Shown: positions 1 through 56,005 of the stretch, one piece after another | Layout of the letters: each line of letters starts with the position of its first letter | Position numbering within the stretch: position 1 is the first letter of the stretch | From: Gemmatimonadota bacterium | GTDB lineage: Bacteria; Gemmatimonadota; Gemmatimonadetes; Gemmatimonadales; GWC2-71-9 | Length of the DNA stretch: 56,005 nucleotides | Assembly: GCA_039587215.1 (NCBI GenBank) | Contig: JBDHIW010000002.1 | Coordinates: forward strand, 8,546-64,550 | Direction of reading: 5' to 3' | Notes under the pieces: model-generated | What the model was told of the DNA's origin: nothing | The model's database searches: none | Seen by the model: only the letters and a program-made list of their open reading frames with translations | Program-made: the position numbers and the translations under genes

Positions 1-1247
<1,247 letters not shown>

Positions 1248-1265
1248 CCCAGAGGAAACGACTTC

Positions 1266-2021
1266 ATGCTAGAGATCCACGACCTGCACGCCGGCATCGA
1301 CGGCACCGAGATCCTGAAGGGCATCGACCTGTCGGTGCGGCCCGGAGAGGTGCATGCCATCATGGGCCCGAACGGGTCGGGCAAGAGCACGCTGGCGCAG
1401 GTGCTGGCCGGCCACCCCGCGTACGACGTGACCGGCGGGTCGGTGACGTACAAGGGCGAGGACCTGCTCGAGATGGAACCGGACGAGCGGGCCGCCGCGG
1501 GCGTGTTCCTAGCCTTCCAGTACCCGGTGGAGATTCGGGGCATCACCAACGCGTACTTCCTGCAGTCGGCGGTGAATGCGCAGCGGAAGGCGCGCGGGGA
1601 AGAGGAGCTCGACACGATCGATTTCGCGACGCTGCTCGAGGAGAAGCTCAAGGCGATCGACTGGGACGACGGGCTCGTGTACCGCGCGGTCAACGAAGGA
1701 TTCTCGGGTGGCGAGAAGAAGCGGAACGAGATTCTGCAGCTGGCCGCTCTCGAGCCCAGCTTGGCCATTCTCGACGAGACGGACTCGGGTCTGGACATCG
1801 ACGCCGTGAAGTCCGTCGCCGAGGCCGTGAACCGGTTCCGGTCGCCGGACCGCGCCTTCATCGTGGTGACGCACTACCAGCGCATCCTGAACTACCTCAC
1901 CCCCGACCACGTGCACGTACTGGCGCGCGGGAAGGTCGTGCGGTCGGGTGGGAAGGAACTGGCGCTGGAGCTCGAGGAGAAGGGGTACGACTGGATCACC
2001 GCCGATTTGGCGGCGGTCTGA
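1266..2021 (+). CDS. sufC: Fe-S cluster assembly ATPase SufC
   Basis: GPNGSGKS Walker A, FQYPVEI, VNEGFSGGEKKRNEILQ, LDETDSGLD; AGAGGA SD upstream. Confidence 0.97.
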   Translation: MLEIHDLHAGIDGTEILKGIDLSVRPGEVHAIMGPNGSGKSTLAQVLAGHPAYDVTGGSVTYKGEDLLEMEPDERAAAGVFLAFQYPVEIRGITNAYFLQSAVNAQRKARGEEELDTIDFATLLEEKLKAIDWDDGLVYRAVNEGFSGGEKKRNEILQLAALEPSLAILDETDSGLDIDAVKSVAEAVNRFRSPDRAFIVVTHYQRILNYLTPDHVHVLARGKVVRSGGKELALELEEKGYDWITADLAAV

Positions 2022-2034
2022 GCGAGGACGACCG

Positions 2035-3381
2035 ATGACACAGACGATCGACCGATCCCGCGCTCACGAGCCCTACGTCGCGGCCTTCGACGCCTTCGCG
2101 GGCAACGGGGCGGCAGCGGCACCCGACTGGCTCAAGGAACGACGCGCCGCCGCGATTGCCCGGTTTGCCGATCACGGGTTTCCCACCACGCGTGAGGAGG
2201 CCTGGCGGTTCACCGACCTGAAGCCGCTGCTCGAGACGACGTTCGACCCGGCGGTCGCCGCGGCCACGCCGGACGCGGCCGCGCTCGCCGCGCTGGGCTT
2301 CGCCGACGAGCGGGCAGCGACCCTCGTGGTCGCCAACGGCCGCGTCGCCGCCGATGCCGCACCGCTTCCTGAACTGCCCGCTGGGGTGGTGGTCGGGAGT
2401 CTCGCGGCGGCGCTGTCCGACGGGAGCCTCCCGCTCGACGCCGTGCTCGCGGCATCGGGTATCGACGCGCGGACGCCGTTCGGAGCGCTCAACACGGCGT
2501 TCCTGGCCGACGGTGCGCTCGTGTACGTCCCGCGCGGGGTCGCGCTCGACGTGCCGATCCACGTCGTGTTCCACTCGAGTGGAGCGCACGCGCTGACCGC
2601 CGGGCGCCTGTTGGTGGTGCTCGAGGAGGGCGCGACGGCGACCCTGGTCGAGACGCACACGGGTCCCGAAGGACAGCGCTACTGGAGCAATCCCGTGACG
2701 GAGCTGGTGGTGGGCGCGAACGCGCGCCTCGACGCCTATCGGCTCCAGCGGGAGTCGACCGCGGCGTATCACACGGCGGCGGTGCACTCGCGGGTAGACC
2801 GCGACGGCGTGTGCTCGCTCATCACGATGTCGTTCGGGGCCGCGCTCAGCCGTCAGGACATTGTGGCGGTGCTCGCCGGTCCGGGTGCCGAGAGCACCGT
2901 CAACGGCCTGTCGCTCCTGGGCGGCCGGCAGCACGTCGACTACCACACCGTCCTGGATCACGCGGAGCCGCACTGCAACAGCTGGGAGTACTTCAACGGC
3001 GTGTTCGGTGACCGCGCCCGCGGCGTGTTCACGGGGCGCATCATCGTCCGTCCGGGCGCCCAGAAGACGGACGCCAAGCAGACGAACAACAACGTGCTGC
3101 TTTCCGCACAGGCGCGCGCCGATTCGCAACCGCAGCTCGAGATCTACGCCGACGACGTGAAGTGCACGCACGGGGCGACGTTGGGGCCGATCGACGACGC
3201 GCACCTGTTCTACCTACAGAGCCGCGGCTTGTCGGACGAGGACGCACGGAAGCTGCTGACGTACGGGTTCGCGTCCGAGATCATCCGTGGCGTGACGTAC
3301 GAGCGACTCGCCGCGTGGCTCGACGGCTTCGTACAGACACGGCTCGCAGCACTCACTGGAGGGGTTACGAGCGAGGGATGA
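2035..3381 (+). CDS. sufD: Fe-S cluster assembly protein SufD
   Basis: ATG 2035 after GAGGA; FPTTREEAWRFT, AQKTDAKQTN, PQLEIYADDVKCTHGAT, FYLQSRGL. Confidence 0.95.
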   Translation: MTQTIDRSRAHEPYVAAFDAFAGNGAAAAPDWLKERRAAAIARFADHGFPTTREEAWRFTDLKPLLETTFDPAVAAATPDAAALAALGFADERAATLVVANGRVAADAAPLPELPAGVVVGSLAAALSDGSLPLDAVLAASGIDARTPFGALNTAFLADGALVYVPRGVALDVPIHVVFHSSGAHALTAGRLLVVLEEGATATLVETHTGPEGQRYWSNPVTELVVGANARLDAYRLQRESTAAYHTAAVHSRVDRDGVCSLITMSFGAALSRQDIVAVLAGPGAESTVNGLSLLGGRQHVDYHTVLDHAEPHCNSWEYFNGVFGDRARGVFTGRIIVRPGAQKTDAKQTNNNVLLSAQARADSQPQLEIYADDVKCTHGATLGPIDDAHLFYLQSRGLSDEDARKLLTYGFASEIIRGVTYERLAAWLDGFVQTRLAALTGGVTSEG

Positions 3382-4643
3382 CGCCCACGGTCGGGGTTCC
3401 GGTCTCGACGCGGCACGCCGTTCCGTTCGATGCGGAACGGATTCGCGCGGATTTCCCGGTCCTCGGCCAGGTCCACAATGGGCGGCCCCTCGTGTATCTC
3501 GACAACGCCGCCACCACGCAGAAACCCTGGAGCGTGATCGAGGCGCTGCAGCGGTACTACGCCGAGGCGAACGCGAACATCCATCGGGGTGTGTACCGGC
3601 TGAGTGCGGAAGCGACACTGGCGTACGAGCGCGTGCGCGCTACGGTGCAACGGTTTCTGAACGCGCAAGATCCCCACGAGATCGTCTTCGTCCGCGGCAC
3701 GACGGAAGCGGTCAACCTCGTCGCGCAGAGCTTCCTACGACCGCGGCTCGTCCCCGGCGACGAAATCCTGCTGTCGGCGATGGAGCATCACTCCAACATC
3801 GTGCCGTGGCAGATGGTTGCCGAGGCGACGGGGGCGCGCATCCGCGTGATCCCGATGACCGACGCGGGGGAGCTGGACCTCGACGCGGTCGACGGATGCC
3901 TGACCGACCGCACCAGGATGTTGTCGGTCGTGCATCTCTCGAATTCACTCGGCACCATCAACCCCGTGCACGATCTGATCGCGCACGCGCGTGCGCGCGG
4001 CGTGCCGGTTTTCGTGGACGGGGCACAGGCAGCGCCCCATCTGCCGCTGGACGTTCGAGCGCTGGACTGCGACTTCTACGCCTTCTCCGGTCACAAGGCC
4101 TTCGGACCGACGGGCATCGGTGTGCTGTACGGGAAGGCTGCCCACCTCGAGGCGATGGTGCCGTATCAGGGTGGGGGCGAGATGATCGACACGGTGACCT
4201 TCGAGCGCACGACCTACGCGGCCGCGCCCGCGAAGTTCGAGGCGGGCACCCCGCACATTGCGGGGGCGATCGGCCTGGGGGCGGCGCTGGAGTACGTGCA
4301 CGAACTCCCCTGGGGTGCGGTCGAGGACCACGAGCGTGATCTCCTCGCGTATGCCACGACCGCGCTGAGCGACGTGCCGGGCGTGCGCCTCGTGGGCACG
4401 GCGGCCGACAAGGCGGCGGTGGTCTCGTTCGTCATGGAAGGCGTGCACGCGCACGACATCGGAACGATCGTGGACCAGCACGAGGTCGCGATCCGCACGG
4501 GTCATCACTGCACACAGCCGGTCATGGATCGACTGGGGGTGCCGGCCACCGCCCGGGCGTCCTTCGCGTTCTACAACACGCGCGCCGACGTCGATCGGCT
4601 GGTCGCCGCGCTCGGGGAAGTTCGGGAGGTGTTTCAGCTGTGA
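3378..4643 (+). CDS. sufS: Cysteine desulfurase SufS
   Basis: ATGA overlap with sufD stop; YLDNAATTQKP, FSGHK (PLP Lys), RTGHHCTQP catalytic Cys loop. Confidence 0.96.
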   Translation: MTPTVGVPVSTRHAVPFDAERIRADFPVLGQVHNGRPLVYLDNAATTQKPWSVIEALQRYYAEANANIHRGVYRLSAEATLAYERVRATVQRFLNAQDPHEIVFVRGTTEAVNLVAQSFLRPRLVPGDEILLSAMEHHSNIVPWQMVAEATGARIRVIPMTDAGELDLDAVDGCLTDRTRMLSVVHLSNSLGTINPVHDLIAHARARGVPVFVDGAQAAPHLPLDVRALDCDFYAFSGHKAFGPTGIGVLYGKAAHLEAMVPYQGGGEMIDTVTFERTTYAAAPAKFEAGTPHIAGAIGLGAALEYVHELPWGAVEDHERDLLAYATTALSDVPGVRLVGTAADKAAVVSFVMEGVHAHDIGTIVDQHEVAIRTGHHCTQPVMDRLGVPATARASFAFYNTRADVDRLVAALGEVREVFQL

Positions 4644-5101
4644 CCGATCTGCGCGACCTCTACCAGCAGGTGATTCTCGATCACAACCGCAGCCCCCGGA
4701 ACTTCAAGGTGCTCGAGGACGCGAACCGAACTGCCCACGGGTCGAACCCCCTGTGCGGCGACCGTATGACGCTGTTCGTCCGGGTAGAAGACGACGTGAT
4801 CCAGGACGTCGGGTTCCAGGGCGCAGGGTGCGCGATCTCGCAGGCGTCGGCCTCTCTGATGACGAGCTTTGTGAAGGGGAAGTCGACGGAGGACGCCCTC
4901 GCGGCGTTCCAGGCGTTCCATGACATGGTGACGAGTGCTGCGACGGTGCCCGTGGACGGCAGCGCGCTCGGCAAGCTGGCCGCCCTGGCCGGTGTTCGGC
5001 AGTATCCGGCGCGCGTGAAGTGCGCCAACCTCTCCTGGCATACGCTGCACGCGGCACTTACGGAGAGCGCGTCGGCCACCACGGAAGACGACAGTGACTG
5101 A
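4640..5101 (+). CDS. sufU: SufU/NifU-family sulfur-transfer/scaffold protein
   Basis: LYQQVILDH, NPLCGD, GCAISQASAS, RVKCA; GTGA overlap with sufS. Confidence 0.94.
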   Translation: MTDLRDLYQQVILDHNRSPRNFKVLEDANRTAHGSNPLCGDRMTLFVRVEDDVIQDVGFQGAGCAISQASASLMTSFVKGKSTEDALAAFQAFHDMVTSAATVPVDGSALGKLAALAGVRQYPARVKCANLSWHTLHAALTESASATTEDDSD

Positions 5102-5450
5102 AGACGGAGCGACGATGGACGAGAACGCATATCGACGGGTGGCGTCCCTCGGAGACCTGCCGGAGGGAACCCCGGTCGCCGTGGAACTCGAGGGCGGGGA
5201 GGCCATCTGTTTGGTCCATGTGGCCGGCGAGGTGTTCGCATGCGCGGATCGGTGCTCGCACGCGGACTTCCCGATGAGCGACGGCGACATGGTGGACGAC
5301 CACGTCATCGAGTGCCCCCTCCACGGGGCGCAGTTCGACGTTCGTACCGGGGCGGTGTTGGAGGAGCCGGCGACGGAGCCCTTGGAGACGTTTCGGGTGC
5401 GGGTCGACGGCGACGACGTTCTGGTACTGCCCCGCCGACCCAGCGACTAG
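5094..5450 (+). CDS. Rieske [2Fe-2S] ferredoxin
   Basis: CSH...CPLHGAQFD Rieske ligand boxes; last gene of the suf run. Start may be the later ATG (MDEN). Confidence 0.9.
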   Translation: MTEDGATMDENAYRRVASLGDLPEGTPVAVELEGGEAICLVHVAGEVFACADRCSHADFPMSDGDMVDDHVIECPLHGAQFDVRTGAVLEEPATEPLETFRVRVDGDDVLVLPRRPSD

Positions 5451-6178
5451 TCCGTCGAGGCGAGCGCCTGACACTCCTTTGCGATGGAGGCCAGGGCGCG
5501 CCGGGGCAGCGGTGAGACCACCGCCCGCGCCGTCGGTCCTTCGCGCCACACGGCCACCTGGTAGCCGTCAGTCGACGCCGTTCGCACGCGCCCGGCGCGG
5601 ACCGGTCCGCCGAACACCCGATCCGACGGCAACCGGAAGTAGGTGACGGGCATCCCGTCCTGGAGATAGGCGACCGCCGCCCCGGTCTGGCCGTCCATCG
5701 TCGCCACCCGCGCCCCCACGAGCATCGCCCCGTCGATGTCGGGGATGTCCACGTCGAACCCGAGTTGTGCCTCGAGCCACGTCTCGTACTGCGTGGCGGT
5801 CCACTCCGGGCGAAGGAGCATGCTGTCCAGGCCCGCGCGCGCGGTCGTGGCGAGCCCGCTGGCCACGGTGGTCGGCACTGCGGGCCGCACCAGGAAAAAG
5901 AGTGCCGCGGCGGCGGCCATCGGGACCCATGCCCAGCGATGGAGCAGCCGAGGGGTCGCGCGATCCTCGGTGCGGAGGGCCCGGCTGATGCGGCGGCGCA
6001 CGGATGCCGGTGCGGCGACCATCGCCAGGGGAGCCAACCGGCGCTGCAGGTGCGACTGCCGTTGCCGGTACGACCGACAGCCGGCGCACGCCGCGACGTG
6101 CGCCTCCGCGGCGCGGTACGCGACCGAACCGCTGCGGGCGGATGTCTCCAACATCAAGAGTGCGTCCTGGCAATCCAT
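5447..6178 (-). CDS. Membrane-anchored zinc-finger (zf-HC2/ZAS) anti-sigma factor
   Basis: Start MDCQDAL with GGAGG upstream; HxxxCxxC (HVAACAGC), one TM segment (WAWVPMAAAAALFFLV), periplasmic C-terminal domain. Confidence 0.8.
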   Translation of the reverse strand: MDCQDALLMLETSARSGSVAYRAAEAHVAACAGCRSYRQRQSHLQRRLAPLAMVAAPASVRRRISRALRTEDRATPRLLHRWAWVPMAAAAALFFLVRPAVPTTVASGLATTARAGLDSMLLRPEWTATQYETWLEAQLGFDVDIPDIDGAMLVGARVATMDGQTGAAVAYLQDGMPVTYFRLPSDRVFGGPVRAGRVRTASTDGYQVAVWREGPTARAVVSPLPRRALASIAKECQALASTD

Positions 6179-6228
6179 GCAGGCGTGGCCTCCGTGGGTG
6201 GGCGGCACCGTAACCGTCCTGACTCGCA

Positions 6229-6254
6229 AACAAGCCCCGCCGGCCGCCGGTTCC
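6229..6254 (-). promoter_or_regulatory. Putative ECF sigma promoter (GGAAC-N18-GTT)
   Basis: Minus strand GGAAC (6254-6250), 18 nt, GTT (6231-6229), about 50 nt upstream of the anti-sigma start. Confidence 0.45.
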
Positions 6255-6318
6255 CGTGGTAGTGCCACCAATGTGGTCCCCTTAGCTTGCGAGGCATACC
6301 GCGAAACGGGTGGGGTGT

Positions 6319-7281
6319 ATGACGACGCACGATACGGTGGTGTCGGTGGCCGGCGTGACCAAACGCTACGCGGGCCACACGGCGGTACACGACTTGTCGC
6401 TCGAGATCCCGAAGGGGGTCATCTACGGGCTTCTGGGCCCCAACGGAGCCGGCAAGACCACGACGATCCGCATGATCATGAACATCATCGTCCCTGACGA
6501 GGGGCGAGTCGAGCTGTTCGGCGGGAACGCCACCGGACGCGCGATGGCGCATCGCATCGGGTACCTGCCGGAGGAGCGCGGGCTCTACCGAAAGATGCGG
6601 GTGTCGGACTTGCTCGTCTTCCTTGCGGAGATCAAGGGGACTCGCCGCTCGGTGGCCAAGTCGGAGGCGGAGCGGTGGCTCGAGCGACTCGGGCTCGGTG
6701 ACTGGCGCGAGAAGAAGATCGACGACCTGTCCAAGGGGATGCAGCAGAAGGTCCAGTTCATCGCGACCGTCCTGCATCAACCCGATCTCCTCATCCTGGA
6801 CGAACCGTTCTCGGGCTTCGACCCGGTCAATACGGCGCTGATGAAGGACATCATCGTGGAATTGGCGCGCGCAGGTACGACCGTGTTGTTCTCGACGCAC
6901 ATCATGGAGCAGGCCGAGAAGCTGTGCCGGGCCGTGTGCATCATCGCTCGCGGGACCAAGGTGGTGGACGGTCCGGTGACGGCCGTGAAGCAGCAGCATG
7001 GTGGGCGACACGTCATGGTGTCGGTCGACGGGGGGCTCCAGGGTACCGAACGGATCTTCGCAGACCGCACCCTCGTGGGGAACGTGGACGACTACGGCCA
7101 GTACGCCGAGGTGGAGATGGCGGACGGGGCAACCTCGCAGGCACTGCTGGGCGCGCTCGTGCAGGCCGGGCTCAACGTGACGCAGTTCCAGGTCGCGGAG
7201 CCCACACTCAACAAGATCTTCATCGACCTCGTGGGTCCGGAAGCGACACAGCCGCGCGCAGAGGAGGTGGTCGATGCGTAA
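6319..7281 (+). CDS. ABC-2 type transporter ATP-binding protein (NatA/YhaQ-like)
   Basis: GPNGAGKTT, YLPEERGLY, LSKGMQQK, ILDEPFSG, STH. Confidence 0.93.
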   Translation: MTTHDTVVSVAGVTKRYAGHTAVHDLSLEIPKGVIYGLLGPNGAGKTTTIRMIMNIIVPDEGRVELFGGNATGRAMAHRIGYLPEERGLYRKMRVSDLLVFLAEIKGTRRSVAKSEAERWLERLGLGDWREKKIDDLSKGMQQKVQFIATVLHQPDLLILDEPFSGFDPVNTALMKDIIVELARAGTTVLFSTHIMEQAEKLCRAVCIIARGTKVVDGPVTAVKQQHGGRHVMVSVDGGLQGTERIFADRTLVGNVDDYGQYAEVEMADGATSQALLGALVQAGLNVTQFQVAEPTLNKIFIDLVGPEATQPRAEEVVDA

Positions 7282-8560
7282 GGTCTGGGTAGTGGTCCGC
7301 CGGGAGTTCATCGAACGGGTCCGGAACAAGTGGTTCATCGCGTCGACGATCTTGGGTCCGATCCTCATGGGGGCGCTGATCGTCGTGCCGATTCTGATGG
7401 CGGAGCGCGGGGGCCGGGAGCGCACGATCGTCGTGGTAGACGTGACGACGTCCGACTTCGGACGGCGCGTGACGGACCGCTTCAGCGGCCGGGTGCCGGT
7501 GCAGGCGACGCGGTTGGCGGTGCCGCTGGATCGGCTGGAGGCGGTTGCGGATTCTTTGGCGGGACTGGTCGGTACGCAGGCGGAGCAGGCGGCGATCGAC
7601 GGCTTCCTGATCCTGACGGATGCCACCGTGGAGGACGGCAGTGCGGAATACCGCGGCGGGAATGTCTCTTCGCTGGTCGACATGAGCGTCCTGGAGCGCG
7701 TCGTGCGCGAGGTGGTCCTGGTGGAGCGGCTCAATCGGGTGGGGGTCGACCCCGCGCTGGTCTCGAGGGCGACGATTCCCGTGTCGCTGACGACCGTGGG
7801 CATCCGCGGTGGGAAGGCGACCGAAGATTCGGGGGAGGCCACGTTCCTGCTGGCGTATGCGCTGTGGTTCATCCTGTACATGGCGATTCTCCTCTACGGC
7901 GCCCAGGTGTCGGGGTCGGTCGTCGAGGAGAAGACGTCACGGGTGATCGAGGTCCTGATCTCGAGCCTGAGACCGTTCGAGCTTCTCGGTGGGAAGATCG
8001 TTGGCGTCGGCGCGGTGGGCCTTTTCCAGTTCCTGATTTGGGGGATCTCCGGGAAGGTGATGCTCGACCAGAGCGAGACCATCGCCGGGTGGTTCAACGT
8101 GGACCTTGCGGGCGCGACGAGTTTTTCGCTCCCCGTGGTGCCGGCCTCGACGATCGTCATCTTCCTCGTCTACTTCTTCCTCGGGTACTTCCTGTACGCA
8201 GCGATGTTCGCGGCCACGGCGGCGATGTCGGGCAGCGAGGCGGAATCACGGCAGGCGCAGTTCCCGGTGATCATGCTGCTCATGATCCCGACCGTGCTGA
8301 TGCTGAGCATCCTGCAGCAACCGGACGGCGAAGTCGCGGTGGCACTGTCGCTGATCCCCTTCTGCTCCCCGATCGCGATGCCGGTGCGGTGGGCGGCGGC
8401 CGAGGTGCCGATCGGTGAAGTGGCGCTGTCCATCGCGCTTCTTGCGGCGACGCTCCTGCTGGTGACGTGGGTCGCCGGGCGGATCTACCGCGTTGGCATA
8501 CTCATGTACGGCAAGCGTCCCAACATGGCGGAACTCGCCCGCTGGGTGCGGACGCGGTAG
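7274..8560 (+). CDS. ABC-2 type transporter permease (NatB/YhaP-like)
   Basis: N-terminal TM, large extracytoplasmic loop, VVEEKTSRVIEVLISS, GKIVG, C-terminal TMs, RIYRVGILMYGK. Confidence 0.92.
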   Translation: MRKVWVVVRREFIERVRNKWFIASTILGPILMGALIVVPILMAERGGRERTIVVVDVTTSDFGRRVTDRFSGRVPVQATRLAVPLDRLEAVADSLAGLVGTQAEQAAIDGFLILTDATVEDGSAEYRGGNVSSLVDMSVLERVVREVVLVERLNRVGVDPALVSRATIPVSLTTVGIRGGKATEDSGEATFLLAYALWFILYMAILLYGAQVSGSVVEEKTSRVIEVLISSLRPFELLGGKIVGVGAVGLFQFLIWGISGKVMLDQSETIAGWFNVDLAGATSFSLPVVPASTIVIFLVYFFLGYFLYAAMFAATAAMSGSEAESRQAQFPVIMLLMIPTVLMLSILQQPDGEVAVALSLIPFCSPIAMPVRWAAAEVPIGEVALSIALLAATLLLVTWVAGRIYRVGILMYGKRPNMAELARWVRTR

Positions 8561-8589
8561 CGGGAAAGGGACTCCGGGTCGTGCGGTAC

Positions 8590-8629
8590 ACGCGGGGCGG
8601 TCACGAGGTGGCCGCCCCGCGTTTTCGTT
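8590..8629 (+). terminator. Rho-independent terminator
   Basis: 15-bp stem ACGCGGGGCGGTCAC-GAG-GTGGCCGCCCCGCGT (one G-U) followed by TTTCGTT, 30 nt after the permease stop. Confidence 0.85.
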
Positions 8630-8657
8630 CCCCGGGTGCGCGGCTATCTTCTGGCGC

Positions 8658-10522
8658 ATGGCGGACCGGTATGACGTGATCGTGATCGGGGGCGGGCACG
8701 CGGGCATCGAAGCGGCGTGCGCGGCAAGTCGCATGGGAGCCAGCACGCTCGTGCTCACGGCGAACCTCGAGACCATCGGGCAGATGTCCTGCAATCCGGC
8801 CATCGGCGGCATCGCCAAGGGGACGGTGGTGCGGGAGGTCGATGCGCTGGGTGGGATCATGGGCCGGGCGACCGATCGGTCGACGCTGCAGTTCCGGATG
8901 CTGAACCGCTCGAAGGGGGCTGCGGTCTGGTCGCCGCGGGCTCAGTGCGACCGCGGTCTGTACCGTCGTGCCGCGCGGTGGCTCCTGGAGTCACAACCGA
9001 ACGTGGTCACGGTGCAGGGGACGGTGGTGCGTCTGCGTCTGGACGGTGTGCGGGTGACGGGTGTCGAGACGACCGACGGACGCTGCTACGAGGCTGCAGC
9101 TGTCGTCCTCACCGCTGGGACGTTCTTGCGCGGACGCATTCACATCGGAACCACGACGCGCGTCGACGCCGGTCGGGCCGGCGATCCGCCGGCCGTCGCC
9201 ATCGCAGAGCAGCTGGAAGACCTGGGTCTCGAGCCGCGGCGCTTCAAGACAGGAACGCCACCGCGGATCGATGGGCGGTCGGTGGACTTCTCCGCGTTGG
9301 AGCGCCAGGACGGGGAGTGGCCTGACTACCGGTTCTCGGTGTACGAGCGAGCCTCGCGCCCCGAGGAGCGTCCCTGCTGGATCGCGTGGTCGGGCAGCGA
9401 GCTGCACACGATCGTCGAGCGTCACCTCGAGGAGTCGGCGCTCTACGGGGGCGAGATCTCCGGACGCGGTCCGCGATACTGCCCATCGATCGAAGACAAG
9501 ATCGTGCGGTTTCCGAACGCCGAGCGCCACCAGATCTTCCTCGAGCCCGAAGGGCTCGACACGCACGAACTCTACGTCAACGGCTTGTCTACTTCCCTCC
9601 CGGTTGACGTTCAAGTCGTTATGCTGCAAGCAGTTACGGGTTTGTCAACCGTAAGGATGACACGACCGGGGTACGCGATCGAGTACGACTACTTCCCGCC
9701 GACGCAGCTGGCCCCGTGGCTCGAGACGCGGACCGTCGAGGGACTCTTCCTCGCCGGGCAGGTCAACGGATCGACAGGATACGAGGAGGCGGCGGCGCAG
9801 GGGATCGTTGCAGGGATCAACGCTGCGCGCAGAGGAAGGGGAGAGGAGCCCGTCGTACTGGGACGTGATGACGCATATGTCGGCGTGCTCGTCGACGACT
9901 TGATCACAAAGGGTGTCGACGAGCCGTATCGGCTGTTCACGTCGCGGGCCGAGTATCGGCTGCTGCTGCGGCAGGACAATGCGGGCTTGGCCCGCTCGCC
10001 TCGGAACTGGGTCTGCTTACCGATGAGGAGCGTCGTACCCTGGACGAACGGACCGATTCCACTGAGAAACTGGCGCAGTTCGTCAACGAGACATGGGTGG
10101 ACCGGGATGCCGCAAACAGCCTGCTTAGCGTGGCCGGCGGAGCGCTCGTCGATTCTCCGCGTCTGCTCGGTGACCTGGTCAAGCGGCCGGAGCTCCGCCT
10201 CCGCGATCTGCTGAGTGCGCTCGGGCACGACGGGGTGGTCGACTCGGAGGTTCTGTTGAGCGTCGAGACGGAGGCGAAGTACGAGGGCTATTTGGAGCGC
10301 GAAAGGGAGATGGCGAGACGAATGAGCGAGCTGGCGCACTTCCGGCTCCCGGCCGAGCTGCCGTATCTCTCGTTCGCGAGCCTGAGCACTGAGGCGCGTC
10401 AGAAGCTCGACACGGTCCGGCCGGATTCACTGGCTCGAGCAGGAAGAATCCCGGGCATCTCGCCATCGGATCTCCAGAACCTCGTTGTCGAGGTTCTCCG
10501 ACACGGACGCACTGCGGCGTAG
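8658..10522 (+). pseudogene. mnmG: tRNA uridine-5-carboxymethylaminomethyl modification enzyme MnmG (GidA), frameshifted near 9984 (real lesion or assembly error)
   Basis: GGGHAG, MSCNPAIGG, RFKTGTPPR, GPRYCPSIEDK, AGQVNGSTGYEEAAAQG, EPYRLFTSRAEYRLLLRQDNA. The rest (LGPLASELGLL...KYEGY...LSTEARQKL...RIPGISPSD) continues in another frame to TAG 10522. Confidence 0.9.
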
Positions 10523-10571
10523 GCCGCCAACCCAACCGAACGCAACCCTACCAGCCACAGCACCGGGATGG

Positions 10572-10587
10572 TGTTTCACGTGAAACA
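10572..10587. promoter_or_regulatory. parS: parS centromere site 1
   Basis: Perfect TGTTTCACGTGAAACA; palindrome extends to 22 bp (10569-10590); directly upstream of parAB. Confidence 0.96.
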
Positions 10588-10607
10588 CCACGGGAAGCAC
10601 AGCGCGG

Positions 10608-10623
10608 TGTTTCACGTGAAACA
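10608..10623. promoter_or_regulatory. parS: parS centromere site 2
   Basis: Second perfect TGTTTCACGTGAAACA, starting 36 bp after the first. Confidence 0.96.
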
Positions 10624-10683
10624 CGGGAATAGCGCTTCGGACCGCGCACCCCTATATTCCCTGCCCCCTCGAGAATCCAGGTG

Positions 10684-10740
10684 TATTCCAGTTGTATATA
10701 TAATCTTGTAAATACTTGTAGTAAAAGGATTTATGGTACA
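10684..10740 (+). promoter_or_regulatory. AT-rich parAB promoter/leader region
   Basis: Strikingly AT-rich for this window; TATAAT at 10699-10704, AAAAGGA SD-like at 10723-10729, contains the dyad TAAAT-AC-TT-N7-AA-GG-ATTTA. Confidence 0.6.
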
Positions 10741-11562
10741 ATGACGCGGGTGATCGCGATCGCGAATCAGAAGGGTGGTGTCGGTAAGACGACGACCGCG
10801 GTGAACCTGGCCGCGTCGCTGGCGGCCGCGGAACAGCGGACGCTGCTCGTCGACGGCGACCCGCAGGCCAACGCGACGAGCGGTATCGGCCTGGATCGTG
10901 GCCAGATCGAGTCGTCCCTGTACGACACGCTCGTCAATGGCCTCCCGCTCAGTGCCGCGCTCGTGCGCAGCGTGAACTTCCCGCACCTCGATGTCGTGCC
11001 GTCGACGGAAGACCTGGTGGGTGCCGAGCTCGAACTGGTCAACCGGCCGCGACGCGAGTTCGTGATGCGCGAGGCCCTGGCTCCGCTGAGCGGTCACTAC
11101 GATTTCATCCTGATCGACTGCCCGCCGTCGCTCGGGCTCATCACGCTGAACATGCTCACGGGTGCCGACGCGCTGCTGATTCCGATTCAGTGCGAGTACT
11201 ACGCCCTGGAAGGTCTGTCGAAACTGTTGAACACCGTCCGACTCGTGCAGCAGAACTGCAACGCGGCGCTCGGGATCGACGGCGTGTTGCTGACGATGTA
11301 CGACGCCCGGCTCAATCTTTCCAAGCAGGTCGCCGGGGAGGCGAAGGAGTACTTCGGGTCGCAGGTCTACTCCACGGTCATTCCGCGAAATGTCCGCTTG
11401 GCCGAGGCGCCGAGCTTCGGCAAGCCGATTCTCCTGTATGACGTGCAGTCGGTGGGTGCGCAGACGTACCTCGCGCTGGCGCAGGAAGTGATTCGGCGGA
11501 CGGCGGAGGGCCAGCAAGGCGCCGGGGGCGTTCCGACCCTCGTCGGTGAGGAACTGCCATGA
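10741..11562 (+). CDS. parA: Chromosome partitioning ATPase ParA/Soj
   Basis: [59 protein letters not shown]. Confidence 0.97.
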
Positions 11563-12440
11563 GTGAATCGAAACGGCGATTGGGACGGGGACTCGAGGCG
11601 CTGTTGGGGCCGGCCCCCACCGTCGAGCGCGCGCGCGCATCGGGGCAGCTCAACGAGGTGTCGGTGGAGGCGATCCGCCCGAACCGCTTTCAGCCGCGGC
11701 GCACGTTCGACGACCAAGCGCTCAAGGAACTCGCGGAGTCGCTGGAGCGCGACGGGCTCCTGCAGCCCATCGTCGTCCGCAACGACGGTCCCGGACGCTT
11801 CGAGTTGATCGCCGGCGAGCGGCGCTTCCGCGCAGCGCAGAGCCTCGCATGGGAGCGGATCGGTGCCGTCGTGCGTGACGTGGACGACCGCACGATGCTC
11901 ACGCTGGCGCTGGTCGAGAATCTGCAGCGCGACGCCCTCTCACCGATCGAGGAAGCGCGTGGGTATCAGCGACTCATCGACGAGTTTGCCTCCACCCAGC
12001 GGCAGGTGGGCGAACTCGTCGGACGGGACCGTACCACGGTCGCCAACGCGCTGCGTCTCCTGACGCTGCCCGACGACGTGCAGGACCTCGTCCACGCGGG
12101 GAGCCTGTCGGCGGGGCACGCCCGTGCGCTCCTGCAGTTCGAGACCGCGGACGCCATCCGCAAGGCGGCACGCGCGATGATCGACGGCGGCATGTCGGTG
12201 CGCGAGGCCGAGACGCTCGCGCAGGCGACCACACGCGCGAAGGGTCGCGGCCAGCGAGGGGGGCGGCGCCCCGCGCCGGAAGTCCGCCGGCTCGAGGACG
12301 TCCTGCGTCGCCGTCTCCAAACGGACGTGTCGATCTCGCGCCGAGGGAAGGACAGCGGGCGAATCTCGGTGAACTTCTATTCGCACGATGATCTCGCGCG
12401 CGTGCTCGAGATCATCCTTGGCGAACCCTACGACGGATGA
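11559..12440 (+). CDS. parB: Chromosome partitioning protein ParB/Spo0J
   Basis: [10 protein letters not shown] ParA-stimulating peptide, [39 protein letters not shown]. Confidence 0.97.
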
Positions 12441-13231
12441 CCCGCCCGCCGCGCTCGCTCACGGTGGTGGTGCATCGCGACGGGGCCACGGAGTCCCGGT
12501 CGGTGCGCTTTCCGCTGTGGCTGGTGCGGCTGGCCGCCGTGGCGGCCGTCGCGTTCCTGGTTCTCGTGATCGTCGCGAGCGCACTGTACGCTCCCGTCGC
12601 GCGCACGGCCGCGCGCGTCCCGGGACTGGCCGGCGAGGTCGAGCGCCTGCGGGAAGAGAACGCGCAGGTGCGCGAGCTGGCCGGGCAACTCGCGGCGGTC
12701 GAGGCGAGCTACGATCAACTGCAGGAAATGCTCGGCGTCGATCTCGTGCCGAATCGCGCGCGGGTGGGTGCCGTGCCGGCCGTGGCCTATCCCATCCTCG
12801 CGAGCGCACCGGACGCGGCCGCCCACGATCCGACGATCCCGACGCGTCCCACACGGTGGCCGCTCGAGGAGCCCGGCATCGTGACGCGCGGACCGGTGGC
12901 GGCGAACGGAACGGCCGAGGCACACAGCGGTGTCGACGTCGCGGTCCCGGTCGGCACGCCGATACGTGCTGCGGGCGGCGGCGTCGTCGTCGAGGCCGGC
13001 CGTGACGACGAGTACGGTCTGTTCGTGCGGTTGCGGCACGTCGGCGACATCGAGTCGATGTACGGACACGCGTCGCGCCTGTTGGTCGCGCGCGGCGACA
13101 GTGTGACGACGGGTCAGGTCATCGCCCTGTCCGGGTCGACGGGCCGATCCACCGCACCACATCTGCATTTCGAGTTGTTTCGCGCCGGAGCGTCGATCGA
13201 CCCGAGAAACGTGATCATCGAGGAGTCGTAA
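12437..13231 (+). CDS. Membrane-anchored M23 family peptidoglycan endopeptidase
   Basis: Short N-terminal segment, TM helix, coiled coil, then HSGVD, MYGH, GSTGRSTAPHLHFE zinc motifs; ATGA overlap with parB. Confidence 0.92.
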   Translation: MTRPPRSLTVVVHRDGATESRSVRFPLWLVRLAAVAAVAFLVLVIVASALYAPVARTAARVPGLAGEVERLREENAQVRELAGQLAAVEASYDQLQEMLGVDLVPNRARVGAVPAVAYPILASAPDAAAHDPTIPTRPTRWPLEEPGIVTRGPVAANGTAEAHSGVDVAVPVGTPIRAAGGGVVVEAGRDDEYGLFVRLRHVGDIESMYGHASRLLVARGDSVTTGQVIALSGSTGRSTAPHLHFELFRAGASIDPRNVIIEES

Positions 13232-13672
13232 ATGGCAGCATTCACGAGCGGCGGCGAGCGTGGCCGCGAACAGTCACGAGAGGGCAGCCTCTCGATCGTC
13301 GGCGCCGGCATGCGCATCGTCGGCGAGATGGCGACCGACGGCGTACTGAAGGTCGAGGGTGTGATTCACGGGAGCATCCGGGCAACGCAGCAGGTCGTCG
13401 TGGCGCGGGGCGGGTCCATCGTGGGAGACGTGTACACGCGCGAGGCCATCGTCGGCGGCACCGTCTCGGGGTCCATCTACGCCGATGCCCGGGTGGAGAT
13501 TCAGGAGCAGGCCGAGGTGCACGGCGACATTGCGACCAAGACCCTGGTCGTTCAGGAGGACGGCGAGGTGAACGGGCACGTCCGCATGGGCGAGGTGAAG
13601 GCGATGGAGCTCGGTGCATCGGTGGCCGAGCCCAAGCCGTCGGCGGAGCGCATCGCCTCCGCGGTGCAGTAG
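13232..13672 (+). CDS. Bactofilin (polymer-forming cytoskeletal protein)
   Basis: Beta-helix repeats LSIVGAGMRIVGEM...LKVEGVIHGSI...IVGDV...VSGSI...VHGDI...VNGHV; ATG immediately follows the M23 stop. Confidence 0.93.
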   Translation: MAAFTSGGERGREQSREGSLSIVGAGMRIVGEMATDGVLKVEGVIHGSIRATQQVVVARGGSIVGDVYTREAIVGGTVSGSIYADARVEIQEQAEVHGDIATKTLVVQEDGEVNGHVRMGEVKAMELGASVAEPKPSAERIASAVQ

Positions 13673-13686
13673 CCGCGGCGGCGCCC

Positions 13687-14445
13687 GTGTCGGTCTCTAG
13701 AAACACCCTGGTCGAGTATCTCGACGCGTATCTCCGCGTCGAGGCGATCCCGGACTATCCCCATGCGCTGAACGGCTTGCAGGTGGAAGGTGCTCCGGAC
13801 GTATCCCGACTCGCGGTCGCGGTCGACGCCTGCCAGGCCACGATCGAGGGTGCGGCAGCGATGGATGCCGACCTCCTGCTCGTGCACCACGGGCTCTTCT
13901 GGGGCGGTCTCGAGCCCGTGGTAGGGCGGCACGCGGCGCGGCTCGGCCGCCTGTTGGGTTCGGCAACCTCGTTGTACGCCGCGCACATCCCACTGGATCT
14001 GCATCCCGAGGTGGGCAACAACGCGGTGCTGGCATCGCACCTCGGCCTCGCGTCACCCGAACCCTTCGGAGCGTTCAACGGCATCCCAGTCGGTCTCGTG
14101 GGGGCCCTTGCAGTCGAACGGGAAGCGCTCGCGAACACCCTGGCCAATCTCCTGGGGGCCACGCCGCAGGTTCTGGCGCACGGTCCCGAGCGTACCGCCC
14201 GGGTCGCGATCATCACGGGGGGTGCTGGGAACATGATCGCGAGCGCCCGCGCGGCAGGGGCCGATACGTTCATCACGGGCGAGGGCGCCCACCACACGTT
14301 CTTCGACGCGGAAGAGTGGGGCATGAACGTCATCTACGCCGGCCACTACGCGACGGAGACCGTGGGTGTGCGAGCCCTGGCCGAGCACCTCGCGGAACGC
14401 TTCGAGCTTCCATGGGAGTTCATCGACCACCCGACCGGTCTGTGA
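13687..14445 (+). CDS. Nif3-like dinuclear metal centre hexameric protein (DUF34)
   Basis: NGLQVEG, LLVHHGLFW, AHIPLDLHPEVGNN, ITGE, AGHYATE. Confidence 0.93.
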   Translation: MSVSRNTLVEYLDAYLRVEAIPDYPHALNGLQVEGAPDVSRLAVAVDACQATIEGAAAMDADLLLVHHGLFWGGLEPVVGRHAARLGRLLGSATSLYAAHIPLDLHPEVGNNAVLASHLGLASPEPFGAFNGIPVGLVGALAVEREALANTLANLLGATPQVLAHGPERTARVAIITGGAGNMIASARAAGADTFITGEGAHHTFFDAEEWGMNVIYAGHYATETVGVRALAEHLAERFELPWEFIDHPTGL

Positions 14446-15608
14446 TGCGCGCGGCGGGTCGGCGGGTCCTGGCGGCCCTGGCGCTCGCGATCGTCGGGGT
14501 GGCAGGGCGGAGCGACGCGCAGACGGACGCACTCGGAACGGCGCCCGCCGACTCGCTGGTCACACCACCGGACCCCGTGTTGGCCCGTCCCCTGCGTGTC
14601 TGCGGCAGTGGGGACCTCATGCTGGGCTCCGACCTCGATACCACCTGGGTCACGGCGGCGGCGCGCCGCGTCGGGCGCGCCGTTCCGGCCTTGCCGTCGG
14701 CGCCGGCGATGGTGGCCCCGCTCGTCCCGCTGCTGGCCGACGCGGACATCGTGCTCGTCAACGTGGAAGGTGCCATTGGGGAGGGGCCGGTCCCCCGCAA
14801 GTGCCGGCCTGGCTCCCGCTTCTGCTACGCGTTCCGTCAGCCGCCGGACCGGGCGGCCGCCATTGCCGGGTTGAGCGCGCGCGGGGTCGTCGTGGGCAAC
14901 GTGGCCAACAACCACGCCATGGACGCCGGAGCGGCGGGCTTTGCAGAAACCCGGCAGATGCTGGAGACCGCGGGGGTCGGGGTGACCGGGGCCGACACGA
15001 TCGCCACCGCGGTCGGCATCGGGTCCGATACCATCGGTGTTCTGGGATTTGCAACGGCGCAGGCCGGTCCCGATCCGCGTGACCTCGCGGCCGTGCGCAG
15101 GCACGTGCGGCGGGCGGCGGACCGGTTCGGGCGGGTGGTCGTGACCATGCACATGGGCGCCGAGGGCGCGAGTGCGCAGCGCACCGGCGACAGCACCGAG
15201 ATGTATCTGGGAGAGAATCGTGGCAACGTCGTCGCGTTCGCGCGGGCAGCGGCGGAGTCGGGTGCCGCATTCGTGATCGGCCACGGACCGCACGTGCTCC
15301 GCGCAGCGGAGTGGTGGCAGGGCAGTCTCCTCGTGTACTCGCTCGGCAACCTCCTCACCTACGGTCCGTTCAACATGAACCCGCCGCGTCACCACGGCGG
15401 GTTTGCCTGCGCCGTGATCGCCCCCGACGCATCCGTCTCGGACGGTGAGATCCGCTCCACACTCCAGCGGCGTCCCGGCATCGTGTCCGTAGACCCCGCG
15501 CACGGGGCCGGTGGGGTGGTCGACTCGCTGAGCCGGTTGGACTTTGGGGAGACGGGCGTGCGGATCGAGGCGGGTCAAATTCTCGACCCGGAGGGCGACG
15601 GCCGCTAA
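14445..15608 (+). CDS. CapA/PGA_cap family metallophosphatase-fold exported protein
   Basis: TGATG overlap with Nif3; signal-like N-terminus; GDLMLG, VNVEG, ANNHAMD, MHMGAE, IGHGPHV, YSLGN. Confidence 0.88.
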   Translation: MRAAGRRVLAALALAIVGVAGRSDAQTDALGTAPADSLVTPPDPVLARPLRVCGSGDLMLGSDLDTTWVTAAARRVGRAVPALPSAPAMVAPLVPLLADADIVLVNVEGAIGEGPVPRKCRPGSRFCYAFRQPPDRAAAIAGLSARGVVVGNVANNHAMDAGAAGFAETRQMLETAGVGVTGADTIATAVGIGSDTIGVLGFATAQAGPDPRDLAAVRRHVRRAADRFGRVVVTMHMGAEGASAQRTGDSTEMYLGENRGNVVAFARAAAESGAAFVIGHGPHVLRAAEWWQGSLLVYSLGNLLTYGPFNMNPPRHHGGFACAVIAPDASVSDGEIRSTLQRRPGIVSVDPAHGAGGVVDSLSRLDFGETGVRIEAGQILDPEGDGR

Positions 15609-15912
15609 CCCTCGGTGCGCAGCGGGATGACGGAGCGGACGTCCAGCGTCTCGGCGCTCCGGGGTGTCACTCGGCAGAAGCACTCCGATCCGATCACGCG
15701 TTTCACCCCGAGCACTTCGGTTTCGTCGATGCTCGGGACCTCGTGGTAGACGACTTCCAGCGTCCGTCCCCCGACGATGCGGTAGGAAGCCGGCCGCCCG
15801 GCGAGGCGACCGTGCGGGTCCACGCCGGGCAGCCCTGCCGTGAGCCGGGCGCCACCTCGGCGAGCCGCGCGCGGAGCGCAGGATCGGTCGCCGTGGTGGA
15901 CGGGTCAGGCAT
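15605..15912 (-). pseudogene. Hypothetical protein of about 102 aa split by an apparent 1-nt deletion near 15849
   Basis: MPDPSTTATDPALRARLAEVA (ATG overlaps the queG stop) joins RLTAGLPGVDPHGRLAGRPASYRIVGGRTLEVVY...PLRTEG if one G is restored (GCG [G]CC CGG). Confidence 0.55.
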
Positions 15913-16855
15913 CGGTCGGGCGCCGCGCACCGCGTACGGCGGCGGCGTTTCGCGTGAGGCCCTCGAGGCCGGGCCGTTCCAGCGGTGTCTGCCCGTAGCG
16001 AGCCGTGAACTCGCCCTCGGTCAACGCATCCAGTTCCTCGAGGTCGAGCCATGCGAGTGCAGGATCCAGCGCGAACGCTCCATCGCCGGTCACCGCAAAT
16101 CGTTCGTTCCAGGGACACACGTCCTGACAGACGTCGCATCCGAACACCCAATCGTGGAGTGCCGGCGGCTCGGCGGCGTCGAACGAACCACGGTGTTCGA
16201 TCGTGAGGTACGAGATGCAGCGTCGTGCGTCCAGGAGGCGGGCCTCCGGGAACGCGTCCGTCGGACACGCGTCGAGACAGCGACGGCAGGTGCCGCAGCG
16301 GTCGGCGGTGAAGGGCGCGTCGAGCGCGAGGTCGAGGTCGGTGAGCACGGTGGCGATGAAGAAGAACGACCCAGCGCGGGGCGCGATGAGCATCGTGTTC
16401 TTCCCGATCCATCCGAGGCCGGCACGCTGCGCCAGTTCGCGTTCGGGGACCGGACCGGCATCCACGAAGGGGCGCGCGATCGTGTCCGCCGCCCCGAGGG
16501 CGATGATGGCGTCCGCCAGGGCGCGCAGCGGGCCGGCGAGGCTCGTGTGGTAGTCCTCGCCGCGGGCGTATCTTGCGACGTGGCCCCACGAACCGTCGGG
16601 TGCCGGCGGGTCGGGGTGGTAGTAGTTCTTGAGGACCACGACCGCGCGGGTGGCGCCGGGGACGATCGTTTCGGGATGGAGGCGGCGGTCGGCCTGGCGG
16701 TGCATGTACCGCATGGTGCCGGCCATCCCCTCGCCGAGCCAGCGCCTGAGTTCGGCGGCGTGCGGCGTCGGCTCGAGATCGGTGATGCCCACGGCGTCGA
16801 ACCCGAGGGTCAGCGCCTGGGCTTTGACCTCCCGTGCGCGGTCGTGCGCCGTCAC
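15905..16855 (-). CDS. queG: Epoxyqueuosine reductase QueG
   Basis: GTG start overlapping upstream stop; LGFDAVGI, MRYMHR, ARYARGEDYH, FVDAGPVPERELA, GWIGKNT, CGTCRRCLDACPT, RCISYLTIE, FGCDVCQDVCPWN. Confidence 0.95.
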   Translation of the reverse strand: MTAHDRAREVKAQALTLGFDAVGITDLEPTPHAAELRRWLGEGMAGTMRYMHRQADRRLHPETIVPGATRAVVVLKNYYHPDPPAPDGSWGHVARYARGEDYHTSLAGPLRALADAIIALGAADTIARPFVDAGPVPERELAQRAGLGWIGKNTMLIAPRAGSFFFIATVLTDLDLALDAPFTADRCGTCRRCLDACPTDAFPEARLLDARRCISYLTIEHRGSFDAAEPPALHDWVFGCDVCQDVCPWNERFAVTGDGAFALDPALAWLDLEELDALTEGEFTARYGQTPLERPGLEGLTRNAAAVRGARRPTDA

Positions 16856-17109
16856 TGGCGCAGGATGGCGCGCCGCCAGCGGGCGAAACGGATGACGTCG
16901 TCGAGCGGCGGCACGGCATCTTCGCTGCCGTAGGCCGTGTACATGCGCCAGCGGCGGTACTCCCGCGGGGGCAGGGGCAGGAAAGGCGGGCGGCGGTACC
17001 AGTGGCTGGCCCGGAATGCCCAGAGCGTGAGCAGGAGATCGACAGCCAGACGAGGACGGACGATCGCGCGGGCTGCGAGCGCGACGAACAGTCGAAACCA
17101 ACTCATCAT
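16852..17109 (-). CDS. Hypothetical small basic/aromatic protein
   Basis: 85 aa, WYRRPPFLPLPPREYRRWRMYTAYG; stop overlaps the queG GTG, suggesting translational coupling. Confidence 0.75.
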   Translation of the reverse strand: MMSWFRLFVALAARAIVRPRLAVDLLLTLWAFRASHWYRRPPFLPLPPREYRRWRMYTAYGSEDAVPPLDDVIRFARWRRAILRQ

Positions 17110-17124
17110 CGTAGGTGGACGCGC

Positions 17125-17370
17125 ATGCATTGGACCATTCAGAGCGTCTCACTCGTCGGAGCGACGTTTATTGTCGGCGCGTACGTCGCGCTCCAGCGCA
17201 AGTGGTGGACGCGTCACGGCACGGCCTATCTCGTGTTCAACCTTATTGGATCCCTGCTGCTGCTGCTAGTGGCGATCGTCGACCGACGGCTCGGGTTCAT
17301 CGTGCTGGAGGTCGTGTGGGCCGCCGTGAGCGCGGACTCGCTGGTTCGCCGGAGGTCCCGAGCGACGTGA
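17125..17370 (+). CDS. Small 3-TM membrane protein (CBU_0592-like)
   Basis: 81 aa, SLVGATFIVGAY...YLVFNLIGSLLL...GFIVLEVVWAAVS. Confidence 0.78.
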   Translation: MHWTIQSVSLVGATFIVGAYVALQRKWWTRHGTAYLVFNLIGSLLLLLVAIVDRRLGFIVLEVVWAAVSADSLVRRRSRAT

Positions 17371-17407
17371 CCAGCCAGGGCCGGGGCCAGCCCGTATATT
17401 GGCGCGC

Positions 17408-18556
17408 ATGACCTCCTCCGCCGCGGCACTGCGGGATCTCTCGGCGTATCGCGACGAGTTCCCGATCTTTCGGGACACGGCGTACCTGAACACGTGCTCG
17501 CTCGGCCCGCTCTCGGTGCGTTCCCGCGACCGGGTCGCCGACTTCCTGGACGTCTGGGACGCCCGCGGGGCGTCGGCGTGGTACGACGTCTGGTGGGAAG
17601 CGCTGGCAGAGCTCCGCGCGGGATACGGCGCCGTCATCGGTGCCCGGTCGGAGGAGATCGCACTCCACGCGTCCGTCTCGACGGCCACGAGCGTGGTGGC
17701 CGGACTTATCGACGCCGCCCAGCGCCCCAAGGTGGTGACCACCAACCTGGACTTCCCGACGGTCGCCTATCAGTGGCTCGCCAAGGAGTCGCGCGGGGTC
17801 GAGGTGGTGGTCGTGGAGAGCCCCGACGGGGTGACGGTGCCGCCCGAGCTCATCGCCGAGGCGGTGGATGACCGCACCGCGGTCGTCGCGACGTCGCACG
17901 TCTACTTCACGACCGGCGCCATTCAAGATGTCCAGGCAGTCGCCGCGATCGCGCATCGTCACGGTGCGCTCTGTTTCATCGACGCCTATCAGAGCGTCGG
18001 ACAACTCCCCGTCGACGTGCACGCCCTCGGCGTCGACGCGCTGTGCGCCGGCGGACTCAAGTGGCTGCTCGGCGGCCCCGGGATCGTCTTCCTCTACGTC
18101 CGCGACGACCTCATCGAATCCCTCACGCCGACCGTGACGGGGTGGTTCGCGCATGCGGAGCAGTTTGCGTTCGATCCGACCCGGATGGCGTGGCACGACG
18201 ACGCCCGGCGCTTCGAGATGGGGACGCCGGCCCTCGCCGCCGTGTACGCGCAGCTCGGCGGGCTCGAGATCCTGCGAGAGATCGGCCTGCCGACCGTCCG
18301 GTCCGCGACGGCCGCGCTGACGGAGGATCTCATCGACCGCGCCCGCGCCGCGGGGCTCACGCTCACGACGGCGCCCCGCGCGGATGCGCGTTCGGCCATC
18401 GTCATGGTGCAGCATGCTGCGCCGGCGGAGGGGGTCGCGGCGTTGGTCCGCGCCGGGGTGATCGCCGACGCCCGCCCGGGGCACATCCGCCTGTCACCTT
18501 TCTTCTACAACACACCAGACGACTATGTCCGAGCCATCGAAACCCTCCGGTCCTGA
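17408..18556 (+). CDS. Class V PLP-dependent aminotransferase (kynureninase/selenocysteine-lyase-like)
   Basis: YLNTCSLG, DFPTV, IDAYQSVG, GGLKWLLGGPG (PLP Lys), RRFEMGTP, IRLSPFFYN. Confidence 0.9.
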   Translation: MTSSAAALRDLSAYRDEFPIFRDTAYLNTCSLGPLSVRSRDRVADFLDVWDARGASAWYDVWWEALAELRAGYGAVIGARSEEIALHASVSTATSVVAGLIDAAQRPKVVTTNLDFPTVAYQWLAKESRGVEVVVVESPDGVTVPPELIAEAVDDRTAVVATSHVYFTTGAIQDVQAVAAIAHRHGALCFIDAYQSVGQLPVDVHALGVDALCAGGLKWLLGGPGIVFLYVRDDLIESLTPTVTGWFAHAEQFAFDPTRMAWHDDARRFEMGTPALAAVYAQLGGLEILREIGLPTVRSATAALTEDLIDRARAAGLTLTTAPRADARSAIVMVQHAAPAEGVAALVRAGVIADARPGHIRLSPFFYNTPDDYVRAIETLRS

Positions 18557-19298
18557 GCGCGACCGCCCCAGCGGGCGCGTCACCGCGGACGAACGACTCC
18601 TGGAGGCACCGCGCCTGCCGGAGCTGCGCTCCTTTACCGACACCGACCCATGGCGGGTGTTGCGAATCCTCGGCGAATTCGTCGAGGGCTTCGAGGAACT
18701 CGCCGACATCCGCGGTGCGGTGTCCATCTTCGGCTCGGCACGCACGCCGCCCGACGATCCCATGTACGCGTTGGCCACCGCGACGGCACGTCTGCTCGGC
18801 GACGCCGGGTTCCCGGTGGTGACGGGGGCCGGTCCCGGCATCATGGAGGCGGCCAACCGCGGCGCGCGCGAGGCGGGGACGCTCTCGATCGGTCTGAACA
18901 TCGAGCTGCCCAGTGAACAGGGTGCCAACCCGTACCTCGATCGGGTGGTCAACTTCCGCTACTTCTTCGTCCGGAAGACGATGCTCGTGAAGTACTCCTG
19001 TGCATTCGTGTACTTTCCGGGCGGGTTCGGCACGATGGACGAGCTGTTCGAGTCCCTCACACTCGTGCAGACCGGCAAGATCTGGAACACGCCGATCATC
19101 CTCGTGGGGTCCTCCTACTGGCAGCCGCTCATCGCGTGGCTGACCGAACGGGTGGCCGGTGAGGCGAAGATCTCGCCGGAGGACTTGCACCTGTTCCACG
19201 TCGTCGACGATCCGGCAGAGGTCGTACGGATCGTGCTCGACGCGGACACGCAGCGCGCCACCACGGACGGTGGCGCGTCAGAGAAAGGCCTCGTGTGA
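18525..19298 (+). CDS. LOG family (TIGR00730-type) nucleoside monophosphate phosphoribohydrolase
   Basis: [52 protein letters not shown]. Confidence 0.92.
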
Positions 19299-20443
19299 TG
19301 ACGCAGAACAAGCGCCGCCTCCTCCAGGGCAAACAGATCGACCCGCAACCGCTGCATGGCGGTGAAACCGTTGCCGAGCTGGTGGACCGGAGCTTCTTCG
19401 CCTACAACGCCGGGCGGCTGCGTGAAGCGTGTCAGCTCTTCGCGTCGCGGATGCTGGACGACCGCTGTACCGTGGGGATGAGTCTGACCGGAGCGATGAC
19501 GCCCGCGGGCCTCGGCATGTCGACGGTGATCCCGATGATCGAGGCGGGTTTCGTGGACTGGATCGTCTCGACGGGCGCCAACCTGTACCACGATCTCCAC
19601 TTCCCGCTCGGATTCTCGATGCACCGCGGCTCGCCCTTCGCAGACGACGTCCAGCTCCGCGACGAGGGCGTGGTGCGGATCTACGACGTGTTCTTCGACT
19701 ACGCGGTCCTGCTCAAGACGGACGAGTTCCTCCGGAAGGTCAGCCAGCAGGAGGAGTTCCAGAAGCCGATGAGCTCCGCCGAGTACCACTACCGGCTCGG
19801 GGCCTACGTGGCGGAGCGGGAGCGCGCGCTGGGGCTCACGCACAAGTCGGTGCTCGTCGCGGCCTACGAGCAGGGCGTGCCGATCTACACGTCATCGCCC
19901 GGGGATTCATCGATCGGGATGAACGTGGCGGAGCTCGCCCTGGACGGGTACGCCATCTCGTACGACGTGGCAGCCGACGTGAACGAGACCGCCGCCATCG
20001 TGCTCGAGGCCAAACGGTCGGGCGGGCAAAGCGGCATTCTCATCGTCGGGGGCGGCAGTCCCAAGAACTTCGTGCTGCAGACGGAGCCGCAGATCCAGGA
20101 GGTGCTGGGCATCGAGGAGAAGGGTCACGACTACTACCTCCAGATCACCGATGCCCGGCCCGATACCGGAGGGCTCTCGGGGGCGACGCCGGCGGAGGCG
20201 GTGAGTTGGGGCAAGGTCGATCCCGACCAGCTTCCGGACGCGGTCGTGTGCTACTCCGACACGACGATCGCGCTCCCCATTCTCGTCTCGTACGCGCTGG
20301 CCACCTGCGCGCCGCGACCGCCCAAGCGGCTATACGACCGGCGGGAGGAGTTGCTCGCCAAGCTGCTGAAGGCCTACAAGGAATCGCGGGACTTTCGAGA
20401 CGCGCGGGCCGAAGGCGCGGCGTTGCTGGGGGTCGACGACTAG
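19295..20443 (+). CDS. Deoxyhypusine synthase family protein (probable homospermidine-pathway aminobutyltransferase)
   Basis: [57 protein letters not shown] (catalytic Lys). Confidence 0.92.
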
Positions 20444-22101
20444 CCGGCGTCCTCGAGTTCGGTCCGAAAGCGCAACATCTCGTCGACCTGCTGTGCGTAC
20501 ACCTCGAGTTCCGCGGCGCGGCGTGCCGCGTCCCACCCTGCCTCGTCCGCGACGGCGTCCACGACCGCCTCGGCGACCTCCAGTCCGTGCTCCGGCGCCT
20601 CGTAGAACACTGGGGTCCGACGGATCAGGAGGTCGCCGAGCGTGAGGGCCATCTCGCGACGAAGCGCATGGATGAGCTGCGCCCAGATGACGGGGAGCCC
20701 GGCGACCACGGGGCGCTGGAGTTGGGGCTCCGATTTGGCGAGTCGCACGACCGCCGGCGTCTCGCTGCCGTAGCACTCCACGAGGTGCTCGGCGATCGCC
20801 CGCGGCATGCCGTCGTCGGTCGCCCCGCTCACGAGGACGTCCAGTTCCCTGGTCTCGCCGCCGGGAAGCGGCTCCTCGGCCGTGGGGGCGCGGGCCGGCA
20901 CGGGCCGGCCGTCGAGCTCGTGGAGCCGCCGGGCCACGACATCGGTCACGTCCGCGGCCATCACCCGGAAGGTCGTGAGCTTGCCACCCACGATGGACAC
21001 GAGTCCGCTCGGATGCTCCAGGACCTGGTGTTCGCGCGAGACGGATCCCGGCTGGCCGACGTCGCCGGACCGAGCCAGCGGGCGAATTCCCGCCCACGTC
21101 GCCTGGACGTCGTCGGGCCCGAGGCGCGCCTCCGGGAAGAAGGCGTTGGCCGACCGCAGGAGATAGATGACGTCGTCTCCCGAGGCGTAGGCCGCATCGG
21201 GATCGATCTGGTCGGTCGTCTCTGTCGTGCCGATGTAGCTGAAGTCGCCGAGCGGCACGATGAAGACGACGCGCCCGTCGATCGGCGACGTGAGGGTCAG
21301 CGCTTCGTTGTTGCCGAGCCGCCACCGAGGCACGATGACGTGCGCGCCCTTGCTGAGGCACAGGACGGGCTGGTCGGTCTCCTGCCGGAACGCGTCGGAC
21401 CACGGCCCCGTGGCGTTCACCACCACGGCGGCGCGAAGCAGTGCCTCCTCGCCGGTCACCAGGTCGGTGACATGGGCCCCGCCGACGCGGCCGTCCGCAA
21501 CCGCCAGACGGTCCACGCGCACGTAGTTGGCGGCAAGGGCGCCGTACCGGTGCGCGTCCCGGACGTTGGCGAGCGTGAGCCGGGCATCGTCGCACTGCGC
21601 ATCGTAGTACCGTCCCCCTCCACGCAGACCGCCCGACCGGAGGCTGGGTTCGGCCCGTCTGAGGGCCCGCTTGCCGAGCAACTCATGCGAGCGCACATTC
21701 CGGAAGACGGCCAGGAGGTCGTACAGCCACAGGCCGGCCGCGAGCTTCCACAGCGGGACTCGCGCGCCGCGATGGACCGGGACCAGGAAGGACCGCGGTC
21801 GGACGAGGTGGGGCGCGATCCGCAGCAGGGTTCGGCGCTCCCGGCTGGCCTCGAACACGAGACGGAGACGTCCGTGTTCCAGGTAGCGCAGGCCGCCGTG
21901 GATCAGCCGCGAGGAGCGGGAGCTGGTCCCGGAGCCGAAGTCGCCCTTGTCGACGAGGGCGGTACGGAACCCGCGCATGGCGGCGTCCCGTGCGATGCCG
22001 GCGCCGGTGATGCCGCCGCCGACAACAAGGAGGTCGACCGGAGCGGCCGCGGCATCTGCCAGCGCGTCGGTGCGGGTCGAAGCGGAAAAAGGAGCGTCCA
22101 C
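20440..22101 (-). CDS. glpD: FAD-dependent glycerol-3-phosphate dehydrogenase
   Basis: [52 protein letters not shown]; probable GTG start at 22101. Confidence 0.92.
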
Positions 22102-22105
22102 GACG

Positions 22106-22648
22106 GTGTCAGCCCCCGAACAGCAGGAAGTTCCGAGCACCTGGTTCCAGTGGCATGCTGGAATCATCGCTCCCGGCATGCGTGTGCTGGACATCGCGTG
22201 CGGGTCCGGCCGGCACGCGGTGGCAGCCGCCGAGCGTGGAGCGCAGGTGATTGGTATCGATACCGACACGGCTCAACTGGAAGAGGCGGGCCGTGCCGCG
22301 GCCAAGGCGCGGGTGTCGGTCGACTGGCAGCAGAAGAACCTCGAGCGCGACGGGCTGCCCGACGGCCCCTTCGACCTCGTGATGATGTTCAACTACCTCG
22401 ACCGCGAACGCCTTCCCGCGTTCCTCGCGTCGGTGCGCCCCGGCGGGTTCTTTCTTGCCGAGACCTTCACCGAGCAGCAACGGGAACTGGGGTGGGGGCC
22501 GACGTCCGATGCGCATCTCCTCAAGCCGTGCGAGCTGTGGTCGTTGGTCGAGCCGTATGAAATCGTCCTGGCTCGTGAGGTCCTCGAGATGCTCGACGGG
22601 CGACCGATGGCCGTCGGCAGCGTGCTCGCGCGACGCCCAGCCTCGTAA
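22106..22648 (+). CDS. Class I SAM-dependent methyltransferase (TehB-like)
   Basis: VLDIACGSGRH, FDLV, NYLDR, RPGG; GTG start with AAGGAG 11 nt upstream. Confidence 0.85.
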   Translation: MSAPEQQEVPSTWFQWHAGIIAPGMRVLDIACGSGRHAVAAAERGAQVIGIDTDTAQLEEAGRAAAKARVSVDWQQKNLERDGLPDGPFDLVMMFNYLDRERLPAFLASVRPGGFFLAETFTEQQRELGWGPTSDAHLLKPCELWSLVEPYEIVLAREVLEMLDGRPMAVGSVLARRPAS

Positions 22649-22718
22649 CGTCTTTCCCCGGTATCCGCGCGTGAGTTGATCCTAGCAGGTGCGGCGGGCA
22701 CCGGCTAGCTTTCGCTCG

Positions 22719-24011
22719 ATGGTGGGCACTTCGGTGGGGCGGCGGGTCGCCGTCGTCGGGGGGTGTCGTACCCCGTTTTGTAAGGCCGGCACGGCGTTGA
22801 AGGACGTTGCGGCGGTCGATCTCGCGCGTCAGGCCGTGGTCGAGTTGGTGCACCGCGCCAATCTGGACGGCACCGACGTCGACGAGATGTACGTCGTCCA
22901 GGTCGTACCGAGCGTACTCGCGCCCAATCTCGCGCGCGAAGTCAGTCTGCTCCCGCAGTTCCCCACCCACATCCCTGCAGCGTCGGTGAACCGCGCGTGC
23001 GCCTCGGCAAACTCTGCGATTGCCATCGGGAACGATCAGATCGCTGCCGGACGCGCCAACGTGGTGATCGCCGGCGGCGCAGAGAGCCTCTCCGACATCC
23101 CCGTCCTGCACTCCCGCCGGTTCGCGGACCTGCTCGTGGCATTGAGCAGGGCGAAGACCCTGGGTCAGCGCCTCCGGCTCGTGAGCGGGTTCCGTCCGAG
23201 AGACCTCACGCCCGTGGCACCGGCCATCGCGGAGCCGTCGACAGGCGAGACGATGGGGCAGTCGGCGGAGAAGATGGCGAAGATGAACGGCATCGCCCGC
23301 GAGGAGCAGGACAAGTTCGCGCTGCGGAGCCACCGTCTGGCGCACGCCGGGGCCGAGGACGGACGGCTCACCGCCGAAATCGCCCCCGTGTTCCCCGCTC
23401 GCGGGGAGCCCGTCACCCGCGACAACGGGGTGCGATCCGACTCCACGCTGGAGCAGATGGCAAAGCTGCGACCGGTGTTCGACCGGAAGTACGGATCGGT
23501 GACGGCGGGCAACGCGTCGCCGCTCACCGACGGCGGGGCGGCGGTACTGCTCATGGGCGAAGACACGGCGGCGGCGCTCGGCTACGAGCCCATCGCGTTC
23601 ATTCGATCGTACGCGGTGGCCGCTCTGGATCCCGGCGACCAGCTCCTGATGGGACCCGCCTTCGCTGTGCCGGTCGCCCTCGATCGGGCGGGCATTCCCT
23701 GGTCGGAGTTGGGGCTCGTCGAGATGCACGAAGCGTTCGCGTCCCAGGTGCTTTCCAACATTCAGGCGTTCGAGTCGCGCGCGTGGGCCGAGGAGCGGCT
23801 GGGCCGCAGCGAGCCCGTCGGCGAGGTCGACTGGAACACCCTGAACGTGATGGGCGGCTCGATCGCGATCGGTCACCCTTTCGGCGCCACCGGCGCGAGG
23901 ATCACGCTGACGCTCGCCAACGAGATGCGGCGTCGCGACGTGCAGTTCGGTCTCATCTCGGTCTGTGCCCAAGGGGGCATGGGCTTCGCCATGGTACTGG
24001 AGCGACGATGA
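22719..24011 (+). CDS. fadI: 3-ketoacyl-CoA thiolase (FadI-type)
   Basis: RTPF, NRACAS (Cys), GNASPLTDG, HEAFA, GHPFGATG, CAQGG; coupled to the fadJ-like gene. Confidence 0.9.
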   Translation: MVGTSVGRRVAVVGGCRTPFCKAGTALKDVAAVDLARQAVVELVHRANLDGTDVDEMYVVQVVPSVLAPNLAREVSLLPQFPTHIPAASVNRACASANSAIAIGNDQIAAGRANVVIAGGAESLSDIPVLHSRRFADLLVALSRAKTLGQRLRLVSGFRPRDLTPVAPAIAEPSTGETMGQSAEKMAKMNGIAREEQDKFALRSHRLAHAGAEDGRLTAEIAPVFPARGEPVTRDNGVRSDSTLEQMAKLRPVFDRKYGSVTAGNASPLTDGGAAVLLMGEDTAAALGYEPIAFIRSYAVAALDPGDQLLMGPAFAVPVALDRAGIPWSELGLVEMHEAFASQVLSNIQAFESRAWAEERLGRSEPVGEVDWNTLNVMGGSIAIGHPFGATGARITLTLANEMRRRDVQFGLISVCAQGGMGFAMVLERR

Positions 24012-26143
24012 GCGACCGCGCACTGACGGTCGACATCGTCGACGGCATTGCCAAGGTCGTACTCGACCTTCCCGGTGCGGCGGTCAACACGATCAACCGG
24101 TCGGTGCGGGATGAACTGGACGCGCTGCTCGACCAGCTCGCGTCGGACGACGGGATCCAGGCGGCCGTGCTGCTGTCGGGCAAGCCGGGCTCGTTCATCG
24201 CGGGTGCGGACATCGACGAGTTCGTCGCGCTGCGGTCCCGCGACGCCGCCTATCAGCTCGTGCGCGACGGCCAGCGGCTCGTGAACCGTATTGCCGAGTC
24301 TCGCACGCCCGTGGTCGCGGCGATCCACGGCGTCTGTCTCGGCGGCGGGTTCGAGGCGGCGCTCGCATGCGCCTACCGGGTGGCCACGGAAGATCGATCG
24401 ACCAAGATCGGCCTGCCCGAAGTCCAGATCGGTATCCTCCCCGCCGCGGGCGGCTGCCAGCGTCTGCCGCGCCTCGTCGGCGTGTCGGCCGCACTCGACA
24501 TGATCCTCGCGGGGAAGCAGCTGCCGGCCAAGCGGGCGTTCCGAGCCGGAATGGTGGACGAGCTCGTGCACCCGGCGGTGCTGGAGCGTGTCGCCATGGA
24601 GGCCGCGCGCAAGCTTGCGGGCGGGTGGCGGCCCAAGCGACGCTCCCGCTCGCTGCGCGGTGCGATGATCGACGGCACGTCGGTCGGCCGCCGCGTTGCG
24701 TACTCCGTGAGTCGGAAGGCGGTGGCCAAGAAGACGGGCGGACACTACCCCGCTCCGTTGGCCGCCCTCCACGCCGTGGAGCACGGGATGACGTACGGCA
24801 TGGAGAAGGGTCTCGAGGTCGAGGCGAGTTACTTCGCGGAGCTTGCCGTGGGCGATGTATCGCGCCGACTGGTCGAGATCTTTTTCGCGACAACCGCGCT
24901 CAAGAAGGACCCCGGTGTGCCCGCTCCGTCCCCGGACCCGCGTCCGGTTCGGAACCTTGGTATCGTCGGATCGGGGTTCATGGGGGCGGGTATCGGTGGC
25001 GTCGCCGTGACGCACGCCGGCGTCGACGTACGGTTTCAGGATACGGACCTCGAGCGGGTGGGCGCGGGGCTCGCCAACGCGCAGGGCATCGTGCAGGAGC
25101 GACTCAAGCGGCGACGCATCACGAAGCACGACGCGCGTCGACTCCTGAGTCTGCTGTCCGGAGGAACCGACTGGCAGGGATTCGGCCGGGCGGATCTCGT
25201 CGTCGAGGCCGTTTTCGAGGACCTCGCGGTCAAACACGACGTCGTCCGCCAACTCGAGGCGTGCGTCCGAGACGACTGCATCATTGCGTCGAACACCAGC
25301 ACGATCCCGATCCGCTCGATTGCCGAGGTCGCGACGCATCCGGGGCGGCTCGTGGGCATGCACTTCTTCTCGCCCGTCCACAAGATGCCGCTGCTGGAGG
25401 TCATCGTGACCGAGACGACGGAGCCGTGGGTCACGGTGTCGGCGGTTGCGTTCGGCCGGAAGATGGGCAAGACCGTGATCGTGGTGGGCGACCACCCCGG
25501 CTTCTGGGTCAACCGCATCCTCGCCCCCTACCTCAACGAGGCCGGCCGTCTCCTCGCCGAGGGTGAGTCGGTCGAGTCGATCGACCGTGCAATGACGAAG
25601 TGGGGCTTTCCCGTCGGTCCGATCACCCTCTTGGACGAGGTGGGGCTCGACGTGGCGCACAAGGCGTCGCACGTGCTGCAGCAGGCGTTCGGCGATCGCC
25701 TGAGCCCGATGCCCGGTCTCACCCGGATGACGTCGGAAGGGCGCCTCGGGCGGAAGACCGGCCGCGGGTTCTACCGCTACGAAGGCGGCAAGAAGCGCGC
25801 AGTCGATCTTGCGATCTACGAGATCATCAACGCGCCGTCGGAATCGACGGTACCGAAAGAGGACGTCACCCGTCGACTGGTGTACGCGATGCTCAACGAG
25901 TCCGCACGCGCGGTGGATGAAGGGGTCGTGCGGTCGCCGCGCGACGGCGACATCGGCGCCGTGTTCGGCATCGGATTCCCGCCGTTCCGCGGCGGACCGC
26001 TCAGGTATCTGGACGCCCACGGTGCGGCCGCGGCCGTCGAGACGCTGCGCACGCTCGCCGAGAAGTACGGAGACCGCTTCGAGCCGGCACCGCGACTCCT
26101 GCGGATGGCCGAGGACGACGCGCCATTCTACCCGACGACCTGA
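24008..26143 (+). CDS. fadJ: Fatty acid oxidation complex alpha subunit (enoyl-CoA hydratase/3-hydroxyacyl-CoA dehydrogenase)
   Basis: FIAGADI, CLGGGFE, GLPEVQIG, GSGFMGAG, EAVFED, SNTSTI, MHFFSPV, GFPPFRGG. Confidence 0.92.
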   Translation: MSDRALTVDIVDGIAKVVLDLPGAAVNTINRSVRDELDALLDQLASDDGIQAAVLLSGKPGSFIAGADIDEFVALRSRDAAYQLVRDGQRLVNRIAESRTPVVAAIHGVCLGGGFEAALACAYRVATEDRSTKIGLPEVQIGILPAAGGCQRLPRLVGVSAALDMILAGKQLPAKRAFRAGMVDELVHPAVLERVAMEAARKLAGGWRPKRRSRSLRGAMIDGTSVGRRVAYSVSRKAVAKKTGGHYPAPLAALHAVEHGMTYGMEKGLEVEASYFAELAVGDVSRRLVEIFFATTALKKDPGVPAPSPDPRPVRNLGIVGSGFMGAGIGGVAVTHAGVDVRFQDTDLERVGAGLANAQGIVQERLKRRRITKHDARRLLSLLSGGTDWQGFGRADLVVEAVFEDLAVKHDVVRQLEACVRDDCIIASNTSTIPIRSIAEVATHPGRLVGMHFFSPVHKMPLLEVIVTETTEPWVTVSAVAFGRKMGKTVIVVGDHPGFWVNRILAPYLNEAGRLLAEGESVESIDRAMTKWGFPVGPITLLDEVGLDVAHKASHVLQQAFGDRLSPMPGLTRMTSEGRLGRKTGRGFYRYEGGKKRAVDLAIYEIINAPSESTVPKEDVTRRLVYAMLNESARAVDEGVVRSPRDGDIGAVFGIGFPPFRGGPLRYLDAHGAAAAVETLRTLAEKYGDRFEPAPRLLRMAEDDAPFYPTT

Positions 26144-26148
26144 CCTGA

Positions 26149-27081
26149 ATGCTGCGCCGCACCTTTCTGTGGCTCTCCGAGCAGCCGGAAGTCTTCGCGT
26201 TCCTGAAGCGGAACCGTGCGGGGCGGAGTGTCGCCTCGCGCTTCGTCGCGGGGGAGACCATCGAATCAGCGATCGCGGTCGCCCGGGAGTTGAACACGCG
26301 GGGGATCTCGGTGAGCCTGGACCTCCTGGGCGAGAGTGTCTCGAACGAGGCGGAGGCCGCCGGAGCGCGAGACGAGGTGGTCGCGACGCTGGACGCTATC
26401 GCTGCAGCGGGCGTCGAGGGAAACGTCTCGGTGAAGCTGACGCAACTGGGGCTGGACATCGACCGCGCGCTGTGCCGGCAGAACATGCAGACCGTCCTCG
26501 CGCGCGCCCAGGCCCTGGGCATCTTCGTGCGCATGGACATGGAGAGCTCCGACTACACCGCGCGGACGCTGGCGCTGTTCCTCGATGACCTCGAGCCCGA
26601 GTACCACGACCTCACGGGGGTGGTGATTCAGAGCTACCTGCGCCGGTCGAGTGACGACATCGAGAGTCTCATCGGTCGCCGGGCGCGCGTGCGGCTGTGC
26701 AAGGGGGCGTATGCCGAGCCCGACACGGTCGCCTTCCAGGAGAAGGCCGACGTTGACGGCGCGTTCGTGCGCTTGATGGAACGGCTCCTCACCGACGGGA
26801 ACTACCCGGCGATCGCGACGCACGACGAACGCCTCATCGACCGCGCCGTGGCGTTCGTACGGGAGCACGGGATTCCGCCGGAGCGTTTCGAGTTTCAGAT
26901 GCTCTACGGCGTCCGCCGCGACCTGCAGGACGCGCTGCGAGCCGACGGCTTCAACGTGCGGGTCTACGTCCCGTTCGGGACGGCGTGGTACCCCTACCTC
27001 ATGCGCCGACTCGCCGAGCGGCCGGCCAACGTGGCGTTCATGGCTGGGAGCGTGATGCGCGAGCTCGTCTCCGCCCGGTGA
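26149..27081 (+). CDS. Monofunctional proline dehydrogenase
   Basis: RFVAGE, DLLGE, SVKLTQLG, DME, RLCKGAY, ATHD, FQMLYG, YVPFG, YLMRRLAERP. Confidence 0.93.
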   Translation: MLRRTFLWLSEQPEVFAFLKRNRAGRSVASRFVAGETIESAIAVARELNTRGISVSLDLLGESVSNEAEAAGARDEVVATLDAIAAAGVEGNVSVKLTQLGLDIDRALCRQNMQTVLARAQALGIFVRMDMESSDYTARTLALFLDDLEPEYHDLTGVVIQSYLRRSSDDIESLIGRRARVRLCKGAYAEPDTVAFQEKADVDGAFVRLMERLLTDGNYPAIATHDERLIDRAVAFVREHGIPPERFEFQMLYGVRRDLQDALRADGFNVRVYVPFGTAWYPYLMRRLAERPANVAFMAGSVMRELVSAR

Positions 27082-27401
27082 GCGACGACAGCACCTTCGG
27101 CGGGTACCTCCGTCAGCACGACCGCCCACCCGCCTTCGCCGGCAGCGACGGCCGGTCCTACTCCGTCGAGGTCCTGGTGGACGACAGTCCCGACGCCGAC
27201 GGCCGTTTCGGGGGCAGTGCGCTGTTCGTGCAATGGTCGGAGGCGGGCGACCGACCCACGGGACACGTCGAGTCACCGACGGTGGCACGCGAACCCGAGC
27301 CAGCCGCCGCGCGCGATGCGGTGCTGGCCCTGAGCCTGTACCGGCTCAAGGAGCTCCTCGACGCCGCGATCGCCGCCGAGGCGGAACGGCCGGACTGGTA
27401 G
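27078..27401 (+). CDS. Hypothetical protein
   Basis: GTGA overlap with proline dehydrogenase; 107 aa with genome-typical codons (TFGGYLRQHDRPPAF.GSDG..YSV). Confidence 0.75.
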   Translation: MSDDSTFGGYLRQHDRPPAFAGSDGRSYSVEVLVDDSPDADGRFGGSALFVQWSEAGDRPTGHVESPTVAREPEPAAARDAVLALSLYRLKELLDAAIAAEAERPDW

Positions 27402-27405
27402 CCGC

Positions 27406-28314
27406 ATGATCGGTCGGGTTCTGTCGCGCGGCGGCGGAGTGTACCGGGTGCACATGGATACCGGCATCGTCGACGCGTCACTGCGCGGGCGCTTGAAGCA
27501 CGAGACGGCCTCACGCGTCCTCGTCGGCGATCTCGTACGCGTGGACGTGCACGACGACGGCTCCGTCACGATCGAGGGCGTGGAAGCGCGCCGTACCCTG
27601 CTCCGGCGCCGGACCCCCGGCCGCCGCCGCGCCACGCGCCCGGTGGCTGCGAATGTCGACCAGGTCGTCGTCGTCGGCGCGGCGCGGTCTCCCGATTGGG
27701 ACACGCACACCATCGACCGGTTCATCGCGGTCGCCTCGGCGAGCGAACTCCCGACGATCATCGTGATCAACAAGTCCGACCTGGACGACCAGGCGAGCGC
27801 GTACGGCGACGTGTACCGCGCCATCGGGTACGACGTGCACGTCACGAGCGTGACCGCGGAGCTCGGGGTGACAACCCTCCGTGAAAGCCTGCGGGGACAC
27901 ATCTCGCTGCTCACGGGCTCCACGGGCGTCGGCAAGTCGAGTTTGCTCAATGCCGTGCAGCCCGGACTGCAGCTGCGCACATCGGCCGTGAGCGCGCGCG
28001 CAGGCACAGGCCGCCACACCACCGTAGCGGCGGAGATGTATCCCCTCGACGAGGGTGGGTTCGTCGTCGACACGCCCGGACTGCGCGACATCGGCCTCTG
28101 GGGCCTCGCACCCGAAGACGTGAGTGCGGCGTTTCCGGAGATCGCGGCGACGGGCACCGGTTGCCGGTTCGACGATTGCCGGCACGGGGTCGAACCGGAC
28201 TGTGCGGTGGTGTCGGCCGTGACGGAGGGACAGATTGCCTCGTCGCGTCTGACGTCGTTTCGCACGCTGCTGGCCGAAGCCGACGAGGCGTCACGGCCGT
28301 GGCAGGGCCGCTAA
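27406..28314 (+). CDS. rsgA: Ribosome small subunit-dependent GTPase RsgA
   Basis: OB fold, ANVDQ, NKSD, GSTGVGKSSL, GRHTT, DTPG, CRFDDCRH..EPDC zinc finger. Confidence 0.95.
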   Translation: MIGRVLSRGGGVYRVHMDTGIVDASLRGRLKHETASRVLVGDLVRVDVHDDGSVTIEGVEARRTLLRRRTPGRRRATRPVAANVDQVVVVGAARSPDWDTHTIDRFIAVASASELPTIIVINKSDLDDQASAYGDVYRAIGYDVHVTSVTAELGVTTLRESLRGHISLLTGSTGVGKSSLLNAVQPGLQLRTSAVSARAGTGRHTTVAAEMYPLDEGGFVVDTPGLRDIGLWGLAPEDVSAAFPEIAATGTGCRFDDCRHGVEPDCAVVSAVTEGQIASSRLTSFRTLLAEADEASRPWQGR

Positions 28315-28334
28315 CGACCCGCAAGGCAGAGTCT

Positions 28335-29567
28335 ATGACTGCAGAATCCATCCCGTTGGTCGCACCGTTTCGTGGGCTGCGCTACGCTGACGATCAGACG
28401 CTCGACGCGTGTCTGGCACCCCCGTACGACGTCATCGACGGCACCGCACGCGAGCGGTTCGCGGCACACGATCACAACGTCGTGCATTTCATTCTGCCGA
28501 GCGGTGATGACGACCGCTACGAGCGCGCGGCGGCGACGCTTGGAGGCTGGCAGGATGCGGGCGTGGTCGCGCTCGATGCGGAGCCGGCCGTCTACGTCGT
28601 GCAGCAGCGATTCACGACGCCGGACGGCGCGGAGCATGCCCGGACGGGCGTGATCGCCGCGGTGGCCGCCGAGCCCTTCGAGGGCGGCCGGGTCCGGCCG
28701 CACGAGCGGACGCACGCGGGTCCGAAGCGCGATCGCCTTGCCCTGATGGAGGCCAGTCACACGATCTTCGAGTCGTTGTTCATGCTGAGTCGGGATGCGG
28801 ACGGCGCGCTCGCGGCGCGACTGCTTGCCGTGACGGAGACGCCGCCGACGGCGACGGCCCGGCTCGAGGGGGTCGAGATCGCCATGTGGGCCGTGGCCGG
28901 ACCGGAGGGAGAGGCCATCGCCGCGGCGGCGGGGCGAGCGGACCTCTACATTGCCGACGGCCATCACCGGTACGAGACCGCCGTGAGCTTTGCCGCGGAC
29001 CGTCAGGGGGCCGCACGCGTGCCCGCGCTCATCGTGTCGCTCCAGGATCCCGGCCTGGTGGTCCTCGCGACGCACCGGGTGCTCGACGGCGCGCCGATTC
29101 CCGAGGAGGCGATCGAGTCCCTGCGCGATGTGTTCAACATCCGCCAGATCGCCGACCGGCATGCAGCGGCCGACGAGTTGGACGGACTCTTGGACCGGGG
29201 TACGGCCTGCGTCCTCGTGCTCCCCGACGCCACACTGGCGCTGCTGCTCAAACCGGGTGCCAGTTTGGGAGACGTGCCCTTCGCCAACGAGCCGGCTGTA
29301 GCCTCGCTCGACGTCGCCCGGATCGACGCGCTCGTCGTCGACCGCCTGAGTGCCGCCACGGGCGGGACGTCCGTGCGGTACTCCGCGAGTGCGGACGAGG
29401 TGGTCGAAGCGGTCGACCGCGGACACGCGATGGCGGGTGTCTTGTTGCAGCCGACCCGCGTGGACCAGGTGCTCGCGGTGGCGGATGCGCACGCCTTTAT
29501 GCCGCCCAAGTCCACGTATTTCATTCCCAAGGTGCCAAGCGGCCTTGTGGCCATGACCTACGCGTAG
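28335..29567 (+). CDS. DUF1015 family protein
   Basis: PFRGLRY, APPYDVI, PHERT, YIADGHHRYETA, MPPKSTYFIPK.PSGL. Confidence 0.88.
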   Translation: MTAESIPLVAPFRGLRYADDQTLDACLAPPYDVIDGTARERFAAHDHNVVHFILPSGDDDRYERAAATLGGWQDAGVVALDAEPAVYVVQQRFTTPDGAEHARTGVIAAVAAEPFEGGRVRPHERTHAGPKRDRLALMEASHTIFESLFMLSRDADGALAARLLAVTETPPTATARLEGVEIAMWAVAGPEGEAIAAAAGRADLYIADGHHRYETAVSFAADRQGAARVPALIVSLQDPGLVVLATHRVLDGAPIPEEAIESLRDVFNIRQIADRHAAADELDGLLDRGTACVLVLPDATLALLLKPGASLGDVPFANEPAVASLDVARIDALVVDRLSAATGGTSVRYSASADEVVEAVDRGHAMAGVLLQPTRVDQVLAVADAHAFMPPKSTYFIPKVPSGLVAMTYA

Positions 29568-29576
29568 CGAGGTACG

Positions 29577-29825
29577 ATGAGCCCGCGACCGAGAGAGCGT
29601 ATTCTCAACAACCTCGAGGCGATCTACCGCGAGGCGTATGCACGAGCCAAGGAGCTCGAAGACGAGGGTCGGATGGCGGACTTGGACGCGTCGTACCAGC
29701 GGGAGCAGCTCATGCTCGAGGTGCTGCTCGACGTGCGAGACGCCCTGACTAGCCTGCAGCCGTCGAGCACCGACGCGGCGCTCGACAAGGTCAGCGCACT
29801 GCGGAAACTCACGAAGCTGCGATAG
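29577..29825 (+). CDS. Hypothetical small helical protein
   Basis: 82 aa with GAGG SD; fills the gap between DUF1015 and E1; amphipathic helices. Confidence 0.75.
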   Translation: MSPRPRERILNNLEAIYREAYARAKELEDEGRMADLDASYQREQLMLEVLLDVRDALTSLQPSSTDAALDKVSALRKLTKLR

Positions 29826-29876
29826 GCGTTTCCGGCACTGCTGGTTTGCCGGCAGCCGGCCACTATCTTTCACGCC

Positions 29877-32024
29877 ATGTCCAGCCCAACGCGATCGCGG
29901 TCGCGTGCCGCCAAGGCGCGCCAGCCGCAAGCCTCCCGGCTCGCCAAGAGTGATCTTCTGGAGTTCTATCGGCTGATGCTGCTGTCGCGGCGGCTCGATG
30001 ACAAGGAGATCCAGCTCAAGCGTCAGAACCGCATCTTCTTCCAGATTTCCGGCGCGGGACACGAGGCCGTGCTGGTGGCGGCGGCCAAGCTGATGCGTCC
30101 CGGTGTCGACTGGTTCTATCCCTACTACCGCGACCGGGCGCTGTGCCTCGCGCTGGGCATGACGCCCACGGAGATGCTGCTGTCGGCGGTCGCGGCTGCC
30201 GACGATCCGAACTCCGGTGGCCGGCAGATGCCGTCCCACTGGGGACACCACGACCTCAACATCGTGTCCTCGTCCAGTCCGACCGGCACGCAGTTCCTGC
30301 AGGCGGTCGGGTGTGCCGAGGCCTGGTACCGCTACGACCGGATCGAGGAGATTCCGGACCGCGCCGAGCGGAGCACCCGCGACGAGGTCACGTTTTGCTC
30401 AGCGGGCGACGGCACCACCAGCGAGGGCGAGTTCTGGGAGGCCCTCAACACGGCGTGCAATCTGCAGCTGCCGGTGCTCTTCCTCGTGGAGGACAACGGG
30501 TACGCGATCTCCGTGCCGGTCGAGGTGCAGACGGCGGGCGGCTCGATCTCGAAGCTCGTGTCCGGGTTTCCGCACCTGCACCTCGCCGAAGTCGATGGAT
30601 GCGATCCGCTGGCGTCGTACGACGCGCTGAGTGAGGCGCTGCACCACTGCCGCACCCGGCAGGGCCCCGCACTGGTGCATGCGCACGTCATCCGGCCGTA
30701 CTCGCACTCCCTCTCGGACGACGAGGTGATGTACAAGGCGTCGGCCGAGCGCGATGCGGAGGCCGAGCGCGACCCGGTCGTGACGTTTCCGGCGCGGCTG
30801 ATTGCCGACGGGACGGCGACCGAGGAGGAGATCGAGGCCATTCGCGCGCAGGTAGAGGAAGACGTCGACGTGGCGGCGGACGTGGCATTGGCCGCTCCTC
30901 AGCCGGCGGCGGACACGATCTACGAGCACGTCTACTCGCCGGACGTCGATCCGACGTCCGAGCCGTTCGACACGGAAGACGATCCGCAGTTCGCCGGCGA
31001 CCCAACGACCATGGTCGACCTGCTCAACAAGTGCATGGCCGACGAGATGGAGCGCGACCCCCGCATCGTGATCTTCGGCGAGGACGTGGCCGACATCTCG
31101 CGGGACGAACACCTGCCGGACGTGAAGGGCAAAGGCGGCGTGTTCAAGGTGACGTGGGGTCTGCAGCGTCGTTTCGGCGGCGATCGCGTCTTCAACTCGC
31201 CGCTCGCGGAGGCGAACATCGTCGGTCGCGCCATCGGGCTCGCGACCCGCGGGATCAAGCCCGTGGTGGAGATCCAGTTCTTCGACTACATCTGGCCGGC
31301 GTATCACCAGATCCGCAACGAGCTCGCGTTGCTTCGGTGGCGGAGCAACGGTACCTTCGCCGCGCCGGTCGTGGTGCGGGTGACATACGGCGGATATCTG
31401 AAGGGCGGGGCCATCTACCACTCGCAGACCGGGGCCGCCATCTACACGGGGGTGCCCGGTCTCCGCGTCGTTTGTCCGGCGACCGCGCTCGACGCCAACG
31501 GCCTGCTTCGGACGGCGATCCGGTGCGAGGATCCCGTGATCTTCCTCGAGCACAAACACCTGTACCGCCAGACGTACAACAAGGCGCCCTATCCCGGTCC
31601 GAACTTCGCGATTCCGTTCGGCAAGGCGCACGTGGCTCGTGAGGGAACGGACGTCACGGTCATCACCTACGGGGCGGTGGTACAGCGCGCGGTCGTGGCC
31701 GCCAAGGCGCTGGAGGAAAGCGACGGCATCCGGGCGGAGGTGATCGACCTCCGGTCACTCAACCCCGTGGATTGGGAGACGATCGAGGCGTCCGTCCGGA
31801 AGACGAACAAGGTGCTCGTGGCGTACGAAGACTCGTTGTCCTGGGGCTACGGTGCTGAACTGGCAGCCCGGATTGCGGACGATCACTTTGCGTGGCTCGA
31901 CGCGCCGGTTCGACGGCTTGCGGCGACCGACACCTTTGTCGCGTATGCACCGGAGCTGGAGGATGTGATCCTACCGCAGACGGCAGACGTCGAGGCGGCA
32001 GTGCGCGCGCTGCACGCGTTCTAA
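29877..32024 (+). CDS. 2-oxoacid (2-oxoisovalerate/pyruvate) dehydrogenase E1, fused alpha+beta
   Basis: [22 protein letters not shown]...[11 protein letters not shown] motif, HSLSDD; beta half GEDV, PLAE, EIQFFDY, HSQ, IDLRSL. Confidence 0.93.
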
Positions 32025-32033
32025 GCGCGAGCG

Positions 32034-33941
32034 TCAGGCGTCGCGCGGTCCTCGCAACGCTTCCCGGATCTCCCCGGCCGCGTCCATCGCGGCTTCGACA
32101 TCGATCTGCAGCGCGCGCGCTTCCTGCGTGGCCGACGTGAGATCGCCGAGCACGGCCTGCACCCCCGCCGACCGGAGGCGCAGCAGGTCGAACCGCACGT
32201 TCTGAACGGCGAGCACGCACGATTCGAGATGCCGTGAGACGCGTTGCCGCCGTTCCACGAGTTCGATCACGGTAGCCCGCTGCCGGCGCAGCAGATCGAG
32301 CCGGCGATCGCTCTCCCCACCCCCGCCCTGCGCTTCGACCTCTTCGATGCGCGCATCCAGGCGGGCAAGCACGCTGTCGTCCCCGGCGCCTTCCATTTGC
32401 CGGAGCATGAGCGCCAGTTCCTCGGCGCGTGCGACGAGCGCCTCGACCGTGTCGGTGACCTCGGGCAGCATGGCGCGATCCGACGGTGTCAGCTTCTCCA
32501 ACACCTGCATGATGGCCTGCCGGTCCTTGCGGACCTGACCGATCTGATCGGCAAAGGGGCCGAACTCGCCCGTCGTCGGTTCGGGGCGCTTCGCAGACGC
32601 CAGCTGACGCTGTCCACCACCCTTCTGACTCGTCGGGGGGAGCGCGTCCGGAGCGGGTGGGCGGTTCAGGACGTCGCGCATGCTGTAGCCCGAACCCCAG
32701 AGCTTCCCGTACTGCGATGCGAGACCGATGCCCCATCCGATGGCCGGGAACAGGAACCACGGGGAGTCCAGGCCCGTCACCACGTTCATGAGCAGGAGTC
32801 CGCCGTTCACGGACACGTACGACGCCAGGTTTTGACGGAACTTCCGGACCACGCCGGGCTCGCCGGACTTGTTGGACTCGGCGGGTTCGCGATCGGGTCG
32901 CCGCGCGGGGGGGGCCGGCCGGGCCGGTCGGGCTCCGCGGTCGCGGTGCCGCCCCGGCTGGCGGTCGGAACGCGGCTCGTCGCCGAACCACTCCCACCAG
33001 TCCTGATCCCGCTGTCGTCCGGGCCGCGACGGCGCCGACGGGCGTCGCGACATGGCAGAGCGCGGGCGGTACGGGGTACTCGATCGGCTCTCGAGGGCGC
33101 GCCGGAGTGCGTCGATCGTGCTCCAGCGGTTGTCGGGTTCTTTGTCCAGACACCGCATCACGGACGAGGCGAGCTCGTCCGGGCAGTCGTGTCGGAGGCC
33201 CCGCAGCTCGGGTACGGGTTCGGTGACCTGTTTCACCAGAATCCCCTGCACCGTCGGCGCCTTGAAGGGGATTTCGCCAGTCAGCATCTCGAACGCCACG
33301 ACGCCGAGGGCATAGATGTCGCTGCGCGCGTCCACCTCCCGGTCGCCGGCAGCCTGCTCCGGACTCATGTAGGCGGGGGTACCGATGGCCACGCCCGTGC
33401 CCGTGAGCGACGCACCCGAGCCGTCCGCGGTCAGCGCTTTGGCGATCCCGAAGTCCGTGACCATCACACGACGTCGGGTCCCTTCGAGCAGGATATTGTC
33501 CGGCTTGATGTCGCGGTGGATGATCCCGAGGTTGTGCGCGAGGCCGAGCGCGTCGGCCGTTTCCTTCATGATGCGCCGGGCTTCCTCGACCGGCAGCCGG
33601 TCACGGCGCCGCAATCGGGCGGCCAGTGACTCCCCGTCCACGAACCCCATCACGAACCACACGAGGCCGCCCTCTTCGCCGACCGAGTGGATGGGAACGA
33701 TGTGCGGGTGCGAAAGCCGGGCCGCCGTCTGGGCCTCGCGCGTGAACCGCTTGCGGATCTCCTCGCGGTACGCGAGCTCGGGGGGCAGCACTTTGATGGC
33801 CACCCGACGCTTGAGCTTGACGTCGCGCGCGCTATACACGATGCCCATTCCACCCCGTCCGATCTCGCCTTCGAGTTCGTACGATCCGGTAAGAATGTCG
33901 GCTAGCCTTTCGGCCAGCGAGGCGTGCGACGAACTCTCCAT
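32034..33941 (-). CDS. Hanks-type Ser/Thr protein kinase with 2TM-like domain and C-terminal coiled coil
   Basis: GRGGMG, VAIK, HRDIKPDN, DFG, GTPAYMSPE; later YVSVNGGLLLMN...PWFLFPAIGWGIGL hydrophobic hairpin; start MESSSH. Confidence 0.92.
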   Translation of the reverse strand: MESSSHASLAERLADILTGSYELEGEIGRGGMGIVYSARDVKLKRRVAIKVLPPELAYREEIRKRFTREAQTAARLSHPHIVPIHSVGEEGGLVWFVMGFVDGESLAARLRRRDRLPVEEARRIMKETADALGLAHNLGIIHRDIKPDNILLEGTRRRVMVTDFGIAKALTADGSGASLTGTGVAIGTPAYMSPEQAAGDREVDARSDIYALGVVAFEMLTGEIPFKAPTVQGILVKQVTEPVPELRGLRHDCPDELASSVMRCLDKEPDNRWSTIDALRRALESRSSTPYRPRSAMSRRPSAPSRPGRQRDQDWWEWFGDEPRSDRQPGRHRDRGARPARPAPPARRPDREPAESNKSGEPGVVRKFRQNLASYVSVNGGLLLMNVVTGLDSPWFLFPAIGWGIGLASQYGKLWGSGYSMRDVLNRPPAPDALPPTSQKGGGQRQLASAKRPEPTTGEFGPFADQIGQVRKDRQAIMQVLEKLTPSDRAMLPEVTDTVEALVARAEELALMLRQMEGAGDDSVLARLDARIEEVEAQGGGGESDRRLDLLRRQRATVIELVERRQRVSRHLESCVLAVQNVRFDLLRLRSAGVQAVLGDLTSATQEARALQIDVEAAMDAAGEIREALRGPRDA

Positions 33942-34026
33942 GTGGCATCCACTCCCGAGCCGGGATACATTAACGTAGCCCTGAAGGGCGGGCAACCAAG
34001 TCTCTCCCCGTTTCGCCAGAGGCCAG

Positions 34027-34272
34027 ATGCGGTGGGTGATTGACGACGATGGCCGTAAGTGGACGGCCGAGCGAATCGGCCGGACCTCCGGCCTCATTCC
34101 GGTGCACAAGGATCAGGGCGGCTTTCCCCAGCCGCTCGACATCGTGCGGTTCAGCTGCGAATCCGTCGACGGCGTCTCGGACCGCGAGGTCACGACGCGT
34201 GCGGGCGTCCTGGAGCAGATGACCGACACTGAGCTGAAGGCGCTGCTCGCGAAGGCACCCGAGGCGTCCTAA
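34027..34272 (+). CDS. Hypothetical protein
   Basis: 81 aa divergent from the kinase; typical codon use (MRWVIDDDGRKWTAERIGRTSG...LKALL). Confidence 0.7.
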   Translation: MRWVIDDDGRKWTAERIGRTSGLIPVHKDQGGFPQPLDIVRFSCESVDGVSDREVTTRAGVLEQMTDTELKALLAKAPEAS

Positions 34273-34344
34273 AGCGCGTCTCGCGCGCGCACGCCTTCCA
34301 CGTCAAATTGGCAGCACTGGGTTCCCTCTCGTGACCGGAGGGCA

Positions 34345-34369
34345 GGAACCCTTGGCGGTGTTTCGGGTT
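34345..34369 (+). promoter_or_regulatory. Putative ECF sigma promoter upstream of lon (GGAAC-N17-GTT)
   Basis: GGAAC 34345-34349, 17 nt, GTT 34367-34369. Confidence 0.4.
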
Positions 34370-34461
34370 GTGACGACGTAGGTGCACCGATTGGCATGGA
34401 TCTGCGGTACGGACTCTGCCCCTGGGTCGTGCGCCACGTTTCGTGAGAAAGGTCGTTGTGT

Positions 34462-36897
<2,436 letters not shown>

Positions 36898-36908
36898 ACG
36901 CGCGAGCG

Positions 36909-37460
36909 TCACCACGCGAGACCGCGAAGCACCAGTTCCGCAATAGGCTCGCCGGACGGGTTTTCGTCACCGGATGCCGCGCCGAGCAGTGCGTCGCCGA
37001 TGACGAGGGCGGCGGCGGTTCGCGCATACTCGTCGGGGTCGACGTCGTCGCGAAAGTAGCCTGTTCCCTGGCCCCGGGAGACCGCTTGGGCCACTCTCCG
37101 GCGAAAGTCGGCCACGATGGCGACCGGCCGAGGGTCGGCATCCGCTCCCATGAGGCTCCGAAGGATGAGGCGCGCCTCGTCCGGGGCCCGGGCAATGCGG
37201 TCCAGCGTGGCGGCGAGTTCCTGGCGTACTTGATCGGGCCCACGCGTTGCCCCGACGTCTTGAGGTGCCCACCGGGCCGTGATGTGCTCGAGCACGGCGC
37301 CGTAGAGGCCATCTTTGGATCCGAAGTAGTAGTAGATCAGCTGCTTGTTGGCTGACGCTGACTCCGCGATTCGCCCGACTCGCGCACCGGCATACCCTCT
37401 GTCGGCGAACTCCGCCACTGCTGCTAAGAGTATACGCTCCTTCGACTTCTGAGCGGACAT
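36909..37460 (-). CDS. TetR/AcrR family transcriptional regulator
   Basis: RILLAAVAEFADRGY...IAESA...LIYYYFGSKDGLY HTH. Confidence 0.9.
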   Translation of the reverse strand: MSAQKSKERILLAAVAEFADRGYAGARVGRIAESASANKQLIYYYFGSKDGLYGAVLEHITARWAPQDVGATRGPDQVRQELAATLDRIARAPDEARLILRSLMGADADPRPVAIVADFRRRVAQAVSRGQGTGYFRDDVDPDEYARTAAALVIGDALLGAASGDENPSGEPIAELVLRGLAW

Positions 37461-37463
37461 CGC

Positions 37464-37485
37464 ATCACCCAACCGGTTGGTTGAT
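37464..37485. promoter_or_regulatory. Putative TetR operator
   Basis: ATCAcCCAACCGGTTGGtTGAT, 22-bp palindrome with one mismatched pair, between a minus-strand TATACT (37493-37488) and the TetR start. Confidence 0.7.
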
Positions 37486-37529
37486 ACAGTATATGCTGTT
37501 CTCCCCGTTCGGTAAACCTGCCGAGTGCC

Positions 37530-38216
37530 TCAGGGAGTCAGGGTCTCGAGCGTCGTCCGGGCGAACCCGACCAGTGACGGCAGCGATCCCCACACGCCCT
37601 CTGGGCCGTCGTTCGACTCCGACCCGATGATGGCGGCGTAACCGCAGCTCAGCACGGCCGGCTCGCGCGCGCGCCACAGCGCGCCGGTCTCCCCATCGAG
37701 AATCCGGGTGCCGGTCACGGGCAGGGCGCCAGGATCGGACGTCACGATCACGAAGGAGGAAAGGCCGTCCGCCTCTCGCTTGCGCCAAACGGGCGTCAGG
37801 GTCGCCGCCGTGTCGGGGGTGCCGAGGAATCTGACGGGTTCCGGGTCCCGAGCCGCGAGTCGGATGGCGAGCTCCCGAAACTCGCGAAGACCAGAGAACT
37901 CCTGGATCGAGGCTGCCCCGTGCGGGGACTTGGACGCGAACTGCTGCTCGAGCAGCTCCACGCGCGCAATGGTGACCCTCCCGAGCTCGGCAACGAGGTC
38001 GTCCGGCCGCGTGGCCCGGTACACCTTGGGGTCTGGAGACTGGAGACGGGCGGCGCCCTTGCCCACCAGACCATCCAAGGCCGCGTAGGCGTTGGCGCGA
38101 GCAACGCCCAACTGCTTGCCGACCTGGTAACCGGTCGCCGGTCCCAGGTCAAGCAGGGCCAAGTAGGCCGCAGACTCCGTCGGTGTGAAGCCGAAGGGTG
38201 TTAGGTCTGGTTGCAT
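37530..38216 (-). CDS. TrmB family transcriptional regulator
   Basis: FGFTPTESAAYLALL...ATGYQVGKQLGVARANAYAALDGLVGKG winged HTH plus effector-like C-terminal domain. Confidence 0.85.
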   Translation of the reverse strand: MQPDLTPFGFTPTESAAYLALLDLGPATGYQVGKQLGVARANAYAALDGLVGKGAARLQSPDPKVYRATRPDDLVAELGRVTIARVELLEQQFASKSPHGAASIQEFSGLREFRELAIRLAARDPEPVRFLGTPDTAATLTPVWRKREADGLSSFVIVTSDPGALPVTGTRILDGETGALWRAREPAVLSCGYAAIIGSESNDGPEGVWGSLPSLVGFARTTLETLTP

Positions 38217-38240
38217 AAGTAGTAGCGACAGCTACTACTT
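38217..38240. promoter_or_regulatory. Putative TrmB-family autoregulatory operator
   Basis: Perfect inverted repeat AAGTAGTAGC-GACA-GCTACTACTT abutting the ATG and overlapping a minus-strand TAAAGT (38242-38237). Confidence 0.75.
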
Positions 38241-38271
38241 TAGCGCACAACTCCGAATTTGCAAAGAAGTG

Positions 38272-39378
38272 CTAGGTGTAGGAGAGCTCCCACCCGGCTA
38301 GCTTGGCGATCAGCGCCAATCGGAACGTCACGTCGGCTTGGCGGCGAGGGAGGGTCTTCGCATCCATTTCCAGCGGGAATCCGAAGTCTGCGAGCTTCGA
38401 CGAGCTCTTGGGAATGGCGCGGAGGTTCTTGGGGCTCCAGACGCCTTTGCGGTCGCAGTCACGAAGGAGCCGGTTCAAGATCCGCGTGGCCACACCTGAC
38501 TGCTCCAGAATCCCAAGCCTCACCAGGGTCTCAATCCAGTGCAGGGCAAACGGCAGATCCTTGGGTCGTCCGGCGGAGTCGGCCGCCAGAGGCTCCCCGA
38601 GCAGGTGGAAGGTCGGCTTGATGACCTTGCGACCCACCATGATCGTGTAGGTCCGGCGCGGGGCCGGCTTGGTGATGTAGGCCGCAAACCGGTCGACGAA
38701 TCCCGCACGCTCGCGCTGAATGCTCGGCATGTGCGCAATCGTCGTGGCGAGGAACACCGTCGGCGGATGAGCGTCCGGGTGCAGGATGTTCCGAGAGCTC
38801 TTCCGGATGATGGGCTTGTCGGCGAGTTCGCTTCTCAGGAACTGTGACACTTCCGAGGCGGTCCGATGCGCCGCGCCCCGAACCCTGGGGTCTTCGACTT
38901 TGCCCGCCTGAGCCAGCACGGCCGTGATGCCGTCCCGCACGAGCTGGCGTCCCCAGTCCGCGAGATCCGGGTTGGTCTTGGCCGGCTTCCGGTACTCGAA
39001 TTCAAGCGCGGGGTCCAAGTCGCGCGACAGGACCCGATAGAACATCCGCTCCGCCAAGCGGAACGCCCGGTGGTCGCGGGGCACCCCGAGTTCGAGAAGG
39101 CGTCGGTACTGCCAGACGGATCCCACTCCTCGGATTCCCTGCGCCTTGGACGCCGCGAGTCCGAGCATGTTGCCGGACCACACTCCGTCGGGCCTCTGTT
39201 TCCGGAGGGTCTGCACGACGCCCTTGTACTCGGCGACTTCCGCCTCGAGCGCTTCGACGTCCGCCGGGGTCGCCGCGCCGGGCGGCAGAATCTCCGAGAC
39301 GGTTCGCCAGCGTATTGGGGCGCAGGCGTTGTCTCGCAGCCAGCTGACTGGGACGCGGTGTGTGGTGGGAAGGTCCAG
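38272..39378 (-). CDS. Hypothetical protein with QW-like motifs (prenyltransferase/terpene-cyclase-like helical fold), probable CTG start
   Basis: Frame stays open 54 codons upstream of the track's GTG to CTG 39378, with AGGAG 9 nt upstream and an in-frame TAG beyond; KQRPDGVW and DRKGVW motifs. Confidence 0.7.
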   Translation of the reverse strand: MDLPTTHRVPVSWLRDNACAPIRWRTVSEILPPGAATPADVEALEAEVAEYKGVVQTLRKQRPDGVWSGNMLGLAASKAQGIRGVGSVWQYRRLLELGVPRDHRAFRLAERMFYRVLSRDLDPALEFEYRKPAKTNPDLADWGRQLVRDGITAVLAQAGKVEDPRVRGAAHRTASEVSQFLRSELADKPIIRKSSRNILHPDAHPPTVFLATTIAHMPSIQRERAGFVDRFAAYITKPAPRRTYTIMVGRKVIKPTFHLLGEPLAADSAGRPKDLPFALHWIETLVRLGILEQSGVATRILNRLLRDCDRKGVWSPKNLRAIPKSSSKLADFGFPLEMDAKTLPRRQADVTFRLALIAKLAGWELSYT

Positions 39379-39485
39379 TGTCCTCTACTCCTGTCCTACA
39401 TGACTAATTGGAGGCGCGACAACATACTTGGTTTTCCGGGCGACCACTAGGCCCCGAGTGGAATCCCCAGTGATTCCGGATGGAA

Positions 39486-40853
39486 TCAGGGTATCGCGAC
39501 CCTGAGGACCGGCCGGCCCTGCATTTCTCGCAGTATTTCGATCACGCCACCTGCCAGATCGACAGACGTTTTTGCGCCGGCCCCACCGCCAACCACTACG
39601 GACGCCACACCGGCCCGGCCCGCGTCCAACCATTGCGGGCCGAGCATCATCCACTCACTCGGATCTCCGCCGACGGGACCGGTCCCAACGAGCACGCTGT
39701 CAAGCGACGAACCCGCTCCGCCCCAGAGGCCCTGCCGATCGCCGGCGCTCGCGACCCCCACGTGGTCGAGCACCACCGCGCTATGGGCGTCCCGCAGGAC
39801 GGCTCCGCGGGCGTAGGATCCATGCGCCCCAGGCGTCGCGAGAAACACCACCGGACGCCCTCCACGCTCCGGCATGGAGGCGAAGCGGCATGCAAGGGCC
39901 AGGAACGCGCCGAGGCTCTGGGCGTTGTGGCCGCGTGCTCCAGGCGTCTCGTCGTAATGCGTCAGGACCAGAATCGAGCCTGCGTCCGGGCTCGTCGTTC
40001 CCGGCGACCGGGCTCCAACGGACGGCATCGTGACGAGGTCGAAGGTCGTTGTGAGATCTGCCACGAGGTGTCCGCCGAGCGACAGGGGCGCGAACCCGGG
40101 CTGCGCCGCCCGACGCTCGAGCACCGCGAGGTCCCGGTCCGCCGTCGCGAGGAGTTCGGCCATGGCCGAACGCGTGATCCACGCAGCGAACGCGAGGCCG
40201 CGCGGCAACTCCGCCGCGCCCGATCCGACGGGATCCAGAGCCACCGTGGAGATGTCGTCGATCACGATCAGCACCCCGCGCGTGCCGAGCCCGGCGAGAC
40301 GGCGCAGCTTCGAGTCGGGAAGGGCGTCCACGCCGTCTCGTATGGTTGGCGCATCCTCCGGGGCGGCCGCGCGGTCGCCATCGAGCACGACCGCGATGCT
40401 TCCATCGAGAGACCCCGCGCCGAGGTCGTTCCGCCCACGGTGTGGCGCGACCATGCCGTACCCGACGAAGACGAGTGGCCCGTCGACGCTGAGCTGGCCG
40501 GCGCGCGCGTTGGCGCGCAGGTCTGCGGGTGCCCGCAGGTTGACGGTGCGCGGTCCAAACCCCACCACCATGGTGCCCTCGGTGGCCGAGCGTCGTACGG
40601 TCGTCGGCTGCTCGAAGACGCCGTTGCCCCAGAGGCCGTCGAGACCTGCGCCCTCGAGGGCGGCCGAGAGGTAAGCCGCGGTCACCAACGCACCACGGCT
40701 GCCGACGGATCGCTCCTCGAGCAGCGGCGATGCCAGAAAGCGCAGATCGGCCGATAGACGCGGGTCTGTCTCCTGCGCGAAGCCGGACCCCGCTCCAAGG
40801 AGGAGTGTCCCCACGAGGAGGCCCCGTGCGAGCGCGTGCGTCGGGCTACCCAT
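39486..40853 (-). CDS. Exported PA-domain M28 peptidase homologue with degenerate active site
   Basis: Signal peptide, DLRFLAS..LEER..GSRG, PLVFVGYG PA domain, THYD; the DN, EE and final His motifs are not recognisable. Confidence 0.7.
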   Translation of the reverse strand: MGSPTHALARGLLVGTLLLGAGSGFAQETDPRLSADLRFLASPLLEERSVGSRGALVTAAYLSAALEGAGLDGLWGNGVFEQPTTVRRSATEGTMVVGFGPRTVNLRAPADLRANARAGQLSVDGPLVFVGYGMVAPHRGRNDLGAGSLDGSIAVVLDGDRAAAPEDAPTIRDGVDALPDSKLRRLAGLGTRGVLIVIDDISTVALDPVGSGAAELPRGLAFAAWITRSAMAELLATADRDLAVLERRAAQPGFAPLSLGGHLVADLTTTFDLVTMPSVGARSPGTTSPDAGSILVLTHYDETPGARGHNAQSLGAFLALACRFASMPERGGRPVVFLATPGAHGSYARGAVLRDAHSAVVLDHVGVASAGDRQGLWGGAGSSLDSVLVGTGPVGGDPSEWMMLGPQWLDAGRAGVASVVVGGGAGAKTSVDLAGGVIEILREMQGRPVLRVAIP

Positions 40854-41751
40854 CGACACACCATGCGCGGCCGATGCCGCCGCGGCCCAGGCCGAGGCCC
40901 TCGGCCGTCAGGACGACACCCCCCTCCGGATGGAAGTCCACCGCCTCACCCTGTCCGTCGGCAAACCCAAGCCAGCAGGGAGATCCGTCCGCGATCCACG
41001 TTCCCGCGTCGTCCATCGCAAAGAAATAGAGTTCGGTGTAGGTCCGGACCACCAGGCGCGCCCCGTCGGGAGAGATCGCCGCTCCCGTCGGCACGCGGCC
41101 GAGAATCGGCACCGGCCGGAATCCCAGGTCGCCGACGCGTTCGGCCGTTGCGGTGTCGCCCGCGAAGGCGGTGGCGCGCACACGGAAGATCTCGATCGAG
41201 CCGGCAGCGGTCTTGGGCACGAGCCATACGGTGCCGTCCCGTCCCACCGCCAGGGCCTCAGTGTCGCGCGGCCCGCCAGGGTACCGCACGCGGAGGTGCC
41301 TCGCGACATCGACGGTGTCGGTGGGCCCCCGCAGTGTCGAGGGCTCGACCACGACGTAGAGGTCGACCCACTCACGATGGCCGAGGTTGTTGCCGATGTC
41401 GCCCACCACGAGGCAGGAGCCGGGGCGCCCGGGGCACGGGCCGGCCGCGATGTCCTCCCAGTCGACGGCGCCCGCGCCCCGAAGCCACACCGTGCCCCGG
41501 TCGCGACCGTCGAGGTCGGTGAGATAGAGTACCGGCCCGTCGTCCGAATCGTTGTGGGTCCACAGGTAGCCGCCGCCCTGGCGGCTCACCGCCACCCCGG
41601 AACTCTCCCGAATTCGCCGGTTCTCGAACGTGCCGACCCGCTCGTAGCGTGTCTCGCGTCTGTCCCCCTGGTGCCAGGCGCCGTCGCCCGAGCCCAGCGT
41701 CGCCGCCGCGATGGCGCACGAGGAGAGAAGGCCCACCGTGATTCCGTGCAT
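40846..41751 (-). CDS. Secreted beta-propeller-like protein (SdiA-regulated/phytase-esterase-like)
   Basis: Signal-like N-terminus; ESSGVAVS, LWTHNDS, DWEDIA, GDIGNN, DTEAL, TGAAISPDG, QGEAV. Confidence 0.75.
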   Translation of the reverse strand: MHGITVGLLSSCAIAAATLGSGDGAWHQGDRRETRYERVGTFENRRIRESSGVAVSRQGGGYLWTHNDSDDGPVLYLTDLDGRDRGTVWLRGAGAVDWEDIAAGPCPGRPGSCLVVGDIGNNLGHREWVDLYVVVEPSTLRGPTDTVDVARHLRVRYPGGPRDTEALAVGRDGTVWLVPKTAAGSIEIFRVRATAFAGDTATAERVGDLGFRPVPILGRVPTGAAISPDGARLVVRTYTELYFFAMDDAGTWIADGSPCWLGFADGQGEAVDFHPEGGVVLTAEGLGLGRGGIGRAWCVDG

Positions 41752-41824
41752 GACGCGCGAAGGATGCCGCAACGCGGCGTGCAAAGCGAGAGGGCTCGGG
41801 AATCCCGATTATCTTAATTCACCT

Positions 41825-43861
41825 ATGACCAACCGATTGCTCGACCGTCCCGTGGCCAAGCGGCCCGCCACGGTGCAGTTCGATGGCCGCATCCTGTTCC
41901 TCGCAGACGACGCGGATCTCGTACGGCGGCAGCTCGCGGGGGAAGACCTGGCGTGGCCGGTGGACACCCCGCTCCGGGACAACATCTCCACCGACGAGAT
42001 CACGCCTGCCTACATCTGCTACTACTACGACGAAAAGCTCGGCGACTTCCCGTACCTCGGTCTCAAGGCGGGTGAGGAGTTCCCCATCGAGCCCGGCTCC
42101 GTCCGCGCAGGGGGGTTCGTCTGCTCCGTGTCGGGCAAGCGGCGCGGGAAGGGGTCGTCGCGCGAGCAGTCGCCGTATGCGGAGCTCTGCGCCGGCATCC
42201 GGCTGGTGATCGCCGAGAACATCGAACGCATCTACCGCGAGAACTGCCAGAACCTCGGGATCCTCACGAGCACGGACTTCGGGCTCATCGAGCGGCTGCG
42301 GTCCGGGGAGGAGATCCCCCTCGACGAGTTCACGGCGGGACTCGGCGAGATTACGCGCGGCATCATCGAGTACGGGGGTCTGTTCCAGTACAACGTCGCG
42401 AGAATGCAGGGGCAGGTGACGGTTCCGGTGCCAGACACCCCCGCTCGCCCCATGACGCTCGGCGAGAAGATCATCGCGCGGCACTGGGTGAAGGACCTCG
42501 CGCGCGGTGCCGTCGGCGTCGATGCGGTCCGCCCCGGCGACGAAGGCTTCGTCCAAACCGACATTCGCTTCAGTCACGAGTACGTCACCCCCATGTCGGC
42601 CATCTTCTGGCGCGACCTGGTCGGTGAGAACGAGAAGGTCGTGGAGCCGGAGTCCATCTTCTTCTTCCGCGACCATCTGACGTTCCTCGAGATTGCGATG
42701 ACCGAAGAGCGCAAGGCGCAGGGCCTGCTCGACGTCGCGCTCGAGCTCAAGAAGAAGCAGGAGGACTTCGCGGAGCAGCAGGGCGTACGGCTCTACGGCG
42801 AGTTGCCGGGCCGCGGGCTCCACGGCATCCCGGTTGGATCGGAAGCCATCTGTCACTCGAAGATCCTGGAACAGCACGCGCTTCCCGGACACCTCATCAT
42901 CGGCAGCGATTCGCACACGCCGCACGCGGGCGCCATCGGTGCTGTGGCGTTCGGTGTCGGCACGACGGCGATCTTCAACTCGTGGCTGACCAAGGACGTC
43001 CGGATCACGGTGCCACCGTCGGTGCTGATCCGGGTCAACGGAGCGACGCCGCCCAACGTGACGGCGAAGGACTTCATGCTGCAGATCCTCCGCCACCCGT
43101 ACGTGAAGAACGGACACGCGATCGGGAAGATCGTCGAGTACGCCGGAGAGGCGGTGGAGGCGCTCTCGATCGACGAGCGCGCGACGATGACCAACATGGC
43201 GGCCGAAGTAGGCGCCTTCACCGGCGTGATTCAGCCGGACGAGAAGGCGGTCGAGTTTCTCGTGCGCGAACGCGGCGCCGACGCCGCGGAGGTCCGGGCG
43301 CTGCTCGACGGACTCGTATCGGACGAGGGTGCCGAGTACGAGACCGTGATCGACATCGACGCCACAACCCTCCAGCCGATGGTGGCCCTCCCCGGCGACC
43401 CGGGCAACGGGCTCTTCATCGACGAACTCGGCGACCCGGTGCGCGTCGATATCGCCTACGCGGGGTCCTGCACGGCGGGCAAGAAGTCCGACATGGACAT
43501 GTACGCTGCCGTGTTCAAGGACGCGCTCGATCGAGGCCAGCGGATTTCGGAGCACGTCAAATGCTTCATCCAGTGCGGGTCGCAGGAGGTGAAGCGGTAC
43601 TGCGAGGAGCGGGGGTACCTGGAGGTGTTCCGCGACGTCGGCGCCGAATTCATCGAGCCGTCATGCGGTGCGTGCATCAACGCGGGGCCGGGCGTCTCCT
43701 ATGACCGCGACACGGTCACCGTGAGTGCCATCAACCGGAACTTCCCCGGGCGGTCCGGTCCGGGTCAGCTCTATCTGGCGAGTCCGTACACGACGGCGGC
43801 CAGCGCCGTCGCCGGCGTGATCACGACCTGGAATGCCGAGGGCGTGCCGGCAGAGGTCTAG
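41825..43861 (+). CDS. Aconitase-family [4Fe-4S] dehydratase, LeuD-like swivel fused N-terminal to LeuC-like domain
   Basis: DNISTDEITP, GKGSSREQS (swivel); MTLGEKI, DH, ICH, GSDSHT, AKD, GSCT, PSCGAC, NRNFPGR, YLASP. Confidence 0.9.
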   Translation: MTNRLLDRPVAKRPATVQFDGRILFLADDADLVRRQLAGEDLAWPVDTPLRDNISTDEITPAYICYYYDEKLGDFPYLGLKAGEEFPIEPGSVRAGGFVCSVSGKRRGKGSSREQSPYAELCAGIRLVIAENIERIYRENCQNLGILTSTDFGLIERLRSGEEIPLDEFTAGLGEITRGIIEYGGLFQYNVARMQGQVTVPVPDTPARPMTLGEKIIARHWVKDLARGAVGVDAVRPGDEGFVQTDIRFSHEYVTPMSAIFWRDLVGENEKVVEPESIFFFRDHLTFLEIAMTEERKAQGLLDVALELKKKQEDFAEQQGVRLYGELPGRGLHGIPVGSEAICHSKILEQHALPGHLIIGSDSHTPHAGAIGAVAFGVGTTAIFNSWLTKDVRITVPPSVLIRVNGATPPNVTAKDFMLQILRHPYVKNGHAIGKIVEYAGEAVEALSIDERATMTNMAAEVGAFTGVIQPDEKAVEFLVRERGADAAEVRALLDGLVSDEGAEYETVIDIDATTLQPMVALPGDPGNGLFIDELGDPVRVDIAYAGSCTAGKKSDMDMYAAVFKDALDRGQRISEHVKCFIQCGSQEVKRYCEERGYLEVFRDVGAEFIEPSCGACINAGPGVSYDRDTVTVSAINRNFPGRSGPGQLYLASPYTTAASAVAGVITTWNAEGVPAEV

Positions 43862-45162
43862 CGGGTCGGCGCGTCCGCCCGGGACGATGGTGACGGGCGA
43901 AAGCCCCCCGGCGGGTACACGCCGCGGGCGTTCCACATCACCCAATCCGTGATGCCGAGGTCCTCGGCGGCCTGAATCTGTGCGCGGACCTCCGTGGCGG
44001 TGTAACGAACGCCGCGGATCGAGAAGCTCTGCAGATAGGGCCGAATCTGTGCTGCGTTCGGGATGTCGGCGGAGCGTGCCACGGCATCCACCAACGCGCG
44101 GCGTACCGTCTCGTATGGCTCGGCGTTCGGGAATCCGATACCGTACGAGCCGCGGCCGTAGTGGCTCGGGTAGATCATGGGCAACAGCACGTCGGCCAGC
44201 GTCGAGAGGTCATCCCACGCCTGCCCGATCCCGAGGTCGCCGGTCGCACTCGTCGTGAGTCCGAAGACGTCGAGGGTAAGCGGCACGCCCAACGCGCGCA
44301 CCCGGTCGCGCAGCATGGCGACATGCCGACCGATGGCGGCCCGCCGGCTCTCGCCGTTGCGTTGCGCTTCGAAGCGGGCGTGCCGCATGCGGGAGGCGCG
44401 CTCGTCGGGGAAGCGCACGTAGTCGAACTGGATCTCCTCGAACCCCATGAGCACCGCTTCCGCTGCGAGGTCCGCGGCGTAGATCCACACCGAATCGTGG
44501 TAGGCGTCGACCCACGGCTCGTCGAGACCGTCGCGCCACAGACCGCCTCGGCGGTCTTTGATAGCCCACGCCGGTTTCCGTGTGGCGAGCAGGGCGTCGC
44601 GCGCCACGACGATCCGCGCGATCGGGTGAATGCCGTGCTCGCGGAGCCGTACGAGCCGGCTCTGCAGATCGGGCGCGCGCACCATGCCGTTCGCCCCGAT
44701 CTCGATGGCCGTCGGAACCGCCGACCGGTACGTCAGATAGCCCGTCGCGTCCTTCACGTCGATCACGAACGCGTTGACCTCGGTCGTGTCCGCGAGCGCG
44801 AGCAGCGGCTCGAGCCGGCTCGAGCCGAAGACCCAGGCGTTGAGGTACAGGCCGCGAACGGCCGCGGGTAGTTCCCCCGAGGGCGGCGGGGGGATGGGAA
44901 TCGGATCCGGCGGGACGTCGCCGACCCGGTAGACCGGAAACTCGGATGTGTGGTGGAGTCGGGTGACCGCCGGCACGTCGGCCGGCGGGGGCGGAAACGC
45001 GATCTCGGGCACTGCGCGGCCCGCCAGCTCGCCCGCATAGTCGGGAATGGCGGCGCGGTGATGGGGCACGGCGAACGACGCGCCGTCTTGGGCGCGGCTC
45101 GCGGCGGGGCCGCACATGGCGGCGATCGCCATCAGTGCGAGAACTCGTGTGGTCGACCGGAT
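43858..45162 (-). CDS. Secreted putative glycoside hydrolase (DUF4015-like TIM barrel), probable ATC start
   Basis: VRGLYL, NAFVIDVKD, IARIVV, GFEEIQFDYVRFPD, DVFG, IGQ, PMIYPSHY, RPYLQSF, WNA; AAGGAGG 5 nt before an in-frame ATC. Confidence 0.82.
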   Translation of the reverse strand: MRSTTRVLALMAIAAMCGPAASRAQDGASFAVPHHRAAIPDYAGELAGRAVPEIAFPPPPADVPAVTRLHHTSEFPVYRVGDVPPDPIPIPPPPSGELPAAVRGLYLNAWVFGSSRLEPLLALADTTEVNAFVIDVKDATGYLTYRSAVPTAIEIGANGMVRAPDLQSRLVRLREHGIHPIARIVVARDALLATRKPAWAIKDRRGGLWRDGLDEPWVDAYHDSVWIYAADLAAEAVLMGFEEIQFDYVRFPDERASRMRHARFEAQRNGESRRAAIGRHVAMLRDRVRALGVPLTLDVFGLTTSATGDLGIGQAWDDLSTLADVLLPMIYPSHYGRGSYGIGFPNAEPYETVRRALVDAVARSADIPNAAQIRPYLQSFSIRGVRYTATEVRAQIQAAEDLGITDWVMWNARGVYPPGGFRPSPSSRADAPTR

Positions 45163-45180
45163 GCGTGCCTCCTTGAGCGC

Positions 45181-45214
45181 AAAGACGGCGCGTGGTGACG
45201 CGCCGCCTTTTCTT
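45181..45214. terminator. Hairpin/terminator downstream of the OmpA gene
   Basis: AAAGACGGCGCGT-GGTG-ACGCGCCGCCTTT 13-bp stem (the mismatch is G-U on the minus-strand RNA); T/A tracts on both sides. Confidence 0.7.
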
Positions 45215-45238
45215 CCAACTCGCTAGGACGCTACGCGT

Positions 45239-46801
45239 TCAGGGTTGCTCGAGCAAGTGAAGCTCGACTCGACGGTTCCGGCGTCGGCCGTCCGGCGTCG
45301 CATTGTCCGCGATCGGACGGTCGGGTCCGTAGCCGCGCGCCACCATTCGGTCGGGCCGAACACCCTGGCGGGCGAGATAAGCCTTGACCGACTGTGCGCG
45401 TGCAAGCGACAGGCGTTGGTTGACCTGCAGCGACCCGCTGGCGTCGGTGTGCCCGGCGATCTCGATCCGGACCATGGGATTCGCCATCAGCGACTCGGCC
45501 ACGCGATCGAGGGCGGCATACGACTCCTCGGTGAGGGCGGACCGGCCCGACTGGAAGGTCACGTCCTCCAGCACGAGCGGGCGGGCAACACCCTGCTCGA
45601 CGAGGAACAGCGTCGGGCACCCGGTCGCGTCGACGGATTCGCCCGCCCGCGTGGCGGGGCAGGCGTCATCCGGATCGAGCACCCCGTCGCCGTCGCTGTC
45701 GCGGACGACCTCACAGCCGCGCGCGTCGACCTCCGTGCCCGCGGCGGTGTTCGGGCACGCGTCCGACGGATCTTCGACGCCGTCACCGTCCGTATCCCGG
45801 ACGCAGCCCGCTGCGTCCACGGGAGCGCCGGCGGGGGTCGCCGGGCACTGATCGAGGCCGTCGTACACCCCGTCGGCGTCGCCGTCCAAGGGACAGCCGC
45901 GCGCGTCGATCTCGGCACCGGCCGGGGTGTCCGGACAGGCGTCGAGTCCGTCGAACACACCATCGACGTCGGTGTCGACCGGACATCCGTTCGCATCGAC
46001 GGCCGCACCGCCGGGAGTGTTCGGGCAGACGTCGATGCCGTTCACCACGGCATCGCCGTCGGAGTCCATGGCGCACCCGGACGTGTCGACGTCGGCGCCT
46101 GCGGGCGTGTCCGGACAGGCGTCGAGTCCGTCGAACACCGTGTCGGCGTCGCCGTCGAGCGGGCAGCCTCGCGGATCGACGAGGGCGCCGAGCGGGGTGC
46201 CCGGGCAGTCGTCGGCTCTGTCGGCCACGCGGTCGCCGTCACGATCGCGGGGTGGGCCGCCGAAGGCGAAGATGGACAGGCCCGCGGCGACCGAGAGGTT
46301 CGTGGTTCTGGCCGTACCGGGCGGCAGCTGGGTCGTGGGGACGTAGTCGATGCGCCCTTCGATCCGGAACGCGGTCCGTCCCCCGAATCCGATACGGTCG
46401 CCGATGACGCCGTGCACGCCGTTGTCGACGCCCTGGGTCACCCCGCGGTAGAAGAGCCGCGTGTACCCCGCACCGAGATAGACGGACCCCAGTGGGGTCC
46501 CGAGGTGCCCGGTCAGGGTGCCGCCCACGCGTGTCACGCGCACGCGTTCCCCCGTCGCGGTCAGTTGTGACTGGGTGTGGTCGGCGACGCCGTCGATCGA
46601 GAGAAACCGCGCGAGGTAGATCCCGAACCACCCACCGGCACCGAACGCGTTGTCGGCGCCCACGCTCGCGGCATCGAAGCGGGTGAAGGACCCGAACGCG
46701 CCCATCTCCACTTGGCCGCCCCGGCCGGTCTGGGCACGCACCGTGGGAACGGCGACGACCGAGAGGACGAGGACGAAGAGGGTACTCCGCCAGCGGAACA
46801 T
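45239..46801 (-). CDS. OmpA family outer membrane protein with thrombospondin type-3 repeats
   Basis: Signal peptide, beta-barrel, seven DxDxDG...CP...GC repeats, IAGHTD...NQRLSLARAQSV...NRRVE peptidoglycan-binding domain. Confidence 0.93.
   Translation of the reverse strand: MFRWRSTLFVLVLSVVAVPTVRAQTGRGGQVEMGAFGSFTRFDAASVGADNAFGAGGWFGIYLARFLSIDGVADHTQSQLTATGERVRVTRVGGTLTGHLGTPLGSVYLGAGYTRLFYRGVTQGVDNGVHGVIGDRIGFGGRTAFRIEGRIDYVPTTQLPPGTARTTNLSVAAGLSIFAFGGPPRDRDGDRVADRADDCPGTPLGALVDPRGCPLDGDADTVFDGLDACPDTPAGADVDTSGCAMDSDGDAVVNGIDVCPNTPGGAAVDANGCPVDTDVDGVFDGLDACPDTPAGAEIDARGCPLDGDADGVYDGLDQCPATPAGAPVDAAGCVRDTDGDGVEDPSDACPNTAAGTEVDARGCEVVRDSDGDGVLDPDDACPATRAGESVDATGCPTLFLVEQGVARPLVLEDVTFQSGRSALTEESYAALDRVAESLMANPMVRIEIAGHTDASGSLQVNQRLSLARAQSVKAYLARQGVRPDRMVARGYGPDRPIADNATPDGRRRNRRVELHLLEQP
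45614..46246 (-). repeat. Seven tandem ~90-bp TSP3 coding repeats
   Basis: 30-aa periodicity; exact 32-bp copy GTGTCCGGACAGGCGTCGAGTCCGTCGAACAC at 45927-45958 and 46107-46138. Confidence 0.9.
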
Positions 46802-46899
46802 GTCTTCAATCTACTACGCTCTTCCGGCACCGACAGGCATTGTCGCCCCTCCGGACGCGTGCATTAGCTTACGGATGTCATCGCCGCACAGAGGAGCAT

Positions 46900-47133
46900 A
46901 TGAAAGTCGCCATCCAGTTCTGCGTCGTCTGAAACTACGGTCCCCGCGCCGCCAGTTTGGCGGACGAGATCCGTGAGGCCTATCCCTCCGGCGATGTCCT
47001 GCTCGTCGACGGGTCGGGTGGCGTATTCGAAGTCTCGGTTGACGGAGACCTCGTTTTCTCGAAGATCGCGCTCGGACGTCACGCCGAGCCGGGAGAGGTG
47101 CTGGGCCTGATCCGGGAGCACCTCGGGGAGTAG
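46900..47133 (+). CDS. SelW/SelT/SelH (Rdx family) selenoprotein, UGA 46930-46932 = Sec
   Basis: GAGGAG SD, ATG 46900; MKVAIQFCVV-U-NYGPRAASLADEI...GSGGVFEVSVDGDLVFSK..GRHAEPGEV...LGE-TAG 47133; CxxU plus GxFEV motif. Confidence 0.93.
46933..46968 (+). promoter_or_regulatory. Putative bacterial SECIS element
   Basis: CCGCC-AGTTT-GGCGG hairpin (46949-46963); loop starts 21 nt after the UGA and has G at its second position. Confidence 0.7.
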
Positions 47134-47136
47134 ACC

Positions 47137-48216
47137 ATGCGCATCGCCATTTCAACCGGCGGGGGAGACGCGCCGGGGCTGAATGCGGTGATCAGGGCAG
47201 CTGTCGTGGGGGCGTTGAACCGCGGGTGGGAGGTCTTCGGCATTCGGCGGGGATTCGGCGGTCTCCTGGGCGACGCCCGGGTCGTGCCGCTCGACCGCGA
47301 GAGCGTGCGCGGGATCACCCACCTCGGCGGGACCATTCTCGGCACGACCAACCGCGGAAATCCCTTCCGCTGGCCGCACCTGCAGACCGACGGAACGTGG
47401 GTGGAGGAAGACCGCTCCGAGGAGGCTCTGGAGGCGTTCCGGGCGCTCGAACTGGACGCGCTGATCGCCGTCGGCGGCGATGGGACGCTGCACATCGCAC
47501 GCGAACTCTGGCGGAGGGGTCTGCCCGTGGTGGGCGTGCCGAAGACGATCGACAACGACGTCGGCGCCACCGTCGTCACGTTCGGCTTCGACACGGCGGT
47601 CACGACGGCGACCGAGGCGCTCGACAAGCTGCACTCGACGGCGGAAGCGCACGAGCGCGTCATGGTCGTCGAGGTGATGGGGCGCCACGCGGGATGGATC
47701 GCCCTCAACTCCGGACTCGCGGGTACCGCCGACGTCATCCTCATGCCCGAGATTCCGTACCGGATGGATTCCGTGATCGCGAAGGTGCGCGAGCGCGAAG
47801 CTGCCGGGCGGCACTTCAGCATCATCGTCGTCGCCGAGGGGGCCGCTCCGGCGGAAGGCTCTCCGACGTACCAGGCTGAGGCCGCGGCCGGGGGGACGGC
47901 CCGGCTGGGTGGTGTCGCAGAAGCGATCGCGGCGGTGATCCAGGAGCAGACCGGCAAGGAGACCCGGTCGCTGACGCTTGGGCACCTGCAGCGCGGAGGC
48001 ACGCCGACGACGTTCGACCGGCTGCTCGGACTGCGATTCGGTGCGGCGGCGGTGCGCGCGGTGGAACGCGGCGAGTTCGGTTCGATGGTCGCGCTGGATC
48101 CGCCGACGATCCTCACGGTGCCGATGGACGACGCCCTGGGCACCGTCAAGGGCGTCCCGCTCGACTCGGACAGCGTGGTGACGGCTCGAGACCTGGGTAT
48201 CTGCCTGGGTGACTGA
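47137..48216 (+). CDS. pfkA: 6-phosphofructokinase (group III-like)
   Basis: TGGGDAPGLNA, GGTILGT, GGDGT, PKTIDND, TFGFDTA, EVMGRHAGW, VAEGA, LGHLQRGG. Confidence 0.93.
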   Translation: MRIAISTGGGDAPGLNAVIRAAVVGALNRGWEVFGIRRGFGGLLGDARVVPLDRESVRGITHLGGTILGTTNRGNPFRWPHLQTDGTWVEEDRSEEALEAFRALELDALIAVGGDGTLHIARELWRRGLPVVGVPKTIDNDVGATVVTFGFDTAVTTATEALDKLHSTAEAHERVMVVEVMGRHAGWIALNSGLAGTADVILMPEIPYRMDSVIAKVREREAAGRHFSIIVVAEGAAPAEGSPTYQAEAAAGGTARLGGVAEAIAAVIQEQTGKETRSLTLGHLQRGGTPTTFDRLLGLRFGAAAVRAVERGEFGSMVALDPPTILTVPMDDALGTVKGVPLDSDSVVTARDLGICLGD

Positions 48217-50839
48217 CACCGAGGAGCGCGCGGACGGCGCCGCGCCGCTCCGTCACGTCCGCGACCACTACCTGCCGCCCGACCGGGCGGCGTACCGCCG
48301 GGCCGAGCCTTCGACTGGCCGTGTGATCGTCATCGCGCCGACACGCGCGGCGTGCGAGACCATCGAATTGGCGTGCGGGCTCACCATCGACACGGTCTTG
48401 TCGCGCGCGCATGGCGACGAGGTGCGGTCGCTGGCCGCGGGCGGCAGAGGATTCGGCATTGTCGCGGGTACGGGGACCGGGAAGACGCTCGCGGTACGGC
48501 TCATCGCGGAAGAGACGGTCGGCACACCCCTGCGCATCGGCGTCGTGAACCGCGAGCGCGAGGCGACGCCGGAGACCCCCAGTTGGAACGTCGTGATCGT
48601 GACGACCGGCATCGCGCGAAGGTGGTTTCAGGACGATCTCATCCAGCCGCAGGACACGCTCGTCGTCGACGAGATCCACCAGACGTCGGCGGAGCTCGAG
48701 TTGTGCTTGGCCCTGGGGAAACGCGTGGGGTGTCGGTTCATCTGGTTGTCCGCGACGGTGGACCCCTCGTTCTACGAGCGCTACCTGGACGCGTCGGCGG
48801 TGCTGGAAACCTCGGCGTTCGACCCCGCGCTGAGCGCCAACGTTGCGACCGCACGCCGCACGCCGGTGGACTTCTTCGATCGGGGGGTGCTGCGCCGGTT
48901 CGTGCGCGAGGAGCGAGGCGTCGCGGTGTTCCTGCCGACCCGATCGGAAGTCGAAAAGTTGGCGGCGGAACTGGGGGACGAGTGGCCCGAGATCGCGACG
49001 GCCTTCTATCACGGCGGCGAGCCGATCCGCGTGATCCGTCCGTTCCTCGAGGGGACCGCGGAGCGACCCTATCTGCTCGTGATGACGCAGGCTGGGCAGT
49101 CGGCGCTCAACATCCACGGCCTGGACACGGTCGTGATCTACGACGCGTGCTACCAGAACCGGGTTCTCGGTGGGCGCAACGTGCTCCAGCGGCAGTACTT
49201 GGGTCCCAACGAGATCCTGCAGATGGCGGGCCGGGTCCACGGTCGGGTGGCCCAGGGTGAGGTACACATCCTCACGGACCGTGACATCGACTTCTTTGCC
49301 CTCGAACCCGTCCCGCCGCAGTTCCAACTAGCGGGCGACTCCGAGCGGGTCGCGTTGACGGCGGCCGCACTCGGTGTGGACCTGTCGGATCTCGAGTTGC
49401 CCGTGCCCCTGGACCGGCGGGCCTACCGTGCGGCGCGGCGGCGGCTGGAGGATCGCGGGATCGTGGACGGCGGGCGGCTCACGGCGTACGGCCGTGAGGT
49501 GGAGGCGATGCCCGTCGACCGTCCCTGGGCTGAACTGCTCGTGCACGCCTCGGACGCGCTGGCGCCGTACGTGGCCGTTGCCGCCAGCGTCGATTCACTC
49601 CATCGGATGACGCGGGACCTCGTGGACCTCCGCGGCCTCGAGGTGTACGGCAGCGATCATCTCACGGTGTACAACGTGTACGCGGAGGCGGTCAACCTCT
49701 ACGGCAGCGTCGGCGAGGTCTACGGTCTGCCGCGCCATGTCTTCGATCCGACGATCGAGGAGTGGGCCCAGGATCGTGGGGTGCTCGTGAAGGCGATCGA
49801 AGACGCGGCGCTCGGCATGGCATCCGTCTACCGCACGCTCGAGTTGCCGCTACCTGAGGCGCTCCCGATCGTGGACCGCGCAGCCGCGCGCGCGTATCGG
49901 GACCTGGTTGCCCGGGTGTGCCCGTTCGACCTCGTCGTCGACGGAGAGACGGCTGACGGGTCGCGGGTGCGCATCTCGGACTCCTCGATGTGCTCCCGAG
50001 GGAGCGCGGTCGCCGGACCCATTCGGTATTTCGCGGACCGGTTCGGCCGCCCGCGCGGCGCGATCGAAGGCACCACCCTCTCGCGGGAGTTGATGCGACG
50101 CCATGCGACCCGGGAGGGTCCCGTCGTCGAGTATCGAGGCGAGCGGGGCCGCACCCGGTTGGTGGCGGTGGAGACGCTCACCTATGCCGGCTTCACCCTG
50201 GATCGGATCTCGGAGCCGGTGAGGGGATTCCCGGAGGACCTCGCGGAGGAGATTCGCGGGGCGATGGCGGACGGACTCATGCGGGGCGTCACGGAGCATC
50301 CGGGACAGCGGGAGGTCGGACGGGTGGCCGCGCGTATCGACGAGTACTGGCGACGTTCCGGGGGAACCCTCGACGGAGCGAATCCGGAGCGCGTGCGTGC
50401 GGGGCTGCTCGAGCAACTCAGTGAGGTGAAGAGCCACGCGGACTTCATGGCGGCGTCTCTGCACCTCGACCTCGATGCCGCGGTGTTGCCGCGGGACCGG
50501 CATCCCCTCGACGCCCTTCCGGACTCCGCCTTCGTGCTCGGCGACCGTGTGCCGCTCCGGTACGACGTGGCCGAGGGCCGCCCGATCGTGGAACTGGCAC
50601 TCCGCGAAAAGCAGGCCAGGCGGCTTCGCGCACAGGACCTGCCGGACGTTGATCGGGATCTCGTGTTCGTGGTTTACCGAGGCCGAACGGAACTGCTGCG
50701 CGCGCGGTCGCTGCCGCAGCTGCGCGGGAGTCTCCGTGGGCTACGCCCGCCTCCACGAGGTGGAGGTGGTGGGCGTAGCGGGCGCGGCGGACGCGGTGGG
50801 CGTAGCGGAAGCGGTGGGAGGGGGCGCCGGCGCCGTTAG
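48209..50839 (+). CDS. DExH-box (HrpA/HrpB-like) helicase with RGG tail
   Basis: AGTGTGKT, TTGIA, DEIH, SAT, FLPT, YHG, QMAGRVHGR, LT.YG..V..MP; C-terminal GRSGRGGRGGRSG. Confidence 0.85.
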   Translation: MTDTEERADGAAPLRHVRDHYLPPDRAAYRRAEPSTGRVIVIAPTRAACETIELACGLTIDTVLSRAHGDEVRSLAAGGRGFGIVAGTGTGKTLAVRLIAEETVGTPLRIGVVNREREATPETPSWNVVIVTTGIARRWFQDDLIQPQDTLVVDEIHQTSAELELCLALGKRVGCRFIWLSATVDPSFYERYLDASAVLETSAFDPALSANVATARRTPVDFFDRGVLRRFVREERGVAVFLPTRSEVEKLAAELGDEWPEIATAFYHGGEPIRVIRPFLEGTAERPYLLVMTQAGQSALNIHGLDTVVIYDACYQNRVLGGRNVLQRQYLGPNEILQMAGRVHGRVAQGEVHILTDRDIDFFALEPVPPQFQLAGDSERVALTAAALGVDLSDLELPVPLDRRAYRAARRRLEDRGIVDGGRLTAYGREVEAMPVDRPWAELLVHASDALAPYVAVAASVDSLHRMTRDLVDLRGLEVYGSDHLTVYNVYAEAVNLYGSVGEVYGLPRHVFDPTIEEWAQDRGVLVKAIEDAALGMASVYRTLELPLPEALPIVDRAAARAYRDLVARVCPFDLVVDGETADGSRVRISDSSMCSRGSAVAGPIRYFADRFGRPRGAIEGTTLSRELMRRHATREGPVVEYRGERGRTRLVAVETLTYAGFTLDRISEPVRGFPEDLAEEIRGAMADGLMRGVTEHPGQREVGRVAARIDEYWRRSGGTLDGANPERVRAGLLEQLSEVKSHADFMAASLHLDLDAAVLPRDRHPLDALPDSAFVLGDRVPLRYDVAEGRPIVELALREKQARRLRAQDLPDVDRDLVFVVYRGRTELLRARSLPQLRGSLRGLRPPPRGGGGGRSGRGGRGGRSGSGGRGRRRR

Positions 50840-51423
50840 CCGGCCGACTGCTCGGCAATGGCGAGCATGCCGAGCCATGACGCCATGTACGCCGAGCGAA
50901 TTTCCCCAGGGTCCGCGCCCGATCCAAGCGCCGCACCCAGCCCAACGATGGTCGACGCCAGCCACCAGCCTACCTCGCCCGGCAGAAGTCTCGCGTCCAG
51001 TCCTCCGCGTTCGGCAAGCGAGTTGTAGGCGATTCCCAGCGCGGTAGCGAAGGCAGCAACCCCGCTACTGTCCCTTTGGTCAGTACTGAACAGCAGCGAG
51101 GACCAACCACCTGGGCTGCCATTTACTGACTCGGCGGTCAATAAATCCCATGTTGCGTCCATAGCATCGGGGATCGTGGCCGCTCGATCGAGGCAATCCG
51201 TCCAGCTCGAGATCCGTTCCGCGCTCATCCGATCAAGCGCAGCGTCGATGAGCGCCTGTTTGTTCCCGAAGTGATAAGTGATGAGACCCTTCGCACAGCC
51301 GGCGTGCTCGGCCACCGCGTCCACGGTGATCCGGTCGGCAGGAACCGTCTTGAGGAGCTCAGCGGCGGCGGCCGTCAGGAGATCTCGGGACTCCTCCTTG
51401 GTTCGTCGGGCGCGTTTGGCCAT
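50836..51423 (-). CDS. TetR/AcrR family transcriptional regulator
   Basis: RRTKEESRDLL.AAA.LL...ITVDAVAEHAGCAKGLITYHFGNKQAL; GGAG SD upstream of ATG 51423. Confidence 0.88.
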   Translation of the reverse strand: MAKRARRTKEESRDLLTAAAAELLKTVPADRITVDAVAEHAGCAKGLITYHFGNKQALIDAALDRMSAERISSWTDCLDRAATIPDAMDATWDLLTAESVNGSPGGWSSLLFSTDQRDSSGVAAFATALGIAYNSLAERGGLDARLLPGEVGWWLASTIVGLGAALGSGADPGEIRSAYMASWLGMLAIAEQSAG

Positions 51424-51439
51424 GTTATGACTCCGTTTA

Positions 51440-51505
51440 TTGACCCATTGTACAGTATATGAAATGGGCCAACGAAACACAACGTACTATACTGCTGGTC
51501 AGTAT
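51440..51505. promoter_or_regulatory. Divergent promoter region with two inverted repeats
   Basis: TTGACCCATT-N13-AATGGGCCAA (51440-51472, one mismatch) and ATACTG-N5-CAGTAT (51489-51505); TATACT hexamers on both strands. Confidence 0.6.
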
Positions 51506-51581
51506 GGGGGTCTATTCAGGGCTGTCCAGAGTTGAAACCGGTAGATGATGTCTCCGTAGGTGGGGCTAGCGGACGAACAAC

Positions 51582-52028
51582 ATGCACACGCCCCCAGCAG
51601 ATCTACCCCAGTCCACGGCCCGCGCGGTCCTGAACGCACTCCCCGAGGCGGTGTTCTTCTTCGCACCCGACGGGCGCTGCCGCTACGCGAACATGCACGC
51701 GAGAGAACTGGCGCGCGGGCTCGGCCTTTCGCTGCCGATCACCTCGGAGTCGCTGGGCTCACTGGGAGCGCAGGGAGCGCGGATCTATCCCGTGTGGGAC
51801 GGCGATGCGAAGCTCGGCGAGTTGGTCGTCGTGGCCAACGGAGCGACAGACGAGAACACGCTGGCGGATCGGGAGCGGAATGCGATTCTCGAGATGCTGC
51901 AGCAGACCGGCTGGAGGCTCTCCGAGAGTGCGAGGCGGCTCGGGATTTCACGAACGACCCTCTGGCGCCGGCTCAAGGCGTACGGCCTCGACCGTGACGG
52001 ACGAGGGCGATGGTCGCGCTCCTCCTAG
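51582..52028 (+). CDS. PAS-like domain fused directly to a Fis-type HTH
   Basis: VLNALPEAVFFFAPDGRCRYAN (PAS start); TLADRERNAILEML...W.LSESARRLGISRTTLWRRLKAYGL (HTH_8). Confidence 0.82.
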   Translation: MHTPPADLPQSTARAVLNALPEAVFFFAPDGRCRYANMHARELARGLGLSLPITSESLGSLGAQGARIYPVWDGDAKLGELVVVANGATDENTLADRERNAILEMLQQTGWRLSESARRLGISRTTLWRRLKAYGLDRDGRGRWSRSS

Positions 52029-54202
52029 CGAGCCTGCTGGTCGGCGCTGCGCCTGCGGACACGGCGACGTTCGCCGATGCCCGGACTGAATCTCTCTACT
52101 ACATCGCCAGAGCCCGCCACCTCCGTCAGGACTCGATCGTCCGGGACTATCAGGCGACCGTCCACACCCGGATCGACGCGACGGCGGGTCGCAGCCGTTT
52201 CGCCAGGCTGGCCACCCTGTGGGTGCATGAGTCCGAGGCGGACATCGCCTGGCACGCACCGAATGACCTGAAGATCAGCGTCCGCGGTGCCCGCACGAAG
52301 GTCCCCGTCATGGGCCTCCTGCCGGAGCTGCGGGCCGCGGAGGCGGAGCTTCGTGAAGAGTTCCGCGGACAGGTGCTCCTGGACCGACCGTGGTTCATCC
52401 CGCGTTCGCTGGGGGACAGCATTCGGCTCATGGGGTTGCCGACGGTCGCAGCGTTGCACCCGCTGGCCCCGGGGGCGGAGGCCTACTACCGGTTCGCCGT
52501 GCTGGATTCGGCTCGTCTCCGGCTGCCCGGCCGCGAGGTACGCACCGCACGACTCAGGGTCGAGCCCAAGGCCGTGGCACCGGCCCTCGTCGCCGGTCAC
52601 GTCTGGCTCGACGTCGAAACTGGTGACGTGGTGCGCATGCGCCTCTTGTTTCTGGGTGAGTACCTGTGGGACTCGCCGGAGGACGCTACCCCGGACGACA
52701 GTCTCGATGCGCAGGCCACGACCGAGCGCGTCATGCGCCACGTGACCCTGGAGGCCGAACTCGAGTACGTGCTCGTCAACAGCCTCTACTGGATGCCGTA
52801 CCGTCAGTACCTCGGCATCACGGCGGAGATACCGATCATCCTCAATCTCACCGTGCCCGCCCGTGCGGTGAGCACGTTCAGCAATTACCGGGTCAACACC
52901 GGCCGCCGCGTCGGCTTCACGATTCCGGACTCGCTGCTCGAGGCCGACGGCGATGCGGAGACGTGGGACGGGGACGGCGACAGCGACGAAGGTGACGAAG
53001 GGGAGGTGGGGGACCGTCGGGAGGCCAGGCGGGACTCGCTGGGATACGCGCGCGGAGCCACGTGGCGGGACGGTCGCTGGGAAGTGTCGGTGCCGCCGCG
53101 CGACTCGGTTGCCGCCTACGACTGGCCGGACGAACTCGCCACCGAGATGGACCCCGCGGCCGAGGCGCGGCTTGCCGAGACGATTGCCGAGCTTGCGGCG
53201 TTGGAGGACCGCCTGCCGTCGGAGTGGACGAATCGTCGCCGGTTCCGGCTCGCCTGGGAGAAAGTGAGCGAGGTGGTCCGGTTCAATCGTGTTCAGGGTC
53301 TGTCGCTGGGCGCCGGCATCGAAATTCGGCCGCGCATTCCCCACACCAGCCTGCTCCTCGGCGGGCGCATGGGTTTGTCCGACCTCCGGCCCCTGGGAAG
53401 CGTCACCGTGCGGCACGACGGCCCGGGTGGGCGTCTCGACGTGGCGGGCTATCGCACCATGCGGGAAGCGGAACCTTGGACCAGCGGCTTGGGAATCGGC
53501 AATTCCCTGAACGCGCTGTTCACGGCGCACGACGACGCGGACTACTTCCTCGCGACCGGCGGGTCGTTCACGTGGATCTGGAACCGCGGACTGCTGCGCG
53601 ACGTCCACGTGACCCTGGCGTACGAGCGGCACGACAGCGTGCAGGTCGAGAGCGGCTCTGCGATCGCCGATCTGTGGGGCACGGGCACGTTCCAGCCAAA
53701 CCCCCCGGTGGATGAGGAGTGGTTCGGAAGTGGGGCAGTGACCCTGAACCGCAGGATCGGGCCGGTCGGCTTCGGGGTCGGCGCGAGCCTGCTCACCGAC
53801 TGGGCCCGCGTGTCCGGTCGCGGCTGGATGCACGCCGACGTCGGGTTCCGGGTCGCCGGCCGGTCGGGCCGTCTTGCCGGGCGCCTCGCCGCCATGCGCG
53901 GCGACGTGATGCCGCAGACGCTGTGGCGCGTCGGCGGACCGCAGACGGTGCGGGGGTACACGTACGGCACGCGCACCGGCCGCTATCTCTGGTCCCTCCA
54001 GCTCGACATGGCGCTCACCCGCTCGGCGATCGTGACCCCGGTCGCGTTCGTGGATGCCGGCGACACGTTCGTCGGAGACCCGTTGGTCGGCGTCGGCGGT
54101 GGCCTGTCGATCCTCCGCGGCCTCATTCGCTTCAACGTCTCCGCCGGCGTTCGCCCCAAGACCGAGGCGCGGTTCGATTTGATGTTCCGGGCGCCGCGTT
54201 AG
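52010..54202 (+). CDS. Putative outer membrane beta-barrel protein (Omp85-like C-terminus)
   Basis: Signal peptide; RFNRVQGLSLG; alternating amphipathic strands; GGPQTVRGY resembles the Omp85 VRGY loop; FVDAG. Confidence 0.65.
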   Translation: MVALLLASLLVGAAPADTATFADARTESLYYIARARHLRQDSIVRDYQATVHTRIDATAGRSRFARLATLWVHESEADIAWHAPNDLKISVRGARTKVPVMGLLPELRAAEAELREEFRGQVLLDRPWFIPRSLGDSIRLMGLPTVAALHPLAPGAEAYYRFAVLDSARLRLPGREVRTARLRVEPKAVAPALVAGHVWLDVETGDVVRMRLLFLGEYLWDSPEDATPDDSLDAQATTERVMRHVTLEAELEYVLVNSLYWMPYRQYLGITAEIPIILNLTVPARAVSTFSNYRVNTGRRVGFTIPDSLLEADGDAETWDGDGDSDEGDEGEVGDRREARRDSLGYARGATWRDGRWEVSVPPRDSVAAYDWPDELATEMDPAAEARLAETIAELAALEDRLPSEWTNRRRFRLAWEKVSEVVRFNRVQGLSLGAGIEIRPRIPHTSLLLGGRMGLSDLRPLGSVTVRHDGPGGRLDVAGYRTMREAEPWTSGLGIGNSLNALFTAHDDADYFLATGGSFTWIWNRGLLRDVHVTLAYERHDSVQVESGSAIADLWGTGTFQPNPPVDEEWFGSGAVTLNRRIGPVGFGVGASLLTDWARVSGRGWMHADVGFRVAGRSGRLAGRLAAMRGDVMPQTLWRVGGPQTVRGYTYGTRTGRYLWSLQLDMALTRSAIVTPVAFVDAGDTFVGDPLVGVGGGLSILRGLIRFNVSAGVRPKTEARFDLMFRAPR

Positions 54203-54250
54203 GACCGCCGAAGCCTACCGCGTCACGCACGTCGGTCCTACGTTCACCAC

Positions 54251-54712
54251 ATGCCCGCCGCACCTTTCTCCATCGACGAGTACGTCCGCTGGTCCGACGT
54301 GGATCACGCCGGCATCATCTTCTATGGGGCGTACGTACGCTTCTTCGAGATCGCCGAGACGGAGCTCTTCCGCGCGGCCGGCGTACCGTACGGCGAAGTC
54401 TTCGACCGGTTCGGCATCTGGCTGCCGCGAGTGCATCTGTCGTGCGACTTCATGCACCCGGCCCACCTCGACGATCGGCTGCGCGTCGCGGCCTACTTCA
54501 CGGCGTTCGGCACCAGTTCGATCGAGCTGCGCTTCGACGTGCTTCACGTCGGGGCGCATGCCCTGGCGGCGGCCGGAACGGAGGTGCTGGTGAGCACGGA
54601 CAGGGAGTCGATGCGGTCGATCGCGATCCCGTCGGAACTCAGAGCGGCGCTCAAGCCGTTCCTCACGACCCGCGGCGACGCGCGGCGTGGGCTCGGAATC
54701 GAGGTCCCATGA
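54251..54712 (+). CDS. Acyl-CoA thioesterase (YbgC/4HBT hotdog fold)
   Basis: VRWSDVDHAGIIFYGAYVRFFE.AETE, CDF..PAHLDD. Confidence 0.9.
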   Translation: MPAAPFSIDEYVRWSDVDHAGIIFYGAYVRFFEIAETELFRAAGVPYGEVFDRFGIWLPRVHLSCDFMHPAHLDDRLRVAAYFTAFGTSSIELRFDVLHVGAHALAAAGTEVLVSTDRESMRSIAIPSELRAALKPFLTTRGDARRGLGIEVP

Positions 54713-55320
54713 AGCGCATCCTCGTGACGGCATTCGCGTGGACGGTGCTGTCGTGCGGCGGAGAGGACGCCGCGCCCCCTATGGACATTGCGGTCCTCGG
54801 GAGCTCCCCGACCGACACGGCGCCGATGCCGGAGGTGCCCGAGGCCGTCCGCGGTGCGATGCGCGTGCGGATGTCCGGCACCGGGGCCCTCTCTGCCGGA
54901 TGGCCGGCGGTGGCCGACTGGTGTCCCTCGATTCCCGCGCTGCAGATCGTAGCGGACGACTCCACGTCGGGGTCCATCGTGCTGCTCCTGCCCGACGGTG
55001 GCGACTGGCCGGGGACCTATCCCGTGACGCATCCGGACTCGTCTCCCGGCACGCCGGTGGCGCACGTGGGGGTCCTGCTCGCGCCTGCCCGCCGAGGCTT
55101 CACGTTCCAGGGGGTGCGGGGGAGCCTGGAGGCCGAGCGGGACGGCCGGCATCTCTCCGGAGAGCTGCAGATCGACCTCCGCGAGGTCGGCAAGCCGCTG
55201 ATGATGAAGTATGCGGCCGCCTTCGCCCGCATCGAGGTGACCGAGCGGACCGAGGCGGAGTGCCGGGACCTGGGATTGGGGCCCGACGCGATTCCCGAGC
55301 CCGGGGACGCGCCCGATTAG
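54709..55320 (+). CDS. Hypothetical lipoprotein
   Basis: ATGA overlap; MKRILVTAFAWTVLS-C lipobox-like signal. Confidence 0.7.
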   Translation: MKRILVTAFAWTVLSCGGEDAAPPMDIAVLGSSPTDTAPMPEVPEAVRGAMRVRMSGTGALSAGWPAVADWCPSIPALQIVADDSTSGSIVLLLPDGGDWPGTYPVTHPDSSPGTPVAHVGVLLAPARRGFTFQGVRGSLEAERDGRHLSGELQIDLREVGKPLMMKYAAAFARIEVTERTEAECRDLGLGPDAIPEPGDAPD

Positions 55321-55331
55321 ATTCCCAAGCC

Positions 55332-56005
55332 ATGACTGACCGCTATTACCGCAAAGGGTTCGGCCTCAAGCAGGCCATTCTCCCGACGCTCACCGACGAC
55401 TACCACAGTCAGGTCGTCGACCGAATGCGGGAGAGCGGCCACGCGCTCGCCGTCGACGATCTCACGATTCGGTTGGCGAAGGAGTTCGGGTTCTGCTACG
55501 GGGTGGACCGTGCGGTCGAGTACGCGTACGAGAGCCGGACGAAGTTCCCGGAGCGCCGCATCTTCCTGGTGGGCGAGATCATCCACAACCCCCACGTGAA
55601 CACGAAGCTCGAGCACATGGGCGTCATCATACTGCACCCCGGCGAGGACGGCCGGTTCGATTTCGGGGCGGTCGAGGCGGAGGATGTGGTGCTGATCCCG
55701 GCGTTCGGCGTGCAGGTGGGCGATTTCGCCCGGCTCCGCGAGCTGGGATGCGTGCTCGTGGATACCACGTGCGGGTCCGTCCTCAACGTGTGGAAGCGCG
55801 TGGAGCGGTACGCCCGCGACGGATTCACGTCCGTCGTGCACGGCAAGCACTACCACGAGGAAACGAAGGCCACCGTCAGTCAGGTGACCAAACACGCCGA
55901 GGGCCGCTACCTCGTCGTCCGCGACATGTCCGAAGCGGAAGTGCTGTGCGGCTTCATACGGGGCGAGGTCGAGGTCGAGCGGATGGAGACGATGTTCCGG
56001 CACAA
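55332..56005 (+). CDS. ispH: 4-hydroxy-3-methylbut-2-enyl diphosphate reductase IspH (3'-truncated by window edge)
   Basis: MTDRYYRKGFG...RLAKEFGFCYGVDRAV, EIIHNPHVN, PAFG, DTTC, HGK..HEET; absent from the ORF track because there is no stop in the window. Confidence 0.94.
   Translation, partial: MTDRYYRKGFGLKQAILPTLTDDYHSQVVDRMRESGHALAVDDLTIRLAKEFGFCYGVDRAVEYAYESRTKFPERRIFLVGEIIHNPHVNTKLEHMGVIILHPGEDGRFDFGAVEAEDVVLIPAFGVQVGDFARLRELGCVLVDTTCGSVLNVWKRVERYARDGFTSVVHGKHYHEETKATVSQVTKHAEGRYLVVRDMSEAEVLCGFIRGEVEVERMETMFRH

Follow-up and report, generated by a model that had tools for sequence, protein, structure and literature searches.

Bactofilins beside wall peptidases and partition genes

Bactofilin genes have been described in two partnerships that bear on the locus reported here, one with M23 peptidases and one with partition genes. 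The closest precedent for the first is BacA-LmdC of Hyphomonas neptunium and Rhodospirillum rubrum, in which the cytoplasmic β-hairpin of LmdC is required for BacA binding, and the same account records adjacent bactofilin and M23 genes in 226 species (Pohl et al. 2024, PMC10945521). In twelve supplementary files to it, available as text, there is no word starting with 'Gemmatimonas', 'Gemmatimonadetes', 'Gemmatirosa' or 'Longimicrobium'. The cell-shaping bactofilin CcmA of Helicobacter pylori is also encoded beside M23 peptidase(s), Csd1/Csd2 (PMC10945521; 10.1101/2025.04.09.647816), there, in contrast to the present locus, without a link to parAB. For the second partnership, the Myxococcus xanthus genes parA-parB-bacM-MXAN_7474 are co-transcribed (Iniesta 2014, PMC3899335), BacM being dispensable for segregation and serving cell shape (Lin et al. 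2017, PMC5703909); the literature thus already contains a bactofilin gene that is transcribed with parAB and yet plays no part in segregation. Bdellovibrio bacteriovorus likewise carries its bactofilin gene directly after parB (bd3906-bd3905-bd3904, parA-parB-bactofilin), co-transcribed as judged by RT-PCR (PMC7186360, PMC10547168). BacNOP-PadC of Myxococcus (PMC5703909) is the only documented case in which bactofilins position ParA and ParB, and the original prediction of a physical link is modelled on it. It requires a ParB-like adaptor, PadC, the long tail of BacP and three co-assembling paralogues, none of which was found here, and its genes lie outside the parAB operon, unlike the bactofilin gene described below.

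Each of these pairings, parAB with bactofilin and bactofilin with an LmdC-type M23 peptidase, is thus already known; here they are joined in one translationally coupled operon, and our literature search found no published account of a four-gene parA-parB-M23-bactofilin operon. As in BacA-LmdC, the bactofilin gene adjoins that of a bitopic M23 protein with a short cytoplasmic N-terminus carrying a β-hairpin, one transmembrane (TM) helix, a periplasmic coiled coil and an M23 domain, but the two genes are here embedded in the parAB operon, where start and stop codons overlap. As in M. xanthus, where the operon lies near the origin, the bactofilin gene belongs to the parAB operon, but here an LmdC-like peptidase gene is placed between parB and bactofilin, whereas no M23 gene is reported in the M. 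xanthus operon, whose fourth gene encodes a lipoprotein, and none is described in the Bdellovibrio operon.

A parS-proximal gene string

The window, by which we mean the whole 56,005-nt stretch of DNA analysed, comes from the metagenome-assembled genome (MAG) of an uncultured Gemmatimonadales bacterium (2.84 Mb, 87% complete). parS had been noted ahead of parA, and two sites are there: site 1 (10572..10587, unstranded) is the perfect palindrome TGTTTCACGTGAAACA with 0 mismatches, and site 2 (10608..10623, unstranded), 36 bp downstream, is identical to it. Both agree with the consensus TGTTNCACGTGAAACA and stand 118-169 bp before the parA ATG; chance alone would give 0.02 per window, four strand-matches were reached in 0 of 100 shuffles, and no other parS with ≤1 mismatch occurs in the entire 87%-complete MAG. 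The plus-strand parA gene (10741..11562, 273 aa) encodes a Walker-type partition ATPase (AAA_31 2.6e-63, CbiA 1.1e-27) with the sequence KGGVGKTT, which we take to be the deviant Walker A motif. Its start is probably the ATG at 10741, since, counted from there, the AAA_31 match starts at residue 2; the GTG at 10681 given by the ORF finder was set aside. The product of parB (11559..12440, plus strand, 293 aa) contains ParB_N, HTH_ParB and ParB_C (C-terminal dimerisation) domains, all above Pfam cut-offs, and the sequence GERRFRAA, presumably the motif of the ParB_N/CTPase fold. A nearby 16-bp parS, a ParA ATPase and all three ParB domains together identify a chromosomal ParABS system.

Directly 5' of parA is an AT-rich stretch (10684..10733, plus strand) of 22% GC within a region of 69% GC. 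It is the only place between 10400 and 15900 where 50-nt segments fall below 50% GC, and comparable AT-rich clusters number only two in the whole window. A sigma-70 consensus scan of this stretch gave no match; it is likely the operon's promoter region. There is no sign of oriC within the window, the DnaA-box scan giving 1 match with 1 mismatch against 1.97 expected, and on this evidence we do not describe the operon as adjacent to the origin.

The genes that follow run in the same direction, and all of the junctions named in the original prediction (two ATGA overlaps, a zero gap, 14 nt and TGATG) are present in the sequence. The parA stop (TGA, 11560-11562) and the parB ATG (11559) share an ATGA, as do the parB stop (12438-12440) and the ATG of the M23 gene (12437); the M23 stop (TAA, 13229-13231) is followed without a gap (0 nt) by the bactofilin ATG (13232), and 14 nt separate the bactofilin stop (TAG, 13670-13672) from the GTG of a Nif3 gene (13687), whose own stop (TGA, 14443-14445) has its A in common with the ATG of a CapA gene (14445), an in-frame GTG at 14442 being a possible alternative start for CapA. 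Pfam confirms the identity of each of the six proteins from ParA to CapA, and the co-oriented run is terminated by a queG-like gene in convergent orientation (15905-17152, minus strand). A consensus scan limited to sigma-70-type promoters and terminators found no match inside the gene string. The view of the whole string as one operon accordingly stands as regards its co-oriented, gap-free arrangement, the lack of an internal sigma-70 or terminator match and the single AT-rich stretch before parA, and falls as regards Nif3 and CapA as conserved members. From the spacing we infer that parA, parB, the M23 gene and the bactofilin gene form a co-transcribed unit, in which promoters within coding sequence are conceivable.

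Nif3 and CapA complete the string. The first (13687..14445, plus strand, 252 aa) is a Nif3/YbgI-family dinuclear-metal protein (DUF34_NIF3 9.7e-59; TIGR00486 157.9 bits, above cut-off), and the second (14445..15608, plus strand) is a CapA/PGA_cap-family protein (PGA_cap 4.6e-32) with a signal-peptide-like N-terminal segment. The locus has no CapB or CapC that would complete a CapBCA (poly-γ-glutamate) set, the neighbours of CapA being Nif3 and the convergent queG-like gene.

The M23-bactofilin pair

The third gene of the string (12437..13231, plus strand) encodes an LmdC-like M23 endopeptidase of 264 aa (Peptidase_M23, PF01551, 1.5e-30), laid out as a β-hairpin (aa 7-26), a TM helix from aa 27, a coiled coil extending to aa 98, a disordered linker (aa 105-130) and the M23 domain (aa 140-264). 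The AlphaFold2 model (mean pLDDT 85) has strands at 7-12 and 21-26 and helices at 27-59 and 61-98, while the M23 fold occupies 140-264; the protein has the LmdC architecture of cytoplasmic β-hairpin, TM helix, coiled coil and catalytic M23 domain, a pattern conserved across 42 aligned homologues. The domain organisation and partner set of Csd1/Csd2 differ from those seen here. Residues H163, D167, H211, H242 and H244 (HxxxD, H, HxH) are unchanged in all 42 aligned sequences and, their zinc-binding and catalytic roles being assumed from LytM, the domain retains the complete set of catalytic and zinc-binding residues. The N-terminal 140 residues match no Pfam family in any of the 42 homologues (E up to 1), DUF5930 being absent and the only matches being chance-level ones to coiled coils. 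Homology of the hairpin to characterised LmdC proteins accordingly rests on architecture, not sequence, and, unlike in BacA-LmdC, both binding and DD-endopeptidase specificity are here predicted properties of a protein whose N-terminal part has no Pfam family (0/42). An N-terminal feature search (Atlas) placed unnamed Gemmatimonadota and Acidobacteriota clusters at 0.92 and a DUF5930-bearing cluster at 0.80, the latter a lead only. Three lineages (L070, L157 and L158) have lost the catalytic domain while keeping the hairpin, TM helix and coiled coil beside the bactofilin gene. An apparent LmdC-bactofilin fusion ORF in L070 was ruled out, as translation stops after 123 residues.

The bactofilin itself (13232..13672, plus strand, 146 aa; PF04519 4.1e-22) consists of a domain at aa 21-117 with short tails, its profile matching Caulobacter crescentus BacA (2n3d) and the bactofilin of 6ria, and it is the only one in the 87%-complete MAG. 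The C-terminal tail (aa 118-146) is 29 residues long and has no lysine-rich motif. The bactofilin membrane-targeting consensus is given as MFSKKKK (PMC12448750), of which the N-terminus here, MAAFTSGGERGRE, keeps the Phe and has none of the lysines. At least 64 of 79 relatives begin M-x-x-F, and some come near the consensus, such as L013 and L014 with MGIFGKKKS; the bactofilin N-termini of families f6, f7 and f10-f12 are unrelated. The description of the bactofilin as membrane-anchored is therefore plausible for the order and weak for the window's own protein, given the missing consensus lysines at MAAFTSGGERGRE.

Complex prediction for a bactofilin dimer with M23 residues 1-34 (42-row alignments each) returned a score of 0.01 (mark 0.32), which speaks neither for nor against binding. 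Longer fused bactofilin forms numbered 0 among 3514 candidates at E ≤ 1e-5, with no ParB-bactofilin or M23-bactofilin fusion, which is weak evidence. That the two genes form a morphogenetic pair of known kind, as had been proposed, agrees in architecture with the published account of BacA-LmdC (PMC10945521), and by this analogy the pair reads as a putative BacA-LmdC-type wall-remodelling module within a partition operon.

Conservation and the relation to ParABS

In 80 Gemmatimonadota loci chosen by M23 similarity (an M23 alignment search of genome contigs), the order ParB-M23-bactofilin is present in 79; at order level, loci chosen instead by bactofilin match show it in 22 of 30. In a phylum sample of 30 genomes from eight further families (f4-f7 and f9-f12), ParA-ParB-M23-bactofilin occurs in 28, 27 found by tblastn and 1 by coordinates. 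The family count being 11, with f8 outside the sample, 10 of those examined have all four genes in order with M23 intact, among them families from other classes of the phylum, and family f2 has the block in modified form only. Spacing, as estimated, is just as constant: parA overlaps parB in 76 of 77 loci and parB overlaps the M23 gene in 77 of 80 (74 by ATGA), while the M23-bactofilin gap never exceeds 20 nt (79 of 79 loci) and is most often -1, +1 or +2. In contrast, the gap from bactofilin to Nif3 is estimated at 232 nt in the median, with 64 of 73 loci above 100 nt, and CapA lies downstream in 4 of 80, a position it has only in the genus of the window and in a few close relatives (L025, L028). 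The gene content after the core varies with lineage, being a Bmp lipoprotein, Nif3 or CapA. The predicted phylum-wide order thus holds for parA-parB-M23-bactofilin (79/80; 28/30) and its overlaps and does not extend to Nif3 and CapA, whose inclusion in one unit with the core is contradicted by these distances and counts. The conserved, tightly coupled core is parA-parB-M23-bactofilin only; Nif3 is a lineage-variable neighbour outside it, and Nif3 and CapA are local add-ons. The near-universal start/stop overlaps in 10 families are a tighter linkage than most functionally unrelated neighbours have, and leave room for a functional tie to ParAB.

In family f2 both the M23 and the bactofilin gene are missing beside parB in all five genomes examined (L152-L156), of which four give no bactofilin match and one a weak match; several complete genomes are among those of f2 without the block. 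Elsewhere bactofilin-M23 pairs stand apart from parB (L004, L007, L008), or M23-bactofilin-Nif3 is found 30 kb from parB or on a separate contig (G212, G111). The M23-bactofilin module is a unit that behaves separately from parAB, and comparison of the loci speaks against the module being obligately linked to ParABS.

The best explanation, to which we give a probability of about 0.6, is a single centromere-proximal transcription unit (two parS sites, AT-rich promoter, parA, parB, LmdC-like M23 and bactofilin, with Nif3 and CapA appended in the genus) in which a BacA-LmdC-type module is co-expressed with parAB. By extension from the BacA-LmdC work, the bactofilin would polymerise at the cytoplasmic side of the membrane and recruit the peptidase through a predicted interaction with its N-terminal cytoplasmic β-hairpin, and the periplasmic M23 domain would then make local cuts in the peptidoglycan cross-links and in this way shape growth, the poles or the zone of division. 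Placement within the parAB operon would provide co-expression through a shared promoter, a stoichiometry fixed by translational coupling, and origin-proximal dosage and timing. The partition and wall machines need not touch, and Nif3 and CapA would be passengers of local gene order.

The original prediction went further, to a bactofilin scaffold physically linked to centromere segregation, and this is unsupported: parAB remains where the module has been lost, truncated or relocated, and no PadC-like adaptor, i.e. a second ParB_N protein, is encoded in the 87%-complete MAG, where the parB product alone matches ParB_N. We consider it unlikely that bactofilin, alone or via the N-terminal part of the M23 protein, physically positions ParB-parS or ParA and so mechanically ties segregation to wall remodelling as in BacNOP-PadC. 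The four genes are translationally coupled with near-fixed spacing phylum-wide, the M23 gene is 1.8 kb downstream of the MAG's sole two parS sites, and loss of the catalytic domain with retention of hairpin, TM helix and coiled coil (L070, L157, L158) points to a non-catalytic scaffolding role; the absence of any second ParB_N-domain protein, the persistence of parAB where the module is lost or moved, and a single bactofilin whose 29-residue tail is without a motif of the lysine-rich type described for BacP (PMC12448750) tell against such positioning. The published parallels are divided, as parAB-bactofilin co-transcription is reported for both Myxococcus (PMC3899335) and Bdellovibrio (PMC7186360), and the Bdellovibrio authors themselves propose a ParB connection (PMC7186360), but BacM, behind parAB in M. 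xanthus, is described as acting in cell shape only (PMC5703909). Min, MipZ and PomZ are reported absent from Gemmatimonadota (PMC11271474), which would favour a physical link.

Less probable still is an ancestral order frozen without selective meaning, its overlapping start and stop codons making clean separation by rearrangement unlikely; the fluid downstream part (Bmp lipoprotein, Nif3 or CapA by lineage) and the repeated deletion or relocation of the module with parAB retained fit such an accident, but the four-gene order with intact M23 spans 10 of 11 families, other classes of the phylum among them, and neutral gene order seldom lasts over such distances.

Least probable in our estimate, and offered as a conjecture, is that co-translational insertion and local assembly from one mRNA less than 2 kb from the sole parS sites tether ParB-parS to a bactofilin/LmdC patch, so that the segregated origin marks the site of wall remodelling. 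Such tethering is conceivable because ParB, the membrane-inserted LmdC-like protein and the bactofilin would be translated from a shared message that arises within 2 kb of parS. Gemmatimonadota place their divisions at 1/2, 1/3 or 1/4 of the cell length, they bear polar spherical appendages of unexplained kind, and we know of no spatial regulator in them. An operon conserved across this whole, poorly studied phylum is a testable entry to how segregation is coordinated with growth of the wall, choice of the division site or shape of the poles; if tethering were true, the segregated origin itself would mark the wall-remodelling site in a phylum reported to be without Min, MipZ and PomZ (PMC11271474). 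The natural variants, in which the module is lost, only the catalytic domain is lost, or the module is relocated from parAB, are ready comparative controls. The three lineages that keep hairpin, TM helix and coiled coil without the catalytic domain would fit a tethering role.

The parS-parAB gene string

The locus is an uninterrupted string of co-oriented genes on the plus strand between 10.5 and 15.6 kb of the window. It opens with two perfectly palindromic parS sites (10572-10587 and 10608-10623), where 0.02 would be expected by chance per window, and the assembly (2.84 Mb, 302 contigs, 87% complete) has no others even when one mismatch is allowed. An AT-rich stretch (10684-10733, 50 nt, 22% GC) is followed by parA (10741-11562, ATG start), parB (11559-12440), an LmdC-like M23 peptidase gene (12437-13231), a bactofilin gene (13232-13672), Nif3 (13687-14445, GTG start) and a CapA-family gene (14445-15608, ATG start), and the run is ended by a queG-like gene on the opposite, minus strand (15905-17152). 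All six gene identities in the original prediction are borne out by Pfam, the Nif3 protein also scoring above the NCBIfam YbgI/Nif3 equivalog cut-off, and its junctions are as claimed: ATGA overlaps at parA/parB and parB/M23, 0 nt at M23/bactofilin, 14 nt at bactofilin/Nif3 and TGATG at Nif3/CapA. A consensus scan of the plus strand from 10000 to 16500 gave no sigma-70-type promoter and no terminator, and from 10400 to 15900 no 50-nt window falls below 50% GC except the one preceding parA.

Strong AT-richness, with a 50-nt GC content of 36% or less, recurs just once elsewhere in the 56-kb window, at 51415-51465. On the minus strand, a 72-residue ORF (15605-15823) shares 4 nt with the CapA gene at its stop and gave no hit in Pfam; it could be a small gene or have arisen by chance. 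Upstream of parS, mnmG (gidA, 8625-10522) is split over two frames with the break near 9984; intact MnmG proteins of three relatives follow frame 1 as far as about 9983 and pick up in frame 3 at about 9986, and the split is a frameshift or a MAG assembly error.

Conservation and extent of the operon

The original interpretation finds partial support: a phylum-conserved parS-parAB-lmdC-like-bactofilin operon is real, while Nif3 and CapA, included when a single operon was predicted, are local passengers. A bactofilin match was present in 231 of 251 genomes searched, three unpublished genomes included. Among 30 loci examined by tblastn around the best bactofilin matches in 30 related genomes of the window's order, 22 carry ParB-M23-bactofilin; other loci show M23-bactofilin-Nif3 truncated by a contig end (L005), a bactofilin paralogue alone (L018), or, in family f2, ParB-bactofilin with no M23 match by tblastn (L003, L012, L015) and a bactofilin-M23 pair with no ParB within the 3.3 kb covered (L004, L007, L008). 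A phylum sample drawn from the best 150 of 324 bactofilin matches comprises 40 regions, each some 10 kb long; they represent 30 genomes in families f4, f5, f6, f7, f9, f10, f11 and f12, with f8 outside the sample. Of these genomes, 27 have ParA-ParB-M23-bactofilin. By coordinates G221 is a further case, its second bactofilin match lying some 0.9 kb downstream of parB, and G212 (L061) and G111 (L064) keep M23-bactofilin-Nif3 together but have parB 30 kb away on the opposite strand or located on a different contig. These last two belong to one genus of family f7, two further genomes of which keep the block. Additional bactofilin paralogues in the sample are located elsewhere, with no ParB or M23 nearby. 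Every f10 genome sampled (L038, L041, L043, L044, L047) has such an additional bactofilin, which is more divergent (25-29% identical to the window protein) and sits at an unrelated locus, again without ParB or M23 nearby.

The spacing of the genes was compared in 80 named loci, which are the best relatives of the window M23 protein by similarity and not an unbiased sample (Gemmatimonadota, Gemmatimonadales, Gemmatimonadaceae and Gemmatimonas MAGs, plus 'Bacterium HR33'). ParB, M23 and bactofilin follow in this order in 79 of the 80, L086 having no bactofilin match; mnmG is upstream in 68, Nif3 downstream in 74 and CapA downstream in 4. With each start estimated to be the first start codon located at, or shortly before, the upstream gene's stop, parA and parB overlap in 76/77 loci, parB and M23 in 77/80 (by ATGA in 74), and the M23-bactofilin gap is at most 20 nt in 79/79 (commonest values -1, +1 and +2); for the bactofilin-Nif3 gap the estimated median is 232 nt, and 64/73 loci have more than 100 nt. 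From these estimated spacings, parA-parB-M23-bactofilin is the conserved, translationally coupled unit, and tight packing of Nif3 and CapA is a trait of the window's genus and some close relatives (L025, L028, L073, L074, L075, L078). Several lineages place a Bmp/PnrA-like lipoprotein gene between the parB or bactofilin gene and Nif3 (identified by Pfam for L155 and by reading of the sequence for L157 and L158). Phylum-wide synteny holds for ParA-ParB-M23-bactofilin, but not for the spacing of Nif3 or the presence of CapA.

Natural variants of the M23-bactofilin pair

In family f2 the pair comes apart from parAB. Both genes are absent from five f2 loci that still have Nif3 near parAB, either directly after parB (L152, L153) or after an intervening Bmp lipoprotein gene (L154-L156, three complete genomes of one genus). 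Complete pairs in L004, L007 and L008 stand in reverse order, bactofilin first, away from parB, and look like a relocated or paralogous module. Their peptidase has a hairpin-like N-terminus of its own. In L157 and L158 (f2) and independently in L070 (f4) the gene after parB (L157:3387-3950; L158:4616-5071, minus strand; L070:4398-4769) retains the hairpin, transmembrane helix and coiled coil in 187, 151 and 123 residues, respectively, lacks the M23 domain, and is followed by the bactofilin gene. Across these variants, then, the peptidase and bactofilin genes are lost or relocated jointly, and parAB never depends on them. What is worth retaining beside the bactofilin is the peptidase's N-terminal, non-catalytic part.

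Protein architecture and the tie to ParABS

Residues H163, D167, H211, H242 and H244 are invariant in an alignment of 42 M23 homologues from ten families and correspond to the HxxxD, H and HxH motifs of M23 enzymes. An AlphaFold2 model from this alignment (mean pLDDT 85) predicts an N-terminal β-hairpin of two strands (7-12, 21-26), two helices, of which the long first one (27-59) contains the hydrophobic segment and the other covers 61-98, and then the M23 fold behind a disordered linker (105-130). As modelled, the protein has the architecture published for LmdC, whose recruitment by BacA requires its cytoplasmic β-hairpin (PMC10945521). The likeness is one of architecture: at E up to 1, none of the 42 homologues matches any Pfam family within residues 1-140.

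The window bactofilin, the only one in the 87% complete MAG, has 146 residues and short tails; a profile of its family matches two bactofilins of solved structure, 2n3d and 6ria. An M-x-x-F start is shared by at least 64 of 79 relatives and is close to the membrane-targeting consensus MFSKKKK (PMC12448750), whereas the window N-terminus, MAAFTSGGERGRE, is without its lysines. Bactofilin N-termini of other Gemmatimonadota families are unrelated.

The operon joins two already known pairings and is new as a combination. Among the papers listed on bactofilin, M23 and parB, none deals with a parAB-M23-bactofilin operon by title or, for 10.1101/2025.04.09.647816, by text; among those listed on bactofilin and parAB operons, none describes an M23 gene within a parAB operon by title or in the text available; nothing relevant was found for Gemmatimonas with bactofilin, and the supplementary text of PMC10945521, as far as available, has no word beginning with any of four gemmatimonad names. 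The closest gene orders in the published text available are M. xanthus parA-parB-bacM-MXAN_7474 and Bdellovibrio bd3906-bd3904. The former is co-transcribed and segregation is stated to need neither BacM nor MXAN_7474 (PMC3899335, in part), BacM being described as acting in cell shape only (PMC5703909, in part); the latter is co-transcribed, its function given as unknown in the available text of PMC7186360 and PMC10547168. Both are precedents for co-expression without a role in segregation. The Myxococcus mechanism, in the parts available of PMC5703909 and PMC12448750, requires PadC, several bactofilins and a long BacP tail, whereas the window MAG (87% complete) has one ParB_N protein and one bactofilin with a 29-residue tail. 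A functional tie of the pair to ParAB is possible given the strength of conservation; the physical coupling of segregation to a bactofilin scaffold, as originally proposed, stays hypothetical. Gemmatimonadota reportedly have none of Min, MipZ and PomZ, and their cells form polar appendages that are unexplained (PMC11271474).

Follow-up and report, generated by a model that had tools for sequence, protein, structure and literature searches.

The locus analyzed here raises the question of whether the decoding of a selenocysteine (Sec) codon could set the synthesis of a glycolytic enzyme encoded immediately downstream. The window, a 56,005-nucleotide stretch of contig JBDHIW010000002.1, belongs to a Gemmatimonadales MAG with 87% completeness. 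According to the sequence and the list of open reading frames, it contains three tightly packed plus-strand genes, coding for a SelW-like protein, a phosphofructokinase and a helicase. The features considered are as follows.

46802..46899, no strand: divergent intergenic region separating the SelW-like gene from an OmpA/TSP3 gene on the minus strand
46890-46896: SD-like AGAGGAG upstream of the SelW-like start
46900..47133, plus strand: gene of a SelW-like selenoprotein of the Rdx family, 77 codons, ATG at 46900, stop TAG at 47131-47133
46930-46932, plus strand: in-frame TGA, codon 11, predicted to be read as selenocysteine
46947..46965, plus strand: SECIS hairpin, predicted from the alignment of relatives, covariation and third-position entropy
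47125..47139, plus strand: SelW/pfk junction, with GGGGAG at 47125-47130, TAG, ACC at 47134-47136 and the pfk ATG at 47137
47137..48216, plus strand: 6-phosphofructokinase gene (pfk), 359 aa, PFK_mixed subfamily, TGA stop at 48214-48216
48209..50839, plus strand: DExH (DEIH) helicase gene, DEAH/RHA superfamily, 876 aa
50753..50836, plus strand: Arg/Gly-rich C-terminal helicase tail, residues about 849-876, predicted to be disordered

The operon promoter presumably sits in 46802..46899. The layout given in the preliminary description was seen in the sequence: three nucleotides (ACC) separate the selenoprotein stop from the pfk ATG, GGGGAG lies in the last SelW codons, and pfk and the helicase gene overlap by 8 nt, GTG at 48209 being the sole possible helicase start 5' of the conserved region.

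The first open reading frame matched Rdx (PF10262) over model positions 1-74 of 74 (E 3.4e-19, 69.3 bits, cut-off 22.6), as well as NF041051 (89.1 bits, cut-off 88) and TIGR02174 (58.9 bits, cut-off 34.2), and its profile matched the solved Rdx proteins Atu0228 (2fa8), SAV_2001 (3dex) and mouse SelW (2npb). With the TGA translated as U, residues 8-11 form the redox motif CVVU. In 30 aligned SelW-like sequences C8 and position 11 are invariant, and the protein is conserved on either side of the TGA. This codon was kept in all 39 Rdx matches from the 41 genomes searched, one in each, in 78 of 78 parsed named SelW loci, and in 148 of 150 Rdx matches among those listed. Cys-form homologues, suggested earlier for comparison, are essentially missing from this lineage, and lineages without selA have no SelW. 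For the SelW-like family, Cys forms are reported to be rare in Sec-using organisms in the accessible part of PMC1794560, and Prx is the only printed selenoprotein-operon partner found for SELENOW-like proteins in the part of a 2026 review that was available (PMC13188914). The protein of the window has in common with the Rdx family its small size, the N-terminal CxxU and HMM scores above the cut-offs, and the gene shares the bacterial SECIS just 3' of the UGA and the scarcity of Cys forms. It differs from the family precedents in being a fixed first cistron before pfk and/or the helicase across the order.

Bacterial SECIS elements are hairpins located shortly 3' of the UGA, with conserved loop bases. 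In the alignment of relatives, a 7-bp helix starts 14 nt past the UGA and closes the loop (G/A)GU(C/U)U, in which G and U are invariant. In the window, the core stem pairs 46949-46953 with 46959-46963 around the loop AGUUU (46954-46958); only five upper and two lower pairs form in this element itself. The covariation score was 0.258 versus 0.097 for shuffled alignments, none of 500 shuffles reaching 0.258, and the counts at pair 21-39 (GC 16, CG 8, AU 3, GU 1, UA 1) reveal compensatory changes. Synonymous sites are frozen at SelW codons 17-21, where third-position entropy is 0-0.56 bits versus 0.87-1.96 elsewhere. The host genome encodes selA (495 bits), a Sec-containing selD (371 bits, with one TGA) and tRNA-Sec (78 bits, anticodon tca). 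selB is represented in this 87%-complete MAG only by contig-edge fragments, including a C-terminal one, and scored above the cut-off in all five SelW-bearing relatives checked. Judging by these sequence features, UGA-11 is recoded as selenocysteine by a canonical bacterial SECIS and the product is a genuine selenoprotein; the initial call is thus borne out by the Rdx HMMs, the CVVU motif, the conserved TGA and SECIS covariation.

The pfk product matched the PFK family (PF00365, E 3e-103) and TIGR02483 (434.8 bits, cut-off 430.55). It fell below the cut-offs of the ATP equivalogs NF010674 and TIGR02482 and scored 368.4 bits against a cut-off of 253 for the ATP-named subfamily NF002872. The motifs GGDGT and PKTIDND were found; with Gly in GGDG and Lys in PKTIDND, the protein shows the mixed pattern, which may indicate the ATP type. 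A second PFK-family gene is present in the host genome, and the linked pfk is the sole PFK-family match in 19 of the 37 genomes with SelW-pfk linkage.

The helicase matched Pfam DEAD and Helicase_C, with DEIH as motif II. An assignment as an HrpB orthologue was rejected in favor of a separate DEAH/RHA subfamily, since the score against the HrpB equivalog TIGR01970 was 55 bits versus a cut-off of 546.15; profile matches to HrpA chains were found at E 4e-7. The AlphaFold model has a pLDDT of 80.4, falling below 50 at residues 849-876. The top Foldseek matches for this model were HrpB, HrpA, DHX37 and Prp43 (TM about 0.5), the match to HrpB 6eud having an E value of 9.9e-27 over 887 alignment columns. 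As modeled, the helicase has an HrpB-like full-length fold, including the family C-terminal domains (winged helix, ratchet, OB). It resembles E. coli HrpB and HrpA in the DExH motif II and in the RecA1/RecA2 and C-terminal domains, which superpose on HrpB, but shares only 15-18% identity with them, carries the Arg/Gly-rich tail and fails the HrpB equivalog cut-off. Its homologues span only about 95% of the query; they form a large family that is Gemmatimonadota-specific among the matches listed. HrpA is reported, in the accessible text of a preprint, to rescue collided ribosomes (bioRxiv 10.1101/2024.09.11.612461).

The synteny survey proposed in the preliminary description revealed a conserved gene order. 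SelW is followed directly by pfk in 37 of 39 SelW-bearing genomes (41 searched) and in 59 of 79 evaluable named Gemmatimonadota loci; among all 80 named loci, pfk is full in 56, cut by a contig end in three, partial in two and missing in 18, and one locus was not evaluable. A tight SelW/pfk junction was found in the window and in 29 of 30 loci of relatives; like the conserved TGA and the SECIS covariation, this recurrence goes beyond chance. In 84 parsed loci pfk starts from 10 nt inside to 48 nt past the SelW stop, with 44 overlaps (52%), 24 gaps of 0-10 nt, 16 of 11-48 nt and none larger. With a gap of at most 48 nt in 84 of 84 loci, the genes leave no space for a promoter between them. Overlaps of 4 nt are common in bacterial operons generally. 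The pfk/helicase packing is another matter: the 8-nt overlap stands for the window, but although a helicase gene usually comes after pfk in relatives too, this junction is not conserved there: its spacing varies between -8 and +74 nt, and in many cases the helicase gene is located elsewhere. The SelW-pfk linkage is limited to one order and one neighboring family, f4. Such one-order linkage fits gene-order inheritance as well as function. A literature search found no publication describing the SelW-pfk order, in agreement with the earlier remark that the arrangement was not known as a described system.

The signals for transcription and initiation were then compared. A promoter-like motif containing CTAYSRT precedes the SelW start in 55 of 103 distinct loci, and in SelW-less loci it precedes pfk in 5 of 14 cases; it was found in none of 104 SelW 3' ends, and the exact motif is absent from the window. 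No separate pfk promoter had been noticed earlier. No sigma-70-like promoter was indeed found upstream of pfk, but the scan was empty across the whole of 46500-51200, so this result carries low weight. The 3' half of SelW contains no conserved nucleotide element, the entropy at codons 57-70 being ordinary (0.87-1.96 bits), and no terminator/antiterminator alternative structure is conserved, as relatives do not share the one hairpin-plus-T-run of the window. RNA-library contigs, which can also derive from DNA present in such libraries, matched all three genes and covered 46938-47124 and 47423-47609; none of the matching contigs bridged the SelW/pfk junction (47133/47137).

The mean SD strength was about -4.4 kcal/mol for SelW-less pfk (n=14) versus -4.45 for SelW-linked pfk. 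Because SelW-less pfk is equally weak, weak initiation signals are a lineage trait and do not in themselves point to coupling. The SD sites ahead of pfk also match the mid-gene control in strength (-4.4 in both), which speaks neither for nor against coupling. GTG starts occur in 9 of 14 SelW-less pfk orthologues, and TTG starts only in SelW-linked pfk (15 of 84 versus 0 of 14). Independent initiation at GTG or weak-SD pfk starts clearly works in this lineage. For the pfk gene of the window, the good SD (GGGGAG, -7.6 kcal/mol) and the ATG start make de novo initiation plausible.

We infer co-transcription, translational coupling and selenium dependence of pfk from this arrangement, and we consider it somewhat probable that the locus is a lineage-specific Gemmatimonadales operon with the selenoprotein as the first cistron, a translationally coupled pfk and, in this genome, the helicase as the third, Pfk output being tied to Sec decoding. 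Transcription would begin ahead of the selenoprotein gene. After Sec insertion, ribosomes would finish SelW, terminate at or next to the start codon of pfk and begin anew on it by termination-reinitiation coupling, and Pfk synthesis would scale with successful Sec decoding, as would helicase synthesis, more weakly. If Sec-tRNA or SelB were short, ribosomes would halt at codon 11 with about 200 nt still to go to pfk, and coupling would be lost; the untranslated stretch past codon 11 may also cause transcriptional polarity. That the SelW-like gene acts as a selenium-sensing leader cistron, with only Sec-inserting ribosomes getting to the overlapping pfk start and keeping transcription coupled, so that the Sec-decoding capacity sets Pfk synthesis across the order, and synthesis of a ribosome- or RNA-directed DEAH helicase in some genomes, is put forward only tentatively. 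The interpretation in the preliminary description is partly supported: the selenoprotein, the tight co-directional packing and the synteny hold, while access of ribosomes to pfk only after Sec insertion and gating of Pfk by selenium or redox state are conjectural. The case for a strict gate is weakened by SelW-less pfk with GTG starts and weak SDs, by the second PFK gene, by the variable pfk/helicase junction, by the lack of a conserved Pfk cysteine for a redox link and by the near-absence of Cys-form homologues.

The same gene order could also reflect plain co-location and co-expression, having been fixed in the Gemmatimonadales ancestor and kept by inertia and operon compaction. The pfk gene would then be initiated independently by the SD-poor mechanism of the lineage, with little effect of selenium on Pfk. 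We regard this explanation as possible, though on the doubtful side. It is consistent with the GTG starts and equally weak SD of SelW-less pfk and with the mid-gene level of the SD upstream of pfk. The distribution of the linkage, confined to one order and family f4 and found in only 2 of 20 loci from other orders of the class, points in the same direction, as do the varied SelW neighbors in other orders. Moreover, each gene can do without the other: in relatives lacking selA, SelW is gone too and pfk is retained alone, while SelW persists without pfk in 18 of the 80 named loci, four of which have an opposite-strand gene between SelW and the helicase. It is harder to reconcile with inertia that the junction never exceeds 48 nt although the proteins are only 53-76% identical, and that the genes overlap in 52% of loci, as a stop/start overlap usually brings some dependence on upstream translation. 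The lack of the promoter-like motif in all 104 SelW 3' ends and the restriction of TTG starts to linked pfk also argue against it.

Gene order might instead reflect shared function at the protein level, through thiol/selenol redox control of Pfk or the helicase by SelW or through an RNA-handling complex of Pfk and the helicase. The finding that all 79 evaluable named loci have pfk and/or the helicase after SelW fits this explanation, as does the position of the helicase directly 3' of SelW where pfk was lost (one genome, G016, and four named loci). A precedent for the complex is the Gram-positive RNA degradosome (RNase Y, CshA, enolase, PfkA), in which, according to the available parts of PMC5289998 and PMC8152036, glycolytic enzymes including phosphofructokinase occur together with an RNA helicase; there the contact is physical and based on experiments, whereas the SelW locus offers gene linkage only, with a DEAH/RHA rather than a DEAD-box helicase and no RNase. 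A redox link from SelW to Pfk is disfavored because Pfk has no conserved cysteine: none is invariant among 83 aligned orthologues, and the single Cys of the window protein, at position 356, is shared by 25 of them. In addition, pfk and the helicase gene each occur without SelW in Sec-less relatives, and the helicase gene is 9 kb off or on another contig in 8 of 39 genomes. A protein-level link thus appears quite improbable.

The coupled operon with Sec-dependent Pfk output has partial parallels among known systems. Translational coupling operates at overlapping stop and start codons such as ATGA, and the trp operon is controlled by leader-peptide attenuation. The SelW locus resembles them in that the downstream start lies at the upstream stop and expression of the downstream gene would depend on how well a special aminoacyl-tRNA is supplied, but the putative leader is a conserved functional protein, and a conserved terminator/antiterminator is missing. 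In E. coli, SelB binds a SECIS-like element and represses selAB translation. The available text of Matson et al. (2013, PMC3892789) describes a closer case, Treponema primitia, where selenium controls fdhF transcript elongation past the Sec codon via transcription-translation coupling. As proposed for the SelW locus, failed UGA-to-Sec decoding uncouples ribosomes and lowers expression 3' of the Sec codon; as described there, however, the T. primitia effect was measured and lies within the selenoprotein gene, whereas here a separate non-selenoprotein gene, pfk, and stop/start coupling would be involved, as proposed from sequence.

If Pfk output is indeed tied to Sec decoding, selenium-dependent control would extend from the selenoprotein gene itself, as in Treponema primitia, to a downstream non-selenoprotein gene, and glycolytic capacity would be linked to trace-element supply in a phylum that is abundant in soil and sediment. 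Should the SelW-like gene act as a leader cistron, central carbon metabolism would be gated by recoding. If Pfk proves independent of Sec decoding, the locus would still offer a clean natural series in which to study translational coupling and the fate of selenoprotein genes after loss of the Sec trait, with the states linked, pfk lost, helicase lost, and SelW lost together with selA. Few bacterial selenoproteins are as widespread as the SelW-like ones. The locus raises the question of whether the protein works with Pfk or the helicase, or whether its recoded UGA serves as a valve, and the conserved, very tight linkage with a named central-metabolism enzyme provides a concrete handle on the function of this family.

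In the window, inspection of the sequence and the ORF list showed three tightly packed plus-strand genes, encoding a SelW-like protein, a phosphofructokinase (pfk) and a helicase, with a divergent gene on the upstream side and a convergent gene on the downstream side:

45239–46801, minus strand: OmpA/thrombospondin-repeat gene, divergent, upstream of SelW
46900–47133, plus strand: SelW-like ORF of 77 codons, open only if TGA 46930–46932 (codon 11) is translated
47137 (ATG)–48216, plus strand: pfk
48209 (GTG)–50839, plus strand: helicase gene, 876 codons
50836–51480, minus strand: TetR-family gene, convergent, downstream of the helicase gene

The fine details given in the preliminary description were all recovered: a 3-nt spacer between SelW and pfk (ACC after the TAG stop), the Shine-Dalgarno (SD)-like GGGGAG in the end of SelW (47125–47130), and an 8-nt pfk/helicase overlap, GTG 48209 being the sole start codon before the conserved region of the helicase. 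Since the 3' ends of the helicase and TetR-family genes overlap by 4 nt, their stops sharing positions 50836–50839, a terminator between them is impossible. The product of the divergent gene is an outer-membrane protein in which thrombospondin type 3 repeats occur together with a beta-barrel and an OmpA domain; a further upstream neighbor (43858–45132, minus strand) encodes a DUF4015 putative glycosyl hydrolase.

The small ORF, whose product begins with MKVAIQFCVVU... when TGA is read as U, is a full-length Rdx/SelW-like gene (PF10262, E 3.4e-19, model positions 1–74 of 74; NF041051, 89.1 bits at a cut-off of 88; TIGR02174, 58.9 bits at a cut-off of 34.2), and its profile retrieved the solved Rdx proteins 2fa8, 3dex and 2npb. 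The product of the second gene belongs to the PFK_mixed phosphofructokinases (TIGR02483, 434.8 bits at a cut-off of 430.55) and has the motifs GGDGT and PKTIDND. The third product carries a DEIH motif and has weak sequence matches to DEAD, Helicase_C and HrpB/HrpA. Its structure model (18 input sequences, pLDDT 80.4) superposed over the full length on Escherichia coli HrpB (E 9.9e-27, 887 columns), as well as on HrpA, DHX37 and Prp43, and on the basis of this modeling it is assigned to the DEAH/RHA helicases. Orthology to HrpB was ruled out by a score of 55 bits against a cut-off of 546 bits. The last ~28 residues form an Arg/Gly-rich tail modeled with low confidence.

The genome, a MAG of 87% completeness in 302 contigs, encodes selA (495 bits), tRNA-Sec (78 bits, anticodon tca) and, outside the window, selD (371 bits; G000:C18:20698-21630, locus L009). 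The latter contains one in-frame TGA, and selenophosphate synthetase is therefore itself a selenoprotein here. No match in this genome reached the cut-off of the selB family model; the best one (172.7 bits) covered only model positions 1–264 of 581 and is consistent with another translational GTPase. Since fragments of selB were found only at contig edges, the missing full gene was read as an assembly gap; selB exceeded the cut-off in all five SelW-bearing relatives checked.

Folding of the single sequence after the UGA gave no significant structure (z −0.71), and the Rfam search of 44000–53000 returned nothing relevant, only three chance-level matches under the gathering scores. The SECIS element was visible in comparative analysis only. 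In 30 sequences aligned from the UGA onward, a 7-bp helix begins 14 nt past the UGA and carries the loop (G/A)GU(C/U)U, in which G and U are invariant. Pair 21-39, linking the third positions of an Arg codon and an Ala codon, occurs as GC (16), CG (8), AU (3), GU (1) and UA (1). The covariation score was 0.258 versus 0.097 for shuffles, none of 500 shuffles scoring as high, and slid controls gave at most 0.06. Among 104 distinct genes, third-position entropy was 0–0.56 bits at SelW codons 17–21 versus 0.87–1.96 bits at all other scorable codons. Protein conservation extends to both sides of the TGA. From this sequence evidence, the SelW-like gene can be regarded as an established selenoprotein gene, short of labelling.

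Conservation of the gene order was surveyed in two sets, in which locus counts are not independent events since the genomes are kin. Set A comprised 41 genomes: that of the window, 3 of its genus, 21 of its family and 16 of its order. An Rdx match was present in 39 of them, one each, always with a single TGA, and the coordinates place pfk directly downstream of SelW in 37 of these 39 (including G017, an unpublished genome). The exceptions were G016, where SelW is followed directly by the helicase gene, and G035. The helicase gene immediately follows pfk in 15 set A genomes, lies 0.2–0.7 kb beyond it in 8, 1.3–3.8 kb in 5 and 9 kb in 1; 7 genomes carry it on a separate contig, and it went undetected in 1. 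Set B consisted of the best 80 of 498 confirmed loci in a species-genome collection, 3 of them duplicating set A. Among these best 80, 56 have a complete pfk next to SelW; a contig end truncates pfk in 3, only part of the gene is present in 2, 18 lack it, and one locus terminates right after SelW. All 18 loci without pfk have the helicase gene downstream of SelW, at a distance of up to 100 nt in 4, up to 1 kb in 12 and more in 2.

In four pfk-less loci (L055, L059, L070 and L071), an opposite-strand ORF of ~304–323 aa with a signal-peptide-like N-terminus takes the place of pfk between SelW and the helicase gene. Pieces of pfk were found after SelW in L098 (positions 3240–3365, residues 1–42 only) and, as partial matches, in L082, L084, L089 and L109; the cause is either gene decay or frameshifts in the assembly.

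SelW with a TGA was also present in all 20 same-class genomes outside the order, where its downstream neighbors varied: pfk followed in two, both of the neighboring family f4, and the helicase gene was within 5 kb downstream in none. Across the phylum, Rdx was detected in 185 of 301 sampled genomes (3 of them unpublished).

Of 110 sequences, 84 could be parsed for SelW, pfk and the junction between them (in the others pfk was missing or parsing failed, and the G017 locus was excluded), pfk start codons being placed via the conserved N-terminus 7 residues ahead of GGGD.

Table. Junctions between SelW and pfk and the start codons of pfk
Overlap (NTGA; TAATG/TAGTG; NTGCGCATAG): 44 loci; GTG 23, TTG 13, ATG 8
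0–10 nt: 24 loci; ATG 22, TTG 2
11–48 nt: 16 loci; ATG 12, GTG 4

In the window and 29 of 30 set A loci, pfk starts between −10 and +48 nt from the SelW stop, and none of the 84 junctions has room for an intergenic promoter. The mean predicted SD pairing upstream of pfk (−4.45 kcal/mol) is no different from a mid-gene control (−4.43 kcal/mol) and weaker than that upstream of SelW (−5.36 kcal/mol). Weak SD pairing and non-ATG starts were rejected as evidence of coupling, because 14 pfk genes without an upstream SelW show the same features (GTG 9, ATG 5, TTG 0; ~−4.4 kcal/mol on average); being equally weak there, the initiation signals are a lineage trait. Special to the linked state are only TTG starts and overlaps. 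Folding of the junction gave no sign that the pfk start is sequestered in an unusual structure (z 0.18). Spacing at the pfk/helicase junction is not conserved: among 15 loci it ranges from −8 to +74 nt.

A consensus promoter scan of 46500–51200 returned no sites, not even in the region ahead of SelW, which has to contain a promoter; the scan is blind and hence uninformative for this phylum. The motif CTAYSRT, which belongs to the longer conserved GTGTCAAGCGCGACTATCGTT, precedes the start codon of SelW in 55 of 103 distinct loci. Its position is −14 or −13 in 27 of these, suggesting a promoter that yields nearly leaderless mRNA. The longer stretch lies 13–55 nt upstream of SelW in relatives (e.g., L054, L060 and L075). 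None of 104 SelW 3' ends contains CTAYSRT, a candidate promoter whose exact motif is absent from the window; among the 14 SelW-less loci, 5 have it ahead of pfk, as CTACGAT or CTATGAT. Ordinary synonymous variation argues against a conserved element embedded in SelW codons 57–70. A terminator-like hairpin with a T-run inside SelW (47032–47049) was rejected as a conserved attenuator, since one such site was seen with 1.4 expected by chance and its T-run needs a GTT codon used in just 4 of 75 relatives.

In two metatranscriptome runs (X1, from sediment, and X2), contigs with 0–1 differences align to portions of each of the three genes. Short X1 contigs cover SelW 46938–47124, pfk 47423–47609, the pfk/helicase overlap (48067–48221) and helicase 49713–49858. 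No contig spans the SelW/pfk junction, and nothing can be concluded from the stretches that are not covered. Since RNA libraries may contain DNA, these matches hint at best at expression of the locus.

Among the Rdx matches listed for the phylum sample, 148 of 150 carry one TGA. The Cys-form homologues envisaged for comparison came down to the other two (G208:C55:36143-36364 and G269:C57:143837-144055), which are stop-free, score 104–105 bits, far above the Sec forms, and look like a separate Cys-type paralogue; G269 has both kinds. In four of five Rdx-less relatives selA is missing too, and three of the five keep a pfk orthologue, none with an upstream SelW remnant; pfk is likewise kept in 11 of 15 further Rdx-less genomes. 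Hence, upon loss of the Sec trait SelW disappears instead of changing to a Cys form, and pfk persists alone. The same pattern was reported for SelW-like proteins in 2006 (PMC1794560). The fifth relative, G075 of the same family, has selA (517 bits) but no Rdx match and no pfk orthologue, apparently through a joint loss of SelW and pfk with the Sec trait retained.

We somewhat favor an operon with the selenoprotein gene as its first cistron, in which pfk would be coupled to SelW by termination-reinitiation and Pfk output would track Sec decoding. Junctions without room for a promoter, together with the TTG starts and overlaps of the linked state, fit such coupling. The gene order could instead be inert, with pfk initiating independently; initiation signals no different in SelW-less pfk genes and the persistence of pfk alone agree with this reading, the promoter-less junctions do not, and we consider it possible yet doubtful.

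A partnership of the proteins themselves appears improbable. Two papers describe a Pfk-helicase partnership in the Gram-positive degradosome (PMC5289998, PMC8152036), and E. coli HrpA is reported in a preprint to split collided ribosomes (bioRxiv 10.1101/2024.09.11.612461); both offer leads only. On the other side, no cysteine is invariant among 83 aligned Pfk orthologues, and the single Cys of the window's Pfk (position 356) is common to 25 of them; for this reason, the idea that SelW directly controls Pfk by redox chemistry was given less weight. Partial coupling is compatible with both the inert gene order and the protein-level partnership.

The literature covered on bacterial SelW and selenoproteomes, mostly outside subscription journals and supplementary tables, contained no SelW-pfk or SelW-helicase operon, nor did the sections consulted of a 2026 review (PMC13188914); for Gemmatimonadota selenoproteins, titles pointed to passing mentions at most. 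Selenoproteome tables in supplements could already list these genes. The components and principles are known and the combination is new, with the linkage surveyed within Gemmatimonadota.

In Treponema primitia, failed Sec decoding at fdhF can also curtail downstream transcription (PMC3892789). The window's genome has a second PFK-family gene (37% identical; NF002872, 260.7 bits at a cut-off of 253), and the linked pfk is the sole PFK match (E 1e-20 or better) in 19 of the 37 linked genomes. That selenium supply actually serves these bacteria as a gate on glycolysis is a tentative idea, which we think may hold but would not expect.

Follow-up and report, generated by a model that had tools for sequence, protein, structure and literature searches.

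Results

A selW-like gene with an in-frame UGA

The window, by which we mean the whole stretch of DNA that was analysed (56,005 nt of a Gemmatimonadota genome), carries on its plus strand a short selW-like gene that is separated by 98 nt from a divergent upstream gene of the OmpA family and is followed by a phosphofructokinase gene (pfk) and a helicase gene (Table 1). Read directly from the letters, a Shine-Dalgarno-like GAGGAG is followed by a 3-nt spacer (CAT) and by an ATG, after which codons 2 to 10 read KVAIQFCVV and codon 11 is TGA, codons 8 to 11 thus spelling Cys-Val-Val-TGA. Past the TGA, the frame is free of stops and runs through a GVFEV block and an FSK block to a TAG at 47131-47133, which gives a product of 77 residues when TGA is translated as U. 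An earlier first-pass annotation, made from the sequence and a list of open reading frames (ORFs), had proposed each of these elements, namely the GAGGAG, the ATG, the Cys-Val-Val-TGA and an open frame with GxFEV and FSK motifs up to the TAG, and all of them are present, base for base, where it had placed them.

The same annotation had also held that the ORF track missed this gene. This is accurate for the full 77-aa frame, which is absent from the ORF list, where the locus is represented only by a 30-aa ORF for which the TGA is the stop and by a 58-aa ORF that starts from a TTG. It is too strong for the 3' part of the gene, which the protein collection does hold as a 58-aa entry (P0002, 100% identity, 75% query cover) starting from the same TTG. 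The selW-like gene is therefore truncated in annotation rather than missed outright. The homologues that are listed in the protein collection are mostly 52-59 aa long, and the same annotation error affects most of them.

Table 1. Coordinates of the selW-like gene, its neighbours in the window, and the genes for selenocysteine use discussed here that lie on other contigs of the same genome (G000)
Feature	Position	Strand	Basis or remark
424-aa protein, full DUF4015 putative glycosyl hydrolase domain	43858-45132	-	E 8.3e-93
520-aa outer-membrane protein, OmpA family	45239-46801	-	N-terminal beta-barrel, thrombospondin type 3 repeats, C-terminal OmpA domain
Shine-Dalgarno-like GAGGAG	46891-46896	+	3 nt upstream of the ATG; sequence reading
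CDS, 77-aa SelW-like (Rdx family) selenoprotein	46900-47133	+	Translation with TGA=U; PF10262, TIGR02174, NF041051
CxxU redox motif Cys8-Val-Val-Sec11	46921-46932	+	Translation; Sec codon TGA 46930-46932
Putative SECIS-type hairpin in the coding region	46947-46966	+	MFE fold; covariation in alignment A1, columns 24-42
58-aa ORF from TTG, truncated form in the protein collection	46957-47133	+	ORF list; P0002
Phosphofructokinase gene (pfk)	47137-48216	+	PF00365, E 3e-103
876-aa DEAD/DEAH-type helicase gene	48209-50839	+	8-nt overlap with the end of pfk
selD (selenophosphate synthetase), locus L017	G000:C18:20698-21630	-	TGA at the catalytic Cys position
selB 3' fragment, last 32 codons, locus L019	G000:C220:2-97	+	Start of a 9.5-kb contig
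Sec-containing fdhA, locus L062	G000:C217:5220-8966	+	TGA at C217:7311; TIGR01591

The read-through product belongs to the Rdx family

When the UGA is read through, the product matches the Pfam Rdx family (PF10262) with 69.3 bits (cut-off 22.6, E 3.4e-19), residues 2-73 aligning with profile positions 1-74 of 74 in a match that extends across the UGA. It also scores above the cut-offs of two NCBIfam models, with 58.9 bits for TIGR02174 (CXXU_selWTH, cut-off 34.2) and a borderline 89.1 bits for NF041051 (SelTWH_Campy, cut-off 88). The assignment to the Rdx/SelW family, which had first been made from the motifs, is confirmed by this full-length match and by the two further models.

We built a profile from 35 homologues and used it both for a search of solved structures and for an AlphaFold model. 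The profile finds the SelW-related structures 2fa8, 3dex, 2obk, 2oka, 2ojl, and 2p0g, and it also finds MIEN1 (2ljk) and mouse selenoprotein W (2npb), with E values of 7.4e-12 and 1.1e-6, respectively. In the printed profile alignments, the CxxC motif of 2fa8 and 3dex (CTQC in both) falls on the CxxU column. The AlphaFold model, with a pLDDT of 92.3, has the order strand-helix-strand-strand-strand-helix (strands at residues 2-8, 32-38, 43-47, and 50-54; helices at 14-27 and 66-75), and the CxxU motif sits between strand 1 and helix 1. The best matches of the model in the PDB are SelW-related proteins, with a TM score of 0.87 and an rmsd of 1.2 for 2fa8, and thioredoxins and glutaredoxin come lower in the same list. 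A thioredoxin-like fold is thus predicted for the product on the basis of the model.

The first-pass annotation had expected the family to carry Cys or Sec at the position of the UGA, and alignment of this column bears it out. Apart from the CTQC of 2fa8 and 3dex, Cys is found there in three full-length homologues of the Cys form in the protein collection (P0069, P0097, and P0100, all with CAPC). Two other full-length database homologues have Arg (CVTR in P0003) or Trp (CTSW in P0013) at this column; these may represent either true variants or artefacts of translation.

The UGA is conserved among relatives

We determined how widely the gene and its UGA are conserved. Among the genomes of 60 relatives, which represent three families of one order and take in one unpublished genome (G017), the gene is found in 56, with an in-frame TGA in every case. 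Of 301 genomes sampled from the phylum, which take in three further unpublished ones (G099, G186, and G211), 185 have a match, and one TGA is found in every one of the 150 matches that are listed (37 further ones being unlisted). The conclusion that the UGA is conserved is independent of these four unpublished genomes.

In the 30 loci that were fetched from relatives, the TGA is at the same column in all cases (within CVV*NY or CGV*GY), as is the start codon, and the 56-75% identity between the proteins is spread over both sides of the TGA. All five loci compared from other families of the class keep the column too, with identities of 40-50%. Finally, we found TGA at this column, and no Cys form, in all 80 named public loci, 78 of which are Gemmatimonadales, Gemmatimonadaceae, Gemmatimonadetes or Gemmatimonadota MAGs by their record titles. 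The Sec form therefore appears to be the rule within the sampled Gemmatimonadales (80/80).

Some lineages show other patterns. In one genus of the same family (g52), the gene is present in only 1 of 11 genomes; one relative (G033) keeps only residues 1-32 of the selW-like gene, and the match in another (G056) holds two TGA codons. These patterns may represent gene loss or decay in some lineages. A contig from an RNA library spans 46938-47124, a stretch without the UGA, which documents presence in the library and is not proof of transcription.

A covarying hairpin follows the UGA

A hairpin with a G in its loop, located 21 nt after the UGA, had been proposed on first pass, and we found it at exactly this distance. 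Its core stem pairs CCGCC (46949-46953) with GGCGG (46959-46963) around a loop AGUUU (46954-46958), which begins 21 nt past the UGA and whose second base is a G. In the MFE fold, two further pairs, G46948-C46965 and C46947-G46966, lengthen the stem of the window's copy and leave A46964 as a bulge. The MFE fold of this copy alone also gives an outer helix ACGG/CCGU (46937-46940 with 46971-46974), which we do not count towards the proposed element. Folded by itself, the window's hairpin is no better than dinucleotide shuffles (z = -0.71 and -1.46), from which a single-sequence fold is therefore indistinguishable, so it is the alignment of relatives that carries the claim of a hairpin. A scan of 46800-47250 against Rfam, with E values up to 10, gave no SECIS family and one chance match to a snoRNA.

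The consensus of the 30 loci from relatives is GCCGCC-GGUCU-GGCGGC, that is, a 7-bp stem (GCCGCC plus a closing pair) that begins 14 nt past the UGA and is capped by a loop GGUCU or AGUUU. We performed a covariation test on nine proposed pairs in these 30 loci, using 500 shuffles and five measures. Standard pairs make up 96.3% of the cells, and none of the 500 shuffles reaches the observed value on any of the five measures, a count that overstates significance because the sequences are related. When the 3' partners are slid by 1-3 columns, pairing falls to 24-61% of cells. Four pairs of the hairpin change on both sides, and RNAalifold, unaided, recovers the inner six pairs.

Most of the covariation falls on synonymous sites, and the clearest case is that of alignment columns 24 and 42, which are the third positions of an Arg and an Ala codon and are synonymous. 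Across the 30 loci, this pair is GC in 16, CG in 6, AU in 3, GU, UA, and UG in 1 each, and unpaired in 2; it is formed in 74 of the 80 named loci. The window's copy accounts for one of the two unpaired cases, with Asp in place of Ala, and pairs here only via the bulged A46964. Its hairpin is accordingly weaker than the consensus, with 5 core pairs and with columns 24-42 and 25-41 mismatched unless A46964 bulges. All 30 loci have G at loop position 2 (alignment column 32), and the loop motif is found in 80/80 named loci, 71 of which have NGUYU (GGTCT in 47, AGTTT in 16, and AGTCT in 8). Relatedness of the sequences notwithstanding, the occurrence of several pair types at synonymous sites argues for repeated compensation. 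As judged from this alignment, a bacterial SECIS-type element is supported, which would be the site bound by SelB. The alignment offers a clean case of RNA covariation via synonymous codon positions and could seed a covariance model for this SECIS type.

A separate comparison was made with metagenome contigs of other organisms, in which the sole stretch of the gene that aligns at 90% or more is 46916-46973, containing the UGA and the hairpin. Such contigs come from four metagenomes (X1, X3, X4, and X9) and show 2-5 differences, diverging on both flanks. Since the alignment is confined to this stretch, it is the part of the gene that is most conserved at the nucleotide level.

The genome encodes selenocysteine machinery and other selenoproteins

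The first-pass annotation implied that the organism should have the machinery for selenocysteine. The assembly that we searched has 302 contigs, totals 2.84 Mb and reaches 87% completeness. It contains a tRNA-Sec (78.1 bits), which ARAGORN also calls as tRNA-SeC with anticodon tca, together with selA (495.2 bits) and selD (371.1 bits). The implication thus holds for these three components and only in part for selB, of which the last 32 codons are found, at the edge of a contig. This fragment has 23.3 bits for SelB-wing_3 and shares 64% identity with residues 593-617 of a SelB from the same genus. A whole selB was not found in the genome: the best match to TIGR00475, in a frame of 394 aa, spans positions 1-264 of the 581 in the model and stays below the cut-off, and the same-genus SelB used as a query gave nothing better. 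selB is over the cut-off in all five relatives that were searched. We read the gap in selB as an assembly break, not as a loss.

Another TIGR00475 match (C285:7-78, model positions 1-24) was considered as a possible N-terminus of selB and was dropped because relatives with a complete selB at another place show similar matches of 24-26 residues.

We also scanned the genome for the pattern of a TGA with a hairpin downstream whose loop reads RGUYY. This yielded 38 candidates, three of which looked by eye like real proteins: the selW-like gene, selD, and fdhA. selD itself carries an in-frame TGA and reads SHGAG-U-ACK. In fdhA, which scores 735 bits for TIGR01591 (cut-off 666) and reads NCSRA-U-HAPTV, the UGA is followed by the hairpin GGUUGCC-GGUCU-GGCAGCC, whose loop starts 18 nt after the UGA. 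These findings indicate that the lineage decodes selenocysteine, the genome having three selenoprotein genes or more. Downstream of the TGA of selD are two hairpins, the second being GGCGCA-GGUCC-UGCGCC, and fdhA, encoding the alpha subunit of formate dehydrogenase, is preceded in frame by an iron-sulfur part resembling NuoG/HoxU.

Other readings of the UGA

We considered whether the UGA might be a true stop, the product being the 58-aa protein from the TTG and the 10 upstream codons a leader or non-coding. Although this form is the one held in the protein collection, in line with the length of most homologues listed there, gene callers yield such short database entries at any Sec codon. In addition, the 10 codons ahead of the TGA show conservation of the encoded protein in 30/30 loci, with the pattern M-x-V/I-x-I-E/Q-Y/F-C-V-V, PF10262 is matched from its position 1 and across the UGA, and the 58-aa product would be without strand 1 and without the redox motif of the modelled fold. 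We therefore think it very improbable that translation ends at this codon.

The chance is similarly slim that the UGA is read as a residue other than Sec (Trp, Cys or Gly), whether via near-cognate decoding or via reassignment. The genome argues against it on two counts, as TGA ends 712/1179 of its stop-to-stop frames of at least 500 codons, and is therefore an ordinary stop that is not reassigned, and as it has a dedicated tRNA-Sec, selA, and selD. One database homologue with W and one with R at the column could be taken in favour of such a reading, but the column is Cys in the Cys-form homologues, which is the classic exchange between Sec and Cys, and the hairpin covaries, as is expected of a SelB-binding site. 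That the locus is a pseudogene, or its TGA a sequencing or assembly error for TGC or TGT, has only a bare stop codon in a 302-contig draft assembly in its favour and is practically negligible, given the TGA in all 80 named loci and in all 150 listed matches of the phylum sample, the intact frame on both sides of it, and contigs from two other public studies (X3 record 6 and X4 record 14) that cover it with 0 differences.

Genomic context

The start of pfk is 3 nt past the stop codon of the selW-like gene, and the GGGGAG of pfk (47125-47130) lies inside the last codons of the selW-like gene. The two genes are probably co-transcribed. Within the order, 29 of 30 loci keep both the sequence of the two genes and their strand, with 0-81 nt between them, but only one of five loci from other families of the class does so, for which reason the arrangement may reflect synteny within the lineage and no functional link. 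One could imagine that, in Gemmatimonadales, the selW-like gene is the first cistron of a unit with pfk, either as a redox partner of PFK or with slow, selenium-dependent decoding of the UGA gating the translation of pfk. We regard such a role as unlikely; if it were true, it would link glycolytic flux to the redox or selenium status. The helicase gene is also found downstream of pfk in many relatives, and in the window its product ends in a long Gly/Arg-rich tail (RGGGGGRSGRGGRGG...).

Discussion

The stretch 46900-47133 is a genuine 77-residue gene for a SelW-like CxxU selenoprotein, cut short by gene callers at its UGA. The interpretation as a CxxU selenoprotein with a bacterial SECIS, as put forward in the first-pass annotation, is supported by the full-length Rdx match, by the Cys/UGA column and by the covarying hairpin. 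We are highly confident that this stretch encodes, on the plus strand, a thioredoxin-fold protein of the SelW/SelT/SelH (Rdx) family with the active site Cys8-Val-Val-Sec11, with Sec presumably inserted at the UGA by the bacterial Sec pathway. The annotation is corrected accordingly, the public entry being a stub of 58 aa without the active site.

By analogy with the bacterial pathway, we infer the following sequence of events. The mRNA would fold a short G+C-rich hairpin 14-16 nt after the UGA, the AGUUU loop of which would be bound by SelB-GTP carrying Sec-tRNA(Sec), with the tRNA made by SelA and selenophosphate coming from SelD. SelB would then deliver selenocysteine to the UGA in place of release factor 2. 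The product most likely cycles between a selenol/thiol and a selenenylsulfide state, acting on its presumed substrate as a small thiol-dependent oxidoreductase, and transcription of its gene is probably joint with that of the downstream pfk. The G and the U of the apical loop are bases that SelB contacts in the systems of E. coli and Moorella.

In mammals, the related selenoprotein W (2npb) and MIEN1 (2ljk) share with the protein described here a common family, as judged by the profile, and a predicted common fold, at a lower similarity (TM 0.69-0.75). In eukaryotic SelW, the SECIS is in the 3'UTR and is served by a different factor (SBP2/eEFSec), whereas the candidate element of the selW-like gene falls within the coding region, close behind the UGA. 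Closer to the model are the Cys-form SelW-related structures (2fa8 Atu0228, 3dex SAV_2001, 2obk, 2oka, 2ojl, and 2p0g), the fold of which it shares, with TM scores of 0.86-0.89 and rmsd values of 1.2-1.4. The solved SelW-related chains are, however, longer (103-108 aa), and 2fa8 and 3dex carry CxxC where the protein described here has CxxU. None of the titles of the SelW-related PDB entries gives an assigned function.

Bacterial SelW-like selenoproteins have been known since 2005. According to the Sargasso Sea study (PMC1088965), SelW-like proteins were the most abundant selenoprotein family in that set, with 48 genes, and their motif suggested a redox role; the bacterial SECIS is described there as a hairpin 3' of the UGA whose small apical loop contains a G. 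The gene in the window resembles such proteins in its length of about 75 aa, its N-terminal CxxU, its GG-FEV and FSK blocks and its full-length HMM match, and it fits the description of the SECIS in that study as well, with the UGA followed by a small hairpin whose apical loop has a G. SelW-like proteins also figure among the bacterial selenoprotein families in a second study (PMC1794560), where few Cys homologues are reported from organisms that use Sec.

What sets the present gene apart from the known bacterial SelW-like selenoproteins is its lineage, the Gemmatimonadales, and its position directly before pfk in this order. A full-text literature search for selenoproteins of the phylum, judged by titles and the starts of abstracts, returned no description of one, and the main text of a review (PMC13188914) does not mention SelW, Rdx or Gemmatimon. 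The gene is nonetheless a typical mis-annotated member of a familiar family, a correct but ordinary case, and the finding leaves knowledge of the SelW-like family unchanged.

Within the genome itself, the closest parallel to the putative element is the SECIS of fdhA, which likewise combines a G+C-rich stem with a pentaloop that reads G-U at positions 2-3. The consensus loop of the relatives' SelW-like genes, GGUCU, is the same as that of fdhA, while the window's copy differs from both in its AGUUU loop and has a stem shorter than that of the consensus.

Follow-up and report, generated by a model that had tools for sequence, protein, structure and literature searches.

Can the conserved motor core of an SF2 helicase be assembled with its sequence motifs in a different order? 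To our knowledge, the order I-Ia-Ib-II-III has been treated as a constant of SF1 and SF2 helicases, and it underlies every motif-based classifier. The question is raised by a gene at 48209..50839 of the window, that is, of the whole 56,005-nucleotide stretch of Gemmatimonadota DNA analysed here, on the + strand of which all features described below lie. A preliminary description had placed a motif-Ia-like strand-helix ahead of Walker A in the product and proposed a rearranged, HrpB-like helicase subfamily.

Nucleotide-binding alpha/beta domains whose motifs have been permuted in nature, with fold and chemistry kept, are familiar from the circularly permuted P-loop GTPases of the YlqF/YjeQ type and from permuted methyltransferases. 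In those cases, which belong to other superfamilies, the whole domain is circularly permuted, whereas here the rotation appears to be confined to the first five secondary-structure elements of an SF2 RecA1 domain and the remaining chain is unchanged.

Results

The gene encodes a predicted DEAH/RHA-type SF2 helicase of 876 aa. Its GTG start overlaps by 8 nt (GTGACTGA) the stop of the upstream 6-phosphofructokinase gene (pfk, 47137..48216, Pfam PFK 3e-103), a conserved neighbour that precedes the helicase gene in the same orientation at 47 of 80 loci (the best 80, all of close orthologues); the helicase gene can be described as paired with pfk. Orthologues occur in 105 of the 151 genomes of the phylum sample, the gene being single-copy and near-universal in the window's order, and the permuted clade described below is present in at least 574 species-representative genomes. 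The helicase can also be described as soil-bacterial. Long relatives (600-1440 aa) are 35-45% identical, and the cluster names among relatives are Gemmatimonadota clusters followed by HrpB-like ones, with no others named. A plasmid search gave a single match, an HrpB at 28% identity. No family among the PADLOC models of anti-phage defence was matched by the helicase at E <=0.001; two long distant relatives gave weak Cas3 matches, one of them also a weak LmuB match (1e-4 to 1e-5).

The motor motifs can be followed along the chain. The counterpart of the canonical pre-motif-I helix is helix 63-78 of the predicted model (48395..48442); the hhalign alignment with HrpB begins at residue 70, and 44 of the 50 structure-aligner rows start somewhere within residues 54-67. 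Strand beta1 together with Walker A (GIVAGTGTGKT, motif I, 48452..48487) is recognised in both sequence and model, with AGTGTGKT at residues 86-93 (48464-48487) and G89, G91, K92 and T93 invariant. HMMER and hhalign identify IGVVNRERE (110-118, 48536..48562) as the counterpart of VGYxVRF, the motif Ib or hook-turn strand, with R115, and VTTGIA (131-136, 48599..48616) as motif Ic (TxGx). Motif II (DEIH, Walker B, 154-157, 48668..48679) and motif III (SAT, 181-183, 48749..48757) are invariant in 18 diverse relatives, and they are followed by motif IV of RecA2 (FLPTR, 241-245, 48929..48943; sequence and hhalign), which is itself PTR-like, motif V (MTQAGQSALN, 292-301, 49082..49111; sequence and HMMER) and motif VI (QMAGRVHGR, 338-346, 49220..49246). 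The preliminary description had listed IGVVNR, TTGIA and DEIH after Walker A, and all three are there; its label of Ib for TTGIA has to be changed, because in the HrpA nomenclature, as set out in PMC8325345, the hook-turn strand is Ib and TxGx is motif Ic. It had also called motif VI atypical, and the motif does depart from QRxGRAGR, yet it keeps Q338, G341, R342, G345 and R346, which are invariant in the 18 relatives. The C-terminal half (49406..50743), homologous by VIA and hhalign to the post-RecA2 part of DEAH/RHA helicases together with a further C-terminal region, aligns with the HrpB C-half profile (hhalign, prob 95.2, E 2.7e-8) and is followed by an Arg/Gly-rich tail (50744..50836; pLDDT <50 at 854-856 and 858-876) that is variable in orthologues.

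Motif I, DExH, SAT and the Gln and two Arg of motif VI are thus all present as in other members of the DEAH/RHA group. The C-terminal domains of that group, namely winged-helix, ratchet-like and OB-fold domains, are packed on the motor core (Prp43 paper), and such domains are indicated here by the predicted model (Prp2, Z 25.5) and by the HrpB profile alignment. The departure lies in the order: canonical DEAH/RHA helicases have Ia directly after the motif I helix, and here the Ia-like unit stands before motif I.

The nearest solved and named relatives are HrpB and HrpA of E. coli (PDB 6EUD/6HEG and 6ZWW). They have the same two RecA domains, the helicase contains all of their motifs I, Ib/hook-turn, Ic, II (DExH), III, IV, V and VI, and its C-terminal half aligns with that of HrpB. 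In structure searches of the model, Foldseek gives 1.4e-27 for HrpA (9gft_B) and 6.0e-27 for HrpB (6eud), and VIA gives Z 22.5 for HrpB (6heg) over model residues 61..849. In HrpB and HrpA, in contrast, Ia comes after motif I, and the helicase further differs in its GTGTGKT Walker A, a hook-turn RE rather than RF, a motif VI of the form QMxGRVxGR and the Arg/Gly-rich tail. The NCBIfam HrpB equivalog models score below cut-off (TIGR01970, 55.0 bits vs 546.15; NF008662, 39.6 vs 1053). Pfam HA2, OB_NTP_bind and HrpB_C (PF08482) find no match in the helicase at E up to 1, while the alignment with HrpB extends to residue 849 by structure and to about residue 800 by profile. A Z5898-like subfamily is also named in PMC8325345.

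The proposed rearrangement is supported. The epithet "HrpB-like" is loose, as a different canonical group is much closer than HrpB (hhalign E 2.2e-61 vs 3.2e-25). This sister group (n=9; one member named Candidatus Eremiobacteraeota by its source) is the closest canonical relative, at 28-29% identity and E about 1e-42. It has in common with the permuted family the PTR in Ia, VGCxNRD, FLPTR, HGG and a GR..GR motif VI, and differs in its canonical order, motif I and then Ia (RIIVRQPTR), and in a spacing of 85-106 residues between the Walker A Lys and the Asp of DExH.

The absence of Ia from its canonical site, also claimed in the preliminary description, was borne out by profile alignment. In hhalign, our 36-sequence family profile aligns with the sister profile at prob 100 with a 26-column gap over the sister's 'riiiRQPTR~as~l~~ks', and with HrpB at prob 99.7 with a 25-column gap over '...kIimLEPRRLA'. 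Where a canonical Ia strand-helix of 25-26 residues would be, gap and spacing leave a five-residue link, GTPLR (105-109, 48521..48535), and the HMMER alignment with HrpA begins at residue 115, equivalent to HrpA 157. The spacing from the Walker A Lys to DExH has a median of 62 in permuted proteins (58-64, n=29), compared with 85 in the sister group (85-106, n=9) and 91 in Hrp-like proteins (90-128, 56 of 58). The lysine itself sits later, at a median position of 64 compared with 39 (sister) and 37 (Hrp-like), and the two shifts together indicate that the stretch missing behind the P-loop is made up, at equal length, in front of it. The Pfam DEAD profile likewise matches the helicase only over profile positions 95-161 of 167 (27.6 bits, cut-off 26); in five distant permuted relatives the match begins at 86-93 and ends at 162-164, while in two canonical sister proteins it runs 18-165 and 14-161.

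The Ia-like unit is found ahead of the P-loop as had been described (48320..48373), and consists of strand 39-43 (VIVIA), P44-T45-R46 and helix 46-55. The PTR segment proper, RVIVIAPTRAAC, comprises residues 38-49 (48320-48355), and the strand-helix R38-A55 (VIVIAPTRAAC) sits 45 residues ahead of Walker A (A86-T93). It is preceded by an N-terminal lead (residues 1-37, RDHYLPPD..., 48209..48319; pLDDT <50 at residues 1-10) that is conserved in close orthologues; by alignment count, 25 of 29 diverse relatives have at most 10 residues before the strand. Far from being unconserved, the PTR segment is among the best-conserved parts of the family. P44 is kept in all 29 diverse relatives, T45 in 24 and R46 in 28; across 15 orthologues of 63-74% identity no residue of V41-A47 or C49-E53 varies, and P44, R46 and C49 are unchanged in 18 relatives with identity down to 31%. 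A pattern of this kind marks the segment as translated and constrained. Motif Ia of E. coli HrpA touches RNA through P130 and R132 in the HrpA-RNA structure (PMC8325345), and P44 and R46 are the match to these two residues by sequence.

We surveyed motif order in 238 sequences having both Walker A and DExH, the visible relatives being the best 150 of 1085 representative matches and the best 120 of 4623 cluster matches, and located the element by a regular expression (hydrophobic-strand+P[TMSNR][RK]). The element stands before Walker A in 165 sequences, all with a K-to-D spacing of 58-65, and after Walker A in 59, with a spacing of 85-106; the remaining 14 missed by the expression are eight N-terminally cut permuted forms and six canonical Hrp-like proteins. 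A duplication intermediate, with Ia on both sides of Walker A, was found in none of the 238 classified sequences, and the segment before Walker A in none of 65 canonical proteins. Counts of this kind put the arrangement beyond chance. In the tree, the 31 permuted rows form one clade (SH-aLRT 99), which groups with the eight canonical sister rows (SH-aLRT 100) against 15 Hrp-like rows. With a single permuted clade beside a canonical sister, one change suffices.

In order to see where the unit lies in three dimensions, we turn to the AlphaFold models. The full-length model (pLDDT 92.0, pTM 0.86) contains strand 39-43 and helix 46-55, and so does a model of RecA1 alone (residues 28-215; pLDDT 93.9, pTM 0.90), in which DSSP assigns strand 39-43 within a block of mean pLDDT 97, followed by the helix. 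As no other domain is present in the latter model, the hydrogen-bond partners of strand 39-43 must be RecA1 strands, and the predicted PTR strand-helix is within RecA1 rather than outside its sheet. The exact slot of the strand is probably that of Ia. Sequence-ordered structure aligners omit the PTR strand-helix. For the full model the 50 listed rows are all DEAH/RHA helicases, with Prp2 the best match (6zm2_A, VIA; rmsd 3.5, 540 aligned, model 58..634) and VIA Z values of about 25 over residues 57 to about 665; for isolated RecA1 the best match is Prp22 (5mq0_V; Z 13.9, rmsd 3.0, 151 aligned, model 30..188), with 39 of 50 rows beginning at model residues 27-52.

Discussion

Our data make it probable that the product is an NTP-driven RNA helicase, or an RNA-dependent NTPase, of DEAH/RHA descent with a permuted RecA1 sequence order, in which the Ia unit has been relocated. 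The canonical order is pre-helix, beta1, P-loop, alpha1, Ia strand-helix, hook-turn strand, Ic, II and III. In the permuted order the Ia strand-helix (38-55) would come first, followed by pre-helix, beta1, P-loop and alpha1, with alpha1 joined to the hook-turn strand through five residues. The relocated unit would stay in the RecA1 sheet and, much like a canonical Ia, would face the RNA backbone with P44, R46 and the N-terminus of its helix. The ATP site would be an ordinary one, formed by K92/T93, D154/E155 and Q338/R342/R346, and both RNA contact and enzymatic activity would be expected of the protein. A likely origin of the rearrangement is a partial tandem duplication covering the 5' part of the gene, after which the first P-loop and the second Ia were lost, all of this once, in the ancestor of the large clade.

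An alternative is that Ia was simply lost. The N-terminal strand-helix would then be an accessory that joins the RecA1 sheet outside the Ia slot; its PTR could have arisen by convergence or been taken over from the RecA2 motif IV region, and RecA1 would bind RNA through hook-turn and Ic alone. Profile comparisons of the segment give this reading some room. In hhalign the best secondary match of the N-terminal segment is the sister motif IV region (FLPTR; score 24.5, E 0.034, prob 1.5%), and the match to sister Ia is weaker (score 21.3, E 0.096, prob 0.6%), both being insignificant. A segment HMM has Ia as its best match in eight of nine sister proteins, at -2.8 to 1.9 bits (iE 0.76-22), and matched Ia in none of 58 Hrp-like proteins; the Ia part of a canonical-RecA1 HMM falls on the N-terminus for 22 of 29 sequences (-4.0 to 2.6 bits) and within the motif IV region for 11 of the 29. 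Since the segment matches Ia and equally motif IV, and never significantly, we do not claim a homology to Ia proven by sequence. In addition, the N-terminal extensions of some DEAH helicases pair with model residues 11-28 (6 of 50 rows), and the slot of the strand is deduced from the models rather than observed.

We nevertheless regard loss of Ia as unlikely. It does not account for the balance between the length lost after the P-loop and that gained before it, nor for the Ia-like succession of a buried strand made up wholly of hydrophobic residues, P-x-R and a helix, nor for P44 and R46 being kept clade-wide and matching the RNA-contacting residues of HrpA (PMC8325345). The structural comparison points the same way. 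In the SF2 fold, the Ia strand lies inside the sheet, flanked by those of motifs II and Ic. Over residues 57-215 the model fits canonical RecA1 (141-156 aligned, rmsd about 3), and this would leave the Ia position empty unless the unaligned strand fills it. Split-chain docking of residues 28-62 against 63-215 gave 0.54, compared with 0.02 for the best of three controls, a value that lends the relocated unit weak support and is silent on the slot; the docking mark is reached by 116 of 157 solved complexes and 2 of 215 mismatches, and 18 of those 157 complexes and both passing mismatches stand at <=0.60. The docking runs, made with an analyst-supplied alignment, agree in at least 87% of contacts with a partner pLDDT of at least 55.

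Less probable still is that a degenerate Ia persists at its normal place, in IGVVNRE or the GTPLR link, and that the N-terminal PTR is a chance look-alike. IGVVNR is indeed a hydrophobic strand followed by Arg, and one naive MAFFT alignment forced it under the sister Ia region. However, we looked for a degenerate Ia by profile alignment and found none at that position: HMMER and hhalign pair IGVVNRERE with VGYKVRFSD/VGCINRD, the strand after Ia, leaving the 25-26 columns of Ia as a gap, and the spacing is 23-29 residues short. Invariance of the N-terminal segment, and the lack of any such segment before Walker A in the 65 canonical proteins, also argue against a look-alike. Finally, a wrong start codon, frameshift or assembly chimera that places residues 1-62 outside the protein, for which the overlap of the GTG start with the upstream gene and the few database entries without the segment (including the eight cut forms of the survey) might be cited, is hardly credible, given a frame that is open, protein-level conservation from residue 12-18 on in most listed matches and in 105 genomes, and distant relatives that start a few residues ahead of a strand whose segment is invariant in orthologues.

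With the relocated Ia unit as the preferred reading, we are inclined, by a modest margin, to regard this as the first case described in which nature has permuted the motifs of the conserved SF2 motor core; an ancient clade of single origin would have moved the RNA-binding Ia unit from the P-loop helix to the N-terminus. A literature search on permuted helicase cores and SF2 RecA1 motif order, covering main texts outside subscription journals, found no description of one; its matches on permutation concern methylases (PMC7824862), and the accessible part of PMC3681947 gives no sign of a permuted order.

For annotation, the finding means that a dedicated model would be needed to name this gene, as Pfam DEAD covers only the second half of RecA1 and the HrpB models score far below cut-off; among 120 listed relatives nine lack any precomputed Pfam domain, and source names are mostly 'hypothetical protein'. 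For evolution, the family is a clean case of permutation below the domain level whose canonical sister group still exists, and the departure of a large natural clade from the motif order indicates that the RecA1 core tolerates re-wiring. The clade is also a natural test of whether mechanochemical coupling depends on the chain connection from the P-loop helix to the first element that binds RNA. If the permutation is real, NTP hydrolysis would be coupled to RNA translocation without need of the covalent alpha1-to-Ia link that all matched solved SF2 helicases possess, and the alpha1-Ia coupling may even be re-tuned in the permuted clade.

Results

The window's helicase, P0001, is encoded by an ORF of 876 codons (48209-50839, + strand) whose GTG start lies in an 8-nt overlap with the stop of the upstream phosphofructokinase gene. 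In its translation the PTR segment, RVIVIAPTRAAC, occupies residues 38-49 with R38 at 48320, and the Walker A motif AGTGTGKT residues 86-93, ending at 48487, in agreement with the coordinates in the preliminary description. C-terminal of Walker A, on the same + strand, lie IGVVNRERE (residues 110-118), VTTGIA (131-136), DEIH (154-157), SAT (181-183), FLPTR (241-245), MTQAGQSALN (292-301) and QMAGRVHGR (338-346). An Arg/Gly-rich C-terminal tail (GGGGGRSGRGGRGGRSGSGGRGRRRR, 50744-50836, + strand), low-confidence in the model, varies in length or is absent among orthologues.

Curated libraries recognise the protein only dimly. Pfam returned Helicase_C (4.2e-07) and DEAD (2.8e-06), the latter confined to residues 126-185, profile positions 95-161 of 167; the NCBIfam HrpB model gave 55 bits vs a cut-off of 546, PADLOC gave no match to the helicase, and the top PDB-sequence match, E. 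coli HrpA (4.3e-07), begins at residue 115, HrpA 157. The full-length AlphaFold model (pLDDT 92.0, pTM 0.86, 59-row alignment) matched HrpA 9gft_B (1.4e-27) and HrpB 6eud (6.0e-27) in Foldseek, and VIA-align placed it on Prp2 6zm2_A (Z 25.5, rmsd 3.5, 540 aligned, model 58..634) and HrpB 6heg (Z 22.5, rmsd 9.1, 601 aligned, model 61..849). Because of these matches and the alignment of its C-terminal-half profile with that of HrpB (prob 95.2, E 2.7e-8, 347 columns), we assign P0001 to the DEAH/RHA-type enzymes; it has their usual C-terminal architecture, followed by the low-confidence Arg/Gly-rich tail.

We found no motif Ia after Walker A, as had been proposed. With hhalign, the profile of the permuted family (36 relatives with the Ia-like strand-helix N-terminal of Walker A) aligned to that of the canonical sister group (P0264, P0265 and P0272-P0278, 9 relatives with the ordinary order) at prob 100 and E 2.2e-61, with a single 26-column family gap precisely at the sister 'riiiRQPTR~as~l~~ks', and to an HrpB profile (prob 99.7, E 3.2e-25) with a 25-column gap at '...kIimLEPRRLA'. 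The spacing from the Walker A Lys to DExH agrees with this, with a median of 62 (58-64, n=29) in the permuted family compared to 85 (85-106, n=9) in the sister group and 91 (90-128, 56 of 58) in Hrp-like proteins; the Lys itself stands at median positions 64, 39 and 37, so that the permuted family has about 25 residues fewer after the P-loop and about 25 more before it. IGVVNRERE pairs with VGYxVRF/VGCINRD of the canonical profiles, and in the HrpA nomenclature the strand so aligned is the Ib hook-turn and TTGIA is Ic (PMC8325345). The preliminary description had thus placed IGVVNR and TTGIA correctly after Walker A, but its naming of TTGIA as Ib does not hold.

The relocated unit (residues 38-55) is strongly conserved. 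V41-A47 and C49-E53 are invariant in 15 orthologues (63-74% identity), and P44, R46 and C49 in 18 relatives with identity as low as 31%; in 29 diverse relatives the PTR positions hold P in 29, T in 24 (M in 4, N in 1) and R in 28 (K in 1). With P44/R46 near-invariant, the lack of conservation that would have told against the preliminary description is not seen. By count on the alignment, the protein starts no more than 10 residues ahead of the strand in 25 of these 29, and the 37-residue lead of the window's helicase is therefore a local addition. Among 238 sequences possessing both Walker A and DExH, the pattern strand+P-x-[RK] precedes Walker A in 165, all with short spacing, and follows it in 59; of the 14 outside the pattern, 8 are truncated permuted forms and the other 6 canonical, and none of the 238 carries it at both places. 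Two database entries, P0225 and P0243, have N-termini before Walker A that look unrelated; frameshifts or wrong start calls have probably cost them the unit.

An exhaustive representative search (E up to 1e-3) yielded 1085 relatives. Among the 150 matches listed, P0264 and P0265 (28-29% identity, E about 1e-42) have their motifs in the ordinary sequence of GETACGKS, RIIVRQPTRLAS, VGCVNRD, ITDG and LDEVH, and a search from P0264 led to further sister-group members and then to HrpB/HrpA-like proteins. In a tree of 54 rows and 436 columns starting at Walker A, from which a 60% fill filter had removed the Ia columns, the 31 permuted rows all form one clade (SH-aLRT 99), which groups with 8 canonical sister rows (support 100) apart from 15 Hrp-like rows; it was a quick search without bootstraps, with long branches on two sister rows. 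A single change of motif order suffices to explain this tree.

In the full model residues 39-43 form a strand and 46-55 a helix, both lying in blocks with pLDDT near 90, and when RecA1 was modelled alone (residues 28-215, 41-row alignment; pLDDT 93.9, pTM 0.90) strand 39-43 was again present at a block pLDDT of 97. A DSSP strand call requires a hydrogen-bonded partner, and with no second domain in this model the partners are therefore RecA1 strands, which places the PTR strand inside the modelled RecA1 sheet rather than outside it, where it would have counted against the preliminary description. Structure aligners that follow sequence order are seen to omit the unit in these models: VIA alignments start at residues 54-67 in 44 of 50 rows for the full model and at positions 27-52 of the domain model in 39 of 50 for RecA1, the other 11 starting at 1-8 and aligning at most 161 of 188 residues. 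The whole domain was matched in sequence order by none of 48,161 representative chains, and Foldseek on it reached E 8.4e-6 at best (TMq 0.30-0.61). The remaining RecA1 superposes on the canonical domain with nearly all residues aligned (rmsd about 3), the canonical chain having about 30 residues extra within the aligned span, and the sole unaligned strand of the model is the N-terminal one. Canonical Ia is an interior strand flanked by the motif II and Ic strands, and we infer that strand 39-43 takes the Ia position. Docking of residues 28-62 onto 63-215 as split chains scored 0.54 (best of 3 controls, 0.02) and lends weak support to their association; of 157 solved complexes 116 pass the docking mark, as do 2 of 215 mismatches, and at scores up to 0.60 it is passed by 18 of those complexes and both mismatches (contact agreement at least 87%, partner pLDDT at least 55, on the author's own alignment).

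The gene is present in 105 of 151 sampled genomes of the phylum, mostly in single copy: 69/71 in family f1, 31/31 in f2, 2/2 in f3, 2/2 in f8 and 0/44 in the other eight. Without the unpublished genomes G057 (f1) and G097 (f8) the tallies are 103/149, 68/70 and 1/1. In one-genome-per-species contigs a relative is encoded at 574 of 599 pattern matches, and the best 80 of these 574 loci belong to Gemmatimonadota/-ales MAGs, except one on a contig labelled Bacillota (L041); the orthologue encoded there has 63% identity, and faulty binning is a more probable cause of the label than gene transfer. The HrpB model found no second match in the window's own genome (87% complete), and the only plasmid match was an HrpB.

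The phosphofructokinase gene (47137-48216, + strand; Pfam PFK 3e-103) ends 8 nt within the helicase ORF (GTGACTGA), an overlap that suggests translational coupling of the two. Of 80 related loci, 47 keep such a gene ahead of the helicase on the same strand, a pairing of a glycolytic kinase with an RNA helicase. A TetR-family regulator (50836-51480, - strand) is arranged tail-to-tail with the helicase, and 26 of the 80 loci have a TetR-like gene downstream on the opposite strand; both counts are lower bounds because flanks are short at some loci. The adjoining gene encodes a small Fis-type HTH_8 protein (51582-52028, + strand) and is followed by a 730-aa ORF (52010-54202, + strand) in which Pfam recognises no family (E up to 1e-4). 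On the other side, an outer-membrane protein (45239-46801, - strand) combines an N-terminal beta-barrel, thrombospondin type 3 repeats of the calcium-binding, DxDxDG-like type and a C-terminal OmpA domain.

Discussion

The relocated unit may be a moved Ia, or else a copy of the analogous element of RecA2, two readings that stand because the short-segment matches are insignificant and those to motif IV comparable. A segment HMM found Ia as best match in 8 of 9 sister proteins (-2.8 to 1.9 bits) and in 0 of 58 Hrp-like proteins (48 without a match, 10 with weak matches elsewhere). Of 29 permuted sequences, 22 took the Ia part of the canonical HMM at the N-terminus (-4.0 to 2.6 bits) and 11 in the motif IV region. 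With hhalign the N-terminal segment matched the sister motif IV region (E 0.034) slightly ahead of sister Ia (E 0.096), so the resemblance to Ia is not significant by sequence. If the unit is a moved Ia, the elements [pre-helix, beta1, alpha1 / Ia strand, Ia helix] would have rotated to [Ia strand, Ia helix / pre-helix, beta1, alpha1], the outcome to be expected if a partial tandem duplication had been followed by loss at both ends; the intermediate, with Ia on both sides of Walker A, is absent from the 238 classified sequences.

In the E. coli HrpA-RNA complex the Ia residues contacting RNA are P130 and R132 (PMC8325345), the same P-x-R pair that the window's helicase keeps as P44/R46, and the introduction of a Prp43 paper has RNA bound by motifs Ia, Ib and IV (PMC5262380). 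The ATP site is ordinary (K92/T93, D154/E155, Q338/R342/R346). RNA would run over RecA2 at motifs IV and V and over RecA1, where it would contact P44/R46 in the relocated unit, R115 in the hook-turn and T132/T133 in Ic, and would be enclosed by the C-terminal domains as in HrpA/Prp43, with the Arg/Gly tail giving extra, unspecific RNA affinity. HrpB is reported to be an RNA-dependent NTPase with no helicase activity by itself (PMC8325345); therefore unwinding by the window's helicase is not to be presumed.

In the main texts of openly accessible papers we found no permuted SF2 core described. The window's helicase is homologous to the DEAH/RHA helicases, but departs from their fixed motif order. 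The distant permuted relatives P0129, P0134 and P0137 (1351-1438 aa) carry 500-700 additional residues at the C-terminus that match no Pfam family; P0137 has a weak PADLOC LmuB match (2.7e-5, residues 1045-1406), and both it and P0129 have weak Cas3 matches. Some branches of the permuted clade may have other roles.
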